A DNA stretch of 64,000 bases from Truepera sp. (GTDB taxonomy: Bacteria; Deinococcota; Deinococci; Deinococcales; Trueperaceae). Positions within the stretch are counted from its first letter, which is position 1; each line of letters opens with the position of its first letter. The notes beneath the pieces were generated by a model. That model did no database searches. It saw only the letters and a program-made list of their open reading frames with translations, and was not told where the DNA came from. Positions 1 through 64,000 of the stretch are shown here, piece after piece. The position numbers were made by a program, and so were the translations under genes. The DNA is taken from assembly GCA_965218435.1 (NCBI GenBank), contig CBDCKW010000005.1, forward strand, positions 96,001 through 160,000. Direction: 5' to 3'.

Positions 1-808
1 GTGAGTCTTTCGCATCGTCATTCCTCTCAGCCTGACTCACATCTTTTCTGGCTTGGGTTTTAGGGGTCACATCACACCCGACTGGTGCAGGCTCGGCGTG
101 AGCCCCAGATACGCACCCACGCCGCTAATCTGTCTCAGGGTTTGCGTCTCGGGGTAGCGTTCTTCCACCAGTCGTTGGATTGATTGTCTCATTACAGCTT
201 TCAATCTGCTTGCTCAGCTCAGCGAGCGTCTTTAGCATCGGCACCAGTGCGGGTCGAAGCGGCTCAGGCAGGTGATCTATAACCTTGCTATGAAAGCTGG
301 CACTCGAGCATCTTGGTAAGTAGCCTCCGAAGGACTTGACGACACCCCGGACATGGTTGATGAGCCGCGTGCGCGTTTTGACTAGGGTGTCGCGAGCGCG
401 TATGAGTGCCAGATCGGCTTGAGCGATTTCGTTGCGGTGTTCGATAGGAGCCAGTAATTTGGGGTCGAGCCTAGCAACGCGCGCCAGATTCTCCGCGTCC
501 GACCGATCACTTTTTCGCTCATTCCGGTAGATGAAACCGAGTTTGCGAGCGTTGGCTACCAAGACCTCGTGACCACACATAGCCAGCAGTCGACTCACCC
601 ACGGGGAGTGCTTACCCGTTTCCACGGCGACGCGCATTACTTCGTGACTTGCAAAATACCGTTTGAACCTTGTCGGGTCGGTGGTAGGCAAGCGCATCTC
701 TTCGATCAGCTCACCGGTTGCTGTGTCGACAATGTAGAGGTAGCTGTACTTGTCACCCAGATCGAACCCTGCGGTCATCTGTTTTTCTGCTTGGCTACAC
801 TGCGTCAT
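1..808 (-). pseudogene. IS110-family transposase, decayed
   Basis: GFDLGDK, VETG and KSDRSDA RuvC-like DEDD motifs; frameshift near 170; then ISGVG joined directly to AYLGLTP (internal deletion) and a stop; likely start 808 after AGGAGG. Confidence 0.85.
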
Positions 809-915
809 CCTCACCCTCCTTCTCTGGGCCACCCTAGTCCACATCTTTGACAAATCCAGTTTGAGGGTACTGCGGCTCAGGGGGCGGCCTTCTCATTCCA
901 TCTGGTATAACGTTG

Positions 916-1854
916 TCAAGTCATCATGCTAGCCGAGCCAGGAGATAGAGTACGTTTGAGATGTCGAAACAGTTCACGAGCGATGTAGGTTTTGAAGATA
1001 CGCAGAGAGGCTCGTTGCGTTTTGCCCTGAGCCTTGAGCTTTGCCAGCAGCGTCTTAGTCCGTTCGTCACAACGACTTCTCGTTAGCGCGATGATGTGGA
1101 GTGCCCAATTCAGACGGCGGTTGCCGCCGTGGTTGAGCTGCATCCGGCTGTTCTTGCCACTGCCTCGTTCGACCGGGGCAGCACCGCAGTAGCTGGCGAA
1201 CTGGCCTTCATTTGCAAAACGTTCGATCGTACCGACTTCGCCCAAAATGACGCTAGCTACCACGGGTCCAACGCCTAAAAGCTCCAGCAACGTAGGTGCA
1301 GAAGCCTTGACCCGCGTCTTCATCTGTTTAGCCAGCTCGGTAAGTTGCTCTTGCAAGACCTGAATGACCTGCGTCAAAGCAGGACGGACAGACGAACCTG
1401 CACCGAGTGCTTGTAAGGCCATCTTGTTGGCTTTGAGTTGCTCGGACAGACGCCTTTGAGTCCGCGTCAGGTCTTGCAACTCACGCTGCTGTTCCCCAGG
1501 TTGAAAGGGAGGCAGTTCAGGATTAGCCATGAGCGCTCTCGCGGCGTTTTGGGCATCCACGACATCGTTTTTCTTTCTACTCAGACGAGCGCGATACTGA
1601 CTGGTGAGATTTGGAGGGATGTGGCAAACCACCTCGCCCTGCTCAAGTAGTTCATTCACGAACGGCAGGATGTAGCGGTTGGCTGCTCCTTCGACGGCCC
1701 AACGACGTTCCGAAAAAGAGCGTGCAAAGCAGTGAAGCTGCGTTAGACCTTCGGCATTATTGGTTACCGTCAAAAATGCCAGCGTGCTGCCGTGCTCATC
1801 AAGCGCAGCTACAGTATGGCCGTCTGGATGCGGGTCAAGACCTATTGTGACCAT
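916..1854 (-). CDS. IS110-family transposase, intact
   Basis: IGLD, VEG, KKNDVVDA DEDD tetrad; GVGP, YCGAAP, SG catalytic-Ser motif, GGNRRLN; AGGAGG upstream. Confidence 0.92.
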   Translation of the reverse strand: MVTIGLDPHPDGHTVAALDEHGSTLAFLTVTNNAEGLTQLHCFARSFSERRWAVEGAANRYILPFVNELLEQGEVVCHIPPNLTSQYRARLSRKKNDVVDAQNAARALMANPELPPFQPGEQQRELQDLTRTQRRLSEQLKANKMALQALGAGSSVRPALTQVIQVLQEQLTELAKQMKTRVKASAPTLLELLGVGPVVASVILGEVGTIERFANEGQFASYCGAAPVERGSGKNSRMQLNHGGNRRLNWALHIIALTRSRCDERTKTLLAKLKAQGKTQRASLRIFKTYIARELFRHLKRTLSPGSASMMT

Positions 1855-1859
1855 GTCGC

Positions 1860-2028
1860 CTTACACCTCCTATGATGAGGTAGGCACGGCGTACGCATGT
1901 CTGAACGGATCATGCCTTACGGCAGCCTGGTATCCGGCGTTATGCCGTGCCCTAATCGTTGGTGAGGTGTGCAAATCAAGTTACAGCCACATCATTAGGC
2001 TGACAGAACCTGGGCAACACCCCAAGCT
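1860..2028 (-). ncRNA. candidate IS110 bridge/seek RNA
   Basis: ~170-nt noncoding stretch upstream of the transposase with nested stems (ACACCTC/GAGGTGT, GGCACGGC/GCCGTGCC, CAGCC/GGCTG) and TATAAC just upstream. Confidence 0.5.
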
Positions 2029-2048
2029 CGTTATACAGACGGAACCCT

Positions 2049-2528
2049 TCAAATCTCTGGCTCTAGCATCGCTAGCCGTTCGCGTACCTTATCGCTGATG
2101 GCGGTCAGCATCGCCATTTCTTCCTCGCTGAGATGATCAATGACGACGGAGCGGATGTCAGCTACGTGCTGCGGAAGCGCGGTTTTGATCAGCTCTCTGC
2201 CCTGTGAAGTGATGGCAACGACCGCACTCCGCCGGTCGTCGAGGCACCGCTCGCGCGACACTAGACCCCGAGTCTGCATCCGGCCCAAGTGTTGAGAGAG
2301 ACGACTCTTCTCCCAGCGCAGCAAGTGAGCGAGCTCGAAGGACCGCAACCGCCCCTCAGATGCCTCCGAAAGGTGGGCCAAGACCCGGAAGTCGGCGCTC
2401 GAGAGGCTACAACGGCTGCGCAGCTGCCTGTCGAGGAACTCGCCGAGGTCTTCTTGCATCGCTATTAAGCTGCGCCAGGCTCGCTCTTCTCGATCATCCA
2501 GTCCATCCAGCAATTTCACGTTAATCAT
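2049..2528 (-). CDS. MarR-family transcriptional regulator
   Basis: wHTH with WEKSRLSQHLGRMQTRGLVSR and DDRRS motifs. Confidence 0.9.
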   Translation of the reverse strand: MINVKLLDGLDDREERAWRSLIAMQEDLGEFLDRQLRSRCSLSSADFRVLAHLSEASEGRLRSFELAHLLRWEKSRLSQHLGRMQTRGLVSRERCLDDRRSAVVAITSQGRELIKTALPQHVADIRSVVIDHLSEEEMAMLTAISDKVRERLAMLEPEI

Positions 2529-2546
2529 ACCTATCATTCTAGCATT

Positions 2547-2598
2547 TAGTTGACATGGTAACCATCTAAGCATAGAGTGTAGTTAACATGGTAACCAT
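2547..2598. promoter_or_regulatory. duplicated MarR-type operator
   Basis: TAGTT(G/A)ACATGGTAACCAT at 2547-2565 and 2580-2598, each quasi-palindromic, between divergent genes. Confidence 0.75.
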
Positions 2599-2770
2599 TA
2601 GGAGGTTATATGACCCCAGTACGTAAATGTAGCCCGTTATTTTGCATACGGCCAGTCAAGACGCCATCAGGTCCTCGGTTGTCGTCCGCCGCAGGTCGGC
2701 CTCACCTGCACTTAACCAATCCGGGTAACCCAAACTTACGCAAGACCCGTTTAGCCTAAAGGAGACCGAA

Positions 2771-3313
2771 ATGAAGATTGTGACGATTGGACGAGGGAAG
2801 ATCGGTGGAGGGCTAGCCAACCTTTGGCGGAACGCAGGCCACGAGGTCGACGGGCTTGGGCGTGATGGTGGGGATGCATCGAGCGCGGACGTCGTCCTGA
2901 TCGCCGTGCCCGGCGCAGAGATCTCACCCGCCTTGAGCAAGGTGACAGGACTCGCGGGGAAGATAGCGATCGACGCTACGAACATCCTGCCCGCGCGTCA
3001 CGGCGACTTCGAGTCCTACGCCCACGAAGTGAAGTCTTTCACCCACGCCCCGGTTGCCAAGAGCTTCAACATGAACTTCGGGAAGCTGTTCGGCGCAGCG
3101 CGGGAGCAGCGAGTGCGACCGAGCAACCTGTACGTCGCCGACGACGGTGCCCGCGACGTCACTGAGCAGCTTATCCGCGATGCCGGGTACGATCCGGTCA
3201 ACGTTGGGGACCTGTCACGAGCCCGCGACTTCGAGAACGCGGTGTGGCTACTGATCGGTATTCAGCCGGTCGGCGGGGTGTTCTACCGATTCGCCGTGCC
3301 TGGCGAGCTCTGA
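2771..3313 (+). CDS. NADP oxidoreductase (F420_oxidored-like dinucleotide-binding enzyme)
   Basis: IGRGKIGG Rossmann motif, IDATN, VAKSFN. Confidence 0.85.
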   Translation: MKIVTIGRGKIGGGLANLWRNAGHEVDGLGRDGGDASSADVVLIAVPGAEISPALSKVTGLAGKIAIDATNILPARHGDFESYAHEVKSFTHAPVAKSFNMNFGKLFGAAREQRVRPSNLYVADDGARDVTEQLIRDAGYDPVNVGDLSRARDFENAVWLLIGIQPVGGVFYRFAVPGEL

Positions 3314-3402
3314 TCAAATTGACCGGCGCATGAGGGTTCGTCAATCCGGACCCGCTGGCCAGCCGAACGTCCACGTAATTGTCATCACCAAGAGGAGAAC
3401 AT

Positions 3403-4359
3403 ATGAAAGCAGCAATTGTCCGAGGCTCCAACCAGACACCCGTTTACGGGGAATTCGACGAGCCCAGGCCGCGGGACGGCCTGGTGGTAATTCGTGTCGC
3501 AGCCTCCGCGCTCTCCAACGTCACGCGCGCGCGGGCAGCGGGTAACCACTACTCGACGACAGGCGGGTTCCCCCTCGTGCCTGGCATTGACGGCGTCGGC
3601 CGGACGGAGAGTGGTGCGCGCGTCGGGTTCCTGCTGCCGGAAGCACCCTTCGGCGGCATGGCTGAAAAGACGCTTGTGCGAGAGGCACTCTGCCTACCGG
3701 TCCCAGACAACGTCAGCGACGCGCTCGCTGCGGCGATCATCAACCCGGGTCAGTCACCGATTGGCGCACTGCGCAACCGTGCAGCTTTCCAGCGCGGCGA
3801 GAGCGTCTTGATCAACGGTGCGACAGGCACGACCGGGCAGGTCGCCGTCCAGATCGCTAAGTATCTAGGTGCCGACCGCGTAGTCGCCACTGGCCGCAGC
3901 TCCGACGCGCTGGCCAAGCTTATCGAGCTGGGGGCTGACGCCACCGTTGACCTCACTGCCGATGCCGACGTCATCCGAGACTCGCTAGCGGTGCACCTCG
4001 CCGACGGCGGCATCGACGTCGTCCTCGACTACCTCTCCGGCCTGCCCACTGAGACCGTCATGGCGGCCGTCGCCGGTAGCCACAAAGCGGCCAAGCCAGT
4101 CCGCTACATCATCGCCGGCACTGCTGCGGGCGCATCAATCAACGTGCCCACCAGTGTGCTGGGGTCCACCCCACTCCTGCTAATGGGCAGCGGGATCGGA
4201 GCGGTGAGTGTGCCTGACATCGTGCAAGCGGCCGCAGACGCCCTACAGATCGCTGGATTGGCGAACCTGCAGGTCGACCTGACCGAGATACCACTGTCCC
4301 AAGTTGAGGAGGCGTGGGTTGCCAACCACGACCGTAGCCGCGTCGTCTTCACAATCTGA
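3403..4359 (+). CDS. MDR-superfamily quinone oxidoreductase-like protein
   Basis: PGIDGVG, NGATGTTG, DVVLDYL; GAGGAG upstream of ATG 3403. Confidence 0.88.
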   Translation: MKAAIVRGSNQTPVYGEFDEPRPRDGLVVIRVAASALSNVTRARAAGNHYSTTGGFPLVPGIDGVGRTESGARVGFLLPEAPFGGMAEKTLVREALCLPVPDNVSDALAAAIINPGQSPIGALRNRAAFQRGESVLINGATGTTGQVAVQIAKYLGADRVVATGRSSDALAKLIELGADATVDLTADADVIRDSLAVHLADGGIDVVLDYLSGLPTETVMAAVAGSHKAAKPVRYIIAGTAAGASINVPTSVLGSTPLLLMGSGIGAVSVPDIVQAAADALQIAGLANLQVDLTEIPLSQVEEAWVANHDRSRVVFTI

Positions 4360-4571
4360 CTGGTCGCTCGAATGGCTGAGGAACGTGCACAGAGCGAAGC
4401 CTGAAGGGGTCCGAGTATTAGTAGGAACGGAGTAAGCCAAGAAAAGGAGCACGAATATGACAGCTCAACCTACCAACATTTAGGCCGCAACACCGTTTTG
4501 AGCCCCGCACAGCGCGGGGTCCACACAGGCTTAACTTCTACAGCTAAACCCGCCGGAGGCGCTGAAAAGGT

Positions 4572-5641
4572 CTAAGCTGGTCGGTGCTCCAGGGTGACGT
4601 AAGCGTCACGGCCAGCTCCAAGACCCGCAAACAGCAGCGCCACCGTAACTGCGAACAGCAGGGCTAACGGCAAACTCCACGACCGCGTGAGGTCGTGAAG
4701 AACGCCGAAAAGAAAAGGACCAGCTGCAGCTAAGAGATACCCGGCCGACTGAGCCATCCCTGAAAGCGCGGCGGCCCCCGCAGCGTCGGCTGTGCGCAGC
4801 GCGAACAGGGTGAGCGCCAAGCTGATGCTCGCCCCCTATCCGAGCCCTAAAAGCGACACCCAGAGTACAGTCAGCACACTGCCCGAGAGCAGAAGGCCCA
4901 AGATGCCCGCGCCGCTCGAGAGGGCCGCCGCCGCGAGCAGATCGCGCTGAGCAGGGCGGCGTCCGGCGAGTATCGGCGCGATCAGCGCCGCCGGGATACC
5001 GACGAACTGCATGAGCGAGACCATCCAGCCCGCCTGGGCCGCGCTCATGCCGCTGTCTTGCAAGACCTCGGGCAGCCAAGCGATGCTGGCGTAAAACACC
5101 ACCGACTGCAACCCCATAAACAAGGTGACTTGCCAAGCGAGCGGGGACCGCCACAGGCCCCCTTGAGCGGGGACAGCAGCGGCTGAGGCCACAGGTCTCT
5201 CTCCGCGCAGCAGATAGAGCCAGACGACGGCGGCGACAAGCGCAGGAAGCGCCCAGACCCCGAGTGCGCTGCGCCAGCCGACGTTTCCTTGCTGGACTTG
5301 GGCTAAGGGAACGCTCACACCTGCGCCGAGCGCCGCGCCGGAATTCATCACGGTGATGTAGACGCCCATCAGCAGGCCGGTGTGCTCGGGGAACTCGCGT
5401 TTCACGAGGCTCGGCAGCAGCACGTTGCCGACGGCTATGGCTAGGCCCAACAAGGTGGTCCCGGCGAACAGGGCGACGACCCCCGTGCTATCCCCGCCGC
5501 AAGGAGGAGCAGGCTGCCCGTCAGTACACGCTTCAGCCCGAACCTGCGGGCCAGCGCGGGCGCGGGGAGCGAAAGGGCGGCAAAGCAGAGCAGCGGCAGG
5601 GTGGTCAAAAACCCCGCCGCCCCGCTCGAGTGATAAACCAA
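4572..5641 (-). pseudogene. CynX/NimT-type MFS transporter, frameshifted and 5'-truncated
   Basis: LTTLPLLCF, GNVLLPSLVK, FMGLQS and LSGMAQSAGY motifs split over three frames. Confidence 0.85.
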
Positions 5642-5682
5642 GTTCTAAACCTCCGCTTCAGTTCCGGCTTCTTCGCCGCAGG

Positions 5683-7255
5683 CTATAACAGGGGGGCTAC
5701 CGCAGCCGTTATGGGCACTTCTAGCACCGTTGGCCCGGGGCGGCGCAGGGCAGCTTGTAGGGCCTCGGCCAAGGCGTCCTTTGTAGCGACACGAAAGGCG
5801 GCGCAGCCGTAACCCATCGCCAGCGCGACAAAATCAATGCCAGGAAGGTCCAGGCCGGGCGCGCCGGGCGTCTGCTGCTGGGCGGCAAAGGCTTTGAGAA
5901 TGCCGTATTCCTGATTGCGTAGTACCAGAAACACCACCGGCAGCTGGTGTTGAGCCGCCGTATACAGCGCCTGAACGGAATAATTTGTCGCGCCGTCGCC
6001 TAAAACGGCCAGTACCGGCCGCTGGCGACCGGTGTCCTGCTCGGCCAGCGCCCAGCCCACCGCTGGCAAATAGGGAAAACGAGCGGGGCCGGGTGATGGG
6101 CACCCATTTATGAAACTCTGTCACATTAGAGGTAGACTCCAGCAGCAGCACCGCGTCGTCCGGGCGGTTGGCTTGTAGGGTTGCAAAGACCTCGGCCGGT
6201 ACGAGCACCGCACCCGGTGGGTCAGGTAGGTCGCGCGCCACGCTGCGCGGCGGCGCGGCTGGATAGGACCCCGGCTCTACCAGCTCGAGCAGGGCTTCCA
6301 CCGCCAGACGGGTATCGGCCAGCAGGCTGTCGCCTATAGGGGCGCGCGCAGCCTCGGCCGGGTCGTCGGTGATATGCAGCAGCCGCGCCCCAGCCGGCAG
6401 GTAGTCGCCCGGTACGTAAGGGTAGTAGCGAAATACGGGCGCGCCCACCACCACTAGATCGTGGCCCGCGAGTTGCTCGCTCAGCGGCGCGATAGCGAAG
6501 GGCAAAAACCCTTGAAACAGCGGATGCTCTTCCGAAAACGCGGCCCGCTCACTTTCGGGCGGAGCCCAGACGGGCACCTTTAGGGTTTCGGCCAGCCGCT
6601 GCGCCGCGTCCCAACCGTCAGCGCGGTCTAGGGCGGCCCCTAATACCAACACCGGGCTTTTGGCCTGGCTGATGTGCTGGGCGAATTCTTGTAAGCGGGC
6701 CGGGTCCGGCCCTACACGCTGGCTGAGCGTACGCACGGCGGCGCTGCCCAGAGCCGACTTTGCAAAATCGTCCATCGGCAAGGATAAGAAAACCGGCCCG
6801 GCCGGAGGCTGCACCGCCGTGGCGTAAGCCCGCATCAGCGCAGCGGGCACATCGGCGGCCCGCGCGGGCTCGTAACTCCACTTCACCCAAGGGCGCGGCG
6901 TCTCTACAGCCTGCACGTTGGTGAGGTAGGGCTCTAGCAGCAGCATGTCCCGGGTCTGCTGCCCAGCCGTGACGATCAGGGGCGTTTTGTTGTAAAAGGC
7001 GCAGATCAAGTTACCCACCGCGTGACCCACGCCTGCAAAGGTGTGCAGATTGACCAGCGCCGGCCGACTGTTCCCTTGCGCGTACCCGTCGGCCATTGCC
7101 AGTACGGAGGCTTCTTGCAAACCCAGCACGTAGGTAAAGTCAGCCGGAAAATCCTGTAAGAAGGGCTCTTCAGTAGACCCGGGGTTCCCGAAAATGGTGG
7201 TTAGGCCCAACTGCCGCAGCAGGTCGTAAGTGGCCTCTCGAACGGTGGGTGTCAT
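5683..7255 (-). pseudogene. mdlC: benzoylformate decarboxylase (ThDP enzyme), frameshifted near 6065
   Basis: FGNPGSTE, LQEASVLAMADGYAQ; the GDG...N ThDP motif lies in a different frame. Confidence 0.85.
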
Positions 7256-7564
7256 GGGTAAACAGGCTCCTAAACATAGTGGACCTTCCGATCCACTGCT
7301 GAACTTGTACGAAAAGTCGGTTAAACAAGACTCTTCTGTTCTGTTGTCCTGCTTGCGACCGCTCAAACTTTTTGCCGTATGGCGGCGAGTACGGAATGCA
7401 AATCCCGCAGGCATGGTCTCTTAGTGTGGTGCTAGAGTGCGCAGCATTCTCTGAGAGCGTTGCGTCCCGGATGGTACCCGCTACACCACACAGTTGCTTC
7501 TCGAGTTTGTTTGAAGCAACCGTGTGAGTATTCGCGCTGAGGGTTGACGTAACCGATCCGGGTT

Positions 7565-8514
7565 TTACTGCCGGACAAACGCCAGCGTGTCCGCAATCAT
7601 CTGGTCGGAATTGGTCGCGTAGAAGCCGTGCGGGTGGCCTTCGTACTCGATCAGCTGCGAGCTTGGAATCATGCAGTGGGCGCGTCGGGCAGTCGCTTCG
7701 ATGGGCAAGGGCTTGTCCTCGGTGCCATGCAAAATCAGCGTAGGTACGCTTAGCGCGGGCATGTCGCCTGTGAAGTCACCAAAAGAAAACGAATGCGCCA
7801 TGTCGATGAGCGGCTTCATTCCGGCAGTAAGGGCCGTGGTCACTGCCGCTTCGAGCACGTCTTTACTCGCGGTGTGGGTCCCACCTACACCGTAAAAGGG
7901 CGGCAAAAAGGTGTGCCTAAAGAACGCCGCCGGGTCCTCCTGAATCCCCTGGTTGATGGGATCAAAGCTCGAGCCTGGGTTGCCGTGCGGGTTGTCTTTA
8001 GACTTGAGCACCCCCGGCGTAACCGAGGCGTAAAGCCCGACCTTGATGACACCCTTGCCGTCATGTCGGCTCATGTAGCGCGCCGCTTCGCCGCCGCCCA
8101 TCGAGTAGCCGATCACCGTGACGTCTTTCGTAGCGCCCGTGGCTTGCATCACGTCGGCGAGGTCGTCGGAAAGCGAATCCCAGTCGTAGCCCCCCAGGGC
8201 TGGCTCGACCGGCCCATCCCGCGCCGGTCGTAGTTGAGCACCCGGTGTCCGGCTTCGGCGAGTTTCATAGCGAGGCGGTCGAGGCTGTCGGCGTTGAGCG
8301 GCCAGCCGTGTATGAGGATAACGGGGCGGCCGCTACCCCACTCTTTGACGTAGAGTTCTGTGCCGTCGCGAGTTCTGATTCGGGGCATACGTTGCCTTTC
8401 CACTGCTTGGGGCCTGGTTGCTGGGGCCGCTGCTGCCGTGGACACACCGACGCTCGCGGCGGCGACTCCGGCGGCAACTCCGGTTGCGACTTTTAAGAAA
8501 TTCCTGCGTTCCAT
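7565..8514 (-). pseudogene. Tat-exported alpha/beta hydrolase (non-heme haloperoxidase/arylesterase-like), frameshifted near 8190
   Basis: RRNFLK Tat motif, [19 protein letters not shown] nucleophile elbow; split at a C-run. Confidence 0.85.
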
Positions 8515-8641
8515 ACCTCTGCTCCTGACGCGTCTTACGGGCGCTTGGTCGGTTCAGCCTCTTAACGGGCAAGCGTTGTCTGCTTCTCCGTTAGGCGAGA
8601 GTTCGCCGCTACTCATCGAGCGGTTTACCTGTTTCGGTTTT

Positions 8642-9271
8642 TTAGCTGATGAGCTTCCAGGCACTACGAAAACCCAGGTCCAGCGGCTCTTGTAGGGTAA
8701 TCCCGAGAAAGCCCAAACCTTCCAGCTGCCGCGCCCGGCGCAACGAACCGGCGTCCACCGCCACGAGTCCACTGTCCCGGACCAGCGCAGCGACGGTCTC
8801 TTTTGCGTCCGCGTCATCCCCGGCGATCAAAACGTCGAGCGGCTGACCCGCGACCTGACTATCAACTAGAGTTGGCGCGAACGTCGTGTTAAACGCCTTG
8901 ACGATCCGTGTCCCCTCGGAGGCCGCCTTCGCGATCTCCTCAGCCGCCGAACTGTCGGGCGGGGTCACAAGATCATCCATTGTGTCCCAGTTCACCGGAT
9001 TGGTGGTGTCCACGACGACCTTGCCGGAGAGCGCCTCACCGTACCGCTGCATGATGGGCACAGCGGCCTCAAAGGGGACGGCAAGCACGACCACATTGCC
9101 CGTGATGGGATCACCCGTCGTGCCGGAGCCGACCGACCCGCCGAGTTCACCCGCGAGCGCCTCAGCCTTGTCAGCCTCCGTGCCTAGCAGCGTGACGTTG
9201 TGACCTCCGGCGAGAAAGCGAGTCGCAAGGCCTCGAGCCATGTTTCCAGTACCGAATATCGTAATGTTCAC
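8642..9271 (-). CDS. NADPH-dependent F420 reductase-like oxidoreductase
   Basis: GTGNMA, VDTTNP, VKAFNT, AGDD. Confidence 0.88.
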   Translation of the reverse strand: MNITIFGTGNMARGLATRFLAGGHNVTLLGTEADKAEALAGELGGSVGSGTTGDPITGNVVVLAVPFEAAVPIMQRYGEALSGKVVVDTTNPVNWDTMDDLVTPPDSSAAEEIAKAASEGTRIVKAFNTTFAPTLVDSQVAGQPLDVLIAGDDADAKETVAALVRDSGLVAVDAGSLRRARQLEGLGFLGITLQEPLDLGFRSAWKLIS

Positions 9272-9318
9272 CTCTTTGCCCCTTTCTTTTCACGCTTTGC
9301 TTACCACCTCTGTATAGG

Positions 9319-9340
9319 TAAACGGAACATATTCCGTTTA
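9319..9340. promoter_or_regulatory. palindromic operator (TetR-like)
   Basis: TAAACGGAA-CATA-TTCCGTTTA, perfect 9-bp arms upstream of the 8642-9271 gene. Confidence 0.6.
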
Positions 9341-9344
9341 GTTT

Positions 9345-9915
9345 AGCGTGAAAACCCACCGTCTTTGGCGGTGGTGATGTAACGTCGGCTATGCCTTACT
9401 GTTTCGCCTGGGACACATAGGTCGTACCCTAAGGCGTGGGGAAGTATAGAAAGCTTGCGCACGTTGTCTATCAGTGTAATTACCACATTGTGTGGGTGCC
9501 TAAATACCGTTACCGAGTGCTGACGGGTATGGTCAAAGAGTTGGTTGAGAAGGACGTCCATACGCTTTGTGAGTGGCGCTCTGTAGAAGTAATAGAGCTG
9601 AGTGTTCAAGCCGATCACATCCACTTGGTTTGTTCAATTCCTCCCAAGTTGTCAGTATCGGATTTCATGGGATTTCTCAAAGGGAAGCTTGCCATCAAGT
9701 TGTTCAAAAGCTAGCCAGGCTTACGGAAGAAACCATACTGGGGGAATCACTTTTGGACACGCGGTTACTTTGTCAACACTGTAGGTATAAACGAAGACCT
9801 GATCCGTCGTTATGTGAAGTACCAAGAGAAGCGCGAAAAAGAGGAAGAACGCAATCAGCAGGACTTTCTCTTCTAGAGTCATTTTCAAATCCACCGCCTC
9901 TGGCGGTGGTCGTTT
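9345..9915 (+). mobile_element. IS200-type (IS200/IS605 family) element
   Basis: matching subterminal hairpins CCACCG(T/C)C-N3-GGCGGTGG at 9356-9374 and 9891-9909 flanking tnpA; ends approximate. Confidence 0.85.
9436..9876 (+). pseudogene. tnpA: Y1 HUH transposase with a nonsense codon
   Basis: YHIVWVPKYR, DHIH (HUH); TAG at 9712-9714, then in-frame FWTRGYFVNTVG...YVKYQ. Confidence 0.9.
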
Positions 9916-10172
9916 AATTGCCGCTGTCGAAGGTGCATGGGAAGCCCAATCCCACTTGCTTGGTAGGGACGGGTGTTCAGGGCGTGCTTGAGGAGGTATT
10001 TTCTCAGGCTCAGGCGGCGGTGGAAGCAGAGCTGGCGCAGGTCTCGCTGTCGGATGTCAGCACGGCGTTTGAACCTACGGAGGTATAAGTCTGAAATTTT
10101 TTTGCCGCGAGTTGTAAGTTTTTTTACATGTTTCTCGTTCTCTCGTTTACTTTCTGCACAAAAGGAGTTTTT

Positions 10173-11024
10173 ATGATCGGAATTACCGGCGCTACCGGCC
10201 ACCTCGGCTACCTGACTGTACAGGCCCTGCTGAACCTAAGCGTGCCTCCTACCGAGATTGTGGCTCTCGTCCGCAACCTCGAGAAAGCGTCGGGGCTGAG
10301 CGCAAAGGGCGTGCAGGTGCGCCACGCCGACTACACCCAGCCGGAAACCCTGAGGGCGGCCTTACAGGGCATTGACAAGCTGCTGCTGATCTCGTCGAAC
10401 GATGTCGCCAACCGCGTCGGCCCACAGCAGAATGTCGTGGCGGCGGCCAAGCAGGCGGGAGTAAAGCTGATCGCCTACACCACCATCCTGCGGGCCGACA
10501 CCTCGACCATGCGGCTGGCCGAGGATCACAAGCACACCGAGGCGGCCATTCGCGAATCGGGCATTCCCTTCGTCTTCTTGCGCAACGGCTGGTATCTGGA
10601 AAACTATAACCCGGCGCAGGCCGCCGAGCACGGCGTGATCGCGGGCAACGCCGGAAAAGGGCTCGTGAGCGCCGCCGCCCGTGCCGACTACGCCGAGGCC
10701 GCGGCGGTGGTGCTGAGCCAAGACGGTCACGAGAACGCCATCTACGAGCTGGGGGGCGATGAGGGCTTCACGCTTGAAGAGCTGGCCGCCGAGGTGCAGG
10801 CGCAGAGCGGCCAGCCCGTCCGCTACCAAAATATGCCGGAGGCCGACTACGCCGCGATGCTGAAGGGTTTCGGCCTGCCTGACGCTATGGCAGAGAAGCT
10901 GGCCGATGCCGACATCAAATTGGAGAAGGGTGAGCTATACACCGACCATCGCGACCTGAGTAGATTGATCGGACGGCCTACCGCGACCCTCTCAGCGGGC
11001 GTCAAGGCTGCGCTTCAAGATTAA
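10173..11024 (+). CDS. NmrA-like atypical SDR, NAD(P)H:quinone oxidoreductase QorB/YtfG-like
   Basis: TGATGHLG, LRNGWYLENY, LSRLIGRP. Confidence 0.88.
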   Translation: MIGITGATGHLGYLTVQALLNLSVPPTEIVALVRNLEKASGLSAKGVQVRHADYTQPETLRAALQGIDKLLLISSNDVANRVGPQQNVVAAAKQAGVKLIAYTTILRADTSTMRLAEDHKHTEAAIRESGIPFVFLRNGWYLENYNPAQAAEHGVIAGNAGKGLVSAAARADYAEAAAVVLSQDGHENAIYELGGDEGFTLEELAAEVQAQSGQPVRYQNMPEADYAAMLKGFGLPDAMAEKLADADIKLEKGELYTDHRDLSRLIGRPTATLSAGVKAALQD

Positions 11025-11028
11025 ACAG

Positions 11029-12232
11029 ATGGAATATACTCCTTCGTCCGCTAGTTCCCAAACGGCTACCGACTGGCCCTACCCACCCCGTCGCACCTGG
11101 CTGGCCATCTTGGCCATCGCTCTCGGCTCTTTCGCGCTGATCATCACCGAACTACTCCCGATCGCCCTGCTCAGTTCGGTCGCGACGGACCTGCGGGTGA
11201 CGGAGGGCACAGCGGGACTATTGGTCGCCTTGCCCGCCATCGTTGCGGCCGTGACCGCCCTCACCATGGCCCTCACGGATGGGCGCACGGATCGACGCAC
11301 GCTCCTTGTGGCCTTCACTGTGTTAATGCTGCTCTCCAACCTGCTCAGCCTCTTCGCTCCGACGTTCACGGTGATGTTGCTCGCGCGCGTGCTCATCGGT
11401 GTCGCCCTTGGCGGCTTCTGGTCCATCGCTGCTTCCCTGGCCCCACGCCTGGTTCGACCGGCGGCGGTGGGCTCAGCCACGGCTACGATCCTCAGCGGCG
11501 TCTCCATCGGTACGCTGATCGCCGTTCCCGCCGGAACTTTCATCGGCATCCAGATGGGCTGGCGAGCGGCCTTCCTCCTCACCGCCGTCCTTGCCGCCGC
11601 CGCTCTGCTCTTACAGCTGGTCCTGGTCCCGCACCTCCCGGCCCGTGCTTCGGCTGGATTGCAGGCCCTGCCGGAACTGCTTGCTCGCCTGCAGATGCGC
11701 GTGCTGCTTGGCGCGGTGCTGCTCGTCTTTATGGGCCACCTGGGTGCCTATACCTATATCAACCCTTTCTTACAAGCCCAGCTCCTCAGCCCTACGCTGA
11801 TCACCACCGTGCTCCTCATTTATGGTGTTTCCGGCATCTTCGGCAATTTCCTAGCCGGTGCACGCGCCGCGCAGCACCCCCACTATCCTTATCCTAGTCG
11901 CGGTCTTAGGCCTGTCGATATTGGCAGCCCTAGTGTTGCCAGCCGCCCCCTGGATAGCGGCGCTCGCCCTGGCGGGCTGGGGTTTCGCATTCGGCGCGAT
12001 TCCCGCATCTTTCCAAAGCTGGGTGTTTCAGGTTGCCCACGACGCCCCCGAAACCGGCTCCGCCATTCTGGTGGCCGCGCTACAGGTGGCGATCGCTTTG
12101 GGAGCGGCCACGGGCGGGCTGCTCGTCGATGCGGCCGGCCCGCGCGCCGCGTTGTGGTTCGGCGTCGCCCTTGCGGTCGCTGGCTTTATGCTGGTAAACG
12201 GCTGGGCGTCGGAGTTGACGATCGGCCGCTAG
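11029..12232 (+). pseudogene. DHA1/NepI-like MFS transporter, frameshifted near 11880
   Basis: ELLPIALL, ARVLIGVALGGFW; the last transmembrane helices are in the 11858-12232 frame; shift at a C5 run. Confidence 0.82.
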
Positions 12233-12349
12233 CACGCCTCAAACCTGGCTAAGCCCTACTCGAGCGCCCCAACCCCCGCCTTAATTACATGACCTCCCAG
12301 ATCACCCGCGCCCTACAACGCCTAACAAAACGCCCGACCAACCACGAAA

Positions 12350-12523
12350 ATACACCTTATTAAGACGTACAACCCTACCCTCACCACCCCCCTTAGAGCA
12401 ACTCGAGCCTTCCCCTTTTGGTTTACCAGATAGTTTACTAATTGGGAGACCAGACTCGAGGAAAGAGGATGAGAAGATGGGTGCTCGAGGAGGTTGGTGG
12501 TTGTACGTTTTAATAAGGTGTAT
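12350..12523. repeat. pair of 25-bp inverted repeats, 124 bp apart
   Basis: 12499-12523 GGTTGTACGTTTTAATAAGGTGTAT versus reverse complement of 12350-12374 GGTTGTACGTCTTAATAAGGTGTAT (24/25). Confidence 0.95.
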
Positions 12524-12536
12524 GGTGGTTTAGGAG

Positions 12537-13304
12537 GTGAGGGTTGTGGAAGGAGCTGAGAACCGAGCCGATAGGACCTACGCCCATTTTCACCGGGTTT
12601 TAGGGACGTTACTGACAGAACTGGGAGCGTTGCCAGGGGTGATCTGGCTGACCGACCAGCGGCACGTGTTGCGTGGTGACGGGGAGCGTAACGACTATGC
12701 TTGGGCAATCTACCGGGTAGGTGAGTTGGAGCCTTACCGTGAGTCGTTAGCTGAACTCGAAGCGGTGCAGCAGCGAGCCGTAACAGAAATGGGTTTAGGA
12801 CAGGTTCCCAGAGAGCTGCTGTTACCGCAGGTGATCGAAGGAGTGACCCATGTCCAGCTGGGGGAAAGTGGGGGCTACCGGAGTTCTCCCAAGGAGAAGA
12901 AGGCTGTGTTGGCCATTCTCGAGACCGCCCTTAGAACCACCCGGAAGAATCTAGGTGAGTTCCAGCGGTATGGAGTGAAAGACGAGGGCACCCGGCGGTT
13001 GGGGGCTGAAGTCGAGGCTATCGAAAAGGTCAAAGAAACGGTATTGGAAGCGCCCGAGCAGCCCTACCGTGTCAGGGTCTGGCAGCCCCAACGGTTTAAT
13101 CCCTATATCTACCAGGGTGACGCCGAGCCTAGACAAGTCAGGTGTCGGAAACATGGGCTGATTTTAGTAGGTGAGTCCATTGGGATGAGGCCGCCCCGTG
13201 AGGTAAGACGGGTGCGGAGCGATAAGCGCAAGCTCGAACCTTTATTCGCGTTTGGCAGGACGCAAGTCTATCTTGAACGCGACTGGCAGGCGGCGAAGGA
13301 ATGA
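12537..13304 (+). CDS. hypothetical protein, possibly a divergent Tus/Ter-binding family member
   Basis: clear 255-aa ORF; LPGVIW, KAVLAILETAL, CRKHGLIL and RSDKRKLEPL resemble Tus segments recalled from memory. Confidence 0.45.
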   Translation: MRVVEGAENRADRTYAHFHRVLGTLLTELGALPGVIWLTDQRHVLRGDGERNDYAWAIYRVGELEPYRESLAELEAVQQRAVTEMGLGQVPRELLLPQVIEGVTHVQLGESGGYRSSPKEKKAVLAILETALRTTRKNLGEFQRYGVKDEGTRRLGAEVEAIEKVKETVLEAPEQPYRVRVWQPQRFNPYIYQGDAEPRQVRCRKHGLILVGESIGMRPPREVRRVRSDKRKLEPLFAFGRTQVYLERDWQAAKE

Positions 13305-13365
13305 GCGACGTTGGCGAAAGGATAATCCATGAGTTGCAGGCGATCCGTAAAGCGCTCGAGGGTTC
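13301..13365 (+). repeat. truncated copy 1 of the 5' end of gene 15088
   Basis: encodes MSDVGERIIHELQAIRKALEGS versus MSDVGERMIRELQAIRKALEGS; ATGA overlap with the upstream gene. Confidence 0.95.
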
Positions 13366-13434
13366 TAATAGCGAGCACCAGGCCTGACGATCTACACCGA
13401 TGTTTCGTCAGCCCGCTGTACTACAATGACAAGC

Positions 13435-13695
13435 ATGGTGGACACCGATCTTACCCTCACTCTCCCGCGTGACGTCCTCGAGTCCGCCCGCCTCAGCGTC
13501 CAGGAAGCCAAGCAGGAGCTCGCCGTAAGCCTCTACGCTCAGGGGCGTTTGTCGGTCGGCAAAGCCAGAGAACTCGCCGGGATGTCCCTCTGGGCCTTTC
13601 GCCAGCTGCTCGCCGCTCGCGGCGTCTCCCCCCACTTCGGTGTGATGGATCTCGAAGAGGATCTGGAGACGTTGCGAGCCCTCGGGCGGTTGTGA
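13435..13695 (+). CDS. UPF0175-family antitoxin
   Basis: LAVSLYAQGRLSVGKARELAG; TACAAT 7 nt before ATG 13435 (leaderless). Confidence 0.85.
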   Translation: MVDTDLTLTLPRDVLESARLSVQEAKQELAVSLYAQGRLSVGKARELAGMSLWAFRQLLAARGVSPHFGVMDLEEDLETLRALGRL

Positions 13696-14186
13696 GGGTC
13701 GTTTCCAACACCTCGCCGCTGACGAACCTCGCTGCCATCGGCCAGTTTGGGCTGCTCGGACAACTCTATGGGCGGCTATCCATCGCCAAGGGTGTTTGGG
13801 ATGAGCTGAACGCCTTCGGACACGCTTGGCCGGGACGGGCAGAGACCGCCTCGGCCAGCTGGTTGGGGCATCACGAGGTTCGCAACACCCCGCTGGTCGA
13901 AACCCTGCGGCGCGACCTCGACCGGGGGGAGGCTGAGACCATCGCCCTAGCGCTTGAACTGCAGGCTGACCTGGTGCTTATGGACGAGCGCGAGGGGCGT
14001 CACGCGGCGCAGCGTTTAGGACTGAGGACAGTCGGGGTCGTCGGCGTCTTGTTAGACGCCAAGCAGCAGGGGCACCTGTCCGCGGTTCAGCCCGCGTTCG
14101 ATGCGCTACGCGCCGCCGGATTTTACCTGGGCGGGCCGGTCTACCGTAAAGGGCTCGAGCTCGCTGGAGAGTCTACCGATAGCTAG
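13692..14186 (+). CDS. DUF3368-type PIN-domain toxin
   Basis: VSNTSPL, LDRGEAETI, LMDEREGR; GTGA overlap with the antitoxin. Confidence 0.88.
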   Translation: MRVVSNTSPLTNLAAIGQFGLLGQLYGRLSIAKGVWDELNAFGHAWPGRAETASASWLGHHEVRNTPLVETLRRDLDRGEAETIALALELQADLVLMDEREGRHAAQRLGLRTVGVVGVLLDAKQQGHLSAVQPAFDALRAAGFYLGGPVYRKGLELAGESTDS

Positions 14187-14249
14187 GCCGGGTACCCACC
14201 ACCAACGACAAACTTCTAGGCGCTTCGGGGTCGGGCAGGTGTTTTATCG

Positions 14250-14294
14250 GTGAGCGACGTAGGGAGAGGATGATCCGCGAGTTGCAGGCGATTC
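14250..14294 (+). repeat. truncated copy 2 of the 5' end of gene 15088
   Basis: GTGAGCGACGTAGGGAGAGGATGATCCGCGAGTTGCAGGCGATTC aligns to 15088-15133 with a 1-nt gap. Confidence 0.9.
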
Positions 14295-14316
14295 ACATCC
14301 GCTACGACACTTGACT

Positions 14317-14333
14317 TGTACATGTTGTACACT
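14317..14333 (+). promoter_or_regulatory. TA operator and leaderless -10 box
   Basis: TGTACA-TGT-TGTACA repeat overlapping TACACT, 5 nt before ATG 14339. Confidence 0.65.
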
Positions 14334-14338
14334 AGGTC

Positions 14339-14590
14339 ATGAACAAGCCACTACCAACCGAAGTCACCGCCAGTGCGCTGCGCGACAACCTCGCGGCCTA
14401 CTTAGACGCCGCCGAGCACGGTGCCACTATTACCATCACCCGCCGGGGCCGCCCCAGCCTCCAACTCGCCGTGGTCGAGGAGACGCCCGAAGCCTTGGAC
14501 CTCGAGGACCTGCGCGCGTTCCGAGCGTCGCTGGGGGTAAGCGTTGAGCAGAGTGGGGTCGTCGCTGCCCGGCAGGACGAGCGGTATTAG
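14339..14590 (+). CDS. Phd/YefM-family antitoxin
   Basis: ASALRDNLAAYLDAAEHGATITITRRGRP. Confidence 0.88.
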   Translation: MNKPLPTEVTASALRDNLAAYLDAAEHGATITITRRGRPSLQLAVVEETPEALDLEDLRAFRASLGVSVEQSGVVAARQDERY

Positions 14591-15041
14591 GTACTACGAC
14601 ACCAGCGCCGTACTGCCGCTTTATCTGGATGAACCTGCCACTAGAGCAGCCCACGACGCTCTAACGCGTGACGCCGGGCAACTCGTGACGTCGGTCCTGA
14701 CGCTCGTTGAGGTGCGCTCGGGGCTCGCCCGCTATGGACGGGAAGGTTTACTGAACGCTCTACAGATCGAAGCTGTTTTTGAGCGAGTTCAGCATGACTT
14801 GGAACGCACCCCCCGCCGGCTCGAGCTCACCCCTGAAGTTTTAGCCGAAGCCGTGAGGCTTTTCAAAACGCAGACGACCTTGCCGCTGCGAACGTCCGAC
14901 ACGCTGCACGTTGCCAGCTGCTTGCGTTACGGTACCCGTGGCTTCGTAACGGGCGACCACCAGCAGGCGCGTCTCGCCCAAGTGGTAGGGCTAGACGTGC
15001 ACCTGCTTGAAGGCGGCTACGAGGGAGAAAACAGTCTATGA
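14544..15041 (+). CDS. vapC: VapC-family PIN toxin (start uncertain)
   Basis: YYDTSA, VEVRS, LRTSDTLHVAS, FVTGD. Confidence 0.85.
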   Translation: MSRVGSSLPGRTSGIRYYDTSAVLPLYLDEPATRAAHDALTRDAGQLVTSVLTLVEVRSGLARYGREGLLNALQIEAVFERVQHDLERTPRRLELTPEVLAEAVRLFKTQTTLPLRTSDTLHVASCLRYGTRGFVTGDHQQARLAQVVGLDVHLLEGGYEGENSL

Positions 15042-15087
15042 AGTCAAGAGAGGAAATCTGCTGTTGCAAATCAAGCGAGGCAGTTAG

Positions 15088-15654
15088 ATGAGCGATGTCG
15101 GGGAGCGGATGATCCGTGAGTTGCAGGCGATTCGTAAGGCGCTCGAGGGTTCGCAACCGTTGGGGTTTGGCAAGAAGGCGCAACCAGTGTATGTGTTCGT
15201 TAAGCATTCACCGGAAAGTCTCTGGTACAGCCGGGACAAGGCAGTAGGGGAGAACGTACCGATTCTCGAACGTGATCTGACCGGCTATCTGGTCAACCTC
15301 TGGCGTTTCGATAGGCCAGATGAGGCAACGGGGGAGACCGTACCCAAACTTATGGTTCAAGTTCACGCTGACCGCGAGTACATCGTCCAGAGCGGCTTCG
15401 AAACCAACTTCAGTAAAAGTTTACTGGCAGGGCTTTTAGAGCTCGAGGTGACCGAGCTAAAAAATCCCCTTACCTTGGTGGTCGAGGACAACACGGGTGG
15501 GCGGGGGAGACCTACGGTGTTTTGCCGGGTTGAGGTGCAGGGGCAGCGGCTCAAACCTGCTTTTAACCGGACAGTCGTTGCCGAGGAGCTGCTGGGGCAG
15601 GTACAGGCACGCTTTGATTTCAGTTCACCCTATACCGCAGAGGATGGTATCTAA
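15088..15654 (+). CDS. hypothetical protein, beta-rich (possibly ssDNA-binding)
   Basis: intact 188-aa ORF; aromatic motifs LWYS and LTGYL, acidic tail; function inferred only. Confidence 0.6.
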   Translation: MSDVGERMIRELQAIRKALEGSQPLGFGKKAQPVYVFVKHSPESLWYSRDKAVGENVPILERDLTGYLVNLWRFDRPDEATGETVPKLMVQVHADREYIVQSGFETNFSKSLLAGLLELEVTELKNPLTLVVEDNTGGRGRPTVFCRVEVQGQRLKPAFNRTVVAEELLGQVQARFDFSSPYTAEDGI

Positions 15655-16141
15655 AGCTGAACTTTCTTTTGGCAGTAACATACCTTAGATGGAGTCGGCC
15701 AGCCTCACCAGCTCTGCCTTGTCATGTACCATGCCGCAAAAGAGTAATGACGGTTCAGAGGCCAGATCGTTTTGCCGGTAGCCGTCAATGCTCGCACCAC
15801 TGACCGAGACCAAGGGGTAAATACGGCTGGAAAAATCGGGCGAACCGCCGAGCTCCTTGACTCTGTATGAGATTCCTAAAAGTGCCGCGAGCTGACCCCA
15901 TACAGAGCCACCTATACAGTCGGGATCAACCTTGTAGCACTCGGCTTTGGGCCGTAACCAGCGCACCGCCGCCTTGCAGTTGTAGAGGTGGGTCAGGCTA
16001 AGCTGGTAGTCGACTAGTGCTCTGTCCAGATAGAACTAAGGGATTGTTTTTAAGGCACTTTTTGCGTCAGCAACAGGGTCATAAACTCTCAAGTTTATCC
16101 CTCTATACTACCTAGTCGGTGTACTAGCCCAAGTTTGGAGT

Positions 16142-16375
16142 TCAGATCAGAACCGGTAGCTGCGCTAACTCTTGCGGAAACTGTATGAAAGGTTTTCTGA
16201 TCTGGTGAGTGTAAGCTATCAGACCAGCAACCAAGTTAACGGCGAAGTTGGTTGGACTGCAGTGCCGGGTATGCTCGATTTGAGAGATGCTTTTCAGCTG
16301 ATCATTGATGGTCTCGATGATGAAGCGTTTACGGAACAAAAGCTTATCAGTAAGCGGCATAAATCTGGCTTTCAT
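16142..16375 (-). pseudogene. IS982-family transposase C-terminal fragment
   Basis: DKLLFRKRFIIETINDQLK...IEHTRH. Confidence 0.85.
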
Positions 16376-16663
16376 GCTTTTATTAAATGAAGTTACTTAG
16401 TCTGGCGCAAACAAAAGTCGTCTGACATTTTCAAACCTTGCATCAAGTGGTATGCAAATTAGTGGCAAACGTTTTACAACACTCCCATCGCTATGTTGAA
16501 AAATCTATATGTCGGTACCACTATCCAAATCGCTCACGTTAGTTGATAACTGCTCAGAACTAGTGGCGTTCAGGCTATAATTTTCAGCTAACCTAAGTTC
16601 ATTAGTTCATTTCGGTTGCGGAGTCTACTCTTGGATCATAGACAGTTATACCTTGAATTCCAA

Positions 16664-18291
<1,628 letters not shown>

Positions 18292-18394
18292 CTACTGGAA
18301 GCCGCGTAACGAAACCGCCTCTTCCACTTAGAAAGCTCTAAACACCGGATGGGGGCTGTAGCTTTGGTAAAACTCGGGTACGAACAAGTCGGCG

Positions 18395-19504
18395 TCAGGA
18401 TAGGTAGTCAGGGTCGGGGTCGGGCAGGGGATTGAAAAAGGTGCGGTCATACAGGACGTCTACCTGACCCTTGACGCCTTGTAGGTGCAGCTGCTCGCCC
18501 TCGTAGCTGAGGTCTAAAAGCCGCTCGAAGCCTGGAGGTACGGCGACCAATCCAAACGCGTAGCGAACCTCGAGCTGCACTTCTGGCGCAAGTGTCAGAG
18601 CGGTACGGTAGCCCTGGTCGCTGAGCGGATTAGGGGCGATCGAGGCGGCGTGACCCAGGTGAAAGTAACTCGTGACCTCTTCGATACCGATAACCCGTTC
18701 GTGTCGTCCTGAAAAAGGTGCGTAGTCACGGCCGCCGTTGCTGAGCCAGAGCATGGTGCTTTGCAGCGTGGCGGGCATTTTAAGCGCGAACCAGAGCCAA
18801 CCTGCTCGCGGGGCGCACGCGGCTGACCAGGCCAGCGGAGCGTCTTGCGAAACGAGCATTAAAATCTCTTCACTGCGCTCCAGCACCGGGAAAGTGCTGA
18901 GGTCTACCTGTTCCCCCACCTGAGTTTTTACGGCGGCCAAGTCATCAAAAGCTTGTGGATAGGCGAGCCGCGAACGTCCACCGGTCGCGTCGGTCTCGAC
19001 GGGTTCTGGAGGCGTTCCGCCCCACACCCACGGCGAGAAACTCAGCTTGAGGGGTTCGTCCGCTCGCAGCATCACGTGATGACCGATAGGGAGGCTCGAG
19101 CTGCCGCCGGAAAAAATGTGGCGTTGATAGACAAGGGGCTGCTCCTCGCGCAGGGAAACTTCTTTGCTTACGCGAGCGCCTGCGGCCTTACCGTCAAGCT
19201 CATAGCGGAGGAATAGGGGGTTTGCCTCTTTAAGCAACCAAGTGCCATTAGCAGTACGCCCGTGAGGTCGAATTTCCTCAAGGAGAAGGTCGTTGTCGCC
19301 GAAGGGAGCACAAAAAAAGTCGCCTTGCAGGTTTTGTAACATGGGGGGCAGGTCGGGGTGAGGTTTGCCTAACCAGGGCGCGCGGTGCAGAGGTTTAACG
19401 GTTTGACCCTCTAAAAAAAAACACACGGGCTCGAGCTGCCCACCCACTGGGTTCAACCCGACTTCAATTAAGCCGTTGCTGAGCGTATGGCTGTGTTCGG
19501 TCAT
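18395..19504 (-). CDS. hypothetical protein, mutarotase/epimerase-like
   Basis: GDFFCAPFG, PHG, GHH, IGIEE in a sugar operon. Confidence 0.6.
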   Translation of the reverse strand: MTEHSHTLSNGLIEVGLNPVGGQLEPVCFFLEGQTVKPLHRAPWLGKPHPDLPPMLQNLQGDFFCAPFGDNDLLLEEIRPHGRTANGTWLLKEANPLFLRYELDGKAAGARVSKEVSLREEQPLVYQRHIFSGGSSSLPIGHHVMLRADEPLKLSFSPWVWGGTPPEPVETDATGGRSRLAYPQAFDDLAAVKTQVGEQVDLSTFPVLERSEEILMLVSQDAPLAWSAACAPRAGWLWFALKMPATLQSTMLWLSNGGRDYAPFSGRHERVIGIEEVTSYFHLGHAASIAPNPLSDQGYRTALTLAPEVQLEVRYAFGLVAVPPGFERLLDLSYEGEQLHLQGVKGQVDVLYDRTFFNPLPDPDPDYLS

Positions 19505-19516
19505 CAACTGCTCCTC

Positions 19517-20407
19517 TCAGCTTGCAAACAAGCGGTTCCCTTCCTGACGTAGCCGACCTGCAGCCTGGAGTTCGCGGACTTGCACCTCCAACATGGCGTA
19601 ACCGCGAAACTCGGGTTCTTTGCCGAGCGCCCTAGAGACGTCTCGCCATAGTGCCTCGAAAGGGACGCCGGTTGCCGCCTCGAGCGTAGCGGTTTCTACG
19701 TCGTCTAAAAATGTGCGTGTGGCAGCGATAGCGTCCAGCGCCCCCTCAGCGTGCAGCGGGTGATGATGGCTCGAGAGGACGCGGGTGACACGGCCCGTTT
19801 CGATCAGCGTCTCAAGCCGCGTCAAGCTCTGCTGAAACCCCGCTGCAGTCTGAAAGCCGTGAAAAAACGGAGCTGCCAGCGCGAGCAGCACGTCGCCCAG
19901 AATGAGCGTGCCGGAATGAAGCTCTAAAAACCCGACTTCCTCGAGCTTGTGTCCGGGAAACGCCAGCGTCAAAAGCTCGGTGTCGTCGTCCAGGCGAAAG
20001 CGTATGTGTTCAGCCAGCACCAAGTCAACTTGGACGGGTGCGTCCAGCAGATCCAAAACCTCGGTACGCTGCTCCGCTGAGTCCGGGAGAGCGTCGGTAC
20101 GGCAAAACTCGCGGTAGTGTACGTCGTAATCCTCGAGCCAAGAGAGGGCACCGGCGGCAGCAAACTGTGCGCTGGTCGCCTCAAAAACGGCGGCGTTGCA
20201 ACCTATGTGGTCGGCGTGGGCGTGGGTGAGCAGAACGAACTTCGGAGTGTTGACCTCTTGGCAAAGCTCGAGAATCGCCCCTTTCATGCTCGCAATCCCC
20301 GTGTCGATGAGGACGCTGTAGCGTTGCCCTTTGACCGCGTAAACGTACAACTCAACGCCGGGCATAAGTTCGGTGTGGGCGTAGTGAAGGATCCCGTCTA
20401 GCTTCAC
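19517..20407 (-). CDS. metallo-beta-lactamase-fold hydrolase
   Basis: [17 protein letters not shown]. Confidence 0.88.
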
Positions 20408-21633
20408 GGCACCTCTCCTTTCGGGTCAGCAAATCGAGGGTTGGGCAGTACGCTGTACCAACCCTTACGGGCCGGGTCACGGTCGTAAGGATAGCCACCC
20501 AATTCTTTATAAAGTTCGTGATACTGGGCAAGCTTGTCGTAATCGAGTTCGACGCCGAGGCCAGGCCCCTTGGGAAGCTGAATACAGCCACCTTGATAGC
20601 TCAGTTTGCCGCCTTTAATGATGTCGTCTTGCAGGTGATGATAGTGCGCGTCGGCGGCGAAGCTCAGGTTCGGCAAGGCTGCGCCTAGGTGCAGCATGGT
20701 GGCGAGTTGAATCCCCAATTCACCTGAGGAGTGGACGCACGCACCGAGCTGAAAAGTCTCGAGTATCTGTCCGGCTTTATAAGCTTGCCGTAACCCGCCC
20801 CAAAAGGTAGTATCGAGCAAAATCACGTCGATAGCTTCGGTACGGACGCAACTGGCGAGCTGCTCGAAGTTGACGACTACCGTGTTGGTCGCCGTAGGGA
20901 TACGGACAAAGTGCCGCACGCGGCGCAGCGCCTCGAGCCCGTAGCACGGGTCTTCGTAATAGTCGTTGTTGAGGTCTTCGATAGCCTGACCCATCCGGAT
21001 GGCGGTTTCAGCACTCCATACGGCGTTAGGGTCTAGACGCAAACCGGCGTCTGGAAACGCGGCGGCGAGCGCACGGTACACCTCGACCTCGTATTCGGGG
21101 GGGAACACCCCTCCCTTAAGCTTATGGCTTCGGAAGCCGTGTCGCGCGGTCAAGGCTTGGGCGTGGGCAACGATCTGCTCGGCGGTTGTCTCGCCGCCCA
21201 AACCGGTTTCCTCGTTAGGGTAGCGAAAAAACAGATAGCTGGCAAACGGGATCTGTTCCCTTACTGCGCCCCCTAACAGGTCGCAGGCACGGACGCCTAG
21301 ATGCTTACCGACCACATCCAGACAGGCGAACTCGAGCGCGGCGTGAAGCTGGGTGCGGTTGTTGTATAAGGAGGCCGTAGGGTTCATGATCTTCCAGCGG
21401 AGCTGCTCGAGCTGCAAGGGGTCGTGACCCAATAGGTAGGTTTTAAGACCTCTAAAGGCCAGCTCTGCTGACTCGCCGCCGCCGCCCATCTCACCGACCC
21501 CGACGAGCCCGTTGTCCGCTTCGACCTCGACGATGGTACGGACAAATCTGCCCCAATGCGCGCCGCTGGCGTGACGTAGCGGTGCCTCGAGCGGTACGGT
21601 CACGGTCGTCGCACGAATATCGACAATTTTCAT
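20404..21633 (-). CDS. enolase-superfamily acid-sugar dehydratase (glucarate dehydratase-like)
   Basis: KLKGG, DPN, EDP, ATN, HS. Confidence 0.88.
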
Positions 21634-21657
21634 GCGCCAACTTTCATGCAGTAACTC

Positions 21658-22455
21658 TCATACGGCGTCCGCCTTGGGTTCGCCACCTAGCGGCAGCAGC
21701 AAACCCCCGTCGGCGACGATGACTGCGCCAGTGATAAACGAGGCACGTTTAGAGGCGAGAAACACCACGACTTCGGCGATCTCTTCGGGGCGGGCAATCC
21801 GTCCCAGAGGGTGCATGGCGTTGACTTCGGACATCACCGTTTCGGGGTGGCCGTCAAGTGAGGCCGCCCAGTGCAGCATGGGGGTGTCGACCGTACCGGG
21901 GGCGACGCAGTTAACGCGCACCCCGTCACGCGCGGCGTCGAGCGCCATACTCCGCGTCAAACCGATCAGCCCGTGTTTGGAGGTGGTGTAAGCGGCGACG
22001 TTGCGCTGGGTGGCAAACGCCTGCACCGACGCCATATTGACGATGCTGCCCCGCGTTTTTTTAAGGTGAGGGAGCGCGTATTGGGAAATCAGATAAACGC
22101 CTTTCAAGTTGACGTTCATGACCTCATCCCAGACCGCTTCGGGGGTGGTTTCTACCGTACCGTAACGCTGAATCCCTGCGTTGTTGGAGACGATCTCGAG
22201 GCTGCTGAAACGTTCTAGACAGGTCGTAAGCGCAGCTTTGACCTCGGCGGCGTTCGACACATCTGCCGGGAGGGTCAGCACCGCTGCACCCAGCTGTCTG
22301 AGCTTTTGAGCTGTCTGCTCGAGCGCCTCGGCATCGCGGTCTAAGAGGGCCAGCTTCGCGCCCCGCTCGGCAAAAAGCTGCGCCACTGCGCCGCCTATGC
22401 CCATCGCCGCGCCTGTGACGAGCGCTGTTTTGCCGCTGAATTCGGCTTGACTCAT
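21658..22455 (-). CDS. SDR oxidoreductase (aldose dehydrogenase-like)
   Basis: TGAAMGIG, NNAG, ASVQ, YTTSK. Confidence 0.9.
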   Translation of the reverse strand: MSQAEFSGKTALVTGAAMGIGGAVAQLFAERGAKLALLDRDAEALEQTAQKLRQLGAAVLTLPADVSNAAEVKAALTTCLERFSSLEIVSNNAGIQRYGTVETTPEAVWDEVMNVNLKGVYLISQYALPHLKKTRGSIVNMASVQAFATQRNVAAYTTSKHGLIGLTRSMALDAARDGVRVNCVAPGTVDTPMLHWAASLDGHPETVMSEVNAMHPLGRIARPEEIAEVVVFLASKRASFITGAVIVADGGLLLPLGGEPKADAV

Positions 22456-22504
22456 CTCACCCCCCACGACCGTCTTAGCCGATGTCTAGTCATTGTGTGT
22501 CTAG

Positions 22505-23338
22505 TCATCGTGCGCCGACACCTACCGTAAGACCCTGGATAAAGTAGCGCTGCAAGAACAAAAAGAGCAGCAGCGTAGGCAAACTGGCGATCAGCGCAGC
22601 GGTAATAATCGTCGGGGCTGAGGTCGCGCCGTAAATCCCCTGCATCCCGACGAGCGTGACCATAATGGGGCGCACCGTATCTGATTTGGTTAAAATCAAC
22701 CCGAAGAGCAGATCGTTCCAAATCCAAGAAAATTGGATCAGTAATAGCAGAATAAGTGGAGCTCTAGCGAGCGGCATCATCAACCGCCAAAAGACGCCCC
22801 AGCTGCTCGCGCCGTCGAGGGTAGCGGCTTCTTGAAGTTCCCAGGGTACGGTCAAGAAAAAGCCGCGCATCACAAAAACACAAAACGGAATACAGATGGC
22901 GATGTAAAAGAGCAGCATCCCGAGCCGCGTGTCGTAGAGCTGCGTGTTGAGATACAGGTTGAAGAGCGGGATCAGGTACATCTGAAAGGGGAATACCGTA
23001 CCGCTATAAAGCAGCAAAAACCAGAAGAGCCCGCGCGGGATTTTAAGCCGCACAATCCCGAAGGCGGCGAGCGCAGCACAAAAAACGGCCCCTACTGCGC
23101 CTAAGACGCCGTAAATCAGGCTGTTGACAAAACCCGGTCCAAGCCCTTTGCCCCACGCATCTTGAATGTTGGTGAGCAGGTTGAAGGTTTGGGGCCAGTT
23201 AAGGCTCGAGCCCAGCGTATAGTCCTGAGCCGTTTTGAAGCTGTTCATGAGCAAGATGCCCAGCGGCAAAATCCATATCAGCGTGATCAGGAGCGCCAGC
23301 CCCCACTGACTCCAGCGCTGCCAAGGGGGTGGGGTCAT
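22505..23338 (-). CDS. carbohydrate ABC permease
   Basis: EAATLDGAS EAA loop. Confidence 0.93.
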   Translation of the reverse strand: MTPPPWQRWSQWGLALLITLIWILPLGILLMNSFKTAQDYTLGSSLNWPQTFNLLTNIQDAWGKGLGPGFVNSLIYGVLGAVGAVFCAALAAFGIVRLKIPRGLFWFLLLYSGTVFPFQMYLIPLFNLYLNTQLYDTRLGMLLFYIAICIPFCVFVMRGFFLTVPWELQEAATLDGASSWGVFWRLMMPLARAPLILLLLIQFSWIWNDLLFGLILTKSDTVRPIMVTLVGMQGIYGATSAPTIITAALIASLPTLLLFLFLQRYFIQGLTVGVGAR

Positions 23339-24261
23339 ACCTGACTCTCCTCGTCTAAGACCGAGCGCAGGTAGAAGTAGGAAAAAGTCAGCGCGATCAG
23401 CGAGATCAGCACGGCAATCGCGGCACTGTAGCCTTGATTAAAGAGGATAAAGCCCTCACGGTACATCGTCACTGCGAGCGTTTCGGAGGAGCGCGCCGGG
23501 CCGCCCTGCGTCATCACCCAGATCAAATCGAAAACCTTAAAGCCGCTGACCGCCGCTAAGAGCGAGGTAATCACGATGTAAGGGAGCAGCATCGGCAGGA
23601 TAATAGACCGGACGAGTCGCCAACCCGAACAGCCGTCGAGCCGCGCGGCCTCGAGCGGTTCGGGGGGTAGACCTTGGAGCCCGACCAAAAATAGCATCAT
23701 ATTAAGCCCGGTTGCTTGCCAGGTATAGGCTGCGATCATAGCGTAGGTGTTGGTCGGGGTGTCGAAAAGCCAGCGGGACGCGAGTTGACCGAGCCCAAGA
23801 CTGCGTAACAGACTGTTGAGGACGCCGTTCGTGGGATCAAATACGAAGATAAACATGATTCCGGCGGCGGCAGCGGCGATGGTCGCGGGCAGATAGAGAC
23901 CAACCTTAAAGAGATTGCCCCCGCGGACGGCGTTAAGGCTGAGCGCGAAGACAAACCCCAACGTGACCGGTAGCAGCACCGAGGCGACTGTCCAGATCAG
24001 GGTATTACGCAGCGAAAGCACGAAGTTGGGATCGTTAAAGAGCCGGGTGTAATTAGCCAGACCGATAAAGGTCGGCTTGACGAGACCGTCGGCGTCGGTC
24101 AAACTTTGCCAGAAGGTAAAGATCATCGGGTAGAGCAAAAAGATAGAGACCAGTGCCGCCGCAGGCAGCACGTAGAGGTAGGGCTCGAGCCGCTTACGCC
24201 AGGGGACGCGGCGGCTTCGCCTCGAGGGATTCGTATATTTTGTGTAGGTAGTTTGGCTCAT
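23335..24261 (-). CDS. carbohydrate ABC permease
   Basis: EAARLDGC, FKVFDLIWVMTQGGP. Confidence 0.93.
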   Translation of the reverse strand: MSQTTYTKYTNPSRRSRRVPWRKRLEPYLYVLPAAALVSIFLLYPMIFTFWQSLTDADGLVKPTFIGLANYTRLFNDPNFVLSLRNTLIWTVASVLLPVTLGFVFALSLNAVRGGNLFKVGLYLPATIAAAAAGIMFIFVFDPTNGVLNSLLRSLGLGQLASRWLFDTPTNTYAMIAAYTWQATGLNMMLFLVGLQGLPPEPLEAARLDGCSGWRLVRSIILPMLLPYIVITSLLAAVSGFKVFDLIWVMTQGGPARSSETLAVTMYREGFILFNQGYSAAIAVLISLIALTFSYFYLRSVLDEESQV

Positions 24262-24303
24262 ATGAAGGGGCGTCCCCAGTTTTCACCAGGGACGTGCGCG
24301 GTC

Positions 24304-25521
24304 TTAGTTGTTCGACCAGTACTGGTCGGCGATGGTTTGCAGGTTTTTCATCACTTCGTCGGCGGGGGCTTGTTGCAACATAAAGCGGGCGAGTTCGTCC
24401 ACGGCAGCTTCAGCAATATCGGGTGGCGTAGCTTCCCAGAAGCGGTTGATCTGCTCATAGTCGCCCTGGTTGACTTCTTCGACGATTCCGGATACGAGCG
24501 GGTTTTTTGAGCTGGTGTCTTTGTTAATGGGCGGGAAGTTCATGTCGTCGACCCAAACCTGCTGTGCGGGCGCGGACATCCAGTAGTCGGCGTCCGTTAA
24601 GGCGTCCTCTTTTTGCCTCGAGTTCTCAGCGAGGAGAATAGGCCCAGCTTCAAAGATCACAGTCTTGGGCATATCGGCTTTTTCGTTGGGCATGATAAAG
24701 AAGCCAAACTGATCGTCGGTAAGTCCAGCTTCGATGATCGTATCGGCGTACCAGCTGCCGGATAAAATCATCGCCAGGTTGCCTTTCGCCAGCTCTGAAC
24801 CCATCGCTGTACCTGCTGTGCCAAACCCCATCGTAGGGTCGCTAAAGTAGCCCTTACTGATCCAGTCCTGCCAGGTCTTAAAGACCGCAGCAACCTCAGG
24901 GTCGGTGTATTTAGCTTCCCCTTCCATCAGACGCTTGTAAAAGTCGGGGTTTTCCCTTACCAGAAACTCCTGGAAGTAGATAAAGGCGGGCCAGCGACCG
25001 TCAACCGACGCGCCGAAGGGGGTGACACCGTTTTCTTTCAAGGTCGCGTTGATCTGCTCTAAATCCTGCCAGGTGGTAGGAACCTCGAGCCCATACTTCT
25101 TAAAGACGGCCTTATTGTAAAAAACGCCCCAGTACGCGAGGTTGCTGGGGATGGCGTACGCCTTACCATCAAAGCTGAACGCGCTAGCTAACGATTCGCT
25201 ATAGGTGCCTGCGTCGACGTACTTTTTCCAGATGTCGCTTACGTCGGCAATGAGCCCAGCGTCTACCAAGTCTTTCATCCGGTAGCCCGACCACCAGGTA
25301 AACATCCCTGGTGCTTGTGGGGTACGCAGGGCGGCTCTGACTGCCGCCTGGTACGAACTGGTATCCGCGTAAGGGACACTTTTAACACCGACCGGGGCGT
25401 CCTTAAAAGCGTCCTCGAAGGAGGGTTGCCAGTTTGCCTTATCGTGAAAAAAATCGATGCTCTGTGCAAAGGTTTGGCCTAGTAAGGCGGCGAGAAGTAA
25501 GAACAGCAGGCTTTTGCGCAT
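24304..25521 (-). CDS. carbohydrate ABC substrate-binding protein
   Basis: signal peptide, FYNKAVF, PTTW. Confidence 0.92.
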   Translation of the reverse strand: MRKSLLFLLLAALLGQTFAQSIDFFHDKANWQPSFEDAFKDAPVGVKSVPYADTSSYQAAVRAALRTPQAPGMFTWWSGYRMKDLVDAGLIADVSDIWKKYVDAGTYSESLASAFSFDGKAYAIPSNLAYWGVFYNKAVFKKYGLEVPTTWQDLEQINATLKENGVTPFGASVDGRWPAFIYFQEFLVRENPDFYKRLMEGEAKYTDPEVAAVFKTWQDWISKGYFSDPTMGFGTAGTAMGSELAKGNLAMILSGSWYADTIIEAGLTDDQFGFFIMPNEKADMPKTVIFEAGPILLAENSRQKEDALTDADYWMSAPAQQVWVDDMNFPPINKDTSSKNPLVSGIVEEVNQGDYEQINRFWEATPPDIAEAAVDELARFMLQQAPADEVMKNLQTIADQYWSNN

Positions 25522-25565
25522 AACAGCTCCTTAGAGGTCTAGATAACGGTGTAGCTAGTGTCTAG

Positions 25566-26306
25566 CTAGTGCTTATTCCTCGAACCTCCTTTCTGTTCTC
25601 GAATACGTTCGACGACTACGGCTTGAACGCCGTTGAGATGTCTGAGCATTAGACTTCGCGCCTGTGCATCGTGCCCCATTTCAATCGCTGCAACGATCTC
25701 CATGTGCTCGTGGTGATCGCGGTAGAGGTCGTTATAGAGGTGCTGTACGATCTGCTGTTCGTTAGCATGAAGCTCGAGCAGCGACGAAACCATCTGACCC
25801 AGTACCGCGTTACCCGACATCTGCGCGATATAGCTATGAAAGGCTTCGTTAGCTTTTAACAGCTGGGTGCTGTCCGGAGCTTCAGCCGCCAGCTGGCGGG
25901 CCGCTTCGCCGACAATCTCGTGCAACCGTGCTACATCTGCTGCAGAGGCGTAAGTTGCGGCCCGGGCGGCAAGTTCAGGCTCTAACATCGTACGTACCTC
26001 GAGCAGATCGAGGATAGTGTAGATGTCGAGCTCACCGTAGTAGCGGTTAGGCATCATGAGCCGGGTATCTGCTTGTCGCACATAGATGCCTGAGCCATGT
26101 TTGATCTCAATAAGCCCGGTGGCTTCAAGGCGGTGCAGTGCTTCACGTAAGGTAGGGATAGCGACGGCAAACTGTCGCGAGAGCTCTTTAACCGACGGTA
26201 GCCTCTCCCCCGCCGCAAGCTTATTGCTGCGAATCAGCTCGATAATGCGCTGCGCCAACGTTTCGGACAGCATAGTTCGAGCAACCGTTGAACTCTGAAG
26301 CTCCAT
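25566..26306 (-). CDS. GntR/FadR-family regulator
   Basis: GERLPS...LREAL...HGSGIYV plus FCD domain. Confidence 0.93.
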   Translation of the reverse strand: MELQSSTVARTMLSETLAQRIIELIRSNKLAAGERLPSVKELSRQFAVAIPTLREALHRLEATGLIEIKHGSGIYVRQADTRLMMPNRYYGELDIYTILDLLEVRTMLEPELAARAATYASAADVARLHEIVGEAARQLAAEAPDSTQLLKANEAFHSYIAQMSGNAVLGQMVSSLLELHANEQQIVQHLYNDLYRDHHEHMEIVAAIEMGHDAQARSLMLRHLNGVQAVVVERIREQKGGSRNKH

Positions 26307-26328
26307 AAACTTTACCCCTTACTAAAAT

Positions 26329-26476
26329 TCATCTGATGATTTGTCGGAAAGTATAGAGTGCTAATTAGCCCATGTCAAGCGGAGCAGACTTGGCTAAAGT
26401 AAAACGTAAAGGACATTTGCTTTATCTGAGGTGCACTAGATATAGGTTTGACAAGGCGGAAAACGCAGACTATACT
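26329..26476. promoter_or_regulatory. back-to-back sigma70 promoters with a FadR-type operator
   Basis: TTGACA-17-TATACT on the minus strand (26378-26350) and on the plus strand (26448-26476); palindrome TCATCTGATGA at 26329-26339. Confidence 0.8.
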
Positions 26477-26670
26477 CGCTCAAAAGTCAGCAAGTCATTA
26501 GATCACTTAAGTGTCGTAGGGTTGGCAAAGGAGACGGATATGATGTTCACTACAATCTTTTTGAACTGTTCTGCGCTCAAAGAGACAGTATTTTTTGGCT
26601 TGCAGCTTAACCTGGTTGTGGTGCCTGCTGAACGGATTAGGACGATCCTAGTGAACGTAGAAGTCAACCT

Positions 26671-29250
26671 GTGATTAAAGAAATTTTGCTAGTTCACCAC
26701 AGCCATACCGACATCGGCTATACCCATCCACAACCGGTCGTTATGGAACTTCAGCGCCGCTTTATTGACACCGCCTTAGATTACCTTGATCTCACCGCCG
26801 AATGGCCCCTCGGTAGCCGCCTGACTTGGACTTGCGAGGTTACGGGCGTTACCTTGGACTGGTGGCAGCAGGCTCCTGAAAAGCAGCAGCAGCGCTTTTT
26901 AGCGGCGGCTGCGCGGGGGCAGCTCGAGGTCGCGGCGCTCCAGTGGAATATGACGCCGCTGATGGATCACCAGATGCTGCTGGGCGGTCTATCACCCATC
27001 GAGTTTTTTCGTTCACTGGGTCTTACGGTACGCGCCGCAATGAACAGTGACGTCAACGGCCTTCCTTGGGGGATGGTTGACGCGCTTCTAGACCACGGCG
27101 TCGAAGGTCTGTCGATGGCGGTCAACGAGCATTTTGGTTACGCGGTGCAGCCCAGACCTCGTGGGTTTTGGTGGGAAAGCCCGAGCGGGCGCAAGCTACT
27201 GGTGTGGAACGGGCTTATCTACGGGGCCAGTGCGGAGCGGGTGCTCAGCATTCCGGTCGACGCGGCGCAAACTGAGGTGTCACTTGCCAAACTCCAGGCG
27301 CTCTTAGACCGCAAAGGCTACCCCCACGACTTTCTGATGGTGCAAGCTACCCACCGCGGCTTTCACGACAACGCGAGTCCCAACCTCGAGTTGGCGCGTT
27401 TTGTCCGTGCCTGGAACGAAAGCGAGCATGAGGTAGCCCTTAAACTCGTGACGCTCTCCGAAGTCTTCGAACGGCTGCGCGCACAACCGCCGGAACAGCT
27501 CGAGACGCTGCGTGGTGATTGGACAGACTGGTGGAACTTTGGTAGCGGTAGTACCGCAGCGGCAACCTCACTTGCGCTCGAAGGTCAGCGGCTACTGCGC
27601 GCCGCCGAGCAGCTCTGCGCTTGGCCGGGAGCCCAGTTACCACGACGTCAAAAAGCACTTTTTAAGCGTGCAAATGAACAGCTTACCCTCTACGCTGAAC
27701 ATACCTGGGGCGCGGACAGATCGGTCTGGAAGCATACATCACCCGAAACGCAGATACAGCAGGGGCTTAAGTTGGCAACAGCTTACGAGGGTTACAGCCT
27801 GGCGCGGATGCTGCAGCGTGACGGGCTCGAGCAGCTAGCCACACGCGATGAGTCTGGGTCTGCTCAGCTTCTTCTCTACAACCCTTTACCCTTTACAGTA
27901 CGGCGCACCGTCCGGCTGCCTGAGCCTGATGAGACGATTGACCAGCTTGCCCGAAAAGACAGCCATCTCGCACAGCGTCAGGATGTGGTTTTAAGCGACC
28001 TAGACGTAGAGGTAACGAACGACTGGCTTCTTAATTCGTCGCAAGCTCGCTACGTCGGACCCGTCGAGCTCCCCGCGCTCGGGTACGTCACACTGCCGCT
28101 GGACGCATTACCTGAGCCCCAGGGAGACGTTTACGTAGATGAAACCAGGATGGGCAACAACCGCCTCGAGGTTCATTTTGACCCTAACCGGGGCGGCATC
28201 AGCTCACTACGCCTAGACGGGGTAGAGTTTGTCAGAGACGCAGTTTGGCAGTTTGGGCAAGCGGTACTCGAAGCTCCCGCCCAAGGTTCTCGGCAGGCGA
28301 TTTTTGGCCCACCAAACTATAGCAGCATAGATGTTCATACAGCTTGGCATACGGACTGGGAGGTGCACCGCGAAGGGCCGACCGAAGTTGAAGCGACCTA
28401 TAGCAAACAAGCAGGTCACGCCGAGTACCGGCAAACCATGCACTTGCCTAACGGCGATCAGGTTACAACGGTCTATCAGCTATTGGCAAATGAAGCCAGT
28501 CTAGGGCTTGACGTGGTTATCGCCAAGCAACCGATTGCTGCGCCTCACGCGCTCTATCTGGCATTTCCTGTCGCGCTCGAGCCGACCGCCCGCTGCACGT
28601 TTGAAACAGCAGGCGCAGTTGTACATGTTGACCAAGAGCAGTTACCTTATAGCTCGAGACATTACGTTACGACACAGCGCTTTATCGCTCTTCAAGACGA
28701 CCTTAGGAGCTTTAGCATCGCTTGCCCCGATACCCCGCTCTGGCAGGTCGGCGGGTTTACCTTCGGGCGTCACCACGACGGTGTGGTCACGCGTGATGGA
28801 GCGACCTTACTGGCGTGGTTGACCAACAACTACTGGGATACCAACTTTCAGGCGGATCAGGGTGGGAGACTGCACTTTCGTTTTCAACTGCTACCGCAGC
28901 AGACTACGAGTCTTGCTGCGATAATTGAAAACACCCTGCCCTACGCCGAGCCGCCACGTGCTCACTACTATTTAGGAACAGTTCAAGAAGCAAAGAGACT
29001 TTTAGACCTAGACCTTGGCGGCGTCCTGCTCACGGGTGTCAAGGTCTCAGAAGAGCATTTGGAAGTATTTTTGCTCAATACGAGTCCACAGGTGAAGAGG
29101 GTATCAATTCGACCGGGTCAGTTGAGCTACCGTGAGGCGACTCGGGTCACTTTGGCTAGTCAACTTATCGAGAGATTAAAAACCGACAGAACTGGAACGA
29201 CGTTGACCATTGCACCTCGCCACTGGCAAGGTGTTCGCTTGCAACTATAA
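26671..29250 (+). CDS. GH38-like glycoside hydrolase
   Basis: HSHTDIGY, DVNG, DN, EHTWG, NNYWDTNF. Confidence 0.85.
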   Translation: MIKEILLVHHSHTDIGYTHPQPVVMELQRRFIDTALDYLDLTAEWPLGSRLTWTCEVTGVTLDWWQQAPEKQQQRFLAAAARGQLEVAALQWNMTPLMDHQMLLGGLSPIEFFRSLGLTVRAAMNSDVNGLPWGMVDALLDHGVEGLSMAVNEHFGYAVQPRPRGFWWESPSGRKLLVWNGLIYGASAERVLSIPVDAAQTEVSLAKLQALLDRKGYPHDFLMVQATHRGFHDNASPNLELARFVRAWNESEHEVALKLVTLSEVFERLRAQPPEQLETLRGDWTDWWNFGSGSTAAATSLALEGQRLLRAAEQLCAWPGAQLPRRQKALFKRANEQLTLYAEHTWGADRSVWKHTSPETQIQQGLKLATAYEGYSLARMLQRDGLEQLATRDESGSAQLLLYNPLPFTVRRTVRLPEPDETIDQLARKDSHLAQRQDVVLSDLDVEVTNDWLLNSSQARYVGPVELPALGYVTLPLDALPEPQGDVYVDETRMGNNRLEVHFDPNRGGISSLRLDGVEFVRDAVWQFGQAVLEAPAQGSRQAIFGPPNYSSIDVHTAWHTDWEVHREGPTEVEATYSKQAGHAEYRQTMHLPNGDQVTTVYQLLANEASLGLDVVIAKQPIAAPHALYLAFPVALEPTARCTFETAGAVVHVDQEQLPYSSRHYVTTQRFIALQDDLRSFSIACPDTPLWQVGGFTFGRHHDGVVTRDGATLLAWLTNNYWDTNFQADQGGRLHFRFQLLPQQTTSLAAIIENTLPYAEPPRAHYYLGTVQEAKRLLDLDLGGVLLTGVKVSEEHLEVFLLNTSPQVKRVSIRPGQLSYREATRVTLASQLIERLKTDRTGTTLTIAPRHWQGVRLQL

Positions 29251-29711
29251 AAATTGTTTTTTAGAAAATGTTTTGAGAATAAGTTTATCTACTGCTCCGA
29301 AGTGTTGGAGTGGTTTGTGCAAGGCGTTTGCTAATAGGGTTACAGTTTGTGAAACATACTCTTACGCCGCACATTACGTGAGCATTTGACTGAGCAAGGA
29401 GGCATGATAGTTTCTACTCTTAAAGCTTAGTACACGACAAGAAATAGTTTTACGAGTCTGGAATGTGTTATTCAACCCTCTAAAAAGTAGCGTTTATATC
29501 CTCCGGGAGTGCTGACTAGGAAGGTGTTTAAGGCGATTTATCTGGTCATGATCATACAGACGAAAACCCTCTTTTCGGGCTTATACAACAAATCACATCC
29601 TGGATAAGGTTTCTAAAGAATTGCCGTATACTCAAGTCAGCCGTATAAAGCCGAGCGCAGAATACCTATTCGGATACCTGCTTCAAGTAAACCTACCCAA
29701 TTAGGTTGGTC

Positions 29712-29739
29712 TGAGCACATCCACTGAACTCGCTCAAAA
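29712..29739. promoter_or_regulatory. candidate DeoR operator TGAGC-N15-GCTCAAAA (site 1)
   Basis: same motif and spacing recur at 31484 and 42030. Confidence 0.7.
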
Positions 29740-29782
29740 TCCCCCCGCAAGTGTGCTCAAATATCGCTACACTGGTACCCAA

Positions 29783-30580
29783 GTGATCGAAACCTCGAGC
29801 AGCCGCGAACGCCAAGGGCAGATTCACGACTTGGTGCTGCACCGTGGTGAACTCAAAGCCGGGGAGATTGCCCAGCTGCTCAGCATCTCACCTGCGACGG
29901 TGCGCCGCGACCTCGCCGCCTTAGAGAGGCGTGGGCTGATTGAACGCACTTGGGGTCGGGCCAGAGTACGCTCGCCGATTCGTTACCTCGAGGATTTCAA
30001 AGCGGTGGCCGGCAAAGAAGCGGCCGCAAAACGGGCGATCGCAGCGGCAGCCAGCAAGCACGTTTGTGAAGGGATGGTGATCGGTCTCTCCGGCGGTACT
30101 ACCTGTACTGAACTCGCCCGCTGGCTCCGCGGCAAACCGGTTACTGTCGTAACGAACGCCATCAACGTAGCAACCGAACTCTACAATCACAGCTTAACCA
30201 AAGTGATCGTAACCGGCGGCGCGCTCAACAGCTACTCGTATGAACTCGTCGGTGAGATGGTCAGCTACACCCTCCAGGAGTACCGGCTCGACCTGGCGTT
30301 TGTCGGCTGTAGCGGCGTCACACCCGACTTCGGCTTTTCGATGCGTGACCACCTTGAGAGTGCCGTTGCCCAGGCCTTTCTAGGCGTGTCGGCGCGCGCG
30401 GTCGTGGTCGCCGACCACAGCAAGGTGGGCCAAAAAACGCTCGCCAAGTTTGCGCCCTTCTCAGCTGCCGAGCGCCTCATTACCGATCAAGGGCTCAGCG
30501 CTGAATGGTTGGCACAGTTAGCGGCGGCGGGCCTGAGCGTTGAGTGTGCCCCGAACCTGCAAATAGGGGACAAACGCTGA
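29783..30580 (+). CDS. DeoR/GlpR-family regulator (AgaR-like)
   Basis: ISPATVRRDL, SGGTT, VVTNA, ADHSK. Confidence 0.92.
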   Translation: MIETSSSRERQGQIHDLVLHRGELKAGEIAQLLSISPATVRRDLAALERRGLIERTWGRARVRSPIRYLEDFKAVAGKEAAAKRAIAAAASKHVCEGMVIGLSGGTTCTELARWLRGKPVTVVTNAINVATELYNHSLTKVIVTGGALNSYSYELVGEMVSYTLQEYRLDLAFVGCSGVTPDFGFSMRDHLESAVAQAFLGVSARAVVVADHSKVGQKTLAKFAPFSAAERLITDQGLSAEWLAQLAAAGLSVECAPNLQIGDKR

Positions 30581-30581
30581 C

Positions 30582-31481
30582 GTGGCTTTCGTAACGCTGA
30601 CGCCTAATTTGGCGCTCGACCGAACCCTCGAGCTCCGAACGCCGCTCACCCCCGGTGAGCTCCACCGCGTCAAGCGCCTGCGCGAAGCCGCCGGGGGCAA
30701 AGGGGTCAACGTCGCTCGAGTCCTCCAAATTTTAGGTGCTGAAGTGACCGTCACCGGGTTTTTAGGCGGTTTTAACGGGCAGAAGTTTCACGCTTTGCTC
30801 GCCGAAGAGGGGTTGCCCGGTGTTTTTGAAGAGGTGTCCGGCGAAACGCGCGAATGTCACATCGTCTTAGACGGGCGTTCACATCCGACCGAAATCTATG
30901 AAGGTGGTCCCACCGTCACAGCGGACGACTGGCGCAGGTTGACGGCACAGTTATCAGAGCAATTGCCGAAGGGACAGGTGATCGTTTCAGGGAGTTTGCC
31001 CCGTGGTCTTTCTCCCGAAGCGTTCCGGGCACTTTTGCAAGAATTGCCCCGTAAACCGGTGGTGGACTCGAGCGGGGCGGCGCTCCGGGCGGCTTTAGAG
31101 GCGGGCGTCGCCCTCGTCAAACCCAACCGTCACGAACTCGCCGAGCTTCTACCGGTTCAGAGCGACGGTGTGGCTGAAGCGAAGAGGCTTTTTGAACGTT
31201 ACGGCGTGCCCATTCTGCTCAGTTTAGGCGCACAGGGCGCGGCGTATATCGCCGAGCAAACGCTGCAAGCTCCAGCTCCCAAAGTCGAGGTGGTCAACCC
31301 GGTCGCGTCGGGTGATTGTCTGCTGGCGGCGTTTGTCTGGGCACGTTCCGAGGGGTGGAGCCTCGAAGGTGCGCTACGTTTAGGCGTTTCTGCAGGCGCA
31401 GAAAATGCAGCGCAAGGGGGCGGCGCAGCTGTGACGCGTGCCGGTGTCATGATGAGGTTTGCCGCCCAACCATCCGCATAA
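30582..31481 (+). CDS. 1-phosphofructokinase/tagatose-6-phosphate kinase family
   Basis: TPNLALD, AGGKGVNVA, KPNRHE, ASGD. Confidence 0.88.
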   Translation: MAFVTLTPNLALDRTLELRTPLTPGELHRVKRLREAAGGKGVNVARVLQILGAEVTVTGFLGGFNGQKFHALLAEEGLPGVFEEVSGETRECHIVLDGRSHPTEIYEGGPTVTADDWRRLTAQLSEQLPKGQVIVSGSLPRGLSPEAFRALLQELPRKPVVDSSGAALRAALEAGVALVKPNRHELAELLPVQSDGVAEAKRLFERYGVPILLSLGAQGAAYIAEQTLQAPAPKVEVVNPVASGDCLLAAFVWARSEGWSLEGALRLGVSAGAENAAQGGGAAVTRAGVMMRFAAQPSA

Positions 31482-31483
31482 AT

Positions 31484-31511
31484 TGAGCATTTTGCTCCCT
31501 TTCGCTCAAAA
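31484..31511. promoter_or_regulatory. candidate DeoR operator (site 2)
   Basis: TGAGC-N15-GCTCAAAA. Confidence 0.7.
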
Positions 31512-31688
31512 GCCTCTTGCTCTCGTTCGGGTTCCGCTTTTAGGATAATAGGAGCAAGCTAAATCGTTCTCTGTGCTACGTTTTTTATCTAGCAGTACCG
31601 GTGTTTTTTGGACACCACTTTTGGTCACTGTAGTTTAGAGACTCTCAAACGCCTCGAGGCGACCTGTTGGTGAAAGGAAAGTCTAGTT

Positions 31689-32762
31689 GTGGCAGAAGAC
31701 ATTCGTTTAGGCGATTTTAAGCCGAAACCTAAGTTGGTCGTTAAGGAGACGCAGCTGGACGCGCCGCGCTTTCCGGTATTTGACGCTCATATCCATCTGG
31801 GGCCGCCCTTCGGGGGCAGCTGGGCCGATCAGCCGGTGGAAAATCTGCTGGAGTCTCTTGATGAGGCCCACGTCACCACCGTGGTGGACTTAGACGGCGG
31901 TTGGGGTGAGGACGTTTTAGACCGGCACTTGGCGCATTTCAAAGAGCACGTACCCGAACGCTTTGTTCATTTCGGCGGCGTGGACTGGTCGCGCTGGTCT
32001 GAGCATGGCGACGCCTTCGGCGAGTGGGCCGCAGCACGCTTTCGCGCTCAGGTAGCGCGGGGCGCAGGTGGACTCAAAATCTGGAAACCCTTCGGGCTGC
32101 ATGTCAAAGACCAGCACGATAAACTCGTCGCCGTAGATGACGAACGCTTGGGGCCGTTATGGGAAACCGTCGGTGAGCTGAACGTTCCGGTCATCATCCA
32201 CGTCGCCGACCCCGCCGCTTTTTTTGACCCGTTAGACGCGCACAATGAACGCTGGGAAGAGCTGCACACCCAACCCGACTGGCAGTTTACGAGTCCGCCG
32301 TATCCAAGCTTTATGACGATCATGGAAGACTTTGCCAAGCTGGTGCGGCAGCACCCAAACACCACCTTTATCGGCGCGCATGTGGGGTGTTACGCCGAAA
32401 ATCTGGGCTGGGTCGGGGCGCTATTAGATGAATGTCCGAACTTCTACGTTGATATCAGCGCCCGCCTAGGTGAGTTGGGGCGGCAGCCTTACTCGGCGCG
32501 GCGCTTTTTTATCCGCTACCAAGACCGCATCTTGTTCGGCACCGACGCCGACGCCGAACCTGAAACCTACCGGCACTACTACCGGCTGCTCGAGACCGAC
32601 GACGAATACGTCAACTACAACTTGAGCGAGGTGCCGCAGCAGGGCCGTTGGTACGCTTATGGGCTTTATCTGCCGGACGAGGTACTCAGAAAGGTCTATC
32701 ACCAGAACGCCGAGCGCGTCATTTTGCGTTCGCAGACGCACGTATTAGAGGAGCAGCGATGA
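31689..32762 (+). CDS. amidohydrolase family 2 protein
   Basis: DAHIH, GLKI, HVADP, GAH, FGTD. Confidence 0.9.
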   Translation: MAEDIRLGDFKPKPKLVVKETQLDAPRFPVFDAHIHLGPPFGGSWADQPVENLLESLDEAHVTTVVDLDGGWGEDVLDRHLAHFKEHVPERFVHFGGVDWSRWSEHGDAFGEWAAARFRAQVARGAGGLKIWKPFGLHVKDQHDKLVAVDDERLGPLWETVGELNVPVIIHVADPAAFFDPLDAHNERWEELHTQPDWQFTSPPYPSFMTIMEDFAKLVRQHPNTTFIGAHVGCYAENLGWVGALLDECPNFYVDISARLGELGRQPYSARRFFIRYQDRILFGTDADAEPETYRHYYRLLETDDEYVNYNLSEVPQQGRWYAYGLYLPDEVLRKVYHQNAERVILRSQTHVLEEQR

Positions 32763-33793
32763 CGGGGCAGGTCAAAACGGGGATGTATACCTATGGGGAG
32801 ATTATGTCGCAACCGGACGCGTGGCGAAAAACGCTCGCGTACTTGGCGGCGCACACTGAAAAGATAACGGGACTCGAGCCTCAAACGTTTGACGAGGTAA
32901 TCTTTACGGGCTGCGGTTCGACCTACTATCTGGCGCTCGCAGCGGCGGCGCTCGTGCAAGAACTGACCGGGGTACGCGCTAAGGCTCTGCCCGCTTCGGA
33001 AGTGTGGCTCTATCCGGCGTCAGCTTACCGGGTAGGTGCAAGAACCTTACTCGTCGCCGTCAGCCGTTCGGGAACGACGACTGAAACCATGCGGGCGGTC
33101 GAGAGCTTTAGAGCGCACGGCAAAGGCAGCGTTATTACGCTCAGCTGTTACCCGGAAGCTGCGCTGGCTTCACTCGGTAACCTCAATTTAGTGCTCGAGG
33201 CCGGTCAAGAAGAGAGTGTCGCACAGACCCGCGCCTTCAGCACGCTCTACCTGGCAACCGTTTTTTTGGCACACTGCTGGGCACAAGAGCCTGACGCGGC
33301 GCTGCACAAATTGCCCGACGTGTGTACCCGGTTGCTGAGCGATTACGCGCCGCTGGCTGAACGTTTGGGTCAAGACACCGACTTGGAGCGCTTCTACTTC
33401 CTCGGTTCCGGCCCCCGTTACGGGCTCGCGTGCGAGTTGAGCCTCAAGCTGAAAGAGATGACCCTTAGCCACAGCGAACCGTTTCACTTTTTGGAGTTTC
33501 GCCACGGCCCTCAGTCAATGGTCACGGACACCACGCTGATAGTCGGGCTCGTTTCAGAAGCCAACGGCGACAAAGAACGTGCCGTGTTGAAAGAGATGCA
33601 GGCACGCGGCGCTCGAGTCTTGAGCTTGGCAAATACAGACGCCGATGTGACCTTCGGTTCGGACGTAGCCGAAGCTTTGCGTAACCTCCTTTATCTGCCG
33701 GTGGTGCAACTTTTGGCGTTTCACCGTTCACTTGCCAAGGGCTTAAACCCCGATAGGCCCAACAATTTGGAGGCTGTCGTGATGCTCGAGTAA
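32759..33793 (+). CDS. SIS-domain amino-sugar-6-phosphate deaminase/isomerase (AgaS/GlmD-like)
   Basis: EIMSQP, GCGST, SRSGTTTE, LKLKE, EFRHGP, NPDRP. Confidence 0.88.
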   Translation: MTGQVKTGMYTYGEIMSQPDAWRKTLAYLAAHTEKITGLEPQTFDEVIFTGCGSTYYLALAAAALVQELTGVRAKALPASEVWLYPASAYRVGARTLLVAVSRSGTTTETMRAVESFRAHGKGSVITLSCYPEAALASLGNLNLVLEAGQEESVAQTRAFSTLYLATVFLAHCWAQEPDAALHKLPDVCTRLLSDYAPLAERLGQDTDLERFYFLGSGPRYGLACELSLKLKEMTLSHSEPFHFLEFRHGPQSMVTDTTLIVGLVSEANGDKERAVLKEMQARGARVLSLANTDADVTFGSDVAEALRNLLYLPVVQLLAFHRSLAKGLNPDRPNNLEAVVMLE

Positions 33794-33843
33794 ACCTCTC
33801 AAACCGCCCCGCGCTCTACACCACCCTTATAGGAGGCATAAAG

Positions 33844-35046
33844 ATGAAACAGGTTTTAGCACTTATTGGCTTCTCGGTCTTGGCTGCAGCGTCTGCCCAA
33901 ACGACGATCAGCTACGCCATTTGGGACAACAACCAGCTCCCGGCACACGAGCAGATCGCCGCCGCTTTTGAAAAAGAGCACCCCGACATCAAGGTTGATA
34001 TTCAGGTCGTGCCCTGGGGCAACTACTGGGACAAACTGCAAACGGCAGTCGCGGGCGGTGAAGCCTACGACGTTTTTTGGATGAACGGCCCGAACTTTCC
34101 TGTTTACGCCTCTAAAGGTGTCTTGATGGATTTGCAAGACCAAGTAGCGGCGGACAGCGTAGATATGAGCGTTTATCCGGAGTCGCTCGTCGACCTCTAT
34201 ACTTTCGACGGTGACGTTTACGGCCTACCCAAAGATTTCGACACTATCGCGCTCTACTACAACAAAGACCTGTTCGACGCGGCCGGTATGGACTACCCTA
34301 CAGGCGACTGGACGTGGGACAACCTCAAAAGCGCCGCACAAGACCTGACTAAAGACGGTAACTGGGGTTTCGCTTCAACCACCGCCGATCAAGAAGGCTA
34401 CTGGAACTTCATCTACGAAAACGGCGGTCAGGTGATTAACGAAGATGGCACCAAAGTTCTGCTCGATCAGCCTGCCGCTTGTGACGCCATCGACTATCTT
34501 TACAGCTTCGTTGCAGACGGCCTTTCACCCGACGGCGCAACGATGTCGTCAATCAGTCCCTCGACTCAGCTTTTCCCCGGTGGCCGGGTTGCGATGATGG
34601 CAGGCGGCTCGTGGCTGGCAAAGACTTACGCCGACGCCGAACCCAATATTGACGTAGCTCCGCTGCCCAAAGAAAAAAAGCGTGCCAGCATCATTCACGG
34701 TCTCAGCAACGTCGTCTGGTCGAAAACGCAGCACCCCGGTGAAGCGTGGCAATTCGTCAAGTTTTTAGGCAGCGACCAGGCGGCGACCATTCTGGCGCAG
34801 TCCGGGACGGTCATCCCAGCCTATAACGGCTTTCAAGACGCCTGGGTCGAGTCGGTTCCGGATATGAACCTGCAGGTTTTTATGGACGCCACCAAGTACG
34901 CCGTACCCTACCCGACGGCGGCGCAGGGCATGGAGTGGAACGCCAAGGTTACCGAAGTTTTAGGCGAAGTTTGGAACGGCAACCAGCCTATAGACGGAGC
35001 CTGCAAGCGAGCTGCTGAAGCTGCCGACGCCGTGCTGAATCAGTAG
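33844..35046 (+). CDS. carbohydrate ABC substrate-binding protein
   Basis: signal peptide, YYNKDLFD; AGGAGG SD. Confidence 0.92.
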   Translation: MKQVLALIGFSVLAAASAQTTISYAIWDNNQLPAHEQIAAAFEKEHPDIKVDIQVVPWGNYWDKLQTAVAGGEAYDVFWMNGPNFPVYASKGVLMDLQDQVAADSVDMSVYPESLVDLYTFDGDVYGLPKDFDTIALYYNKDLFDAAGMDYPTGDWTWDNLKSAAQDLTKDGNWGFASTTADQEGYWNFIYENGGQVINEDGTKVLLDQPAACDAIDYLYSFVADGLSPDGATMSSISPSTQLFPGGRVAMMAGGSWLAKTYADAEPNIDVAPLPKEKKRASIIHGLSNVVWSKTQHPGEAWQFVKFLGSDQAATILAQSGTVIPAYNGFQDAWVESVPDMNLQVFMDATKYAVPYPTAAQGMEWNAKVTEVLGEVWNGNQPIDGACKRAAEAADAVLNQ

Positions 35047-35251
35047 CCTTCTGCAGTTCGTTTTCGGCAGCTAAGTTTTAAGAATGGGGATACAGAATGC
35101 AGAATAAACCAAGCATTTTGCGCTCTATATTCCTGACCCGGCATTTTTGCACCTACCGACGGCTTGTGTAGGTCGATCAAACGGGGTTCAAAAAGGTGAG
35201 AGGCGCAGTATTTTCTCACCTCAGTTTTTAACTCTCTTAAGGAGTTGCACC

Positions 35252-36145
35252 GTGGCGCTTCAAGCAAAGAGTAAAAAGGCTCGTCTCGAGGCCATCTGGG
35301 GTTACGTGATGATCGCGCCGCTGGTGCTGGGTCTCGGCGTGTTTTTTTACCTGGCCCTGGGCGCTTCGTTTTTTGTCAGCTTGACCGAGTGGGACGTGCT
35401 GAACGTACCCAAATGGGTGGGTCTGGAAAACTACCGCACCCTTTTCGCCGACGCGACCTTTCGGCGGGCGCTCCTAAATACCGCTTACTACACCCTGCTG
35501 AGCGTCCCCATCGGCGTTCTCGTGTCACTGGTGCTGGCGGTCGCACTTAACACCAACCTGCGTTTTCGCAACGTCTATCGGCTCGTTTTCTTTTTGCCCG
35601 TCCTGACCATGCCGGTTGCTATCGGGGTCGTGTGGAACTGGATTTACAACCCGGATTTCGGACTTTTCAATCAGCTGTTGGGGCTCTTTGACGGCCCCCG
35701 GATCAAATGGCTGACCGACCCGCACTTCGCCATGCCCGCGCTCGTGATCTTGTCGGTCTGGCAGGGCTCGGGCTACGGCATGATCATCTTTTTAGCGGGC
35801 CTGCAAAATATCCCCAAAGAGTATTACGAGGCGGCACAGATTGACGGCGCGACCGGCTGGCACCGCTTTCTTCACGTGACGCTGCCGCTCTTGAGTCCGA
35901 CCATGTTTTTCGTCACGGTCACGTCTCTGATCAGCGCGTTTCAGATTTTCGACATCGTGTACGCGATGACGGCGGGGCAAGCTTCGGATACGCTCCGCAC
36001 CGTTGTTTACATGATCTACGAGGAGGGCTTCAAGTATTTCCGGATGGGGCACGCTACCGCGATTGCCTGGATTTTGTTCGCCGTTATTTTGGTCGTTACC
36101 GCCTTGCAGCTGCGGTTACAGCGGCGCTGGGTTCACTATGAATAG
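35252..36145 (+). CDS. carbohydrate ABC permease
   Basis: YEAAQIDGA; AAGGAG SD before GTG. Confidence 0.92.
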   Translation: MALQAKSKKARLEAIWGYVMIAPLVLGLGVFFYLALGASFFVSLTEWDVLNVPKWVGLENYRTLFADATFRRALLNTAYYTLLSVPIGVLVSLVLAVALNTNLRFRNVYRLVFFLPVLTMPVAIGVVWNWIYNPDFGLFNQLLGLFDGPRIKWLTDPHFAMPALVILSVWQGSGYGMIIFLAGLQNIPKEYYEAAQIDGATGWHRFLHVTLPLLSPTMFFVTVTSLISAFQIFDIVYAMTAGQASDTLRTVVYMIYEEGFKYFRMGHATAIAWILFAVILVVTALQLRLQRRWVHYE

Positions 36146-36168
36146 TTCACTGCGAGTAAGGGGGACGT

Positions 36169-37056
36169 GTGCAAAAGTCGGTTCGTAGAACAAACGTTAA
36201 AGCTATAGGGGACTCGAGCGACCGGCGGCGTCATTTGGGCAACCACGCGCGTTTCGGCTTGCTGCACTTTGTCTTGATCGTGGCAGGTATCACCGCGCTC
36301 ATCCCTTTTATCTGGATGATTTCAACCTCGCTCAAGGGGCAGATGGAAGTCTTGAGCGCGACGCCGACCTTCTGGCCCGAAGCGTGGCGCTGGCAAAACT
36401 ATAAAGAAGTGTTCGAGCAGGTTCCCTTCGGGCGTTTTTATCTCAACACAATTATTGTGACGGTCGCGCGGGTGATCGGCCAGGTCTTTTTTGCCGCGCT
36501 CGCTGCCTTCGCCTTTGCGCGCCTAAAGTTTCCCGGTCGCAACCTGCTCTTTTTCGGCGTCCTCGCCGTGATGATGGTGCCGGGGCAAGTGACGCTCGTG
36601 CCCAACTATGTGCTCCTCAAGTATCTAGGCTGGCTCGACTCGTATCAGGGGCTCATCGTCCCGAGTTTGTTCAGCGCCTTCGGCACCTTTTTGCTGCGGC
36701 AGTTTTACCTGTCGTTGCCGCAAAACCTCATTGACGCGGCCGTTTTAGAAGGCTGTAACCCGCTCCAGGTCTTTTGGCACGTCGCCTTGCCGCTGTCACG
36801 TTCGATTATGGTCGCTTTCGGCGTGCTCGTGACGCTCTGGTCGTGGAACGATTTTTTGTGGCCGCTGATTATCACTAACTCGACCGACATGCAGATGCTC
36901 TCGGTCGGCATCGCCTACTTTCAGGGGCAGTTCGTCAGCAACTTCGCGGTGATGATGGCGGCGGCGACGCTCGCGACCTTGCCGATGGTCATCGTGTTCA
37001 TCTTCGCCCAGCGGTTTTTAATCGAAGGTATCACCATGAGCGGGATGAAGCTGTAA
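36169..37056 (+). CDS. carbohydrate ABC permease
   Basis: DAAVLEGC, WNDFLWPL; start uncertain. Confidence 0.9.
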   Translation: MQKSVRRTNVKAIGDSSDRRRHLGNHARFGLLHFVLIVAGITALIPFIWMISTSLKGQMEVLSATPTFWPEAWRWQNYKEVFEQVPFGRFYLNTIIVTVARVIGQVFFAALAAFAFARLKFPGRNLLFFGVLAVMMVPGQVTLVPNYVLLKYLGWLDSYQGLIVPSLFSAFGTFLLRQFYLSLPQNLIDAAVLEGCNPLQVFWHVALPLSRSIMVAFGVLVTLWSWNDFLWPLIITNSTDMQMLSVGIAYFQGQFVSNFAVMMAAATLATLPMVIVFIFAQRFLIEGITMSGMKL

Positions 37057-37125
37057 GGGGGCTCGAGATGAACTAGCCCGCGTCCCGGAAAAACACCCGA
37101 AATCTGATTTTTCAAGGAGGAAAGC

Positions 37126-38373
37126 ATGAAAAAAGGTCTTATCGTACTCGTCCTCTCCCTGCTGCTGAGCACTGCGCTGGCGCAGACCAACATCACCTTT
37201 ATGGCCTGGGGCTCACCCGAAGAGCTGGCCGTTTGGAAAACCATTGCCAGCGAGTTTAACGACGCCAATCCCGACATCAAGGTTGCGGTAGACGTCAGCG
37301 ACTGGGACGCGTACTTCAACAAGCTGCAAACGCTCTTTGCGGGCGGCACACCGCCCGACGTGTTTGCGATGGACGCACCGCTTTACCCCGACTGGCAGTC
37401 GCGGGGCGTCCTGAAAAATCTGCAACCTTATCTTGACGCCGACCCCGAGGTGTTGGACGGCGTGTATCCGGTGACGCTTAAAGCTTACGAAACCGAAGAG
37501 GGTTACTTCGGCCTGCCCCGGGACTTTCAGACCATCGTCCTCTACTACAACAAAGATATGTTCGACGCAGCGGGCGTGGCTTACCCTACTGCCGATTGGA
37601 CCTTGACGGATTTACGTGAAGCTGCCCAAAAACTTACCTCAGACGCCGACGGCGACGGCATCACCGATCACTGGGGCTTCTGGTCAGACTTTTACGATAT
37701 GGAACTCTTTTGGGGTCCAGCCATTTGGGGTGCGGGCGGACAGGTCATCAATGCCGACCACACCCAAACGCTGCTCGCCGAGGGACCAGCTGGGGACGTG
37801 TGGCACCTGATGAGCGACATGATCTTTGAGGACGGGTCGGTGCCGACCACAGGTCAGGCCGAGCAGTACGGCTCCGACATGTTTTTAGCGGGTCGCGCCG
37901 CGATGACGACCATCGGGCACTGGTCGGTGCCGGAGTACACCGCACAAGGGCTCAACTTCAACGTCGCGCCTTTTCCGATGGGTAGTGAGAAACGCGCGAC
38001 CAGCGTGAACAGTGCCGGATTTGTGATTGCCGACGCTTCAAAAAATGCTGACGCCGCCTGGAAATTCGTCAAGTACGCGGTCGGACCGGCGGGACAAAAA
38101 CGGTTGGCTGAACTCGGCTTTGCGATTCCGGTCTTGAAGTCCGTGGCAGAGAGTCCGGTGTTTTTAGAGCAAAAGGACAGCAGCATCAATCAGCAGGTGT
38201 ACTTAGACGCTTTAGATTATGCCGTCCCCAAACCTTCATTTAAGGGTTACGGCGAGTGGTCGGCAGCTGTCGGCGACACGCTGGCGCAGGTGTGGACGGG
38301 TGACATGAGTATCGACGACGCGCTTTCCGAACTCGTCCCGCTCGCCGACGACGTGTTGGCCGCCAATCAGTAG
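37126..38373 (+). CDS. carbohydrate ABC substrate-binding protein
   Basis: signal peptide, YYNKDMFD. Confidence 0.92.
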   Translation: MKKGLIVLVLSLLLSTALAQTNITFMAWGSPEELAVWKTIASEFNDANPDIKVAVDVSDWDAYFNKLQTLFAGGTPPDVFAMDAPLYPDWQSRGVLKNLQPYLDADPEVLDGVYPVTLKAYETEEGYFGLPRDFQTIVLYYNKDMFDAAGVAYPTADWTLTDLREAAQKLTSDADGDGITDHWGFWSDFYDMELFWGPAIWGAGGQVINADHTQTLLAEGPAGDVWHLMSDMIFEDGSVPTTGQAEQYGSDMFLAGRAAMTTIGHWSVPEYTAQGLNFNVAPFPMGSEKRATSVNSAGFVIADASKNADAAWKFVKYAVGPAGQKRLAELGFAIPVLKSVAESPVFLEQKDSSINQQVYLDALDYAVPKPSFKGYGEWSAAVGDTLAQVWTGDMSIDDALSELVPLADDVLAANQ

Positions 38374-38413
38374 CCGTTGACAGGTCATTTCAGTTTAGGT
38401 ACGAGAGGCCACG

Positions 38414-39295
38414 ATGCAGAGCGGGATTAAACCGATGGGGCGGGAGCGGCTTTGGCTGCTTCTGCTCCTTGCGCCAACGCTCTTAGGGTTGCTCTTTGGC
38501 GCGGTCGGCTCGGTCGCTGCAAGCGCCGCCATCAGTCTGCTCAACTGGGATTTGTTGACGCCGCCGACGTGGGCGGGGTTGCAGAACTATCTGGCTTTGC
38601 CTTCTGATAGGCTTTTTCTCGAGTCCTTACGCATCACCACGCAGTTTGCAGCGATGTACGTGCCGGGTGTGATCATCTTGTCGCTCGTCGTGGCACTGCT
38701 CTTAAACCGTAAAATCCGTGGCGTCAGCTTTTTTCGGGTGCTGTTCTTTTTACCCGTAATTTCGTCGTCGGTGGCGATCGGACTCTTGTGGACGTGGATT
38801 TACGCGCAGGACAACGGGCTCTTAAACACCATCATCACATCACTAGGCGGGAGTCCGGTGCGCTGGCTGGGGCGCGATATGGCGCTCTATTCGGTGACGG
38901 TCGTCAATATCTGGGGGGCGGTCGGGGAAGGAATGATCATCTTTCTGGCAGGCTTGCAAGCCGTACCACGCGATTACTACGAAGCTGCCAAACTCGATGG
39001 CGCAACCGGGTGGCAGCGGCTCACCAACGTCACGCTGCCGTTAATCGTCCCGAGCATCTTTTTTCAGGCAGTGATTTCGACCATCAACGCCTTTCAGGTG
39101 TTCGAGTACATCTATATCCTGACGCGCACCTCGAGCGGTGGCTCCACCACCCCCACGCTTGTTTTTACGATCTACCGCAACGGGTTTAACTACTTCCGCA
39201 TGGGTCAGGCGAGTGCTCAAGCCATCGTGCTGGCGCTGATTATCTTCGTTTTGACCCTGATTTACTTCCGCATTCAGCGGCGCTGGGTGGTGTGA
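38414..39295 (+). CDS. carbohydrate ABC permease
   Basis: YEAAKLDGA. Confidence 0.92.
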   Translation: MQSGIKPMGRERLWLLLLLAPTLLGLLFGAVGSVAASAAISLLNWDLLTPPTWAGLQNYLALPSDRLFLESLRITTQFAAMYVPGVIILSLVVALLLNRKIRGVSFFRVLFFLPVISSSVAIGLLWTWIYAQDNGLLNTIITSLGGSPVRWLGRDMALYSVTVVNIWGAVGEGMIIFLAGLQAVPRDYYEAAKLDGATGWQRLTNVTLPLIVPSIFFQAVISTINAFQVFEYIYILTRTSSGGSTTPTLVFTIYRNGFNYFRMGQASAQAIVLALIIFVLTLIYFRIQRRWVV

Positions 39296-39296
39296 T

Positions 39297-40127
39297 GTGA
39301 CGATAAAGACTCGAGACCACCTCTTCGACGCTCTAACCTACGCGCTCCTCATCCTCGGCGCGCTCATCATGGCCGGCCCGTTCGTCTGGATGATTTCGAC
39401 CTCGCTTAAAGAACCCGCCGACCAGTTTTCTAAAACGCTCATCCCCGACCCTGTAACGCTCAAAAACTACACCGGCTTGTGGGACGCGCTGCCCTTTACC
39501 CGGCTCATCTGGAACAGCTTCAAAATTGCCTCGCTCTCGACCTTGGGCCAACTCTTGACCTGTTCGATGGCGGGCTTCGCCTTCGCCGCCGTAAAATTCC
39601 GGGGCCGTAACGCGCTTTTCGTACTGCTCCTGGTCACGTTGATGATTCCCTTTCAGGTGACCTTGATTCCCAACTTCATCATCTACCGCTTTTTAGGACT
39701 TTACGGCACGCAGATTCCTTTGTATCTGCCTGCGTTTTTGGGCGGCGCGTTCGGGACGTTTCTGTTACGGCAGTATTTTTTGACGATTCCGGGTGAACTG
39801 GCAGAAGCGGCCCGGATTGACGGCGCGTCTCTCTGGACGATCTACTGGCGTATCTACCTGCCGCTGGCGCGTCCGGCACTGGCGGCGCTGGCGATTTTTA
39901 CCTTTTTGTTCTCGTGGAACGATCTTTTCGGCCCCTTGATTTACCTGCCAAGCGATTTGGAGAAGACCACTTTGCCCGTCGGTTTAGCCCTGTTTCAGGC
40001 ACAGTACAGCGGGCGCTGGGCGGTGATGATGGCGGGCGTCACGGTCAGCATCGCGCCGATTGTGATTGTGTTTTTCTTTGCGCAAAAGCAGTTTATCGAA
40101 GGGATTGCGCTCTCTGGGGTGAAGTGA
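39297..40127 (+). CDS. carbohydrate ABC permease
   Basis: EAARIDGAS. Confidence 0.92.
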   Translation: MTIKTRDHLFDALTYALLILGALIMAGPFVWMISTSLKEPADQFSKTLIPDPVTLKNYTGLWDALPFTRLIWNSFKIASLSTLGQLLTCSMAGFAFAAVKFRGRNALFVLLLVTLMIPFQVTLIPNFIIYRFLGLYGTQIPLYLPAFLGGAFGTFLLRQYFLTIPGELAEAARIDGASLWTIYWRIYLPLARPALAALAIFTFLFSWNDLFGPLIYLPSDLEKTTLPVGLALFQAQYSGRWAVMMAGVTVSIAPIVIVFFFAQKQFIEGIALSGVK

Positions 40128-40220
40128 AAGTCGGTAGTCAGCATTCAGTAGCTTCAAACCATGCCGACTACTGACTACTCCGCATGACGTCCCTATAAAC
40201 CCATTTCAAAGGAGAAAGAG

Positions 40221-41552
40221 ATGCCCAAAGTAACGCTTATCGGCGCAGGCAGCGCGGTGTTTGCTGCTGAAATTATTAAAGATATTCTGGCGACCCCGGG
40301 ACTCGAGACCGGCACCTTTGCGCTTGTAGATATAGACGAGGGACGGCTCGAGGTTGCTCACCAGATGGCTGAGTGGCTGATTAACAAAACCGGCCGTCAC
40401 TGGTCGGTCGAAGCGTCAACCGATAGAACGAAACTCTTACCCGGTACGGACTACCTCATCAACTCGATTGAGGTTTCAGGGCTCGAGAATGTCCGATACG
40501 ACTACGACATCCCCATGAAGTACGGCGTCGATCAGTGCATCGGCGACACCATCGGGCCGGGGGGTCTGTTCAAAGCTTTACGGACGCTGCCCGCGTGGAC
40601 GGAGATTTTACGGGACACCGAACGCCTCGTGCCGAACGCGCTCGTGCTGAACTACACCAACCCGATGTCTTTAACGGTTTTGACCGGCATCAGAGCGTCA
40701 AACTTACCGATTGTCGGGCTTTGCCACAGCATTCAGCACACGACGCATCAGCTTGCCGAATACTTAGATATCCCTTACGACGAAATCGACTGGCAAGGCG
40801 CGGGCATCAACCATTTGGCGTGGATTGTGCGGCTCGAGCGCGCCGGACAAAACCTCTACCCGGTATTACAGGAGCGGCTCGAGAAGCACCCTGAAATTTA
40901 CGAACGCGACCCGGTGCGCTTCGAGATGATGAAACACCTGGGCGCGTTCGTCACCGAATCGAGCGGGCACACCTCCGAATACACGGCGTACTTCCGCAAA
41001 CGCCCCGACCTCATCAAAAAGTACATGCGGAACGGGTACGAGGGCGAGAGCGGCTACTACGCGAACAACTGGCCACGGTGGAGAGAAGAATATCTGTACG
41101 AGTTAGAAAACGCGATGGCGGGCAGAGAAGACTTCGATATGAAACGCGGCCCCGAGTACGCGTCGTACATCATCGAGGCGATGGAGACAGGCAAACCGCA
41201 AGTGATTTACGGCAACGTGCCGAACACCGGCTTAATCGACAACTTACCGCAAGGCGTGGTTGAAGTCGCGTGCCTGGTCGATAAAAAGGGCGTTCAGCCG
41301 ACGCATTTCGGCTCACTGCCGACGCATTTAGCCGCGTTAGACCAACAGCATATGGCGTTTCACGACCTCGTGGCGACAGCAGTTTTAGAAGAAGACCGTG
41401 AAGCCGCCGTTCACGCGCTGATGATTGATCCTTTGACGGCAGCGGTGTGTTCGCTCGAGGAAATTCGCAGCATGTTTGACGAAATGGCGGCGGCGCAAAA
41501 GGATTATCTACCGGCGTTTATGAACCCTGAACCGGAAACGGTCAACGCTTGA
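40221..41552 (+). CDS. GH4 NAD-dependent alpha-galactosidase (MelA-like)
   Basis: IGAGS, GDTIGPGG, NYTNPM, GLCHS, GINH, TESSGH. Confidence 0.92.
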   Translation: MPKVTLIGAGSAVFAAEIIKDILATPGLETGTFALVDIDEGRLEVAHQMAEWLINKTGRHWSVEASTDRTKLLPGTDYLINSIEVSGLENVRYDYDIPMKYGVDQCIGDTIGPGGLFKALRTLPAWTEILRDTERLVPNALVLNYTNPMSLTVLTGIRASNLPIVGLCHSIQHTTHQLAEYLDIPYDEIDWQGAGINHLAWIVRLERAGQNLYPVLQERLEKHPEIYERDPVRFEMMKHLGAFVTESSGHTSEYTAYFRKRPDLIKKYMRNGYEGESGYYANNWPRWREEYLYELENAMAGREDFDMKRGPEYASYIIEAMETGKPQVIYGNVPNTGLIDNLPQGVVEVACLVDKKGVQPTHFGSLPTHLAALDQQHMAFHDLVATAVLEEDREAAVHALMIDPLTAAVCSLEEIRSMFDEMAAAQKDYLPAFMNPEPETVNA

Positions 41553-41570
41553 GGGCGCTGACATAACGAG

Positions 41571-42023
41571 ATGAACATGCCTCCTTTCGGTCTGCTTTTC
41601 GCCGCGCTCAGCTTGTTCGGCTGTGCGCCTAAAGTGTCCCAAGTAGCTGTGGCCTCGAGCCCAACCTCACCTGTCGCCGTTATCCAGACCTACTACGCGG
41701 CCATCAACGCCCATGAGTTTTGGCAGGCTTACGGGTTGTGGGGCGACAACGGTGCGGAGAGCGGGCAGACGCTCAGGGAATTTACGGCGGGCTTTAAGGA
41801 GACCGAGAGCGTCGCCGTAAAAGTCGGCCAACCGGGGCGTGTCGAGGGGGCGGCGGGCTCGAGATACGTCACCATCCCGGTTACGATTTCAGCCATCACG
41901 ACCGGCGGACAAACCCAGCGTTTTACGGGCAGTTACACGCTGCGGCGCACGGTAGTAGACGGCAGTACGGCGAAGCAGCGCCGCTGGCATTTCTTTTCGG
42001 CAGACATTTCCGCTGCGCCGTAA
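41571..42023 (+). CDS. hypothetical lipoprotein
   Basis: lipobox LFGC; YYAAIN and EGAAGS motifs. Confidence 0.75.
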   Translation: MNMPPFGLLFAALSLFGCAPKVSQVAVASSPTSPVAVIQTYYAAINAHEFWQAYGLWGDNGAESGQTLREFTAGFKETESVAVKVGQPGRVEGAAGSRYVTIPVTISAITTGGQTQRFTGSYTLRRTVVDGSTAKQRRWHFFSADISAAP

Positions 42024-42029
42024 ACCCAT

Positions 42030-42057
42030 TGAGCGGCTCCCCCGTAAACGCTCAAAA
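42030..42057. promoter_or_regulatory. candidate DeoR operator (site 3)
   Basis: TGAGC-N15-GCTCAAAA. Confidence 0.7.
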
Positions 42058-42254
42058 AGGTGACGCTATGTAAAAAATCTTGATAGCTTTTTACGGTTTT
42101 GTCCGCTAAGGTAACGGTGCGTCAGAAAAGACCTAAACCTGGCGCTCGAGTGGCGGGGTACGTCAAACTCACTCCGTGTTCCCTGTCTGCACGCCGCTGC
42201 TGCTTGAACCTACAAGCATCATGCGTGTCACGGAGGTCTGTAAAAGGAGCTTTG

Positions 42255-43640
42255 ATGAAACACTTGTGGATTTTAGCACTGGGGCTGCTGGCGGCTTGTG
42301 GGGGTACACCTGTCTCGACGCCTGAAACGGAGCTGTTTACAGCGGCGACCGTGACGCTCACCCCGACCTCGTACCGGACGACCGGGGGCGCGGACGGCGG
42401 GCAAAGCGTCAATAACCTTAAAGTCAGAGACCAGTCCGGAAGTCAAAACACTTGGACGAAATACGTGGAGTTTCAAACTCCCGGCAAGAATTATATCGGC
42501 ACCCGGAGTTACACGCTGCCTGCGGACGTTGACCCGTCAGCACTAACCAGCCTGCAGGTCCAAGCGAACTTTTTAGGCCCGAGCAAAGCGGCGCAGGCTT
42601 GGCGTTGGCGGCTATACAACTTCTCGAGCGGTCGCTGGGACTTACTCGGTGACAACAGCGGCTCGAGCTGGAACGCCTGGAAACTCTTGAGCTTCGACGC
42701 TTCCGGCACGCTCGACAACTATGTGAGCAACTCACGTGAAATCCGCGTCCGCACCGATTCGGCCAACGCCAGCGACGACGCCGACTTAGATTATGAGGCG
42801 GTGACAGTAACGCACGGCAGCACCCCGCCGCCCCCACCTCCTGCGGGCAGTTGGTGGAAACCGCAAAAAGGGCTCTCGTGGTGGTGGCAGCTCGAGAACG
42901 CCGCCAACCTCAACGCCGGTTTGAACGTCGACGTGTACGACATCGACCTCTTTGAAGGCAACGACGCGGGCAAAATCGCGGTGCTTAAAAGCAAGGGGTA
43001 CAACGTCATCTGCTACTTCAGTGCCGGAACGTATGAGGACTTTCGCCCCGACAAAGACGACCTGCTGAGAAACAACAAGCTCGCGCTGATTGATGGTTCA
43101 AATCTACCGCAGTTCCCCGAAGAAGCGTGGCTTGCTATCGGCAACACGCAGGCGCTCGAGACCATCATCAAACCCGTGATGCGGGCGCGGCTTCACCTTG
43201 CCAAGTCTGCCGGGTGTGACGCGGTAGAGCCCGACAATGTAGACGGTTACGACAACAGCGAAACGCAAGGGCAGATTACGAAGGCGCAGCAGCTCGCTTA
43301 CAACCGCTGGGTTGCGGGTGAAGCGCACAACCGGGGCTTAAGCGTTGGTCTTAAAAATGCGACGGCTCTCTTGAGCGACCTTGAGAGCGACTTCGACTTT
43401 GCCGTCAACGAGCAGTGCTACGCCTACAGCGAGTGCGGCGGGTACACCAGCACATTCTTGGCTCAAAACAAGCCCGTCTTTAATCAGGAATACCTCGACC
43501 CCGATGACGCGGGGGGCAGCGTAGGACAGACAAAGTATCAAAATACCGCTTGCCCGTATTTTCGGGATCGGCAGATCGCTTCGCTGTGGAAACGAGGGTT
43601 GAATCTGAACGGTCAGGATGTTGTTCAGTGTCAGCCCTAG
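42255..43640 (+). CDS. GH114 endo-alpha-1,4-polygalactosaminidase lipoprotein with an N-terminal beta domain
   Basis: lipobox LAAC, Pro linker, YDIDLF, ICYFSAGTYE, CDAVEPDNVDGY, LKNA, FAVNEQC. Confidence 0.88.
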   Translation: MKHLWILALGLLAACGGTPVSTPETELFTAATVTLTPTSYRTTGGADGGQSVNNLKVRDQSGSQNTWTKYVEFQTPGKNYIGTRSYTLPADVDPSALTSLQVQANFLGPSKAAQAWRWRLYNFSSGRWDLLGDNSGSSWNAWKLLSFDASGTLDNYVSNSREIRVRTDSANASDDADLDYEAVTVTHGSTPPPPPPAGSWWKPQKGLSWWWQLENAANLNAGLNVDVYDIDLFEGNDAGKIAVLKSKGYNVICYFSAGTYEDFRPDKDDLLRNNKLALIDGSNLPQFPEEAWLAIGNTQALETIIKPVMRARLHLAKSAGCDAVEPDNVDGYDNSETQGQITKAQQLAYNRWVAGEAHNRGLSVGLKNATALLSDLESDFDFAVNEQCYAYSECGGYTSTFLAQNKPVFNQEYLDPDDAGGSVGQTKYQNTACPYFRDRQIASLWKRGLNLNGQDVVQCQP

Positions 43641-43666
43641 CGCACCGCGAGCGTTCGTTTAAGCGT

Positions 43667-43695
43667 GGGGCGTCGGCTACCCTGACGCCCCTTTT
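43667..43695 (+). terminator. intrinsic terminator-like hairpin
   Basis: GGGGCGTC...GACGCCCC followed by TTTT. Confidence 0.55.
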
Positions 43696-43715
43696 AAGGC
43701 AAAGGAAGGGATGAC

Positions 43716-45356
43716 ATGAACCGTTTTTGGAAAACGTCCAGTTTAGCCTTAGGTGCTTTGCTACTTATGACTGCGTGCGCTCAGAGCGGCGGACAGGCAG
43801 CGACGAATGAAGCTGTAATGACCTACAAACCGAGCAGCGCCGACTTCGCCAACCCCGAGCGCGGCTTTTACGCCGATTCGTACTTTAATACCGAAGAAGA
43901 CCTCAACGCTTTAGACGCGGCGGCGCTGGTGCAAGAAAAAGCTGCGGCGGGCTATCAAGTCTCGCTGATTCACCGCACCTACTACCTGCCGGACTACCGT
44001 GACGTAAAGCATCTACCGGCTGACTTTTTAACGCTGGTCGGAAACGACCTGGCGTCGGCAAGAGCGGCGGGCGTCAAGCTCATCTTGCGCTTTGCCTACC
44101 GGCCCAACGCCAACTATGAGGGTGAACCGGTCTACCGCGACCCCACCCGCAGCACGATTTTGCAGCACCTGGACGACTTGAAACCTGTTCTCAAGGCTCA
44201 TGCAGGCGTGATCGCTTATGTAGACGCCGGGTTGCTCGGGCCGTGGGGCGAGTGGCACAGCGCCACGCCGAACAACAGCGATAAAGACCCGAGCAACGAC
44301 CCTGACGGCCCGTTGATGGACGAACTTTACGGCTCTCCCGACCCGGTGAGTAAAAAACCCGGCGGCAACCCGCAAGACCCGAACTACGACCTGCTCAACT
44401 GGGACCGCAAACTGCCGAACGCGATCACGGAAGAGATAGTGAAAAAGCTCTTAGAGGTCGTCCCCGCCTCGCGCCCGATAGGGATTCGCTATCCACTGGC
44501 GAAAGCCGCACTGCTCGAGGGCAAAGTCAAAGCTTCGCTGACCGAACCCTTGAACGAAACCACAGCCTATCAAAACACCATGCGTGCCCGTTTGAGCGCA
44601 ACGAACGACTGCTTTTTGGCGAGCGTAGACGACTCCGGCACCTACTATTACGGCGGCATTCCGGGCCTGACGACGCCAAAACAAATTGCGGCGCAGATAA
44701 GGCGCGAAAAAGACTACCTCAGCCAAGACAATCTTTACGTTCCGATAGGCGGCGAAACCTGCGCCGACGAGCCGTATACCAACCCGGCGTTTGGGAGCTT
44801 TCCGGCGTATGCCAAGCATGAACTGGCGCAGATGCACTGGACAACACTTAACAGCGACTACAACGAAAACACCCTAAAAGCTCTGGGAAACTATCTGAAA
44901 ACGGTCAAGAGAAAACTCGGCTACCGCTTCGTGCTGCAAAGCTCGCGGTTGCCGCGAGCTGCCGCCGCAGGCGCAAATGTGACGCTCAGCTTGACCGTAA
45001 AAAACGTCGGTTACGCGAGCCCGTTTAATCCGCGTGGCTTAGCGGTCGTGTTCCGAGATGCGGACGGTACGCTCACCACCCGCCCAATCAAAATCAACCG
45101 TCAAAGCCACACCGACCCGCGTTTTTGGCAACCCGGAAAAACGCAGAACGTCACGCTCACGATGCCTGCTCCGGACGCACCGGGAGACTTTGAAGTGCTG
45201 CTGGGTCTGCCCGACCCGCTTTTAGCCAACGTCGTCAGCTATAAAGCAGACGGCGCGACGGTTAGCGGACATTACAGCATTCGTCTGGCGAACGCAGGCG
45301 TGTGGGAAGCCACTACGGGTTTGAACAAATTAGCGCATACCTTAACCGTTCGCTAG
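43716..45356 (+). CDS. DUF4874/DUF4832-domain lipoprotein (putative glycoside hydrolase)
   Basis: lipobox MTAC, NPERGF, LRFAY, GPWGEWH, NDCFL, GGETC, LGYRF. Confidence 0.82.
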   Translation: MNRFWKTSSLALGALLLMTACAQSGGQAATNEAVMTYKPSSADFANPERGFYADSYFNTEEDLNALDAAALVQEKAAAGYQVSLIHRTYYLPDYRDVKHLPADFLTLVGNDLASARAAGVKLILRFAYRPNANYEGEPVYRDPTRSTILQHLDDLKPVLKAHAGVIAYVDAGLLGPWGEWHSATPNNSDKDPSNDPDGPLMDELYGSPDPVSKKPGGNPQDPNYDLLNWDRKLPNAITEEIVKKLLEVVPASRPIGIRYPLAKAALLEGKVKASLTEPLNETTAYQNTMRARLSATNDCFLASVDDSGTYYYGGIPGLTTPKQIAAQIRREKDYLSQDNLYVPIGGETCADEPYTNPAFGSFPAYAKHELAQMHWTTLNSDYNENTLKALGNYLKTVKRKLGYRFVLQSSRLPRAAAAGANVTLSLTVKNVGYASPFNPRGLAVVFRDADGTLTTRPIKINRQSHTDPRFWQPGKTQNVTLTMPAPDAPGDFEVLLGLPDPLLANVVSYKADGATVSGHYSIRLANAGVWEATTGLNKLAHTLTVR

Positions 45357-45393
45357 CCCCGAGACGCGAGTTTCAGGTACGCTCTAACTCACC

Positions 45394-46548
45394 GTGCGCC
45401 GGCCCAAACTGCTCTACTTTTGCTACTACGCGGCGATGGCCTCGCTCCTGCCGTTTTTGGTGCTTTACTACGTGCAGCTCGGTTTTACTGGGCGGCAGGT
45501 CGGCGTGCTCAGCGCCCTGTTGCCGGTGACGACCGTCCTCGGCGTGCCCTTATGGAGCGCAGCGGCGGACGCTTCGGGGCACTACCGAGGCATTATCTTG
45601 CTGAGTGTCGGCGCGGCCATGGTGTGGACCCTGGCCGCGTCTTCGGCGACGAGTTATCTAGGTCTACTCGGAATCGTTGGGGCGCTCTCATTTTGTGTCG
45701 CGCCGATTATGCCGCTGACCGACACGGTGGTCTTGACGCTTTTACAGAACGAGCGGCACCGTTACGGCAACCTGCGGCTTTGGGGAGCGGTTGGTTGGGG
45801 CGTCGGGGCACCGCTGACGGGTTGGTTGGTCGGTCGGGGTGAAGCAGGTGGGCTGCGCTGGGCGTTTTGGGTGGCCGCTGCGCTGCTCGGCTCCCTCTGG
45901 GCGGTAGCCTACACGCTGCCGAGGCTCGAGCCCGCCCCACTTCAAAAATTCCGCAGTATCCGAGGTTTAGTTTCTCCGGTGTGGCTGGGGTTTCTCCTGA
46001 TCGGGTTGACCGGCGGCGTCTGCCTCGCGGTCAGCAGCAATTTTTTATACTTGCATATGACCGCTCTAGGGATGCCCGCCTCGTTCGTCGGATTCGCGCT
46101 GACCTCGGCGACCTTAAGTGAAGTTCCGGTCTTTTTCTTTTCAAGCCGACTTTTACGCCGTTACAACGCCCGCATCCTTCTCGTGAGCGCCTTGACCGTC
46201 TTTGCGGCGCGGCTTTTTCTTTACAGCGTCTTCGCCGCGCCCTGGCCCATTTTGGCGCTGCAACTGCTGCACGGCCCCAGCTTTTCGCTGCTCTGGACCG
46301 CAGGCGTCGCCTACGCCGACCGGCACGCACCTGAGGGCTTTAGAGCGACGGCGCAAGGGCTTTTTAGTACGGCCTTGCTGGGTTGGGGCGGCGTGATCGG
46401 CGCACTTATCGGCGGCACACTTTACGACGCGTACGGGGCGGCCGTGATGTTCCGGTGGGTTGCCGTGGGCACCGCCGCCGTTTGCCTCGGCGTTTCGGTA
46501 TGGAGCGGTCGGCTGTGGACACCTGAACGTATGCAAAAGGAGACTTGA
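45394..46548 (+). CDS. MFS_1-like transporter
   Basis: YGNLRLWGAVGW, SEVP, QLLHG. Confidence 0.88.
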   Translation: MRRPKLLYFCYYAAMASLLPFLVLYYVQLGFTGRQVGVLSALLPVTTVLGVPLWSAAADASGHYRGIILLSVGAAMVWTLAASSATSYLGLLGIVGALSFCVAPIMPLTDTVVLTLLQNERHRYGNLRLWGAVGWGVGAPLTGWLVGRGEAGGLRWAFWVAAALLGSLWAVAYTLPRLEPAPLQKFRSIRGLVSPVWLGFLLIGLTGGVCLAVSSNFLYLHMTALGMPASFVGFALTSATLSEVPVFFFSSRLLRRYNARILLVSALTVFAARLFLYSVFAAPWPILALQLLHGPSFSLLWTAGVAYADRHAPEGFRATAQGLFSTALLGWGGVIGALIGGTLYDAYGAAVMFRWVAVGTAAVCLGVSVWSGRLWTPERMQKET

Positions 46549-46550
46549 TA

Positions 46551-47483
46551 ATGCCTGAGTTTGACCTCCTTGTCGTTGGTGAAATCAATCCCGACCTCAT
46601 CTTGCGTGGGGGCGACCTGACGCCCACTTTCGGTCAGGCTGAAAAGCTGGTAGACGCGGCAGCACTTACCATCGGTTCGTCTTCGGTGATGGTCGCCTGC
46701 GGCGCGGCGCGTCTGGGCCTCCGCACCGCTTTCGTCGGGGTGGTTGGGGATGACGTATTCGGCCGCTTTATGTTGGACGCACTGCGTGGCCGCGGCGTCG
46801 CTACCACGGGTTGCTTGGTCGACGCGTCGGTGCCGACGGGGTTTAGCGTCATCCTCTCACAACCTGCCGACCGCGCCATTTTGACCTATCCAGGGAGTAT
46901 CGCTCGGCTTAGGTTGAGGGATATTGATCCGAATATTTTACGGCGTGCGCGTCACCTGCACGTCGGCGGTTATTTTCTCTTGGACGCGCTCCGTCCCGAC
47001 CTATCCGAGCTATTTGGGCGGGCTAAGGCACAGGGACTCAGTACCTCGTTAGATACCAACTGGGACCCGAGTGGCCGCTGGAACGTTGACCCGGAGAAAC
47101 TCTGGCCGGTCTGCGACGTATTCTTGCCGAATGAAGCCGAAGCGTGCCACATCGCCCGGACAGAAACGCTGGGGGCGGCGCTAGACGTTTTGGGTACGCA
47201 GCTACCAACCCTTGCAGTTAAAACCGGTGTGCGCGGGGGAATTGCACGGCAAGGTAGTCAAACCGTTTCAGCCGCCCCGCTCGAGATAGACGTCGTGGAT
47301 ACGACTGGAGCAGGTGATTCGTTTGATGCCGGCTTTCTCTACGGCTATCTTGCCGGGAAATCATTAGAAGAAAGTTTGCGCCTCGCCTGCGCGTGTGGAT
47401 CACTTTCGGCACGGGGTGTGGGCGGCACCGAACGCCAGCCGACGCTACCAGAGGTAGAGCAGGCACTTGCTATATCTGAATAA
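46551..47483 (+). CDS. PfkB-family carbohydrate kinase
   Basis: GDDVFG, PNEAEA, DTTGAGDSF. Confidence 0.92.
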   Translation: MPEFDLLVVGEINPDLILRGGDLTPTFGQAEKLVDAAALTIGSSSVMVACGAARLGLRTAFVGVVGDDVFGRFMLDALRGRGVATTGCLVDASVPTGFSVILSQPADRAILTYPGSIARLRLRDIDPNILRRARHLHVGGYFLLDALRPDLSELFGRAKAQGLSTSLDTNWDPSGRWNVDPEKLWPVCDVFLPNEAEACHIARTETLGAALDVLGTQLPTLAVKTGVRGGIARQGSQTVSAAPLEIDVVDTTGAGDSFDAGFLYGYLAGKSLEESLRLACACGSLSARGVGGTERQPTLPEVEQALAISE

Positions 47484-47676
47484 CAGGACAAGGGAAGTGT
47501 TGGAGTTGACGCGATTTAGAGGCTCGTCCATATCGAGAGTGGTCGGACAAGATTTTATCTAAACATCCTTGCCCACGGGTTATCAGTCGGTAAAAGTTGA
47601 ACGGTGAAGCGTTCTCTTCCGTCACCGAACTGTATCGTTGAACGACACGACTAAACGACGCACCGTCTAAAGCCGG

Positions 47677-47890
47677 TGTGGTCTTAATCGGCCTAAGTAG
47701 ACATCGAAAGCAGGAACTACAATTTTGCGGGAGAAAGGTCTACGATGGGCAAGCGGGTGACGAAGCAGTACGACGTGGAGTTCAAGCTCGGTGCGGTGGA
47801 GCTGATAGAGCAGCAGGGTTACAGTGTGCCAGCAGCGGGAAGAAAACAAGCGCCTGAGGATGGAAACCGAGATCTTAAAAAATCGGTCAT
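47677..47890 (+). pseudogene. IS3-family OrfA remnant
   Basis: RKQYDVEFKLGAVEL and REENKRLRMETEILKK segments with the middle deleted. Confidence 0.65.
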
Positions 47891-48093
47891 GGTGGCAAGC
47901 CACCACCCAGAAAGATGAAAATAGGGTGCGTCCTCCGACGTGAGAGCTCGTCAATGGCCTTGGTGCTGTGAGCCCGATAAAAAATCGGAGCCTGGCGGTC
48001 TGCAGGAACCCAGGAATGTTGCCTTGAGCACGTGGAGGAAAGTCTACATATTAGCACTTCCATAAATTATTGGTCTAACTCATAGCCACAGTG

Positions 48094-49291
48094 TAGGGCA
48101 AACGCACTAGCTCACTCCGCTCAGGCCCAGGAGACTTAGGAGATAGTCGTCGTTGAGTAAGGCTCTGAACCGCTTGCGCCGCTTGGAGGCGGTGAAGCTG
48201 GTATCGAGATTGATAAGGTTAAGGGCCAAACGGCGTAGTGAAGCCAAGTTCTGAGCAGCAAAGCCTTTGCGCGTGCGTGAGGCGTCCTCACGGAATAGGA
48301 CGTCGAGTGGGTGATGCTGCTGGTTTTCAATCGACCAGTGCTTTCTGACCTTGCTAAGTGCTTCGGAAGCAGAGAAGGTGTGTGAGGTAAGGAAGAAGCG
48401 GCGTTGGTAGGATTCTTGACCGTATCTCAACACGTGGGTATCGACGACGATGACCGCGCTGAGTTGTGCCCAATCTGAAAGTCCACAATCTGCTTTTTCG
48501 AGATAGCTCAGATCCCGCATCACCCAGCAGGTTCTGGTTTCCTGCCGCCCGTGTGCCACATCGAAAGTTTCAGCCCTGTCCAACGCCCCGACTTCTTTAA
48601 GCTGGTAATCGAACAGCCAACCAACCTCGTTAAACAACACGCCATGATTGGCTTTGAGTGACAAGACATACTCAGCCCCCTGGGTTGTGATGTGCTCGGC
48701 AACCTCCTTGTGACAACCCGCCGCGTCAATGCTTACGCTAGCACCCTCCAGGTCAAGTAGGTCTAGCAGCTCGGGAATGAGGCTGAGTTCATTTGCGTTG
48801 TTTTTAAGGGCAAGCTGTGCCAGTACAAGTTCATTCTCACTTGCCCAGGCGCTCAACATCGTTATAGCAGCCCGGCCAGGCTCGCACTTACTTTTCCCCT
48901 TCGACTTGGAACCGCGCAACATCTTTCCGTCAATGCTGATGAGCTTTTCCTCGCTCAGCTGACTTACCGTATGCATCCAGCGTATAAAGCATGTCTGCCA
49001 AGCAGCGGGATCGAGTTGTGCAAACACGCGGGTAAAGGTGTCGTGAGATGGGATACCGTGGGGCAACGCTAGAAACTTTCTCAAAAAGTCTTCTTTCATA
49101 ACCCCGTAATCTGCTATCTCTTCCCAGGTTTCTGACTTGGCGATGACGGCGCATACGGTTATCACCACAATGTCTATCAGTTTGTGCAGCTTTAGGGGGT
49201 GCTCTCTGCGTGGGTCGGGTAATTCGGTAAACGCCTCTAGTATGTTCGTGACCATCCCACAGCTTAGAGCATGGCTAGTGCGTTTGCCCTA
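48094..49291 (-). mobile_element. ISAs1-family IS
   Basis: perfect 18-bp IR TAGGGCAAACGCACTAGC; flanking direct repeats GCCACAGTG/GCCGCAGTG. Confidence 0.93.
48107..49255 (-). CDS. ISAs1-family transposase
   Basis: PSHDTF, IDGK, SIDAAGC, LKAN, HGRQE, HWSIEN. Confidence 0.95.
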   Translation of the reverse strand: MVTNILEAFTELPDPRREHPLKLHKLIDIVVITVCAVIAKSETWEEIADYGVMKEDFLRKFLALPHGIPSHDTFTRVFAQLDPAAWQTCFIRWMHTVSQLSEEKLISIDGKMLRGSKSKGKSKCEPGRAAITMLSAWASENELVLAQLALKNNANELSLIPELLDLLDLEGASVSIDAAGCHKEVAEHITTQGAEYVLSLKANHGVLFNEVGWLFDYQLKEVGALDRAETFDVAHGRQETRTCWVMRDLSYLEKADCGLSDWAQLSAVIVVDTHVLRYGQESYQRRFFLTSHTFSASEALSKVRKHWSIENQQHHPLDVLFREDASRTRKGFAAQNLASLRRLALNLINLDTSFTASKRRKRFRALLNDDYLLSLLGLSGVS

Positions 49292-49979
49292 GCCGCAGTG
49301 CTTGAAGGTGTTGAGGACGTTTTCAGGCGTAACAGTTTTGACGGCATTACAAAAGGCTTCAACGAGTTCGCCAAGGGTAGCAGGGCGAAGGCTTTTGACG
49401 AAGGCTTTGAGCTTGGCAAAGAGATGTTCGATGGGGTTCAGGTCAGGTGAGTAAGTTGGGAGCTATAAGAGTTCACAACCATACGTTTCGACCAGCTCGC
49501 TGACTTCTGCACCATGATGCACACTCCAGTTGTCCATCACGATGACACTGCCCTCGCTAAGGGTTGGAAGCAGGACAAACTCGAGAAAGCTCAGGAAAGC
49601 GTTTTTGTTTACTGTGTCCGAGCGGATGTTCAGAGATTCGACGCTGGCTCGGCGCTCGTTGTAAGCCTTCTGTAGAAGTACGAAACTCTCTCTGCGGATT
49701 TCGCTATAAACAGCCTCTATTTGATCCCTATCAGGAGCTTTTTGTCGATTCTCACTCACTCCATACCCTCCATCCAGTTCTACGTGTCCCTTCGTCTCCA
49801 ATCTCCTACAGCCGTCGCTTCGACTCTTCGAACAGGTAAGCGTTCATCTGTACAAGATCGGCTGCGCGACCTGTGTCACCCTTTGGCTTGTCTAGTTGAC
49901 AATTTGGTTTAATTTTCATACCTTTAGCTTGAGCCGCTCAAGAAACATGGTTTTGAATCTTTCAGCTACGGTTCGAGAC

Positions 49980-50492
49980 TTAATTTCTAGTGGTAGAGTG
50001 TATCGCTTTCAGGGCTATCTGCTCAATTTCACCTTTAGTTAGGTGGAGACGGTTATTTGCACTTTTCCATACTTCTAATTGACGGCGGTAACGGTCGAGT
50101 GTAGGGAAATGGCTGTTACGCACGTGCAAACCTTCGTAGTGTTCACCATCTTCGCAGAGGTAACGGGCGTATGCAAGTTGTCCCAGCTCGTCGTTGCTAT
50201 CGAAACCTTCAAATTCGATCTGCCATGCGTCTACCTCGGGTTTTTCGCTTAGCTGTTCGTAAGCATATTTCAGGTTGCTGAACATTTGCAGTATGTCGTG
50301 TACTTCGGTACAGTCGTCTTCGCTCAAAGTGTCCTAGTAAATACGTTGACTCATGCCGTCATACTCGAGCTCATAACCCGATTCAAGTGCTATACGTGCT
50401 TTTTCTAAGCTACCGCGTTCGTCGGGGTAAAGCGCCTCGAGGATGCGGTACTGATTTGAAAGTATCCAGCGTTCAGTTCTTGTAAGTTTCAT
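49980..50492 (-). pseudogene. YfbU/UPF0304-family protein with an in-frame TAG
   Basis: MKLTRTERWILSNQYRIL...GFDSNDE...NSH; stop at 50336-50334. Confidence 0.85.
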
Positions 50493-50571
50493 CCTGACCT
50501 CTCAAAAAGTCTTGTCTCATCATATATACTGTCATGCTGTGCGTTTACAGATAGCGTCTAAGGAGATACAC

Positions 50572-50850
50572 ATGTCCGGGCAAGCCTCAATTCCTACAGT
50601 TTCTTTCATCGTCATCGAGGTCTCCGAAGAATCTCCAAAAGGGTTAGGGCAGCTGCGGTTTCGGATCGCTCCTCGAAAGGGTGAGAACATAACTTTAGAA
50701 GACAAAGAGGGTCAAGCACAAAACTATGAAGTTTTAGCTGTTATCCACCCATCGGAAATTGCAGCAACTGCAGGTGATCTGCTGGTTCGTCATACCGGTA
50801 GCGATGCTGATTCTCGCAGTTCGTTTAGACGTAATTTCTTTGTTATGTAG
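50572..50850 (+). CDS. hypothetical protein
   Basis: AAGGAG SD, 92-aa ORF. Confidence 0.55.
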   Translation: MSGQASIPTVSFIVIEVSEESPKGLGQLRFRIAPRKGENITLEDKEGQAQNYEVLAVIHPSEIAATAGDLLVRHTGSDADSRSSFRRNFFVM

Positions 50851-51200
50851 CTTTTAAGGGTCTTTTGGCTCGATCCCACAGTCTCCCCGAGACCCGCTAC
50901 GACTAAAGGAGCTTAACTCCGTGAGATAGCCCCGCACAAAAGGCTGCGTCGGTGAACACGCAACTATCTTGTTACCAAGCCTTTTATCCGACTTTCCATC
51001 AACCCGAACAATCTAAGGTTTTTCGGTGCAATCGCTCGAAGACCCTTGTTCTACTCTTGCATCATTTTACAGGTCGAGGAAAGAAGAGCGTGTAAACCAG
51101 TAGCAAGAAAGCATTGACAAAACTGCATCCACACAATAAGGGACACTTACGAGCTAAATCCATACATTTACATTTAAGCTAAAGTTTTTATCAAAACAGC

Positions 51201-51229
51201 TTGACATGACTTAACATTAAGTTTAGACT
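51201..51229 (+). promoter_or_regulatory. sigma70 promoter with an operator in its spacer
   Basis: TTGACA-17-TAGACT containing the palindrome ACTTAA-CA-TTAAGT. Confidence 0.75.
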
Positions 51230-51382
51230 TATAAAGGTGATGGGTGACCATTGCCCAAATAAAAGTGCGGACAGTTGCAGCTGCCCGCCAAAACCTGAAA
51301 CCCGGCCAGGCCGCGTCTCACGCAACGCTAGCCTACGGCCACAAGTTGTCAGCTGTCAATTTCAGCGATGAGGGGTGATTGC

Positions 51383-51661
51383 ATGAGTGCTAGCCAGATT
51401 CACGACCAGAGAAAGCCGGAGAAGCCCGGTAAACCCAAAAAGCTGAATATCTTTATCAACCAGAAAAAGCTCGAGGTCGAAGCTGATGAGATGACCCCAC
51501 GTCAGCTGCTGAAGCTTGCTAATGAGAGCCCGGAAGAAGTTGTTCTGGCGCTCAAGGAGAAAGGTCAGCTGACCAAGTACGAGGGCCTCGATGAAAAGAT
51601 CCCCCTCCAGAACGGCATGCACTTCGTCACGATGGACACGACGCCCACGCCGGTGAGCTGA
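51383..51661 (+). CDS. ubiquitin-like (multiubiquitin-domain) protein
   Basis: beta-grasp pattern LNIFINQKKLEV...MTPRQLLKLA...IPLQNGMHFVT; first gene of an E2/E1 operon. Confidence 0.8.
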   Translation: MSASQIHDQRKPEKPGKPKKLNIFINQKKLEVEADEMTPRQLLKLANESPEEVVLALKEKGQLTKYEGLDEKIPLQNGMHFVTMDTTPTPVS

Positions 51662-52038
51662 TGTCCGCACAAGAAACGCTGATGGCAGACCTCGAGGCGC
51701 GAGGCTACATCGTCGAAGCTATCAACGCAGGAGGACAACCTTTTGTCCTCCTCAAAGACTTCACGGTGCAGTCCGGTCGGTTCGAGGGCAAAGTCATCGA
51801 CATCGGGCTTGAAGTCCAGCCCAGCTATCCACAACACCTCGCGTCAGCCCTGCACATCAGGGCGGAGCCGAAACTTCTGTCCCCTGGCCCCCACCCGCAT
51901 AACTACAATGTTCTAGAGGGCAACAGTCCGCTCGGCCCAGCGTGGCAATACTGGAGCTTTAACTTTACCGACGCCTGGCGAGGAGGGCAAAGAGCGAGCC
52001 TAAACTCGATCATCAACGGGGTGATGCACCATGCCTGA
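51661..52038 (+). CDS. prokaryotic E2/UBC-like protein, Cys-free
   Basis: SYP and WQYWS motifs; lies between Ubl and E1; TGATG coupling. Confidence 0.7.
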   Translation: MSAQETLMADLEARGYIVEAINAGGQPFVLLKDFTVQSGRFEGKVIDIGLEVQPSYPQHLASALHIRAEPKLLSPGPHPHNYNVLEGNSPLGPAWQYWSFNFTDAWRGGQRASLNSIINGVMHHA

Positions 52039-53431
52039 GCTCGAGTACAGCGTCGCTATGACTCAGAAGACGCACGACGAACTCGCCGGATTTTTGCTGC
52101 GCGAAGACCTGCAAGAGGATCTGGTGTTCGCGCTCTACACACCGTCGCAGGGTGAGACGCGCTTCACCGCCCTGATCAGTGACATCATCTTTCCGCAAGA
52201 AGGCGAGCGCGAGGTTCACGGAAACGTCTCCTTCCATCAGCCCTATCTCGAGCGCGTTTACAGCGAGGCGCTCCTTCAAGAGAAAGGCGTCGTTTTTCTG
52301 CACAGCCACCTGGGCCCGGGCTGGCAGGGGATGAGCAGGGACGACGTTCACGCTGACACGCGCGTCGCCCTTAGCGCCGTTCCCACGACTTCCCTTCCGC
52401 TCCTTAGCATGACGTTAGGAACCGATGGCACCTGGAGTGCCAGAGCCTGGAGGAACGATGACGGCACGCCCAGCATGCGCTGGTGCGCGAACGTCCGGGT
52501 CGTCGGTACTCAGCTCAAGACCGACTTCGCGGATTGCGTGCGCCCGAAACCGCAACCGACCGAACGACAGAGGCGCACGGTCGCTGTCTGGGGCGAGGCG
52601 GAGCAAGCGAAGATGACACGGCTAACGGTCGGGATTGTGGGGCTCGGAAGTGTCGGCAGCCAGGTGTGCGAGCAGCTGGCCCGCTCCGGGTTCACCCGGC
52701 TCGTCTTCATCGACCACGACCGGGTCGAGGTGCACAACCTCGACCGCCTGGCGGGCGCGTTCCCGGAAAACCTGGGCGAGCTGAAGGTAGACGTAGCGGC
52801 CCGCAACGCCAAGCGGTCGAACACGGCCGACTCGGTGTCGGTAAGATCTGTACCGATGAAACTTACGAGCTCCGAAGGCTACCGCGCCGCCCTGGACTGC
52901 GACGTCCTGTTCAGCTGCGTAGATAGGCCACAGCCGCGCCGCCTGCTCGACCACCTGGCTTACGCTCACCTGATCCCTGTCATCGACGGCGGCATCCGAG
53001 TCAAGCATAAGGCTGGGGCGTTTTCGACGGTGAACTGGCAGGTACAGACGGTCGGACCCGGGCGTCCGTGCCTGGAGTGCGTCGGTGCGTACGACCCCGG
53101 TGAGGCCGACATGGATGCCAAGGGACTACTGGACGACCCCACCTATCTCGCAGGTCTCGGCAGTCGCAAGGGTGCGCGGGCCAGTGAGAACGTCTACACT
53201 TTCAGTAGCGCGGTGGCGTCCACGGAAATGATGCAACTCTTTGTGCTGGTGACTGGTCTGCAAAACTTTGGAATTCAGCGGTTCGACTTCCGCGCGGGCG
53301 TCACCGAGTCTTATCTAGAAGAGTCGCGTGACCTTTCGTGCTCGTGCAAAGACGACCTTCTCGGCACCGGAGACACGGTAGTGGACTGGCTCGCTCACGA
53401 CTTGGCCCTTGAGGCGCAGCACCAGAAGTAA
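52031..53431 (+). CDS. JAB/MPN peptidase fused to a ThiF/E1-like adenylyltransferase
   Basis: E...HSH-x7-S-x2-D JAMM motif; GLGSVG, DHDRVEVHNLDR, SCVD, PCLEC, C-terminal CSC. Confidence 0.9.
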   Translation: MPELEYSVAMTQKTHDELAGFLLREDLQEDLVFALYTPSQGETRFTALISDIIFPQEGEREVHGNVSFHQPYLERVYSEALLQEKGVVFLHSHLGPGWQGMSRDDVHADTRVALSAVPTTSLPLLSMTLGTDGTWSARAWRNDDGTPSMRWCANVRVVGTQLKTDFADCVRPKPQPTERQRRTVAVWGEAEQAKMTRLTVGIVGLGSVGSQVCEQLARSGFTRLVFIDHDRVEVHNLDRLAGAFPENLGELKVDVAARNAKRSNTADSVSVRSVPMKLTSSEGYRAALDCDVLFSCVDRPQPRRLLDHLAYAHLIPVIDGGIRVKHKAGAFSTVNWQVQTVGPGRPCLECVGAYDPGEADMDAKGLLDDPTYLAGLGSRKGARASENVYTFSSAVASTEMMQLFVLVTGLQNFGIQRFDFRAGVTESYLEESRDLSCSCKDDLLGTGDTVVDWLAHDLALEAQHQK

Positions 53432-53498
53432 CTTAGGCTAGCTTTCTGGGCAGGGCGGATGTTGAGCCCTGTTCATCTTTTTCTATTAGGATACGGTC

Positions 53499-54602
53499 AT
53501 GAATGTTAATTATATCGGCCCACTCCGGGAACAGGTGGGCCTGTCCCAGACGGAGCTAGGCGAAAAGGTCGGCGTGACGCGCCAGACCATCGCCGTTTGG
53601 GAAAGGGGGGAGCGCCTCCCGTCGCTCGGTCAGCTCAGTCGCATCGCGGGCGCACTGGGCGTCTCACTCGACGTTTTCCTCCGGGCAGCCGAAGAGGAAG
53701 GTCCTACTCTGCTATTTCGGGCGGACGACGCAAGGGCACTAAACCCTTCCCTGCGCGCGCTCATTCAGCAGCGCGTGGAAGACTACGCCGATCTGGAGGC
53801 TTCGCTCAAGGAGACGCCGACGCTTCCTCCAGCCTACCCGCTCGACGAGTTCGACGCGGCGAAGGTCGAGCGGATTGCTACCCAGGTGCGCGATTTTCTG
53901 GGCGTCGAGGATGCGCCGCTCGGGGACGTAATCAGCCTTCTAGAGGACAAAGGCTTCAAAGTAGTTGTCACGCCCTTACCCAAGAGCGTAAGCGGCTTCT
54001 CGGCCTATACCGAAGCCTGGGGGGCTGTCATCATCGTCAATGCCAGCCATCCGGTGGACAGACAGTACTTTACGGCGCTTCATGAACTCGCCCACCTGAT
54101 CTGCCACCGTAAAGACTACAACCATCAAGAGATCAGGGAAGCGAAAGATCCTCGTGAGAAGATCGCCAACCGGATGGCAGGGGCCGTCCTCATCTCCCGC
54201 GAGATGATGGAACGTGAACTCCGCGGCTATCAGCATGCCTGGATTCCAACTCCCGTTCTTGCCAACCTCAAGCAGCGCTATAGCATGAGCATGGCCACGG
54301 TCCTTATGCGCGCCCGGGATCTCGGCATGATTACTGCACGGCAAGCTGGACAGCAGCTAGGCAAACTCAAAAAGTTGCGTGACGAAGATGGGAGTGAGCC
54401 TTCGAAACTCAAGCGTCAAGCGGACCAATTTGAGTCTGACATCTTTGTTGCTTATAACCGCTTGGAGCGGCTGGTGTACGAGGCCGCCAGCAAAGAGCTC
54501 ATCACTCGGTCCCGAGCTGCGGAAATTTTAAGCAAACCGCTGCTAGAAGTCCGGAAACAGCTTGAAGGCTGGCGATCTGAGCAGAGCCCGATCGAAAGTT
54601 GA
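53499..54602 (+). CDS. XRE HTH fused to an ImmA/IrrE metallopeptidase
   Basis: LSQTELGEKVGVTRQTIAVWERG; HELAH; EKIANRMAG. Confidence 0.92.
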   Translation: MNVNYIGPLREQVGLSQTELGEKVGVTRQTIAVWERGERLPSLGQLSRIAGALGVSLDVFLRAAEEEGPTLLFRADDARALNPSLRALIQQRVEDYADLEASLKETPTLPPAYPLDEFDAAKVERIATQVRDFLGVEDAPLGDVISLLEDKGFKVVVTPLPKSVSGFSAYTEAWGAVIIVNASHPVDRQYFTALHELAHLICHRKDYNHQEIREAKDPREKIANRMAGAVLISREMMERELRGYQHAWIPTPVLANLKQRYSMSMATVLMRARDLGMITARQAGQQLGKLKKLRDEDGSEPSKLKRQADQFESDIFVAYNRLERLVYEAASKELITRSRAAEILSKPLLEVRKQLEGWRSEQSPIES

Positions 54603-55122
54603 TCCTTCTTGCCGACGCCAATATTCTCTTCGACTTTGGCTGAGTCGAAGACGGACTTTACCATTTGGCGTCTCTAGGGCCGCTCGAGGTTTTAGAGAAC
54701 GTCCGCGACGAAATTCGAGAAGATGACATCCTGCAAATCCTGGTCGACCTCCGTGTCACTATCGTGCCGTTGCAGGACGGCTGGAGTGACGTGATTCGTA
54801 GCGAAAAAAGGGGCGGTCTCAGCCTGCCAGACGCCACCTGTCTCCACTACGCGCGCACCTACGGACGGACGGTTTTGACGAGCGAACAGACTTTGAGAAA
54901 ACGCTGTCAGCAAAATAGTGTGGACGTTCACGGTAGCTTATGGGTTATCAAACAGCTCCACGAAAGACGTCAGTGCGCACCTTTTGTGCGTATGGTTGGA
55001 GTCTTGGCTTGAAGACGACGCCCGACTTCCCCAGGATGTGCTTGCGGGAATCCGTGTACTGCTCGGCTGCTCTAGCTGAAAATGAGAGGGGAGAGCCGAT
55101 CACGGGTTCCACCGAGTTATAG
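54599..55122 (+). pseudogene. PIN-domain protein with a nonsense codon and a likely frameshift
   Basis: TTG start MILLADANILFDFG, TGA at 54641, then LSLPDATCL, LTSEQTLRK, VHGSLW. Confidence 0.75.
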
Positions 55123-55200
55123 CTATCTGAACCTTTGTTCATCACTACAACCTCTGAGCCCGACCGCCTGATGCAGTGCCTAGCCTGAGCCTAATGTCGC

Positions 55201-55587
55201 TTATACAATTCGCCAGGGAACCCGCACGAGACCTTCAATGTAACCGAAGTGTTTATCGAACTCGAGGAGCGGTACCTGATGCCGCAACGCGACCTGAGCG
55301 ATAAGGCCGTCTGTCGCAGGGATCGTCAGACCTTGACTCCGCAACTCCGCGAGCCGCTCACCAGCTGTCCGATAGTCGCTCTCCTCAGTTTTGAGCCGGA
55401 GCGTGGAGCGCATCAAATTACGTACGTCTTCTTCATCGGGACGTACGTTTTGCACCACTTCGAGTTCGACCATGCCGCAGACCGCTGCGTTTCCGTCGGC
55501 TAGAGCCGCGTCGACCCGCGCGGCTAACGGTTCTTGCCCCTGAAAGAAGGCAATCCAGGCACTGGTGTCGATCAAAACTTCAGCCAT
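55201..55587 (-). CDS. vapC: VapC PIN toxin
   Basis: LIDTSAWI, ELE, TDGLIA, DKHF. Confidence 0.9.
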   Translation of the reverse strand: MAEVLIDTSAWIAFFQGQEPLAARVDAALADGNAAVCGMVELEVVQNVRPDEEDVRNLMRSTLRLKTEESDYRTAGERLAELRSQGLTIPATDGLIAQVALRHQVPLLEFDKHFGYIEGLVRVPWRIV

Positions 55588-55795
55588 TAGGCTCGAGTTC
55601 ACCCAGCTCGGCCGCTTCGATCTCTTCACTGCTGGTGATCTCGACCTTACCCCTAAGGGCACGGAACCGGTCGAGTCGGCGGCGGCGCAGATACTCACTC
55701 ACCGCCGTACTTATGGCTTGCGTCATATTGGTCGTGTGGGTAACCTCGAGCAGTTCTTGCAGCGTCTCGTCGTTTAGCGTAACAGACGTTCGCAT
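55580..55795 (-). CDS. vapB: VapB-type RHH antitoxin
   Basis: MRTSVTLNDETL...AVSEYLRR...LRGKV, overlapping vapC. Confidence 0.85.
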   Translation of the reverse strand: MRTSVTLNDETLQELLEVTHTTNMTQAISTAVSEYLRRRRLDRFRALRGKVEITSSEEIEAAELGELEPNG

Positions 55796-55962
55796 AGGTT
55801 CCTTTCTTCATCATCTTATTGAGAATTCAGCTGTTGTACCTGCAAAGCACAGCGCACCATTTTAGTATACTCTAGCCGCAACATGATTGCACCAAAACTA
55901 CCTGCGTTCGAGATATTAAAAGGGGTGAACCTTTCCGAGTTGTAGTTCAACATTTACCTATT

Positions 55963-55990
55963 CCCCCACCTAACTGACCTTATGTTGGTA
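55963..55990. other. dif-like 11-6-11 recombination site candidate
   Basis: CCCCCACCTAA-CTGACC-TTATGTTGGTA, ~95 bp upstream of a tyrosine recombinase. Confidence 0.5.
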
Positions 55991-56085
55991 GTATTGACAG
56001 ATGGGGAAGAGGTGCACGATGAAGCGTGGGTATACCTTATATATAGAGATGTATCTTAGCGGCAAGTCCGCTCGAGGTCGGGTCA

Positions 56086-57477
56086 GTGCCTGACCTCGAG
56101 CCCAGACACCTCACGGCTGAACAGAAGCGCCAGCTCGAGGTCGCTCTCAGAGCGGTTTATCCCACCGAGGCCATACCCAGTCTCAGCGACCTCCGGCGCG
56201 ATCCGGCGCGACTCGCTTCACTATCCGAGCTTGTTGCGCTGTTTGGTGAACAGCTGCCGGAGCGCCAGCAAGCGTCGCTCGTTCGCACCTTGGGGTTACA
56301 GGGCCTACCAGCTGAAACGTTAGCGCAAGTTGGCTTCGACTTGGGGGTTACCCGCGAGCGCGTTCGGGCAATTAGCAAGCAAGCACTTACGAATCTCAAA
56401 AAGGTGGCGCTTGCGACCGGCGTACAGGTCGAGACGCTGCTCGAGCCACCCACCAGCGGGGCGGGCGTAAGTCTCGAGCTTTATCAGGGGAGCGCCACCG
56501 AGCGGGCCGTCCAGTGGGCGTCGTTTCCTTCAGATGATCTCCGGCGTTTGGCTGTCGCGGCCGCCGGAGCGCGTGATGCTGAAGGGTTATGGCGGCTAAC
56601 CGACGCGTACCTTACACTACACGGCACGAAAGGTTCAGCAGTCAGTGAGCGCACCCGCGATGCGTACCGGCGTGGCCTCGTCGACCTGATCAAAGACTGG
56701 CAGGGTGAGAGCCTGCTCCGGCCTAGCCGCGACGCCGGTGTGGTGTGGGTCAGGCAGCTCGAGGCGAAACCGGTGCGCGATCCTAGGACGGGCGAACCAA
56801 AACGCGACGCCGTCTCGGGAAGCCTTAAGGTGCTGAGCCCAGCCACCGTTCAGGCAAAACTTGCTGCGGCCAGAGCGCTCTACCGGGCGCTCCGCTGGGC
56901 GGGCGCGACAACCGCAACCCCGTTTGAAAACGTCAAAGTCACCAAAGACCCGGTGCCAGCCTGGGAAAAGCGCAGCGCATATACACCTGAAGAGATCGAA
57001 GCACTCCTGGAGGTCGCCGAGGGTCCCGACAAGGTGATGGTCTTGTTAGGAGCGCACGCAGGGTTGCGGATCGCTGAGATGACAGCGCTCAGATGGCCAG
57101 ATCTCGACTGGCGCAGCAAAGAACTTGTGGTGCGCCAGGGTAAAGGGGGCAAGACCGCGCGCGTGGCGATGACGCGGCGGCTGCGTGAGACGCTACGGGA
57201 CTGTCCACACGACGCGGCCGACCTTAACGGCTTTGTTCTTCCCTTCCGTACGTACCGGGCGCGCGAACGTTTTCAAAAGCTCTGTCTCCTTGCCGGGGTC
57301 GAGTACAGCGGCAAAGAAGTGCACGGCCTGAGACACGGAGCGGGTACCCGGACGTACCTGCAGTTCAGGGATCTGGGCCGCGTGGCGCAGCACCTGCGGC
57401 AAGCGAGCGTCGATACCGCCCGGCGTTACGCCAAGATGGCCGACCGGGTCGTCGGTGAGGGTATCGAGGAGTGGTGA
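56086..57477 (+). CDS. tyrosine recombinase with an N-terminal sigma70 region 4-like HTH
   Basis: TLAQVGFDLGVTRERVRAI; GLRIAE, GKGGK, HGLRH, HLRQ, RRY. Confidence 0.9.
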   Translation: MPDLEPRHLTAEQKRQLEVALRAVYPTEAIPSLSDLRRDPARLASLSELVALFGEQLPERQQASLVRTLGLQGLPAETLAQVGFDLGVTRERVRAISKQALTNLKKVALATGVQVETLLEPPTSGAGVSLELYQGSATERAVQWASFPSDDLRRLAVAAAGARDAEGLWRLTDAYLTLHGTKGSAVSERTRDAYRRGLVDLIKDWQGESLLRPSRDAGVVWVRQLEAKPVRDPRTGEPKRDAVSGSLKVLSPATVQAKLAAARALYRALRWAGATTATPFENVKVTKDPVPAWEKRSAYTPEEIEALLEVAEGPDKVMVLLGAHAGLRIAEMTALRWPDLDWRSKELVVRQGKGGKTARVAMTRRLRETLRDCPHDAADLNGFVLPFRTYRARERFQKLCLLAGVEYSGKEVHGLRHGAGTRTYLQFRDLGRVAQHLRQASVDTARRYAKMADRVVGEGIEEW

Positions 57478-57589
57478 GCAGTAACCTGCCGCCCGGAGAA
57501 GATTTATTCCAGGTGGCTAACCCCTGGCGTACTCAAACAAATTTTCTCTCCAGTTTGCCCTACTTAAAGACGTCAGAAGACTCGAGGCT

Positions 57590-58142
57590 GGGGCACGGAC
57601 GAGGTTGCTCACCGGATGCTCCTCACCTCGACGCCGTGAGGCACCTCGCCCCACCCCCGGTCGGCCGTGACCGCGACGGCACCCAGAAGCCGGGCCGTCG
57701 CGAGGCAGGCGCGGTCGGCCAGCGAGAGCCCGTGCGTCTTCGTCTGTCGGTACAGTTCCCCCGCTAGTTGCGCCTCTTGCGGCGTAAAAGGAGTCACGCT
57801 TAGTCCTAAGAGTCAACTCCTGGAGGAGCGTGTCGACCGGCCGTTCCCTAGCCACAGACTTCTGCACCACTTCAGCAAAATTGACGCTGTTCATCACTGC
57901 GCCGTCAAGGCTCACGTTCTCCGCCCCCGGTTCGCGTTGTAAAAGTGCCAGGACTGCCGAGGCGTCCGTCACTTCACGGCGACTCACGGCGCGCCTCCTC
58001 ACGGCGCTCTTCGATCAGCTCATCGGCTAGACTCACCCCTAGGTCGGCGTAGCGGTTTTGCAACCGCTCGAGCAACGCCTTGCGGGGTTCAATTACCAGG
58101 CGACCCCCTCGAGCCAGGCGACCACTTCGTCGCCATTCTCGA
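57590..58142 (-). repeat. inverted copy of 62485-63039 (partial antitoxin plus frameshifted vapC)
   Basis: near-identical reverse complement, with a 2-bp deletion near 57813. Confidence 0.95.
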
Positions 58143-59036
58143 AATGTGCGTGTCGTTTTGCCCGTAAAAGAGGGTTTTAACAGGCAAAACGACCCTTTCC
58201 GCAGCCAGCTAGAAATTATGGAGTTGGATAGCGGTCACAGACATATTATTCATAGTGAAGACAGTGTGTTCGAAGCGCCGAATTGGACGCGCGACGGCAA
58301 AGAGCTGATCTACAACCAGGCCGGACGCCTATACCGCTTTGATTTAACCACCAAATCGTCCTCGGTCATCGACACGGGAGAGGTCCTTAGAAACAACAAT
58401 GACCATGTGCTCTCTTTCGACGGACAGACGCTCGCTATTAGCAGTCAAGACGAGAAAAATGGTTCACTGATCTACACGGTCCCTACCAGAGGTGGTACAC
58501 CCAAGCTAGTGACGCCAACCGGGCCGTCTTATCTCCACGGCTGGTCACCTGACGGCAAATTGTTGGTTTATACCGGTCAGCGAAATGGTGAGTTCAACAT
58601 CTACGCTATTTCTGCCGAAGGCGGTGAGGAAATTCAGCTAACGAACACGGCGGGACTAGACGATGGTCCTGAATATACGCCAGACGGCCAATTTATTTAC
58701 TTTAATTCTGTTCGTACCGGGCGGATGCATATCTGGCGGATGAAAGCTGACGGTAGTGCTCAAGAGCAACTCACAGATGACGAATATGACAACTGGTTTC
58801 CCCATATTTCTCCTGAGGGCAAGCAAATCATCTTCTTGACCTACCTTGTAGGTGAGGTGGAACCAAGCGATCATCCAGCTGCTAAACGGGCCTACCTGCG
58901 GACTATGCCCCTAAACGGAGGCACGCCAAAAGTAGTGACTTATCTTTATGGGGGGCAAGGGACAATGAACGTCCCTTCTTGGTCGCCAGACGGTATGCGA
59001 GTAGCTTTTGTTAGCAATACCGTTCCTGAGTCCTAG
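58143..59036 (+). pseudogene. TolB-like PD40 beta-propeller protein, 5'-truncated by the inverted repeat
   Basis: [39 protein letters not shown]; an internal ATG at 58218 might still be used. Confidence 0.75.
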
Positions 59037-59249
59037 AGCACGATCTAGTCGCGGGACAGAATCTTGTCACAAATTTTTAGCGACGATACAGCCTGAGACA
59101 GGCCGCTTTTGACCTGGAAGGTTTGGGCGTAGGGGATAATTTGTCAGCGTGTGAAGCTCAGCGGGTACCTCGACATTTTGTTTCCTTGTAGTTAAGACGG
59201 TTGCGCTCAACTACCGGCAAATAAATTACCCCGTTTGCTACCCAAAGAG

Positions 59250-59640
59250 GAGTTTAGAGTGAATGAGATTTTGAGCGGCTATCTTGAGGTTGACCCGAGA
59301 CCGAAGTGAGTGGAAGTTTTTAATCTGGGCGGCGTGCAGCGTAAGAGAGCCGATAAGCACGCTAAAACTCGTTTCGATGCGCTTACGAATGCGGTTAAGC
59401 GTCTTGTTTCAACAACTTGGGCCAGTCATGTTTTTGCGGTTGTGTGTCGTGATCTGCTCGTAGCCCAGATACGCTTTGTCACCGATGATAAGCTCAGTCA
59501 TAGCTTCGATAAGTTTAGGGACAAGCGCAGCTTCATGATGATGGGCAGCGGCAAAACTCCAGCGTTTGAAGAGACCCTGCACGTTGACCAAAGCGTGCAG
59601 TTTAAAACCGTAGACCATGATCGTGGGCGTACGTTGCCGC
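59250..59640 (-). pseudogene. IS982-family transposase remnant
   Basis: YGFKLH, IGDKAY, RKNM, RKRIETSFS with an internal stop. Confidence 0.8.
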
Positions 59641-59985
59641 CCCGTCACAACCCAATAGCGCTGCCAAAAGACAACCTGCCAGTAAACGCGTAAGTGCGAC
59701 TCTCGAGAGCGGGCTGCCTGTTCACTATCAAAAGGGCGCTGCAGATTTTCGATAAAGGGCTCGGTTATTGTTTGGGCCGCGACGAGCTTGTCTTTGGTGT
59801 CGGTCACGAGATGAAACTGGAAGAGGGTCATGCCCTTGAACATTTGGAGGGTGTAGGGCTCGAGCACGTTGATGCCGATGTCCAGAGCTTGGGGGATGCA
59901 GCCGTCAAGCGCCTCGGTGAAGTGATCGAAACGACTGAAACCTTTGAAACCTACGCTATGAGGTCAGTCTGCATAAGATCTGACC

Positions 59986-60716
59986 TTAAAGCGCGGTTTT
60001 AAGAAGCCAAAGGATAAGCAGGTGGCCGGGGTAGAAGCCGTAGAAGAACCATTTAAGTCTCGGTAAATAGGGCAGCTGGACGGTGCGCACAGCGTAGATG
60101 AGTGGGATAGCCAGCCACGCCGCCAACGACGCCTCCTGAGGACTGTTGATGGTGACCAGCAGCACGATCATAAGCACACCGTTTACGACGGTCGGGCGTT
60201 TGAGAAAAAGCATCATGCTGGGGATCAGCAACACCCCGAGCGGCCCGTACTCGACGCTGATGCCTAGGAGCAGCCCTAGATAGAGGCCCGCGAGCCAGCT
60301 TGTCCCTGCCCCACCCAGCCTTCCGGCAGGTGACGGGCAAACCACGCCCGTAGGGGGAGGAAACTCGAGCCCAGCAGCAGCGTGAAGAAGATGTTGAGGG
60401 GCAGAACCTGACGGCCCAAGGCGAGCATGGCAGGCACCTGTGAGACGAGTCCAAAGAGCAGTAGCGGTAGGGCGTACCGCTCGGGCTTTACGTAACGAAC
60501 AGCGATGTTGTAGGCGATTAGGAAAGCAAACAGGGGAAAGGCGATGCGTCCTAGCGTAAAGGCCCACGGTTGGAACGTCCAGAAGGTATGGTTGGCATGG
60601 TCTAAAATCATCAGGGCGATCGCGAGCCACTTGAGGAGCGTCTGCTACGACGGGCTTAACGTCAGCCACGTTGGTTGCATATGAAGCGTCTGGGGTCGGC
60701 TGAGGGTGCTGGCCAT
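59986..60716 (-). pseudogene. traX: TraX-family membrane protein
   Basis: LKWLAIALMILDH, GRIAFPLF, NIFFTL, EYG, FFYGFYPGHL; TAG at 60647 and a frameshift near 60300. Confidence 0.85.
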
Positions 60717-61146
60717 CCGGTTAGCGTAGGGCGTTTCCAGGATGTACCGGGAAGACTTCGGGGGAACTAGGGTGTGCGTCATAGCTTTACCCTAGAAGAC
60801 CGCCATAAAGTCTGCTCGATTAAGGATGTAGCGCAGCGAAACGTGGTGCATGATACGACCACGTACCTGAGGCATTCGGGGCCAGTGACGGTGCTAGTAT
60901 TGCAGAATCGGCAACTTCGGAAGCTTGTCTGGTTCGCCCCTGAACTATTGCCTTACCGGTTGAGCGAGACGCTGGTGCTCGAGCGGACCAGGGTTCAGCA
61001 GCATAAGCTTTACCGAGGGAGCAAGCAGATGGTATCGACTAGCGTCATTGTATTTAAGCAAGTGGCAGGTGCCGGGCACGCATAAAGGGTGACGTTAACG
61101 CAGACTCGTTTTTGCTGGGAGAATAAAATCGTCGTGAAAATATATT

Positions 61147-61174
61147 GGTTAACATAAACCGCTTTATGTTAAAC
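61147..61174. other. palindromic dif-like 11-6-11 site
   Basis: GGTTAACATAA-ACCGCT-TTATGTTAAAC; right arm matches the XerD arm TTATGTTAAAT at 10/11. Confidence 0.7.
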
Positions 61175-61193
61175 AGCTTTATATGTATTTCAC

Positions 61194-62322
61194 CTAAGTA
61201 CGGGACAAATCAAAGGAAAAAGGCTTCCTGAGCGAGAATAGCTGTGTGAAAGAATCTCGTGGAAGCCATTATCAGCATAAGACAAGCCTGAAACAAATAC
61301 TAGCGGCAAAGTTGCCTATGAATGGAGCAAGGCTGACATGCCTGAGCACGTTGCTACTCGTACTGATTCAAGAGAAGACGGTCAACCTAGTAAGTCTGAG
61401 CTTAGCATTTCAGGGTAGAGCGGAGCCAGAATCAGCGTACCGTCGCATCAAGCGATTTTTTACAGAAGTACGCTTAGACAAGGTGAAAGTTGCTCAGTTT
61501 ATCCTCAACTTGCTACCACCACCGCCTTACACCGTCTGCGTTGACCGCACGAACTGGCAGTTTGGCAGCCTCGACATCAACATTCTAGTGATTGCCATAG
61601 CCCATAGAGGTGTTGCTTTTCCTATCGTATGGTCGTTTCTGAATAAAGGTGGAAATTCATCTAGTGAAGAACGTATCAGCCTGCTCCAATGTTTTTTCGA
61701 GCTTATAGCCTCCAAAGACGTAGCGTTTTTCTTGGCTGATAGGGAGTTTATCGGAGTAACCTGGATTAACTATCTGGATAAACGCCAGGTTCCTTTTGCC
61801 ATTCGTATCCGTAAAGACAGCCTATGTGACAACTGGTGTCCCGTTCGTGCGCTTTTCGCCCACTTAGCTATAGGCGAACTCAAGGTTCTAAACAATAGCT
61901 ATGGCTTTTACGGCTGTAACTTGCGTGCCGCTGGTATGAAGCTCTCTGGTAGCGATTACCTCATAGTTGTCACCAACCGTGCGCCTGCTCAAGCCTTTGT
62001 GGTTTACAAGCGTAGGTGGGAGATCGAAATGCTTTTTTCCGCCTTGAAAACAACCGGCTTTGAGCTTGAAGCTAGCCACCTTACTCGGCTTTATAAACTC
62101 GATACCCTTTTTACCCTCTTGGCTCTGGCTTTTACCTGGGCGCATCATGTAGGTGAATGGCTCCACGACAGCAAACGAAAGCTTCTGCGTATCAAGTCTC
62201 ACCTACGCAGAGAAAAGTCTTTCTTCCGTCACGGTCTTGACTATCTCAGGCATCTGCTTAAGAATCTACACCTCAAGCATGACGACCTGCTTCTCTGTAT
62301 TCACTTTTTGTCCCGTACTTAG
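61194..62322 (+). mobile_element. IS4-family element, intact
   Basis: 16-bp perfect IR CTAAGTACGGGACAAA; perfect 9-bp TSD GTATTTCAC (61185-61193, 62323-62331). Confidence 0.95.
61246..62322 (+). CDS. IS4-family DDE transposase
   Basis: DRTNW, ADREF, YKRRWEIEMLFSALK (YREK signature). Confidence 0.93.
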   Translation: MKESRGSHYQHKTSLKQILAAKLPMNGARLTCLSTLLLVLIQEKTVNLVSLSLAFQGRAEPESAYRRIKRFFTEVRLDKVKVAQFILNLLPPPPYTVCVDRTNWQFGSLDINILVIAIAHRGVAFPIVWSFLNKGGNSSSEERISLLQCFFELIASKDVAFFLADREFIGVTWINYLDKRQVPFAIRIRKDSLCDNWCPVRALFAHLAIGELKVLNNSYGFYGCNLRAAGMKLSGSDYLIVVTNRAPAQAFVVYKRRWEIEMLFSALKTTGFELEASHLTRLYKLDTLFTLLALAFTWAHHVGEWLHDSKRKLLRIKSHLRREKSFFRHGLDYLRHLLKNLHLKHDDLLLCIHFLSRT

Positions 62323-62399
62323 GTATTTCACAAGCATATTTTGAGTAGGAAATCGGAGCGAAAAAGGAATTGTCAGTGAAATTAGGAGTACACTGGAGT

Positions 62400-62653
62400 G
62401 TGGAAACTTCCCAGTTGCAGAATATCAGATTCGATGCTCAAGGAAGAGCACTTATCCCCAAAGGTATGCGCGACGCACTTCATATCGAGAATGGCGACGA
62501 AGTGGTCGCCTGGCTCGAGGGGGTCGCCTGGTAATTGAACCCCGCAAGGCGTTGCTCGAGCGGTTGCAAAACCGCTACGCCGACCTAGGGGTGAGTCTAG
62601 CCGATGAGCTGATCGAAGAGCGCCGTGAGGAGGCGCGCCGTGAGTCGCCGTGA
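62400..62653 (+). pseudogene. AbrB/MazE-family antitoxin, frameshifted at a G5 run
   Basis: DAQGRALIPKGMRDALHI...SLADELIEERR; TACACT 5 nt before GTG. Confidence 0.8.
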
Positions 62654-63020
62654 AGTGACGGACGCCTCGGCAGTCCTGGCACTTTTACAACGCGAACCGG
62701 GGGCGGAGAACGTGAGCCTTGACGGCGCAGTGATGAACAGCGTCAATTTTGCTGAAGTGGTGCAGAAGTCTGTGGCTAGGGAACGGCCGGTCGACACGCT
62801 CCTCCAGGAGTTGACGCTCTTAGGACTAAGCGTGACTCCTTTTACGCCGCAAGAGGCGCAACTAGCGGGGGAACTGTACCGACAGACGAAGACGCACGGG
62901 CTCTCGCTGGCCGACCGCGCCTGCCTCGCGACGGCCCGGCTTCTGGGTGCCGTCGCGGTCACGGCCGACCGGGGGTGGGGCGAGGTGCCTCACGGCGTCG
63001 AGGTGAGGAGCATCCGGTGA
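62625..63020 (+). CDS. vapC: VapC PIN toxin (true start probably ~62655)
   Basis: DASAVLA, SVNFAEV, GLSLADRACLA, TADR. Confidence 0.88.
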   Translation: MRRRAVSRREVTDASAVLALLQREPGAENVSLDGAVMNSVNFAEVVQKSVARERPVDTLLQELTLLGLSVTPFTPQEAQLAGELYRQTKTHGLSLADRACLATARLLGAVAVTADRGWGEVPHGVEVRSIR

Positions 63021-63460
63021 GCAACCTCGTCCGTGCCCCCTCGCTGAGTCTCTTAGAGCGCACCCGCGACCTCGCCACCCTCTCGGAGGACGAACTCAAA
63101 CGTCTGGCCGCCGAAGCCGCTCGTGACCGCGACGCCGAAGTTTTGTGGGCGCTCTTAGAGGCGCACCTGACGCTGCATGGTTCTTCGGGTTCACGGGTGT
63201 CGAGACACACGCTCGAGGCGTAACGCCGGGGTGCTCTATGTCCGGGAACTCGAGGGCCGTTTGAAACCTGCCTCGGTCGGCGTCAAGCTGGCGGCGGCCA
63301 AAGCGTTTTACGCTGCGCTCAGATGGTCGGGCGCAACCGATACGGCCCCCTTTGCCGACGTCCGGGCCGCCGTCGACAAAACTCCCTCCTGGGAGAAACG
63401 CGACGCCTACACCCGGACCGAGGTCCACTGGCTCGAGCGTACGAGCGAGAGTTATACCTT
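63017..63460 (+). pseudogene. tyrosine recombinase N-terminal remnant, paralogue of 56086
   Basis: LTLHG, KLAAAKAFYAALRWSGAT, WEKRDAY; internal stop/deletion; truncated by IS982. Confidence 0.85.
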
Positions 63461-64000
63461 ACCCTAATTGCCAGTAAGACTCAGTCGAGGTTGGAGAGAA
63501 CGAGCGCGAGTAAAGAGGCGTTGAGCTTGATAAAGAAGCCCTGATTGGTGCGAGCTCTGAGCCGTTGCGTGCCCATACTCTCTAGCTGGCTGTTGAGGGT
63601 TTCAATGCTTTTGCGGTAACGCTGAAGCGCGAAGAACTCAGCGAGTGTATTTTGCTCTTTCATATTCTTACGACGTGACGGCACAAGCTTAACCCCGGTG
63701 TCTGCAACACTGTTATAGGCTTTATCAGCGTAGACACGTGCGCCTTGGGGTAAGGCGTAGCACAGCTCATGAACTGGTGTGAGGTCGTATAGCAGGCCCA
63801 AGAGGGCCGGGGCACTGCCCCCTATGCTGATGACTCGCTTCTAAAAGAGCAAAGCTTACCGGGATACCTGCAGGCGTACAGACCAGATGCAGTCGCCAGC
63901 CGAAGAATTTCTCTTTTTTAGCAGCGCAGTAGCCGCAGAACGCCTTACCCCTGACTTTTTTGCAGCGTCTAGCGCGAACCCGCTTGCACACAGGCAAAGG
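63461..64000 (-). mobile_element. IS982-family element, frameshifted, running off the window
   Basis: GYCAAK, FGWRLH, YADKAY, RKSIETLNSQL; ACCC-type end at 63461. Confidence 0.85.

Follow-up and report, generated by a model that had tools for sequence, protein, structure and literature searches.

A Bub-like operon of Truepera sp. encodes a ubiquitin-like protein with a conserved serine in place of the C-terminal glycine

The closest described systems are the Type I Bub operons (formerly 6E.1/DUF6527), known from Citrobacter sp. RHBSTW-00271, which consist of BubAB, BubCD and BubE and are represented by the structures 9ea4, 9ea8 and 9eae of the PDB. As given in the available parts of the preprint on this system, BubAB is cut after Gly229 by BubCD, the catalytic residue of BubCD is Tyr370 (Y370F abolishes conjugation), the substitutions S333A and H335A of BubB also abolish conjugation, and the product is Lys-dependent, being lost in BubB K358R; the same parts state that 'all Bub operons encode BubE', and phage protection could not be demonstrated for any Bub operon by Ye, Gong, Chambers and Corbett (bioRxiv 10.1101/2024.11.21.623953). 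Operons of a polyUbl (multiple ubiquitin-like protein), an inactive E2/RWD-like protein, a JAB-E1 fusion and a metal-binding protein Y had been described as row 6e, with the E2 judged inactive for want of Cys and a solo-Ubl form recorded for one species (Iyer, Burroughs and Aravind 2006, PMC1779556); the available parts of that paper carry no comment on a Ser terminus.

The window (the whole stretch of 64,000 nucleotides analysed, positions 96,001 to 160,000 of contig CBDCKW010000005.1, assembly GCA_965218435.1, Truepera sp.) contains a three-gene operon under an HTH/IrrE-type regulator, within a mobile island (Table 1). The genes are translationally coupled, with a TGATG overlap between Ubl and E2 and an 8-nt overlap between E2 and E1. 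The Ubl gene follows an AT-rich leader of 530 bp that includes the promoter-like site, and its likely start is ATG 51383, which has a GAGGGG Shine-Dalgarno sequence upstream and is the start used in database homologues. PADLOC matched the regulator to RmrA (2.5e-37), capP (5.2e-13) and capH (9.7e-10), but returned nothing for Ubl or E2 and only generic 'E1-E2' matches for the E1 protein. The regulator is placed in the same way in the closest relative (L001).

Table 1. Features of the operon and its surroundings, in window coordinates.
Feature	Position	Strand	Remarks
Promoter-like site TTGACA-17-TAGACT	51201..51229	+	10/12 consensus matches; 2 sites in region versus 1.1 by chance; consensus match only
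Ubl gene	51383..51661	+	92 aa from ATG 51383; alternative ATG 51368 gives 97 aa
Ubl tail codons P-T-P-V-S	51644..51658	+	Stop TGA 51659-51661 overlaps E2 ATG
E2-like gene, BubB homologue	51661..52038	+	125 aa, no Cys; Pfam Prok-E2_E, 40.1 bits
Codon of E2 Ser99, predicted oxyester-forming catalytic residue	51955..51957	+	Invariant; aligned with BubB Ser333
JAB-E1 fusion gene	52031..53431	+	466 aa
JAB/JAMM peptidase domain, ~residues 1-165	52031..52525	+	Aligned with Citrobacter BubCD peptidase domain
E1-like adenylation domain, ~residues 175-466	52553..53431	+	Pfam ThiF, E 2.7e-32
Codon of E1 Tyr372, predicted E1 catalytic residue	53144..53146	+	Crossover loop G365-x-L-D-D-P-x-Y372; invariant
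Fused XRE-HTH + IrrE/Peptidase_M78 regulator, CapH-CapP-like	53499..54602	+	Pfam HTH_3 E 1.4e-16, Peptidase_M78 E 3.1e-17

The Ubl consists of one beta-grasp preceded by an N-terminal tail rich in Lys and Pro, and scores 25.4 bits against Pfam Multi_ubiq (PF14452), just above the cut-off of 24.5. The top Foldseek matches of its AF2 model (pLDDT 81.6) were ThiS (3cwi), Citrobacter BubA (9ea8_B) and multi-ubiquitin (8u38, TMq 0.81), with 9cd2 also matched; the Foldseek E-values for the Ubl and E2 models all exceeded 0.001, and rank, probability and TM-score were used instead. Single-sequence phmmer searches of the PDB gave no meaningful match for Ubl or E2, and the Ubl family profile gave weak multi-ubiquitin matches only (E ~0.04).

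As a preliminary description of the locus had noted, the Ubl ends in Ser: its C-terminus reads M-D-T-T-P-T-P-V-S followed by TGA. Gly is absent from the final 14 residues, and neither Lys nor Arg occurs beyond Lys77 of the 97-aa ORF. Seven of eight close database homologues have the same V-S end. Among 81 related operons examined, 78 have a detectable Ubl, with tails that end in V-S (70), V-A (5) or T-S (2), plus one (L065) that was mis-registered in the automated tail count and was reassigned as EMPVS-stop. Counted back from the C-terminus at these 78 loci, P stands at -5 in 60, T at -4 in 63, P (50) or T (20) at -3, V at -2 in 76, and S (73) or A (5) at -1. Directly after the tail there is a stop codon in 55 loci (56 with L065), an extension of 2-5 aa in nine, and an in-frame E2 in 13, as would be expected if the tail is a mature, processable Ubl C-terminus. 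A global profile search found 833 cluster representatives at E<=1e-3, and in the best 150 of the 833, which were inspected, the tail was reached in 146 (125 ending in Ser, 21 in Ala); a C-terminal Gly occurs in none of these 146 and at none of the 78 loci. The Ser hydroxyl cannot be essential, because Ala replaces Ser in ~14% of these representatives. Across ~80 related loci, no part of the three proteins is better conserved than the Ubl tail, E2 Ser99 and E1 Tyr372, respectively, which exceeds what chance would give. By sequence comparison, the non-glycine end is conserved and selected across a large, multi-phylum family. The earlier suggestion of a variant that conjugates through a non-glycine terminus is upheld as far as the end itself is concerned, which is no private mutation or sequencing error; activation and conjugation would follow by analogy.

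The E2-like protein, correctly described beforehand as Cys-free with a WQYWS motif (W95-Q-Y-W-S99), was modelled by AF2 (pLDDT 92.4) with Citrobacter BubB (9eae_C, TM 0.59) as its top Foldseek match, followed by UBC E2s; the E2 family profile also matched BubB in the PDB (9eae_C, E 4.4e-5), which a single-sequence search did not reach. The family has no conserved Cys column, and 43 of 81 E2s are entirely without Cys. Ser99 is present in all 78 unique E2s (74 of 74 in A1), where it aligns with the WS of QRWSRH in BubB, i.e. Ser333 of the Citrobacter protein, and is accompanied by W98 (74 of 78) and Y97 (73 of 78). The S-x-H and Asp helpers of BubB (S333/H335/D299) are absent, the window having S99-F100-N101 and the family consensus being W-S-R-P-F; His65, present in 71 of 78, may be a substitute helper for Ser99.

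The best PDB match of the E1 protein is Citrobacter BubCD (9ea4), over residues 10-357 and both domains (E 1.1e-20); Bub had been rightly named as the relative in the preliminary description. JAMM residues E29, H93, S102 and D105 are invariant (H91 is found in 75 of 76), as are the adenylation residues G201/G204/G206, R239, K252 and D298 of the E1 family. Cys residues occur only at positions 152, 169, 213, 290, 296, 347, 350, 437 and 439. The claim that the E1 protein has no obvious catalytic Cys is correct for the crossover loop, since none lies between C347-x-x-C350 (PCLEC) and C437-S-C439, two pairs that probably form a Zn site; it needs correction for the residues upstream, among which C290 and C296 are invariant and are placed outside the loop, in the Rossmann-domain stretch D-C-D-V-L-F-S-C-V-D around Asp298. 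Tyr372 of the loop is present in all 76 unique E1s (71 of 71 in A3), and we infer that it corresponds to BubCD Tyr370 from its loop position and a shared Y-hydrophobic-x-G motif, the pairwise alignment ending at residue 357; a MAFFT alignment of E1s from the window family (Ser-type) and from controls with a Gly-ended Ubl (Gly-type) puts the two catalytic Tyr in separate columns. Some positions are conserved differently in Ser-type and Gly-type E1s in the MAFFT alignment: M101/F, G126/S, W187/F, V208/T and H313/Y.

The further proposal of undescribed chemistry is not sustained as it was put forward: a Cys-less E1 with a loop Tyr and a Cys-less E2 with Ser are already described biochemically in the available parts of the Bub preprint, and Ser or Ala in place of Gly alters the side chain of the acyl donor, not the type of reaction.

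In a FastTree phylogeny, the 76 Ser-type E1s all fall together, separated by a long branch (2.1) from nine Gly-type E1s; support for the Ser-type clade was printed as 0.0 after re-rooting, which is uninformative, and topology and branch length were used. The Ubl-E2 fusions of the Gly-type controls have a tail ending in QTTEG and the E2 motif WQRWSRH. BubE (PF20137, DUF6527) has no match in the 100%-complete genome of the window, which leaves the JAB domain as the sole candidate for a deconjugase. At related loci, BubE was found in 4 of 71 downstream ORFs scanned and none of 147 upstream ORFs; jackhmmer found it at 4 of 80 related loci, a search of limited reach that also missed the BubE of Gly-type operons. 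Forms without BubE would escape the Bub catalogue, since it was built by a DUF6527 search.

A complex of the E1 domain dimer with ATP, Mg and Ubl was modelled with a score of 0.72, versus 0.01 for the best of three controls; among solved complexes 116 of 157 attain the score mark, among mismatched pairs 2 of 215. Contact agreement between runs was at least 82%, and partner pLDDT at least 85. In the model, the Ubl contacts E1 residues 204, 206-209 (Gly-rich loop), 295-298 (including Asp298), 320-325 and 335-337 through its residues 62-72 in A2 numbering, equivalent to 87-97 of the 97-aa ORF; in the AF2 model of Ubl alone, confidence is low at the very end, with a mean pLDDT of 71 at residues 61-70 and 45 at residues 71-72. 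The tail is placed in the adenylation site by a model that may owe its pass to memory of the solved BubCD-BubA complex (9ea8), and that speaks for likeness only.

What the sequences and the model show (gene content, conservation of residues and of the Ser/Ala terminus, docking of the tail) is best explained if the operon belongs to a stripped-down side clade of Type I Bub, mostly without BubE, in which the known oxyester cascade activates a Ser/Ala C-terminus; we consider this probable. Every chemical step, conjugation and activation of the Ser terminus included, is proposed from homology with Citrobacter Bub. The operon would probably be held off by the adjacent HTH-IrrE-type regulator and be induced by DNA damage or phage infection, as homology of the regulator to CapH/CapP suggests. 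The Ubl would be made with its C-terminal Ser carboxylate ready; where the Ubl of a relative is briefly extended or runs on into E2, cleavage after V-S would fall to the JAB domain of the E1 protein. The dimeric E1 domain would bind the beta-grasp, thread the P-T-P-V-S tail into its ATP site and adenylate the Ser carboxylate, and crossover-loop Tyr372 would accept the Ubl as a tyrosyl oxyester. The Ubl would then move to E2 Ser99 as a seryl oxyester, with His65 as likely helper, and end up on the amine of a target, presumably that of a Lys in a host or phage protein.

The same enzymes might activate the Ser terminus to make a product other than a protein Lys isopeptide, either with another acceptor (Ser/Thr hydroxyl, lipid, sugar or nucleotide) or with participation of the Ser side chain, e.g. 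by attacking the adenylate within the same molecule. A cascade of oxyesters throughout, with a beta-hydroxy residue at the C-terminus of the Ubl, would allow for other acceptors, the E2 active-site helpers are unlike those of Type I Bub, and no conserved target, E3 or effector gene adjoins the operon among the neighbours scanned at related loci; such a product is nevertheless unlikely, given that the hydroxyl is dispensable where Ala stands at the end (5 of 78 loci, 21 of 146 among the best 150 representatives) and that the Citrobacter product is Lys-dependent in the available account. We think it quite unlikely that the Ubl is never conjugated, acting as a non-covalent adaptor or regulator of the JAB-E1 protein beside an E2 that is a dead RWD-like binder: the judgement of Iyer et al. 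on the Cys-less E2 of row 6e, the missing canonical Gly and the fact that no conjugate has been seen for the Ser-type clade would fit, but neither Ser99 nor Tyr372 varies in the family, the adenylation and JAMM sites have kept their residues, the pattern of stop, extension or fusion begins exactly after Ser, and the homologous Cys-less Citrobacter enzymes do conjugate according to the parts of the preprint available. Ser would not be the reactive end if JAB trimmed the tail to an upstream residue before adenylation, such as the Gly found at position -6 in 39 of 78 loci, and the retention of an active JAB beside Ubls that require no cutting would fit; such trimming is very improbable, however, in view of the Thr at -6 in the window, whose Ubl tail is free of Gly, the far better conservation of positions -2 and -1 (V in 76 of 78; S or A in 78 of 78), the start of extensions and fusions directly after Ser, and the model, in which the final residues occupy the ATP site. 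A frameshift, nonsense mutation or sequencing error that split a Gly-type Ubl-E2 fusion in the window genome, as might be supposed from a Gly codon (GGT 51652-51654) in the E2 frame just upstream of the E2 ATG and from the frequent fusion of Type I Bub Ubls to E2, has practically no probability left and is refuted by the identical tail and stop in homologues at 66-100% identity and in 55 loci from many phyla, as well as by the different tail and E2 motif of Gly-type fusions.

To our knowledge, C-terminal Gly is the site of activation in every characterised Ubl of E1/E2 type (ubiquitin, SUMO, NEDD8, ISG15, Atg8/12, Urm1, SAMPs, ThiS/MoaD, BilA and BubA), which is usually ascribed to a narrow channel beneath the E1 crossover loop. 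Literature searches that took in the Bub work in preprint form yielded no description of a Ser-terminal bacterial Ubl; the available parts of the preprint of Gong et al. do not mention one, and those of the CBASS Cap2 preprint, searched for a non-Gly precedent, gave only a Gly example. The side clade of Type I Bub proposed here enlarges the catalogue of Bub-like systems, and its conserved Val-Ser/Ala end, with intact E1, E2 and JAB, makes the Gly rule directly testable. That a beta-grasp clade of many phyla (hundreds of 50%-identity clusters) has swapped the C-terminal Gly for Val-Ser/Ala and truly conjugates through it is a tentative proposal, which we hold to be possible rather than probable. 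If true, the Ser/Ala-ended clade would be the first natural ubiquitin-like modifier of E1/E2 type with a non-glycine acyl donor, and the Ser/Ala end and the loss of BubE would jointly create an orthogonal channel for tagging, whose tag could be neither loaded nor erased by the Gly-specific E1s and deconjugating peptidases of co-resident Bub, Bil or CBASS systems or of phages; if the pair is orthogonal, it would provide a compact tagging system of three proteins. The questions raised are how the side chain fits the adenylation pocket, how a JAMM peptidase would cut after Ser, and whether conjugates resist Gly-specific deubiquitinases.

Like Type I Bub, the window operon and its relatives have a JAB-E1 fusion with an invariant loop Tyr and no crossover-loop Cys, a Cys-less E2 of UBC fold whose catalytic position holds an invariant Ser, a beta-grasp Ubl of Multi_ubiq type, frequent CapH/CapP-type regulators and a location in mobile or defence islands. 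Unlike the Bub Ubl, which ends in Gly, the Ubl of the window family ends in V-S (or V-A), and in the window it is unfused, with a stop directly after Ser (fused to E2 in 13 of 78 relatives); Table S1 of the Bub preprint also includes at least 31 Type I Bub Ubls that are unfused. BubE/DUF6527 is lacking from the window genome, and was found in 4 of 80 related loci versus 5 of 5 Gly-type controls; the E2 of the window family has His65 and Y-W before Ser in place of S-x-H/Asp helpers; and the window E1, ~26-30% identical to Gly-type BubCDs, keeps the CxxC Zn site. From the available parts of PMC1779556, the Pfam families Multi_ubiq, Prok-E2_E and JAB-ThiF fusion are shared with the row 6e operons, but protein Y (now DUF6527) is missing from the window operon. 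Bil (bacterial ISG15-like) and eukaryotic cascades follow the same logic, in which E1 adenylates a Ubl and an E2 and a JAB peptidase take part, and likely share a role in antiphage or stress response; their modifiers end in Gly and are carried as Cys thioesters, on E1 by a mobile Cys domain, and on E2, whereas the window has a Ser terminus, an E1 Tyr in a crossover loop without Cys, and a Cys-less E2 with Ser. The E1-like microcin C7 synthetase MccB, a sequence relative of the window E1 domain (PDB 3h5n, E 9.5e-6), adenylates the non-glycine C-terminal Asn of its peptide substrate, and enzymes of the E1 fold are therefore not restricted to Gly; unlike the window operon, MccB acts on a heptapeptide instead of a beta-grasp protein and works without an E2 or onward transfer to a target protein. 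The ThiS/MoaD-ThiF/MoeB sulfur-carrier systems convert a Gly-Gly terminus to a thiocarboxylate with sulfurtransferase or biosynthetic partner genes, and need no E2 or JAB; among the neighbours scanned there are no thiamine, molybdopterin or rhodanese genes, and the window, unlike these systems, combines a V-S terminus with both E2 and JAB.

Three translationally coupled genes on the + strand of the window (51383-53431) encode a ubiquitin-like protein (Ubl), an E2-like protein and a JAB-E1 fusion. The Ubl belongs to Pfam Multi_ubiq (25.4 bits, cut-off 24.5) and its C-terminus reads M-D-T-T-P-T-P-V-S-stop, confirming in the window sequence the serine end (...T-P-T-P-V-S-stop) noted in the preliminary description; its residues are numbered on the 97-aa ORF that begins at an alternative upstream ATG (51368). 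Close homologues also end in V-S, not in Gly: among eight database homologues of 66-100% identity, seven do so, and the eighth departs from mid-sequence on, resembling a frameshifted call.

Features of the Ubl operon and its surroundings in the window
Feature	Position	Strand	Remarks
DDE_Tnp_1 transposase	48107-49255		
DDE_3 fragment	49463-49801		
yfbU homologue	49980-50492	-	in-frame TAG 50334-50336 (...RIY*DTLSEDD...)
Putative ORF	50512-50850	+	112 aa; immediately 5' of the AT-rich operon leader; no Pfam match
Promoter-like site	51201-51229		
Ubl	51383 (ATG start)	+	92 aa; ATG preceded by GAGGGG ribosome-binding site
E2-like protein	51661-52038	+	125 aa; Pfam Prok-E2_E, 40.1 bits
JAB-E1 fusion	52031-53431	+	466 aa; Pfam ThiF, E 2.7e-32
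Fused XRE-HTH + IrrE/Peptidase_M78 protein	53499-54602		next gene after JAB-E1; matches PADLOC RmrA, capP and capH models
VapB/PIN (VapC) pair	55201-55795		
Phage-type integrase	56086-57477		

Scanning a single genome for each species yielded 153 E1 relatives, of which the best 80 loci were retained; together with the window these make 81 operons that include near-duplicates and comprise 78 unique E2 and 76 unique E1 sequences. A Ubl domain lies upstream of E2 in 78 of the 81 and was undetected in one locus cut by a contig end (L033) and two with long fused ORFs (L020 and L035). The final two residues in the 78 loci are V-S (70), V-A (5) or T-S (2); the remaining locus, L065, was registered on its first repeat in error, its ORF ending ...EMPVS-stop. 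The terminal residue is followed immediately by a stop codon in 55 loci (56 including L065), by 2-5 additional residues in 9, and by an in-frame E2 in 13. Since this boundary mirrors that of canonical Ubls at Gly-Gly, Ser/Ala is, as judged from the alignments, the mature end of the Ubl.

The same terminus is found far beyond these loci. A profile of 70 family Ubls had 833 matches at E≤1e-3 (450 at E≤1e-10) among 1.84 billion cluster representatives. Within the best 150 of the 833, a ranking slightly biased by inclusion of the tail in the profile (a few of the at least 88 bits per match), 146 span the profile end, where 125 have Ser, 21 have Ala and none has Gly; 102 of the 146 terminate at that residue, 29 run on for up to 8 residues, and 15 continue for longer, mostly as an E2 or pieces of one. 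Four of the 150 fall short of the tail; P0021 and P0062 look frameshifted, P0116 has a different C-terminal part, and P0146 is a fusion of three Ubls and an E2 of the Gly-ended type, matched on an inner repeat (...CTEG, then an E2 with YQRWSRH). Many Ser/Ala-terminal Ubls (P0009-P0035 and others) carry the beta-grasp domain in two or three tandem copies (143-290 aa), so the single-domain form in the window is one of several architectures.

The preliminary description had also reported an E2 without Cys and an E1 with none between PCLEC and the terminal CSC, and both observations hold: the E2 is Cys-free, with the motif W-Q-Y-W-S99, and the complete Cys set of the E1 (152, 169, 213, 290, 296, 347, 350, 437 and 439) leaves none in that interval. 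No Cys column is conserved in the 78 unique E2s, and 43 of the 81 E2s have no Cys at all; Ser99 is invariant, next to W98 (74/78) and Y97 (73/78), with H65 in 71/78. The E2 family profile matches Citrobacter BubB (9eae_C, E 4.4e-5), aligning the family W-S with the W-S of ...QRWSRH that contains the catalytic Ser333, and the AF2 model of the E2 (pLDDT 92.4) has BubB as its top structural match (TM 0.59, prob 1.00, E 0.02), followed by classical UBC E2s. Invariant in the 76 unique E1s are Tyr372, in the loop G365-x-L-D-D-P-x-Y directly after C347-x-x-C350, the JAMM residues E29, H93, S102 and D105 (H91 in 75/76), and the adenylation residues G201, G204, G206, R239, K252 and D298. Among solved structures, Citrobacter BubCD is closest to the whole JAB-E1 (E 1.1e-20), aligning with it over both domains. 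The presumed Zn site is C-x-C (SCSC/SCQC) in the window E1 (437-439; window 53339-53347) and its closest relative L001, versus C-x3-C (C433, C437) in the remaining family E1s, a minor local difference. The Ubl model (pLDDT 81.6, low at the last residues) is a beta-grasp fold nearest to ThiS, BubA(155-229) and bacterial multi-ubiquitin structures.

According to the Bub preprint (bioRxiv 10.1101/2024.11.21.623953, Ye et al.), Citrobacter BubCD cleaves the BubAB fusion after conserved Gly229 and has an invariant Tyr370 and a crossover loop without Cys, BubB has Ser333 together with His335 and Asp299, conjugation is abolished by BubCD Y370F and BubB S333A/H335A, and BubE (DUF6527), a Ser-His peptidase, is present in all Bub operons, 31% of which adjoin CapH+CapP. 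Thus a Cys-less E1 and E2 represent chemistry already described, and the earlier suggestion of undescribed chemistry is not supported in that form. The same gene set is row 6e of Iyer et al. 2006, where the E2 was interpreted as inactive.

An E1 domain dimer modelled with ATP, Mg and Ubl scored 0.72, versus 0.01 for the best of three controls, on a scale whose mark, calibrated ligand-free and with other alignments, is attained by 116 of the 157 solved complexes and by 2 of the 215 mismatched pairs. Agreement between runs is at least 82% of contacts, and partner pLDDT is at least 85. The predicted pose is the canonical one and places the Ubl terminus at the ATP site; the final eleven residues of the Ubl contact E1 residues 204 and 206-209 (Gly-rich loop), 295-298 (adjacent to Asp298), 320-325, 335-337, 352-358 and 381-387. 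Because the BubCD-BubA complex (9ea8) is already solved, the good score may reflect memorisation by the predictor, and the model shows likeness to BubCD-BubA rather than binding.

In the mechanism that we consider likely as a whole, the Ubl would be synthesised with its Ser carboxylate already free (in relatives, a JAB cut after V-S would have to come first), and the E1 would adenylate this carboxylate; a Ubl~Tyr ester would form on Tyr372, the Ubl would be passed to Ser99 of the E2, with His65 as the likely helper, and a target amine would finally take it. The JAB domain, intact even where processing would be unneeded, would probably act as deconjugase, BubE being absent. A different acceptor, or chemistry of the serine side chain, is unlikely: set beside the prevailing Ser, the terminal Ala of some loci and representatives argues, at the level of alignment, that a small side chain matters and not a hydroxyl. 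A non-covalent role of the Ubl, to be weighed with the invariance of Tyr372, Ser99 and the adenylation residues, is less probable still. Trimming of the tail to an upstream residue is very improbable; conservation across the 78 loci climbs towards the C-terminus, from G at -6 (39) through P at -5 (60), T at -4 (63) and P at -3 (50; T in 20) to V at -2 (76) and S at -1 (73; A in 5). An artefactual Ser end is scarcely credible, and the Ser-ended operon is real and conserved.

A Peptidase_M78 ORF, usually accompanied by or fused to an XRE-type HTH and mostly divergent, is among the two upstream ORFs in 31 of 76 loci with upstream ORFs scanned; the fused regulator is downstream of the operon in the window and L001. 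No further gene is conserved beside the three core genes in the upstream and downstream ORFs scanned, leaving no evident target or effector. The DDE_Tnp_1 transposase, the DDE_3 fragment, the interrupted yfbU, the VapB/PIN pair and the integrase, which has an N-terminal sigma-70 region-4-like segment, mark the surroundings as a mobile island. The interrupted yfbU, both halves of which match Pfam YfbU (profile positions 1-49 and 55-164), is probably a pseudogene.

Bub-like relatives with a Gly-ended Ubl (Gly-type) served as controls and were taken from 301 sampled genomes belonging to a single order; nine strong Prok-E2_E matches there (92-170 bits versus 40 in the window) are in Ubl-E2 fusions. 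Unlike W-Q-Y-W-S99 of the window, the E2 motif of these fusions is WQRWSRH or close to it, and their E1s are only 25.5-30.5% identical to the window E1. Shortly before the E2 domain, 7 of the 9 have a Gly-ended motif (...QTTEG, ...QTTAG, ...TTTEG, ...QIDNG, ...EVQDG) that we infer to be the equivalent of Gly229. The same sample contains Ser-type fusions, L093 (...PAPVS, then DG...) and L094 (...PMTVS, then DP...), whose E2 has WQYWSRP; thus both types coexist in one order. Two stand-alone Prok-E2_E-like ORFs (L091 and L092, 132-140 aa) have L-W-F-S-W-H in place of either motif and may be a third E2 variant. A FastTree phylogeny that combines 76 Ser-type with 9 Gly-type E1s separates the whole Ser-type set from the rest by a branch of length 2.1, the support value of which was unusable after re-rooting.

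All five Gly-type genomes tested have DUF6527 nearby, at about 2 kb or less, whereas it was not found in the genome of the window (100% complete); in Ser-type loci it occurs in 4 first-downstream ORFs out of 71 scanned (L025, L032, L042 and L045) and in 0 of 147 upstream ORFs. It abuts the E1 end convergently on the - strand in three (L025:5449-5817, L042:5424-5795, L045:5422-5811) and co-directionally in L032 (5422-5814, + strand). When every ORF of these loci was searched with jackhmmer, DUF6527 turned up in the same four only; the sensitivity of this search is limited, as it also missed the Gly-type BubE. These four loci end in Ser tails, so the Ser type overlaps the Type I Bub of the preprint. 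In the Bradyrhizobium genome G001, which has a Ser-type fusion (C22, L093/L080), DUF6527 is strongly matched on a different contig (C16:10643-10831), probably within an additional Bub operon of the classical kind; the co-occurrence of two systems in a genome would suit the idea of orthogonality. A weak DUF6527 match lies elsewhere in the Deinococcus saxicola genome that has the closest relative (G005:C5:39345-39503).

In Table S1 of the preprint (bioRxiv 10.1101/2024.11.21.623953), at least 31 'Type I Bub' operons encode Ubl and E2 separately, whereas the preprint text has every Type I Ubl fused to E2; the unfused operons may be Ser-type members already catalogued. No description of a Ser/Ala-terminal Ubl of the E1/E2 type was found in full-text literature searches or in two preprints, those of Gong et al. 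and of Ye et al., the latter in its preprint form ahead of the NSMB publication cited in PMC13373217. The operon probably uses ordinary Bub chemistry, and its point of interest is the terminal residue of the Ubl.
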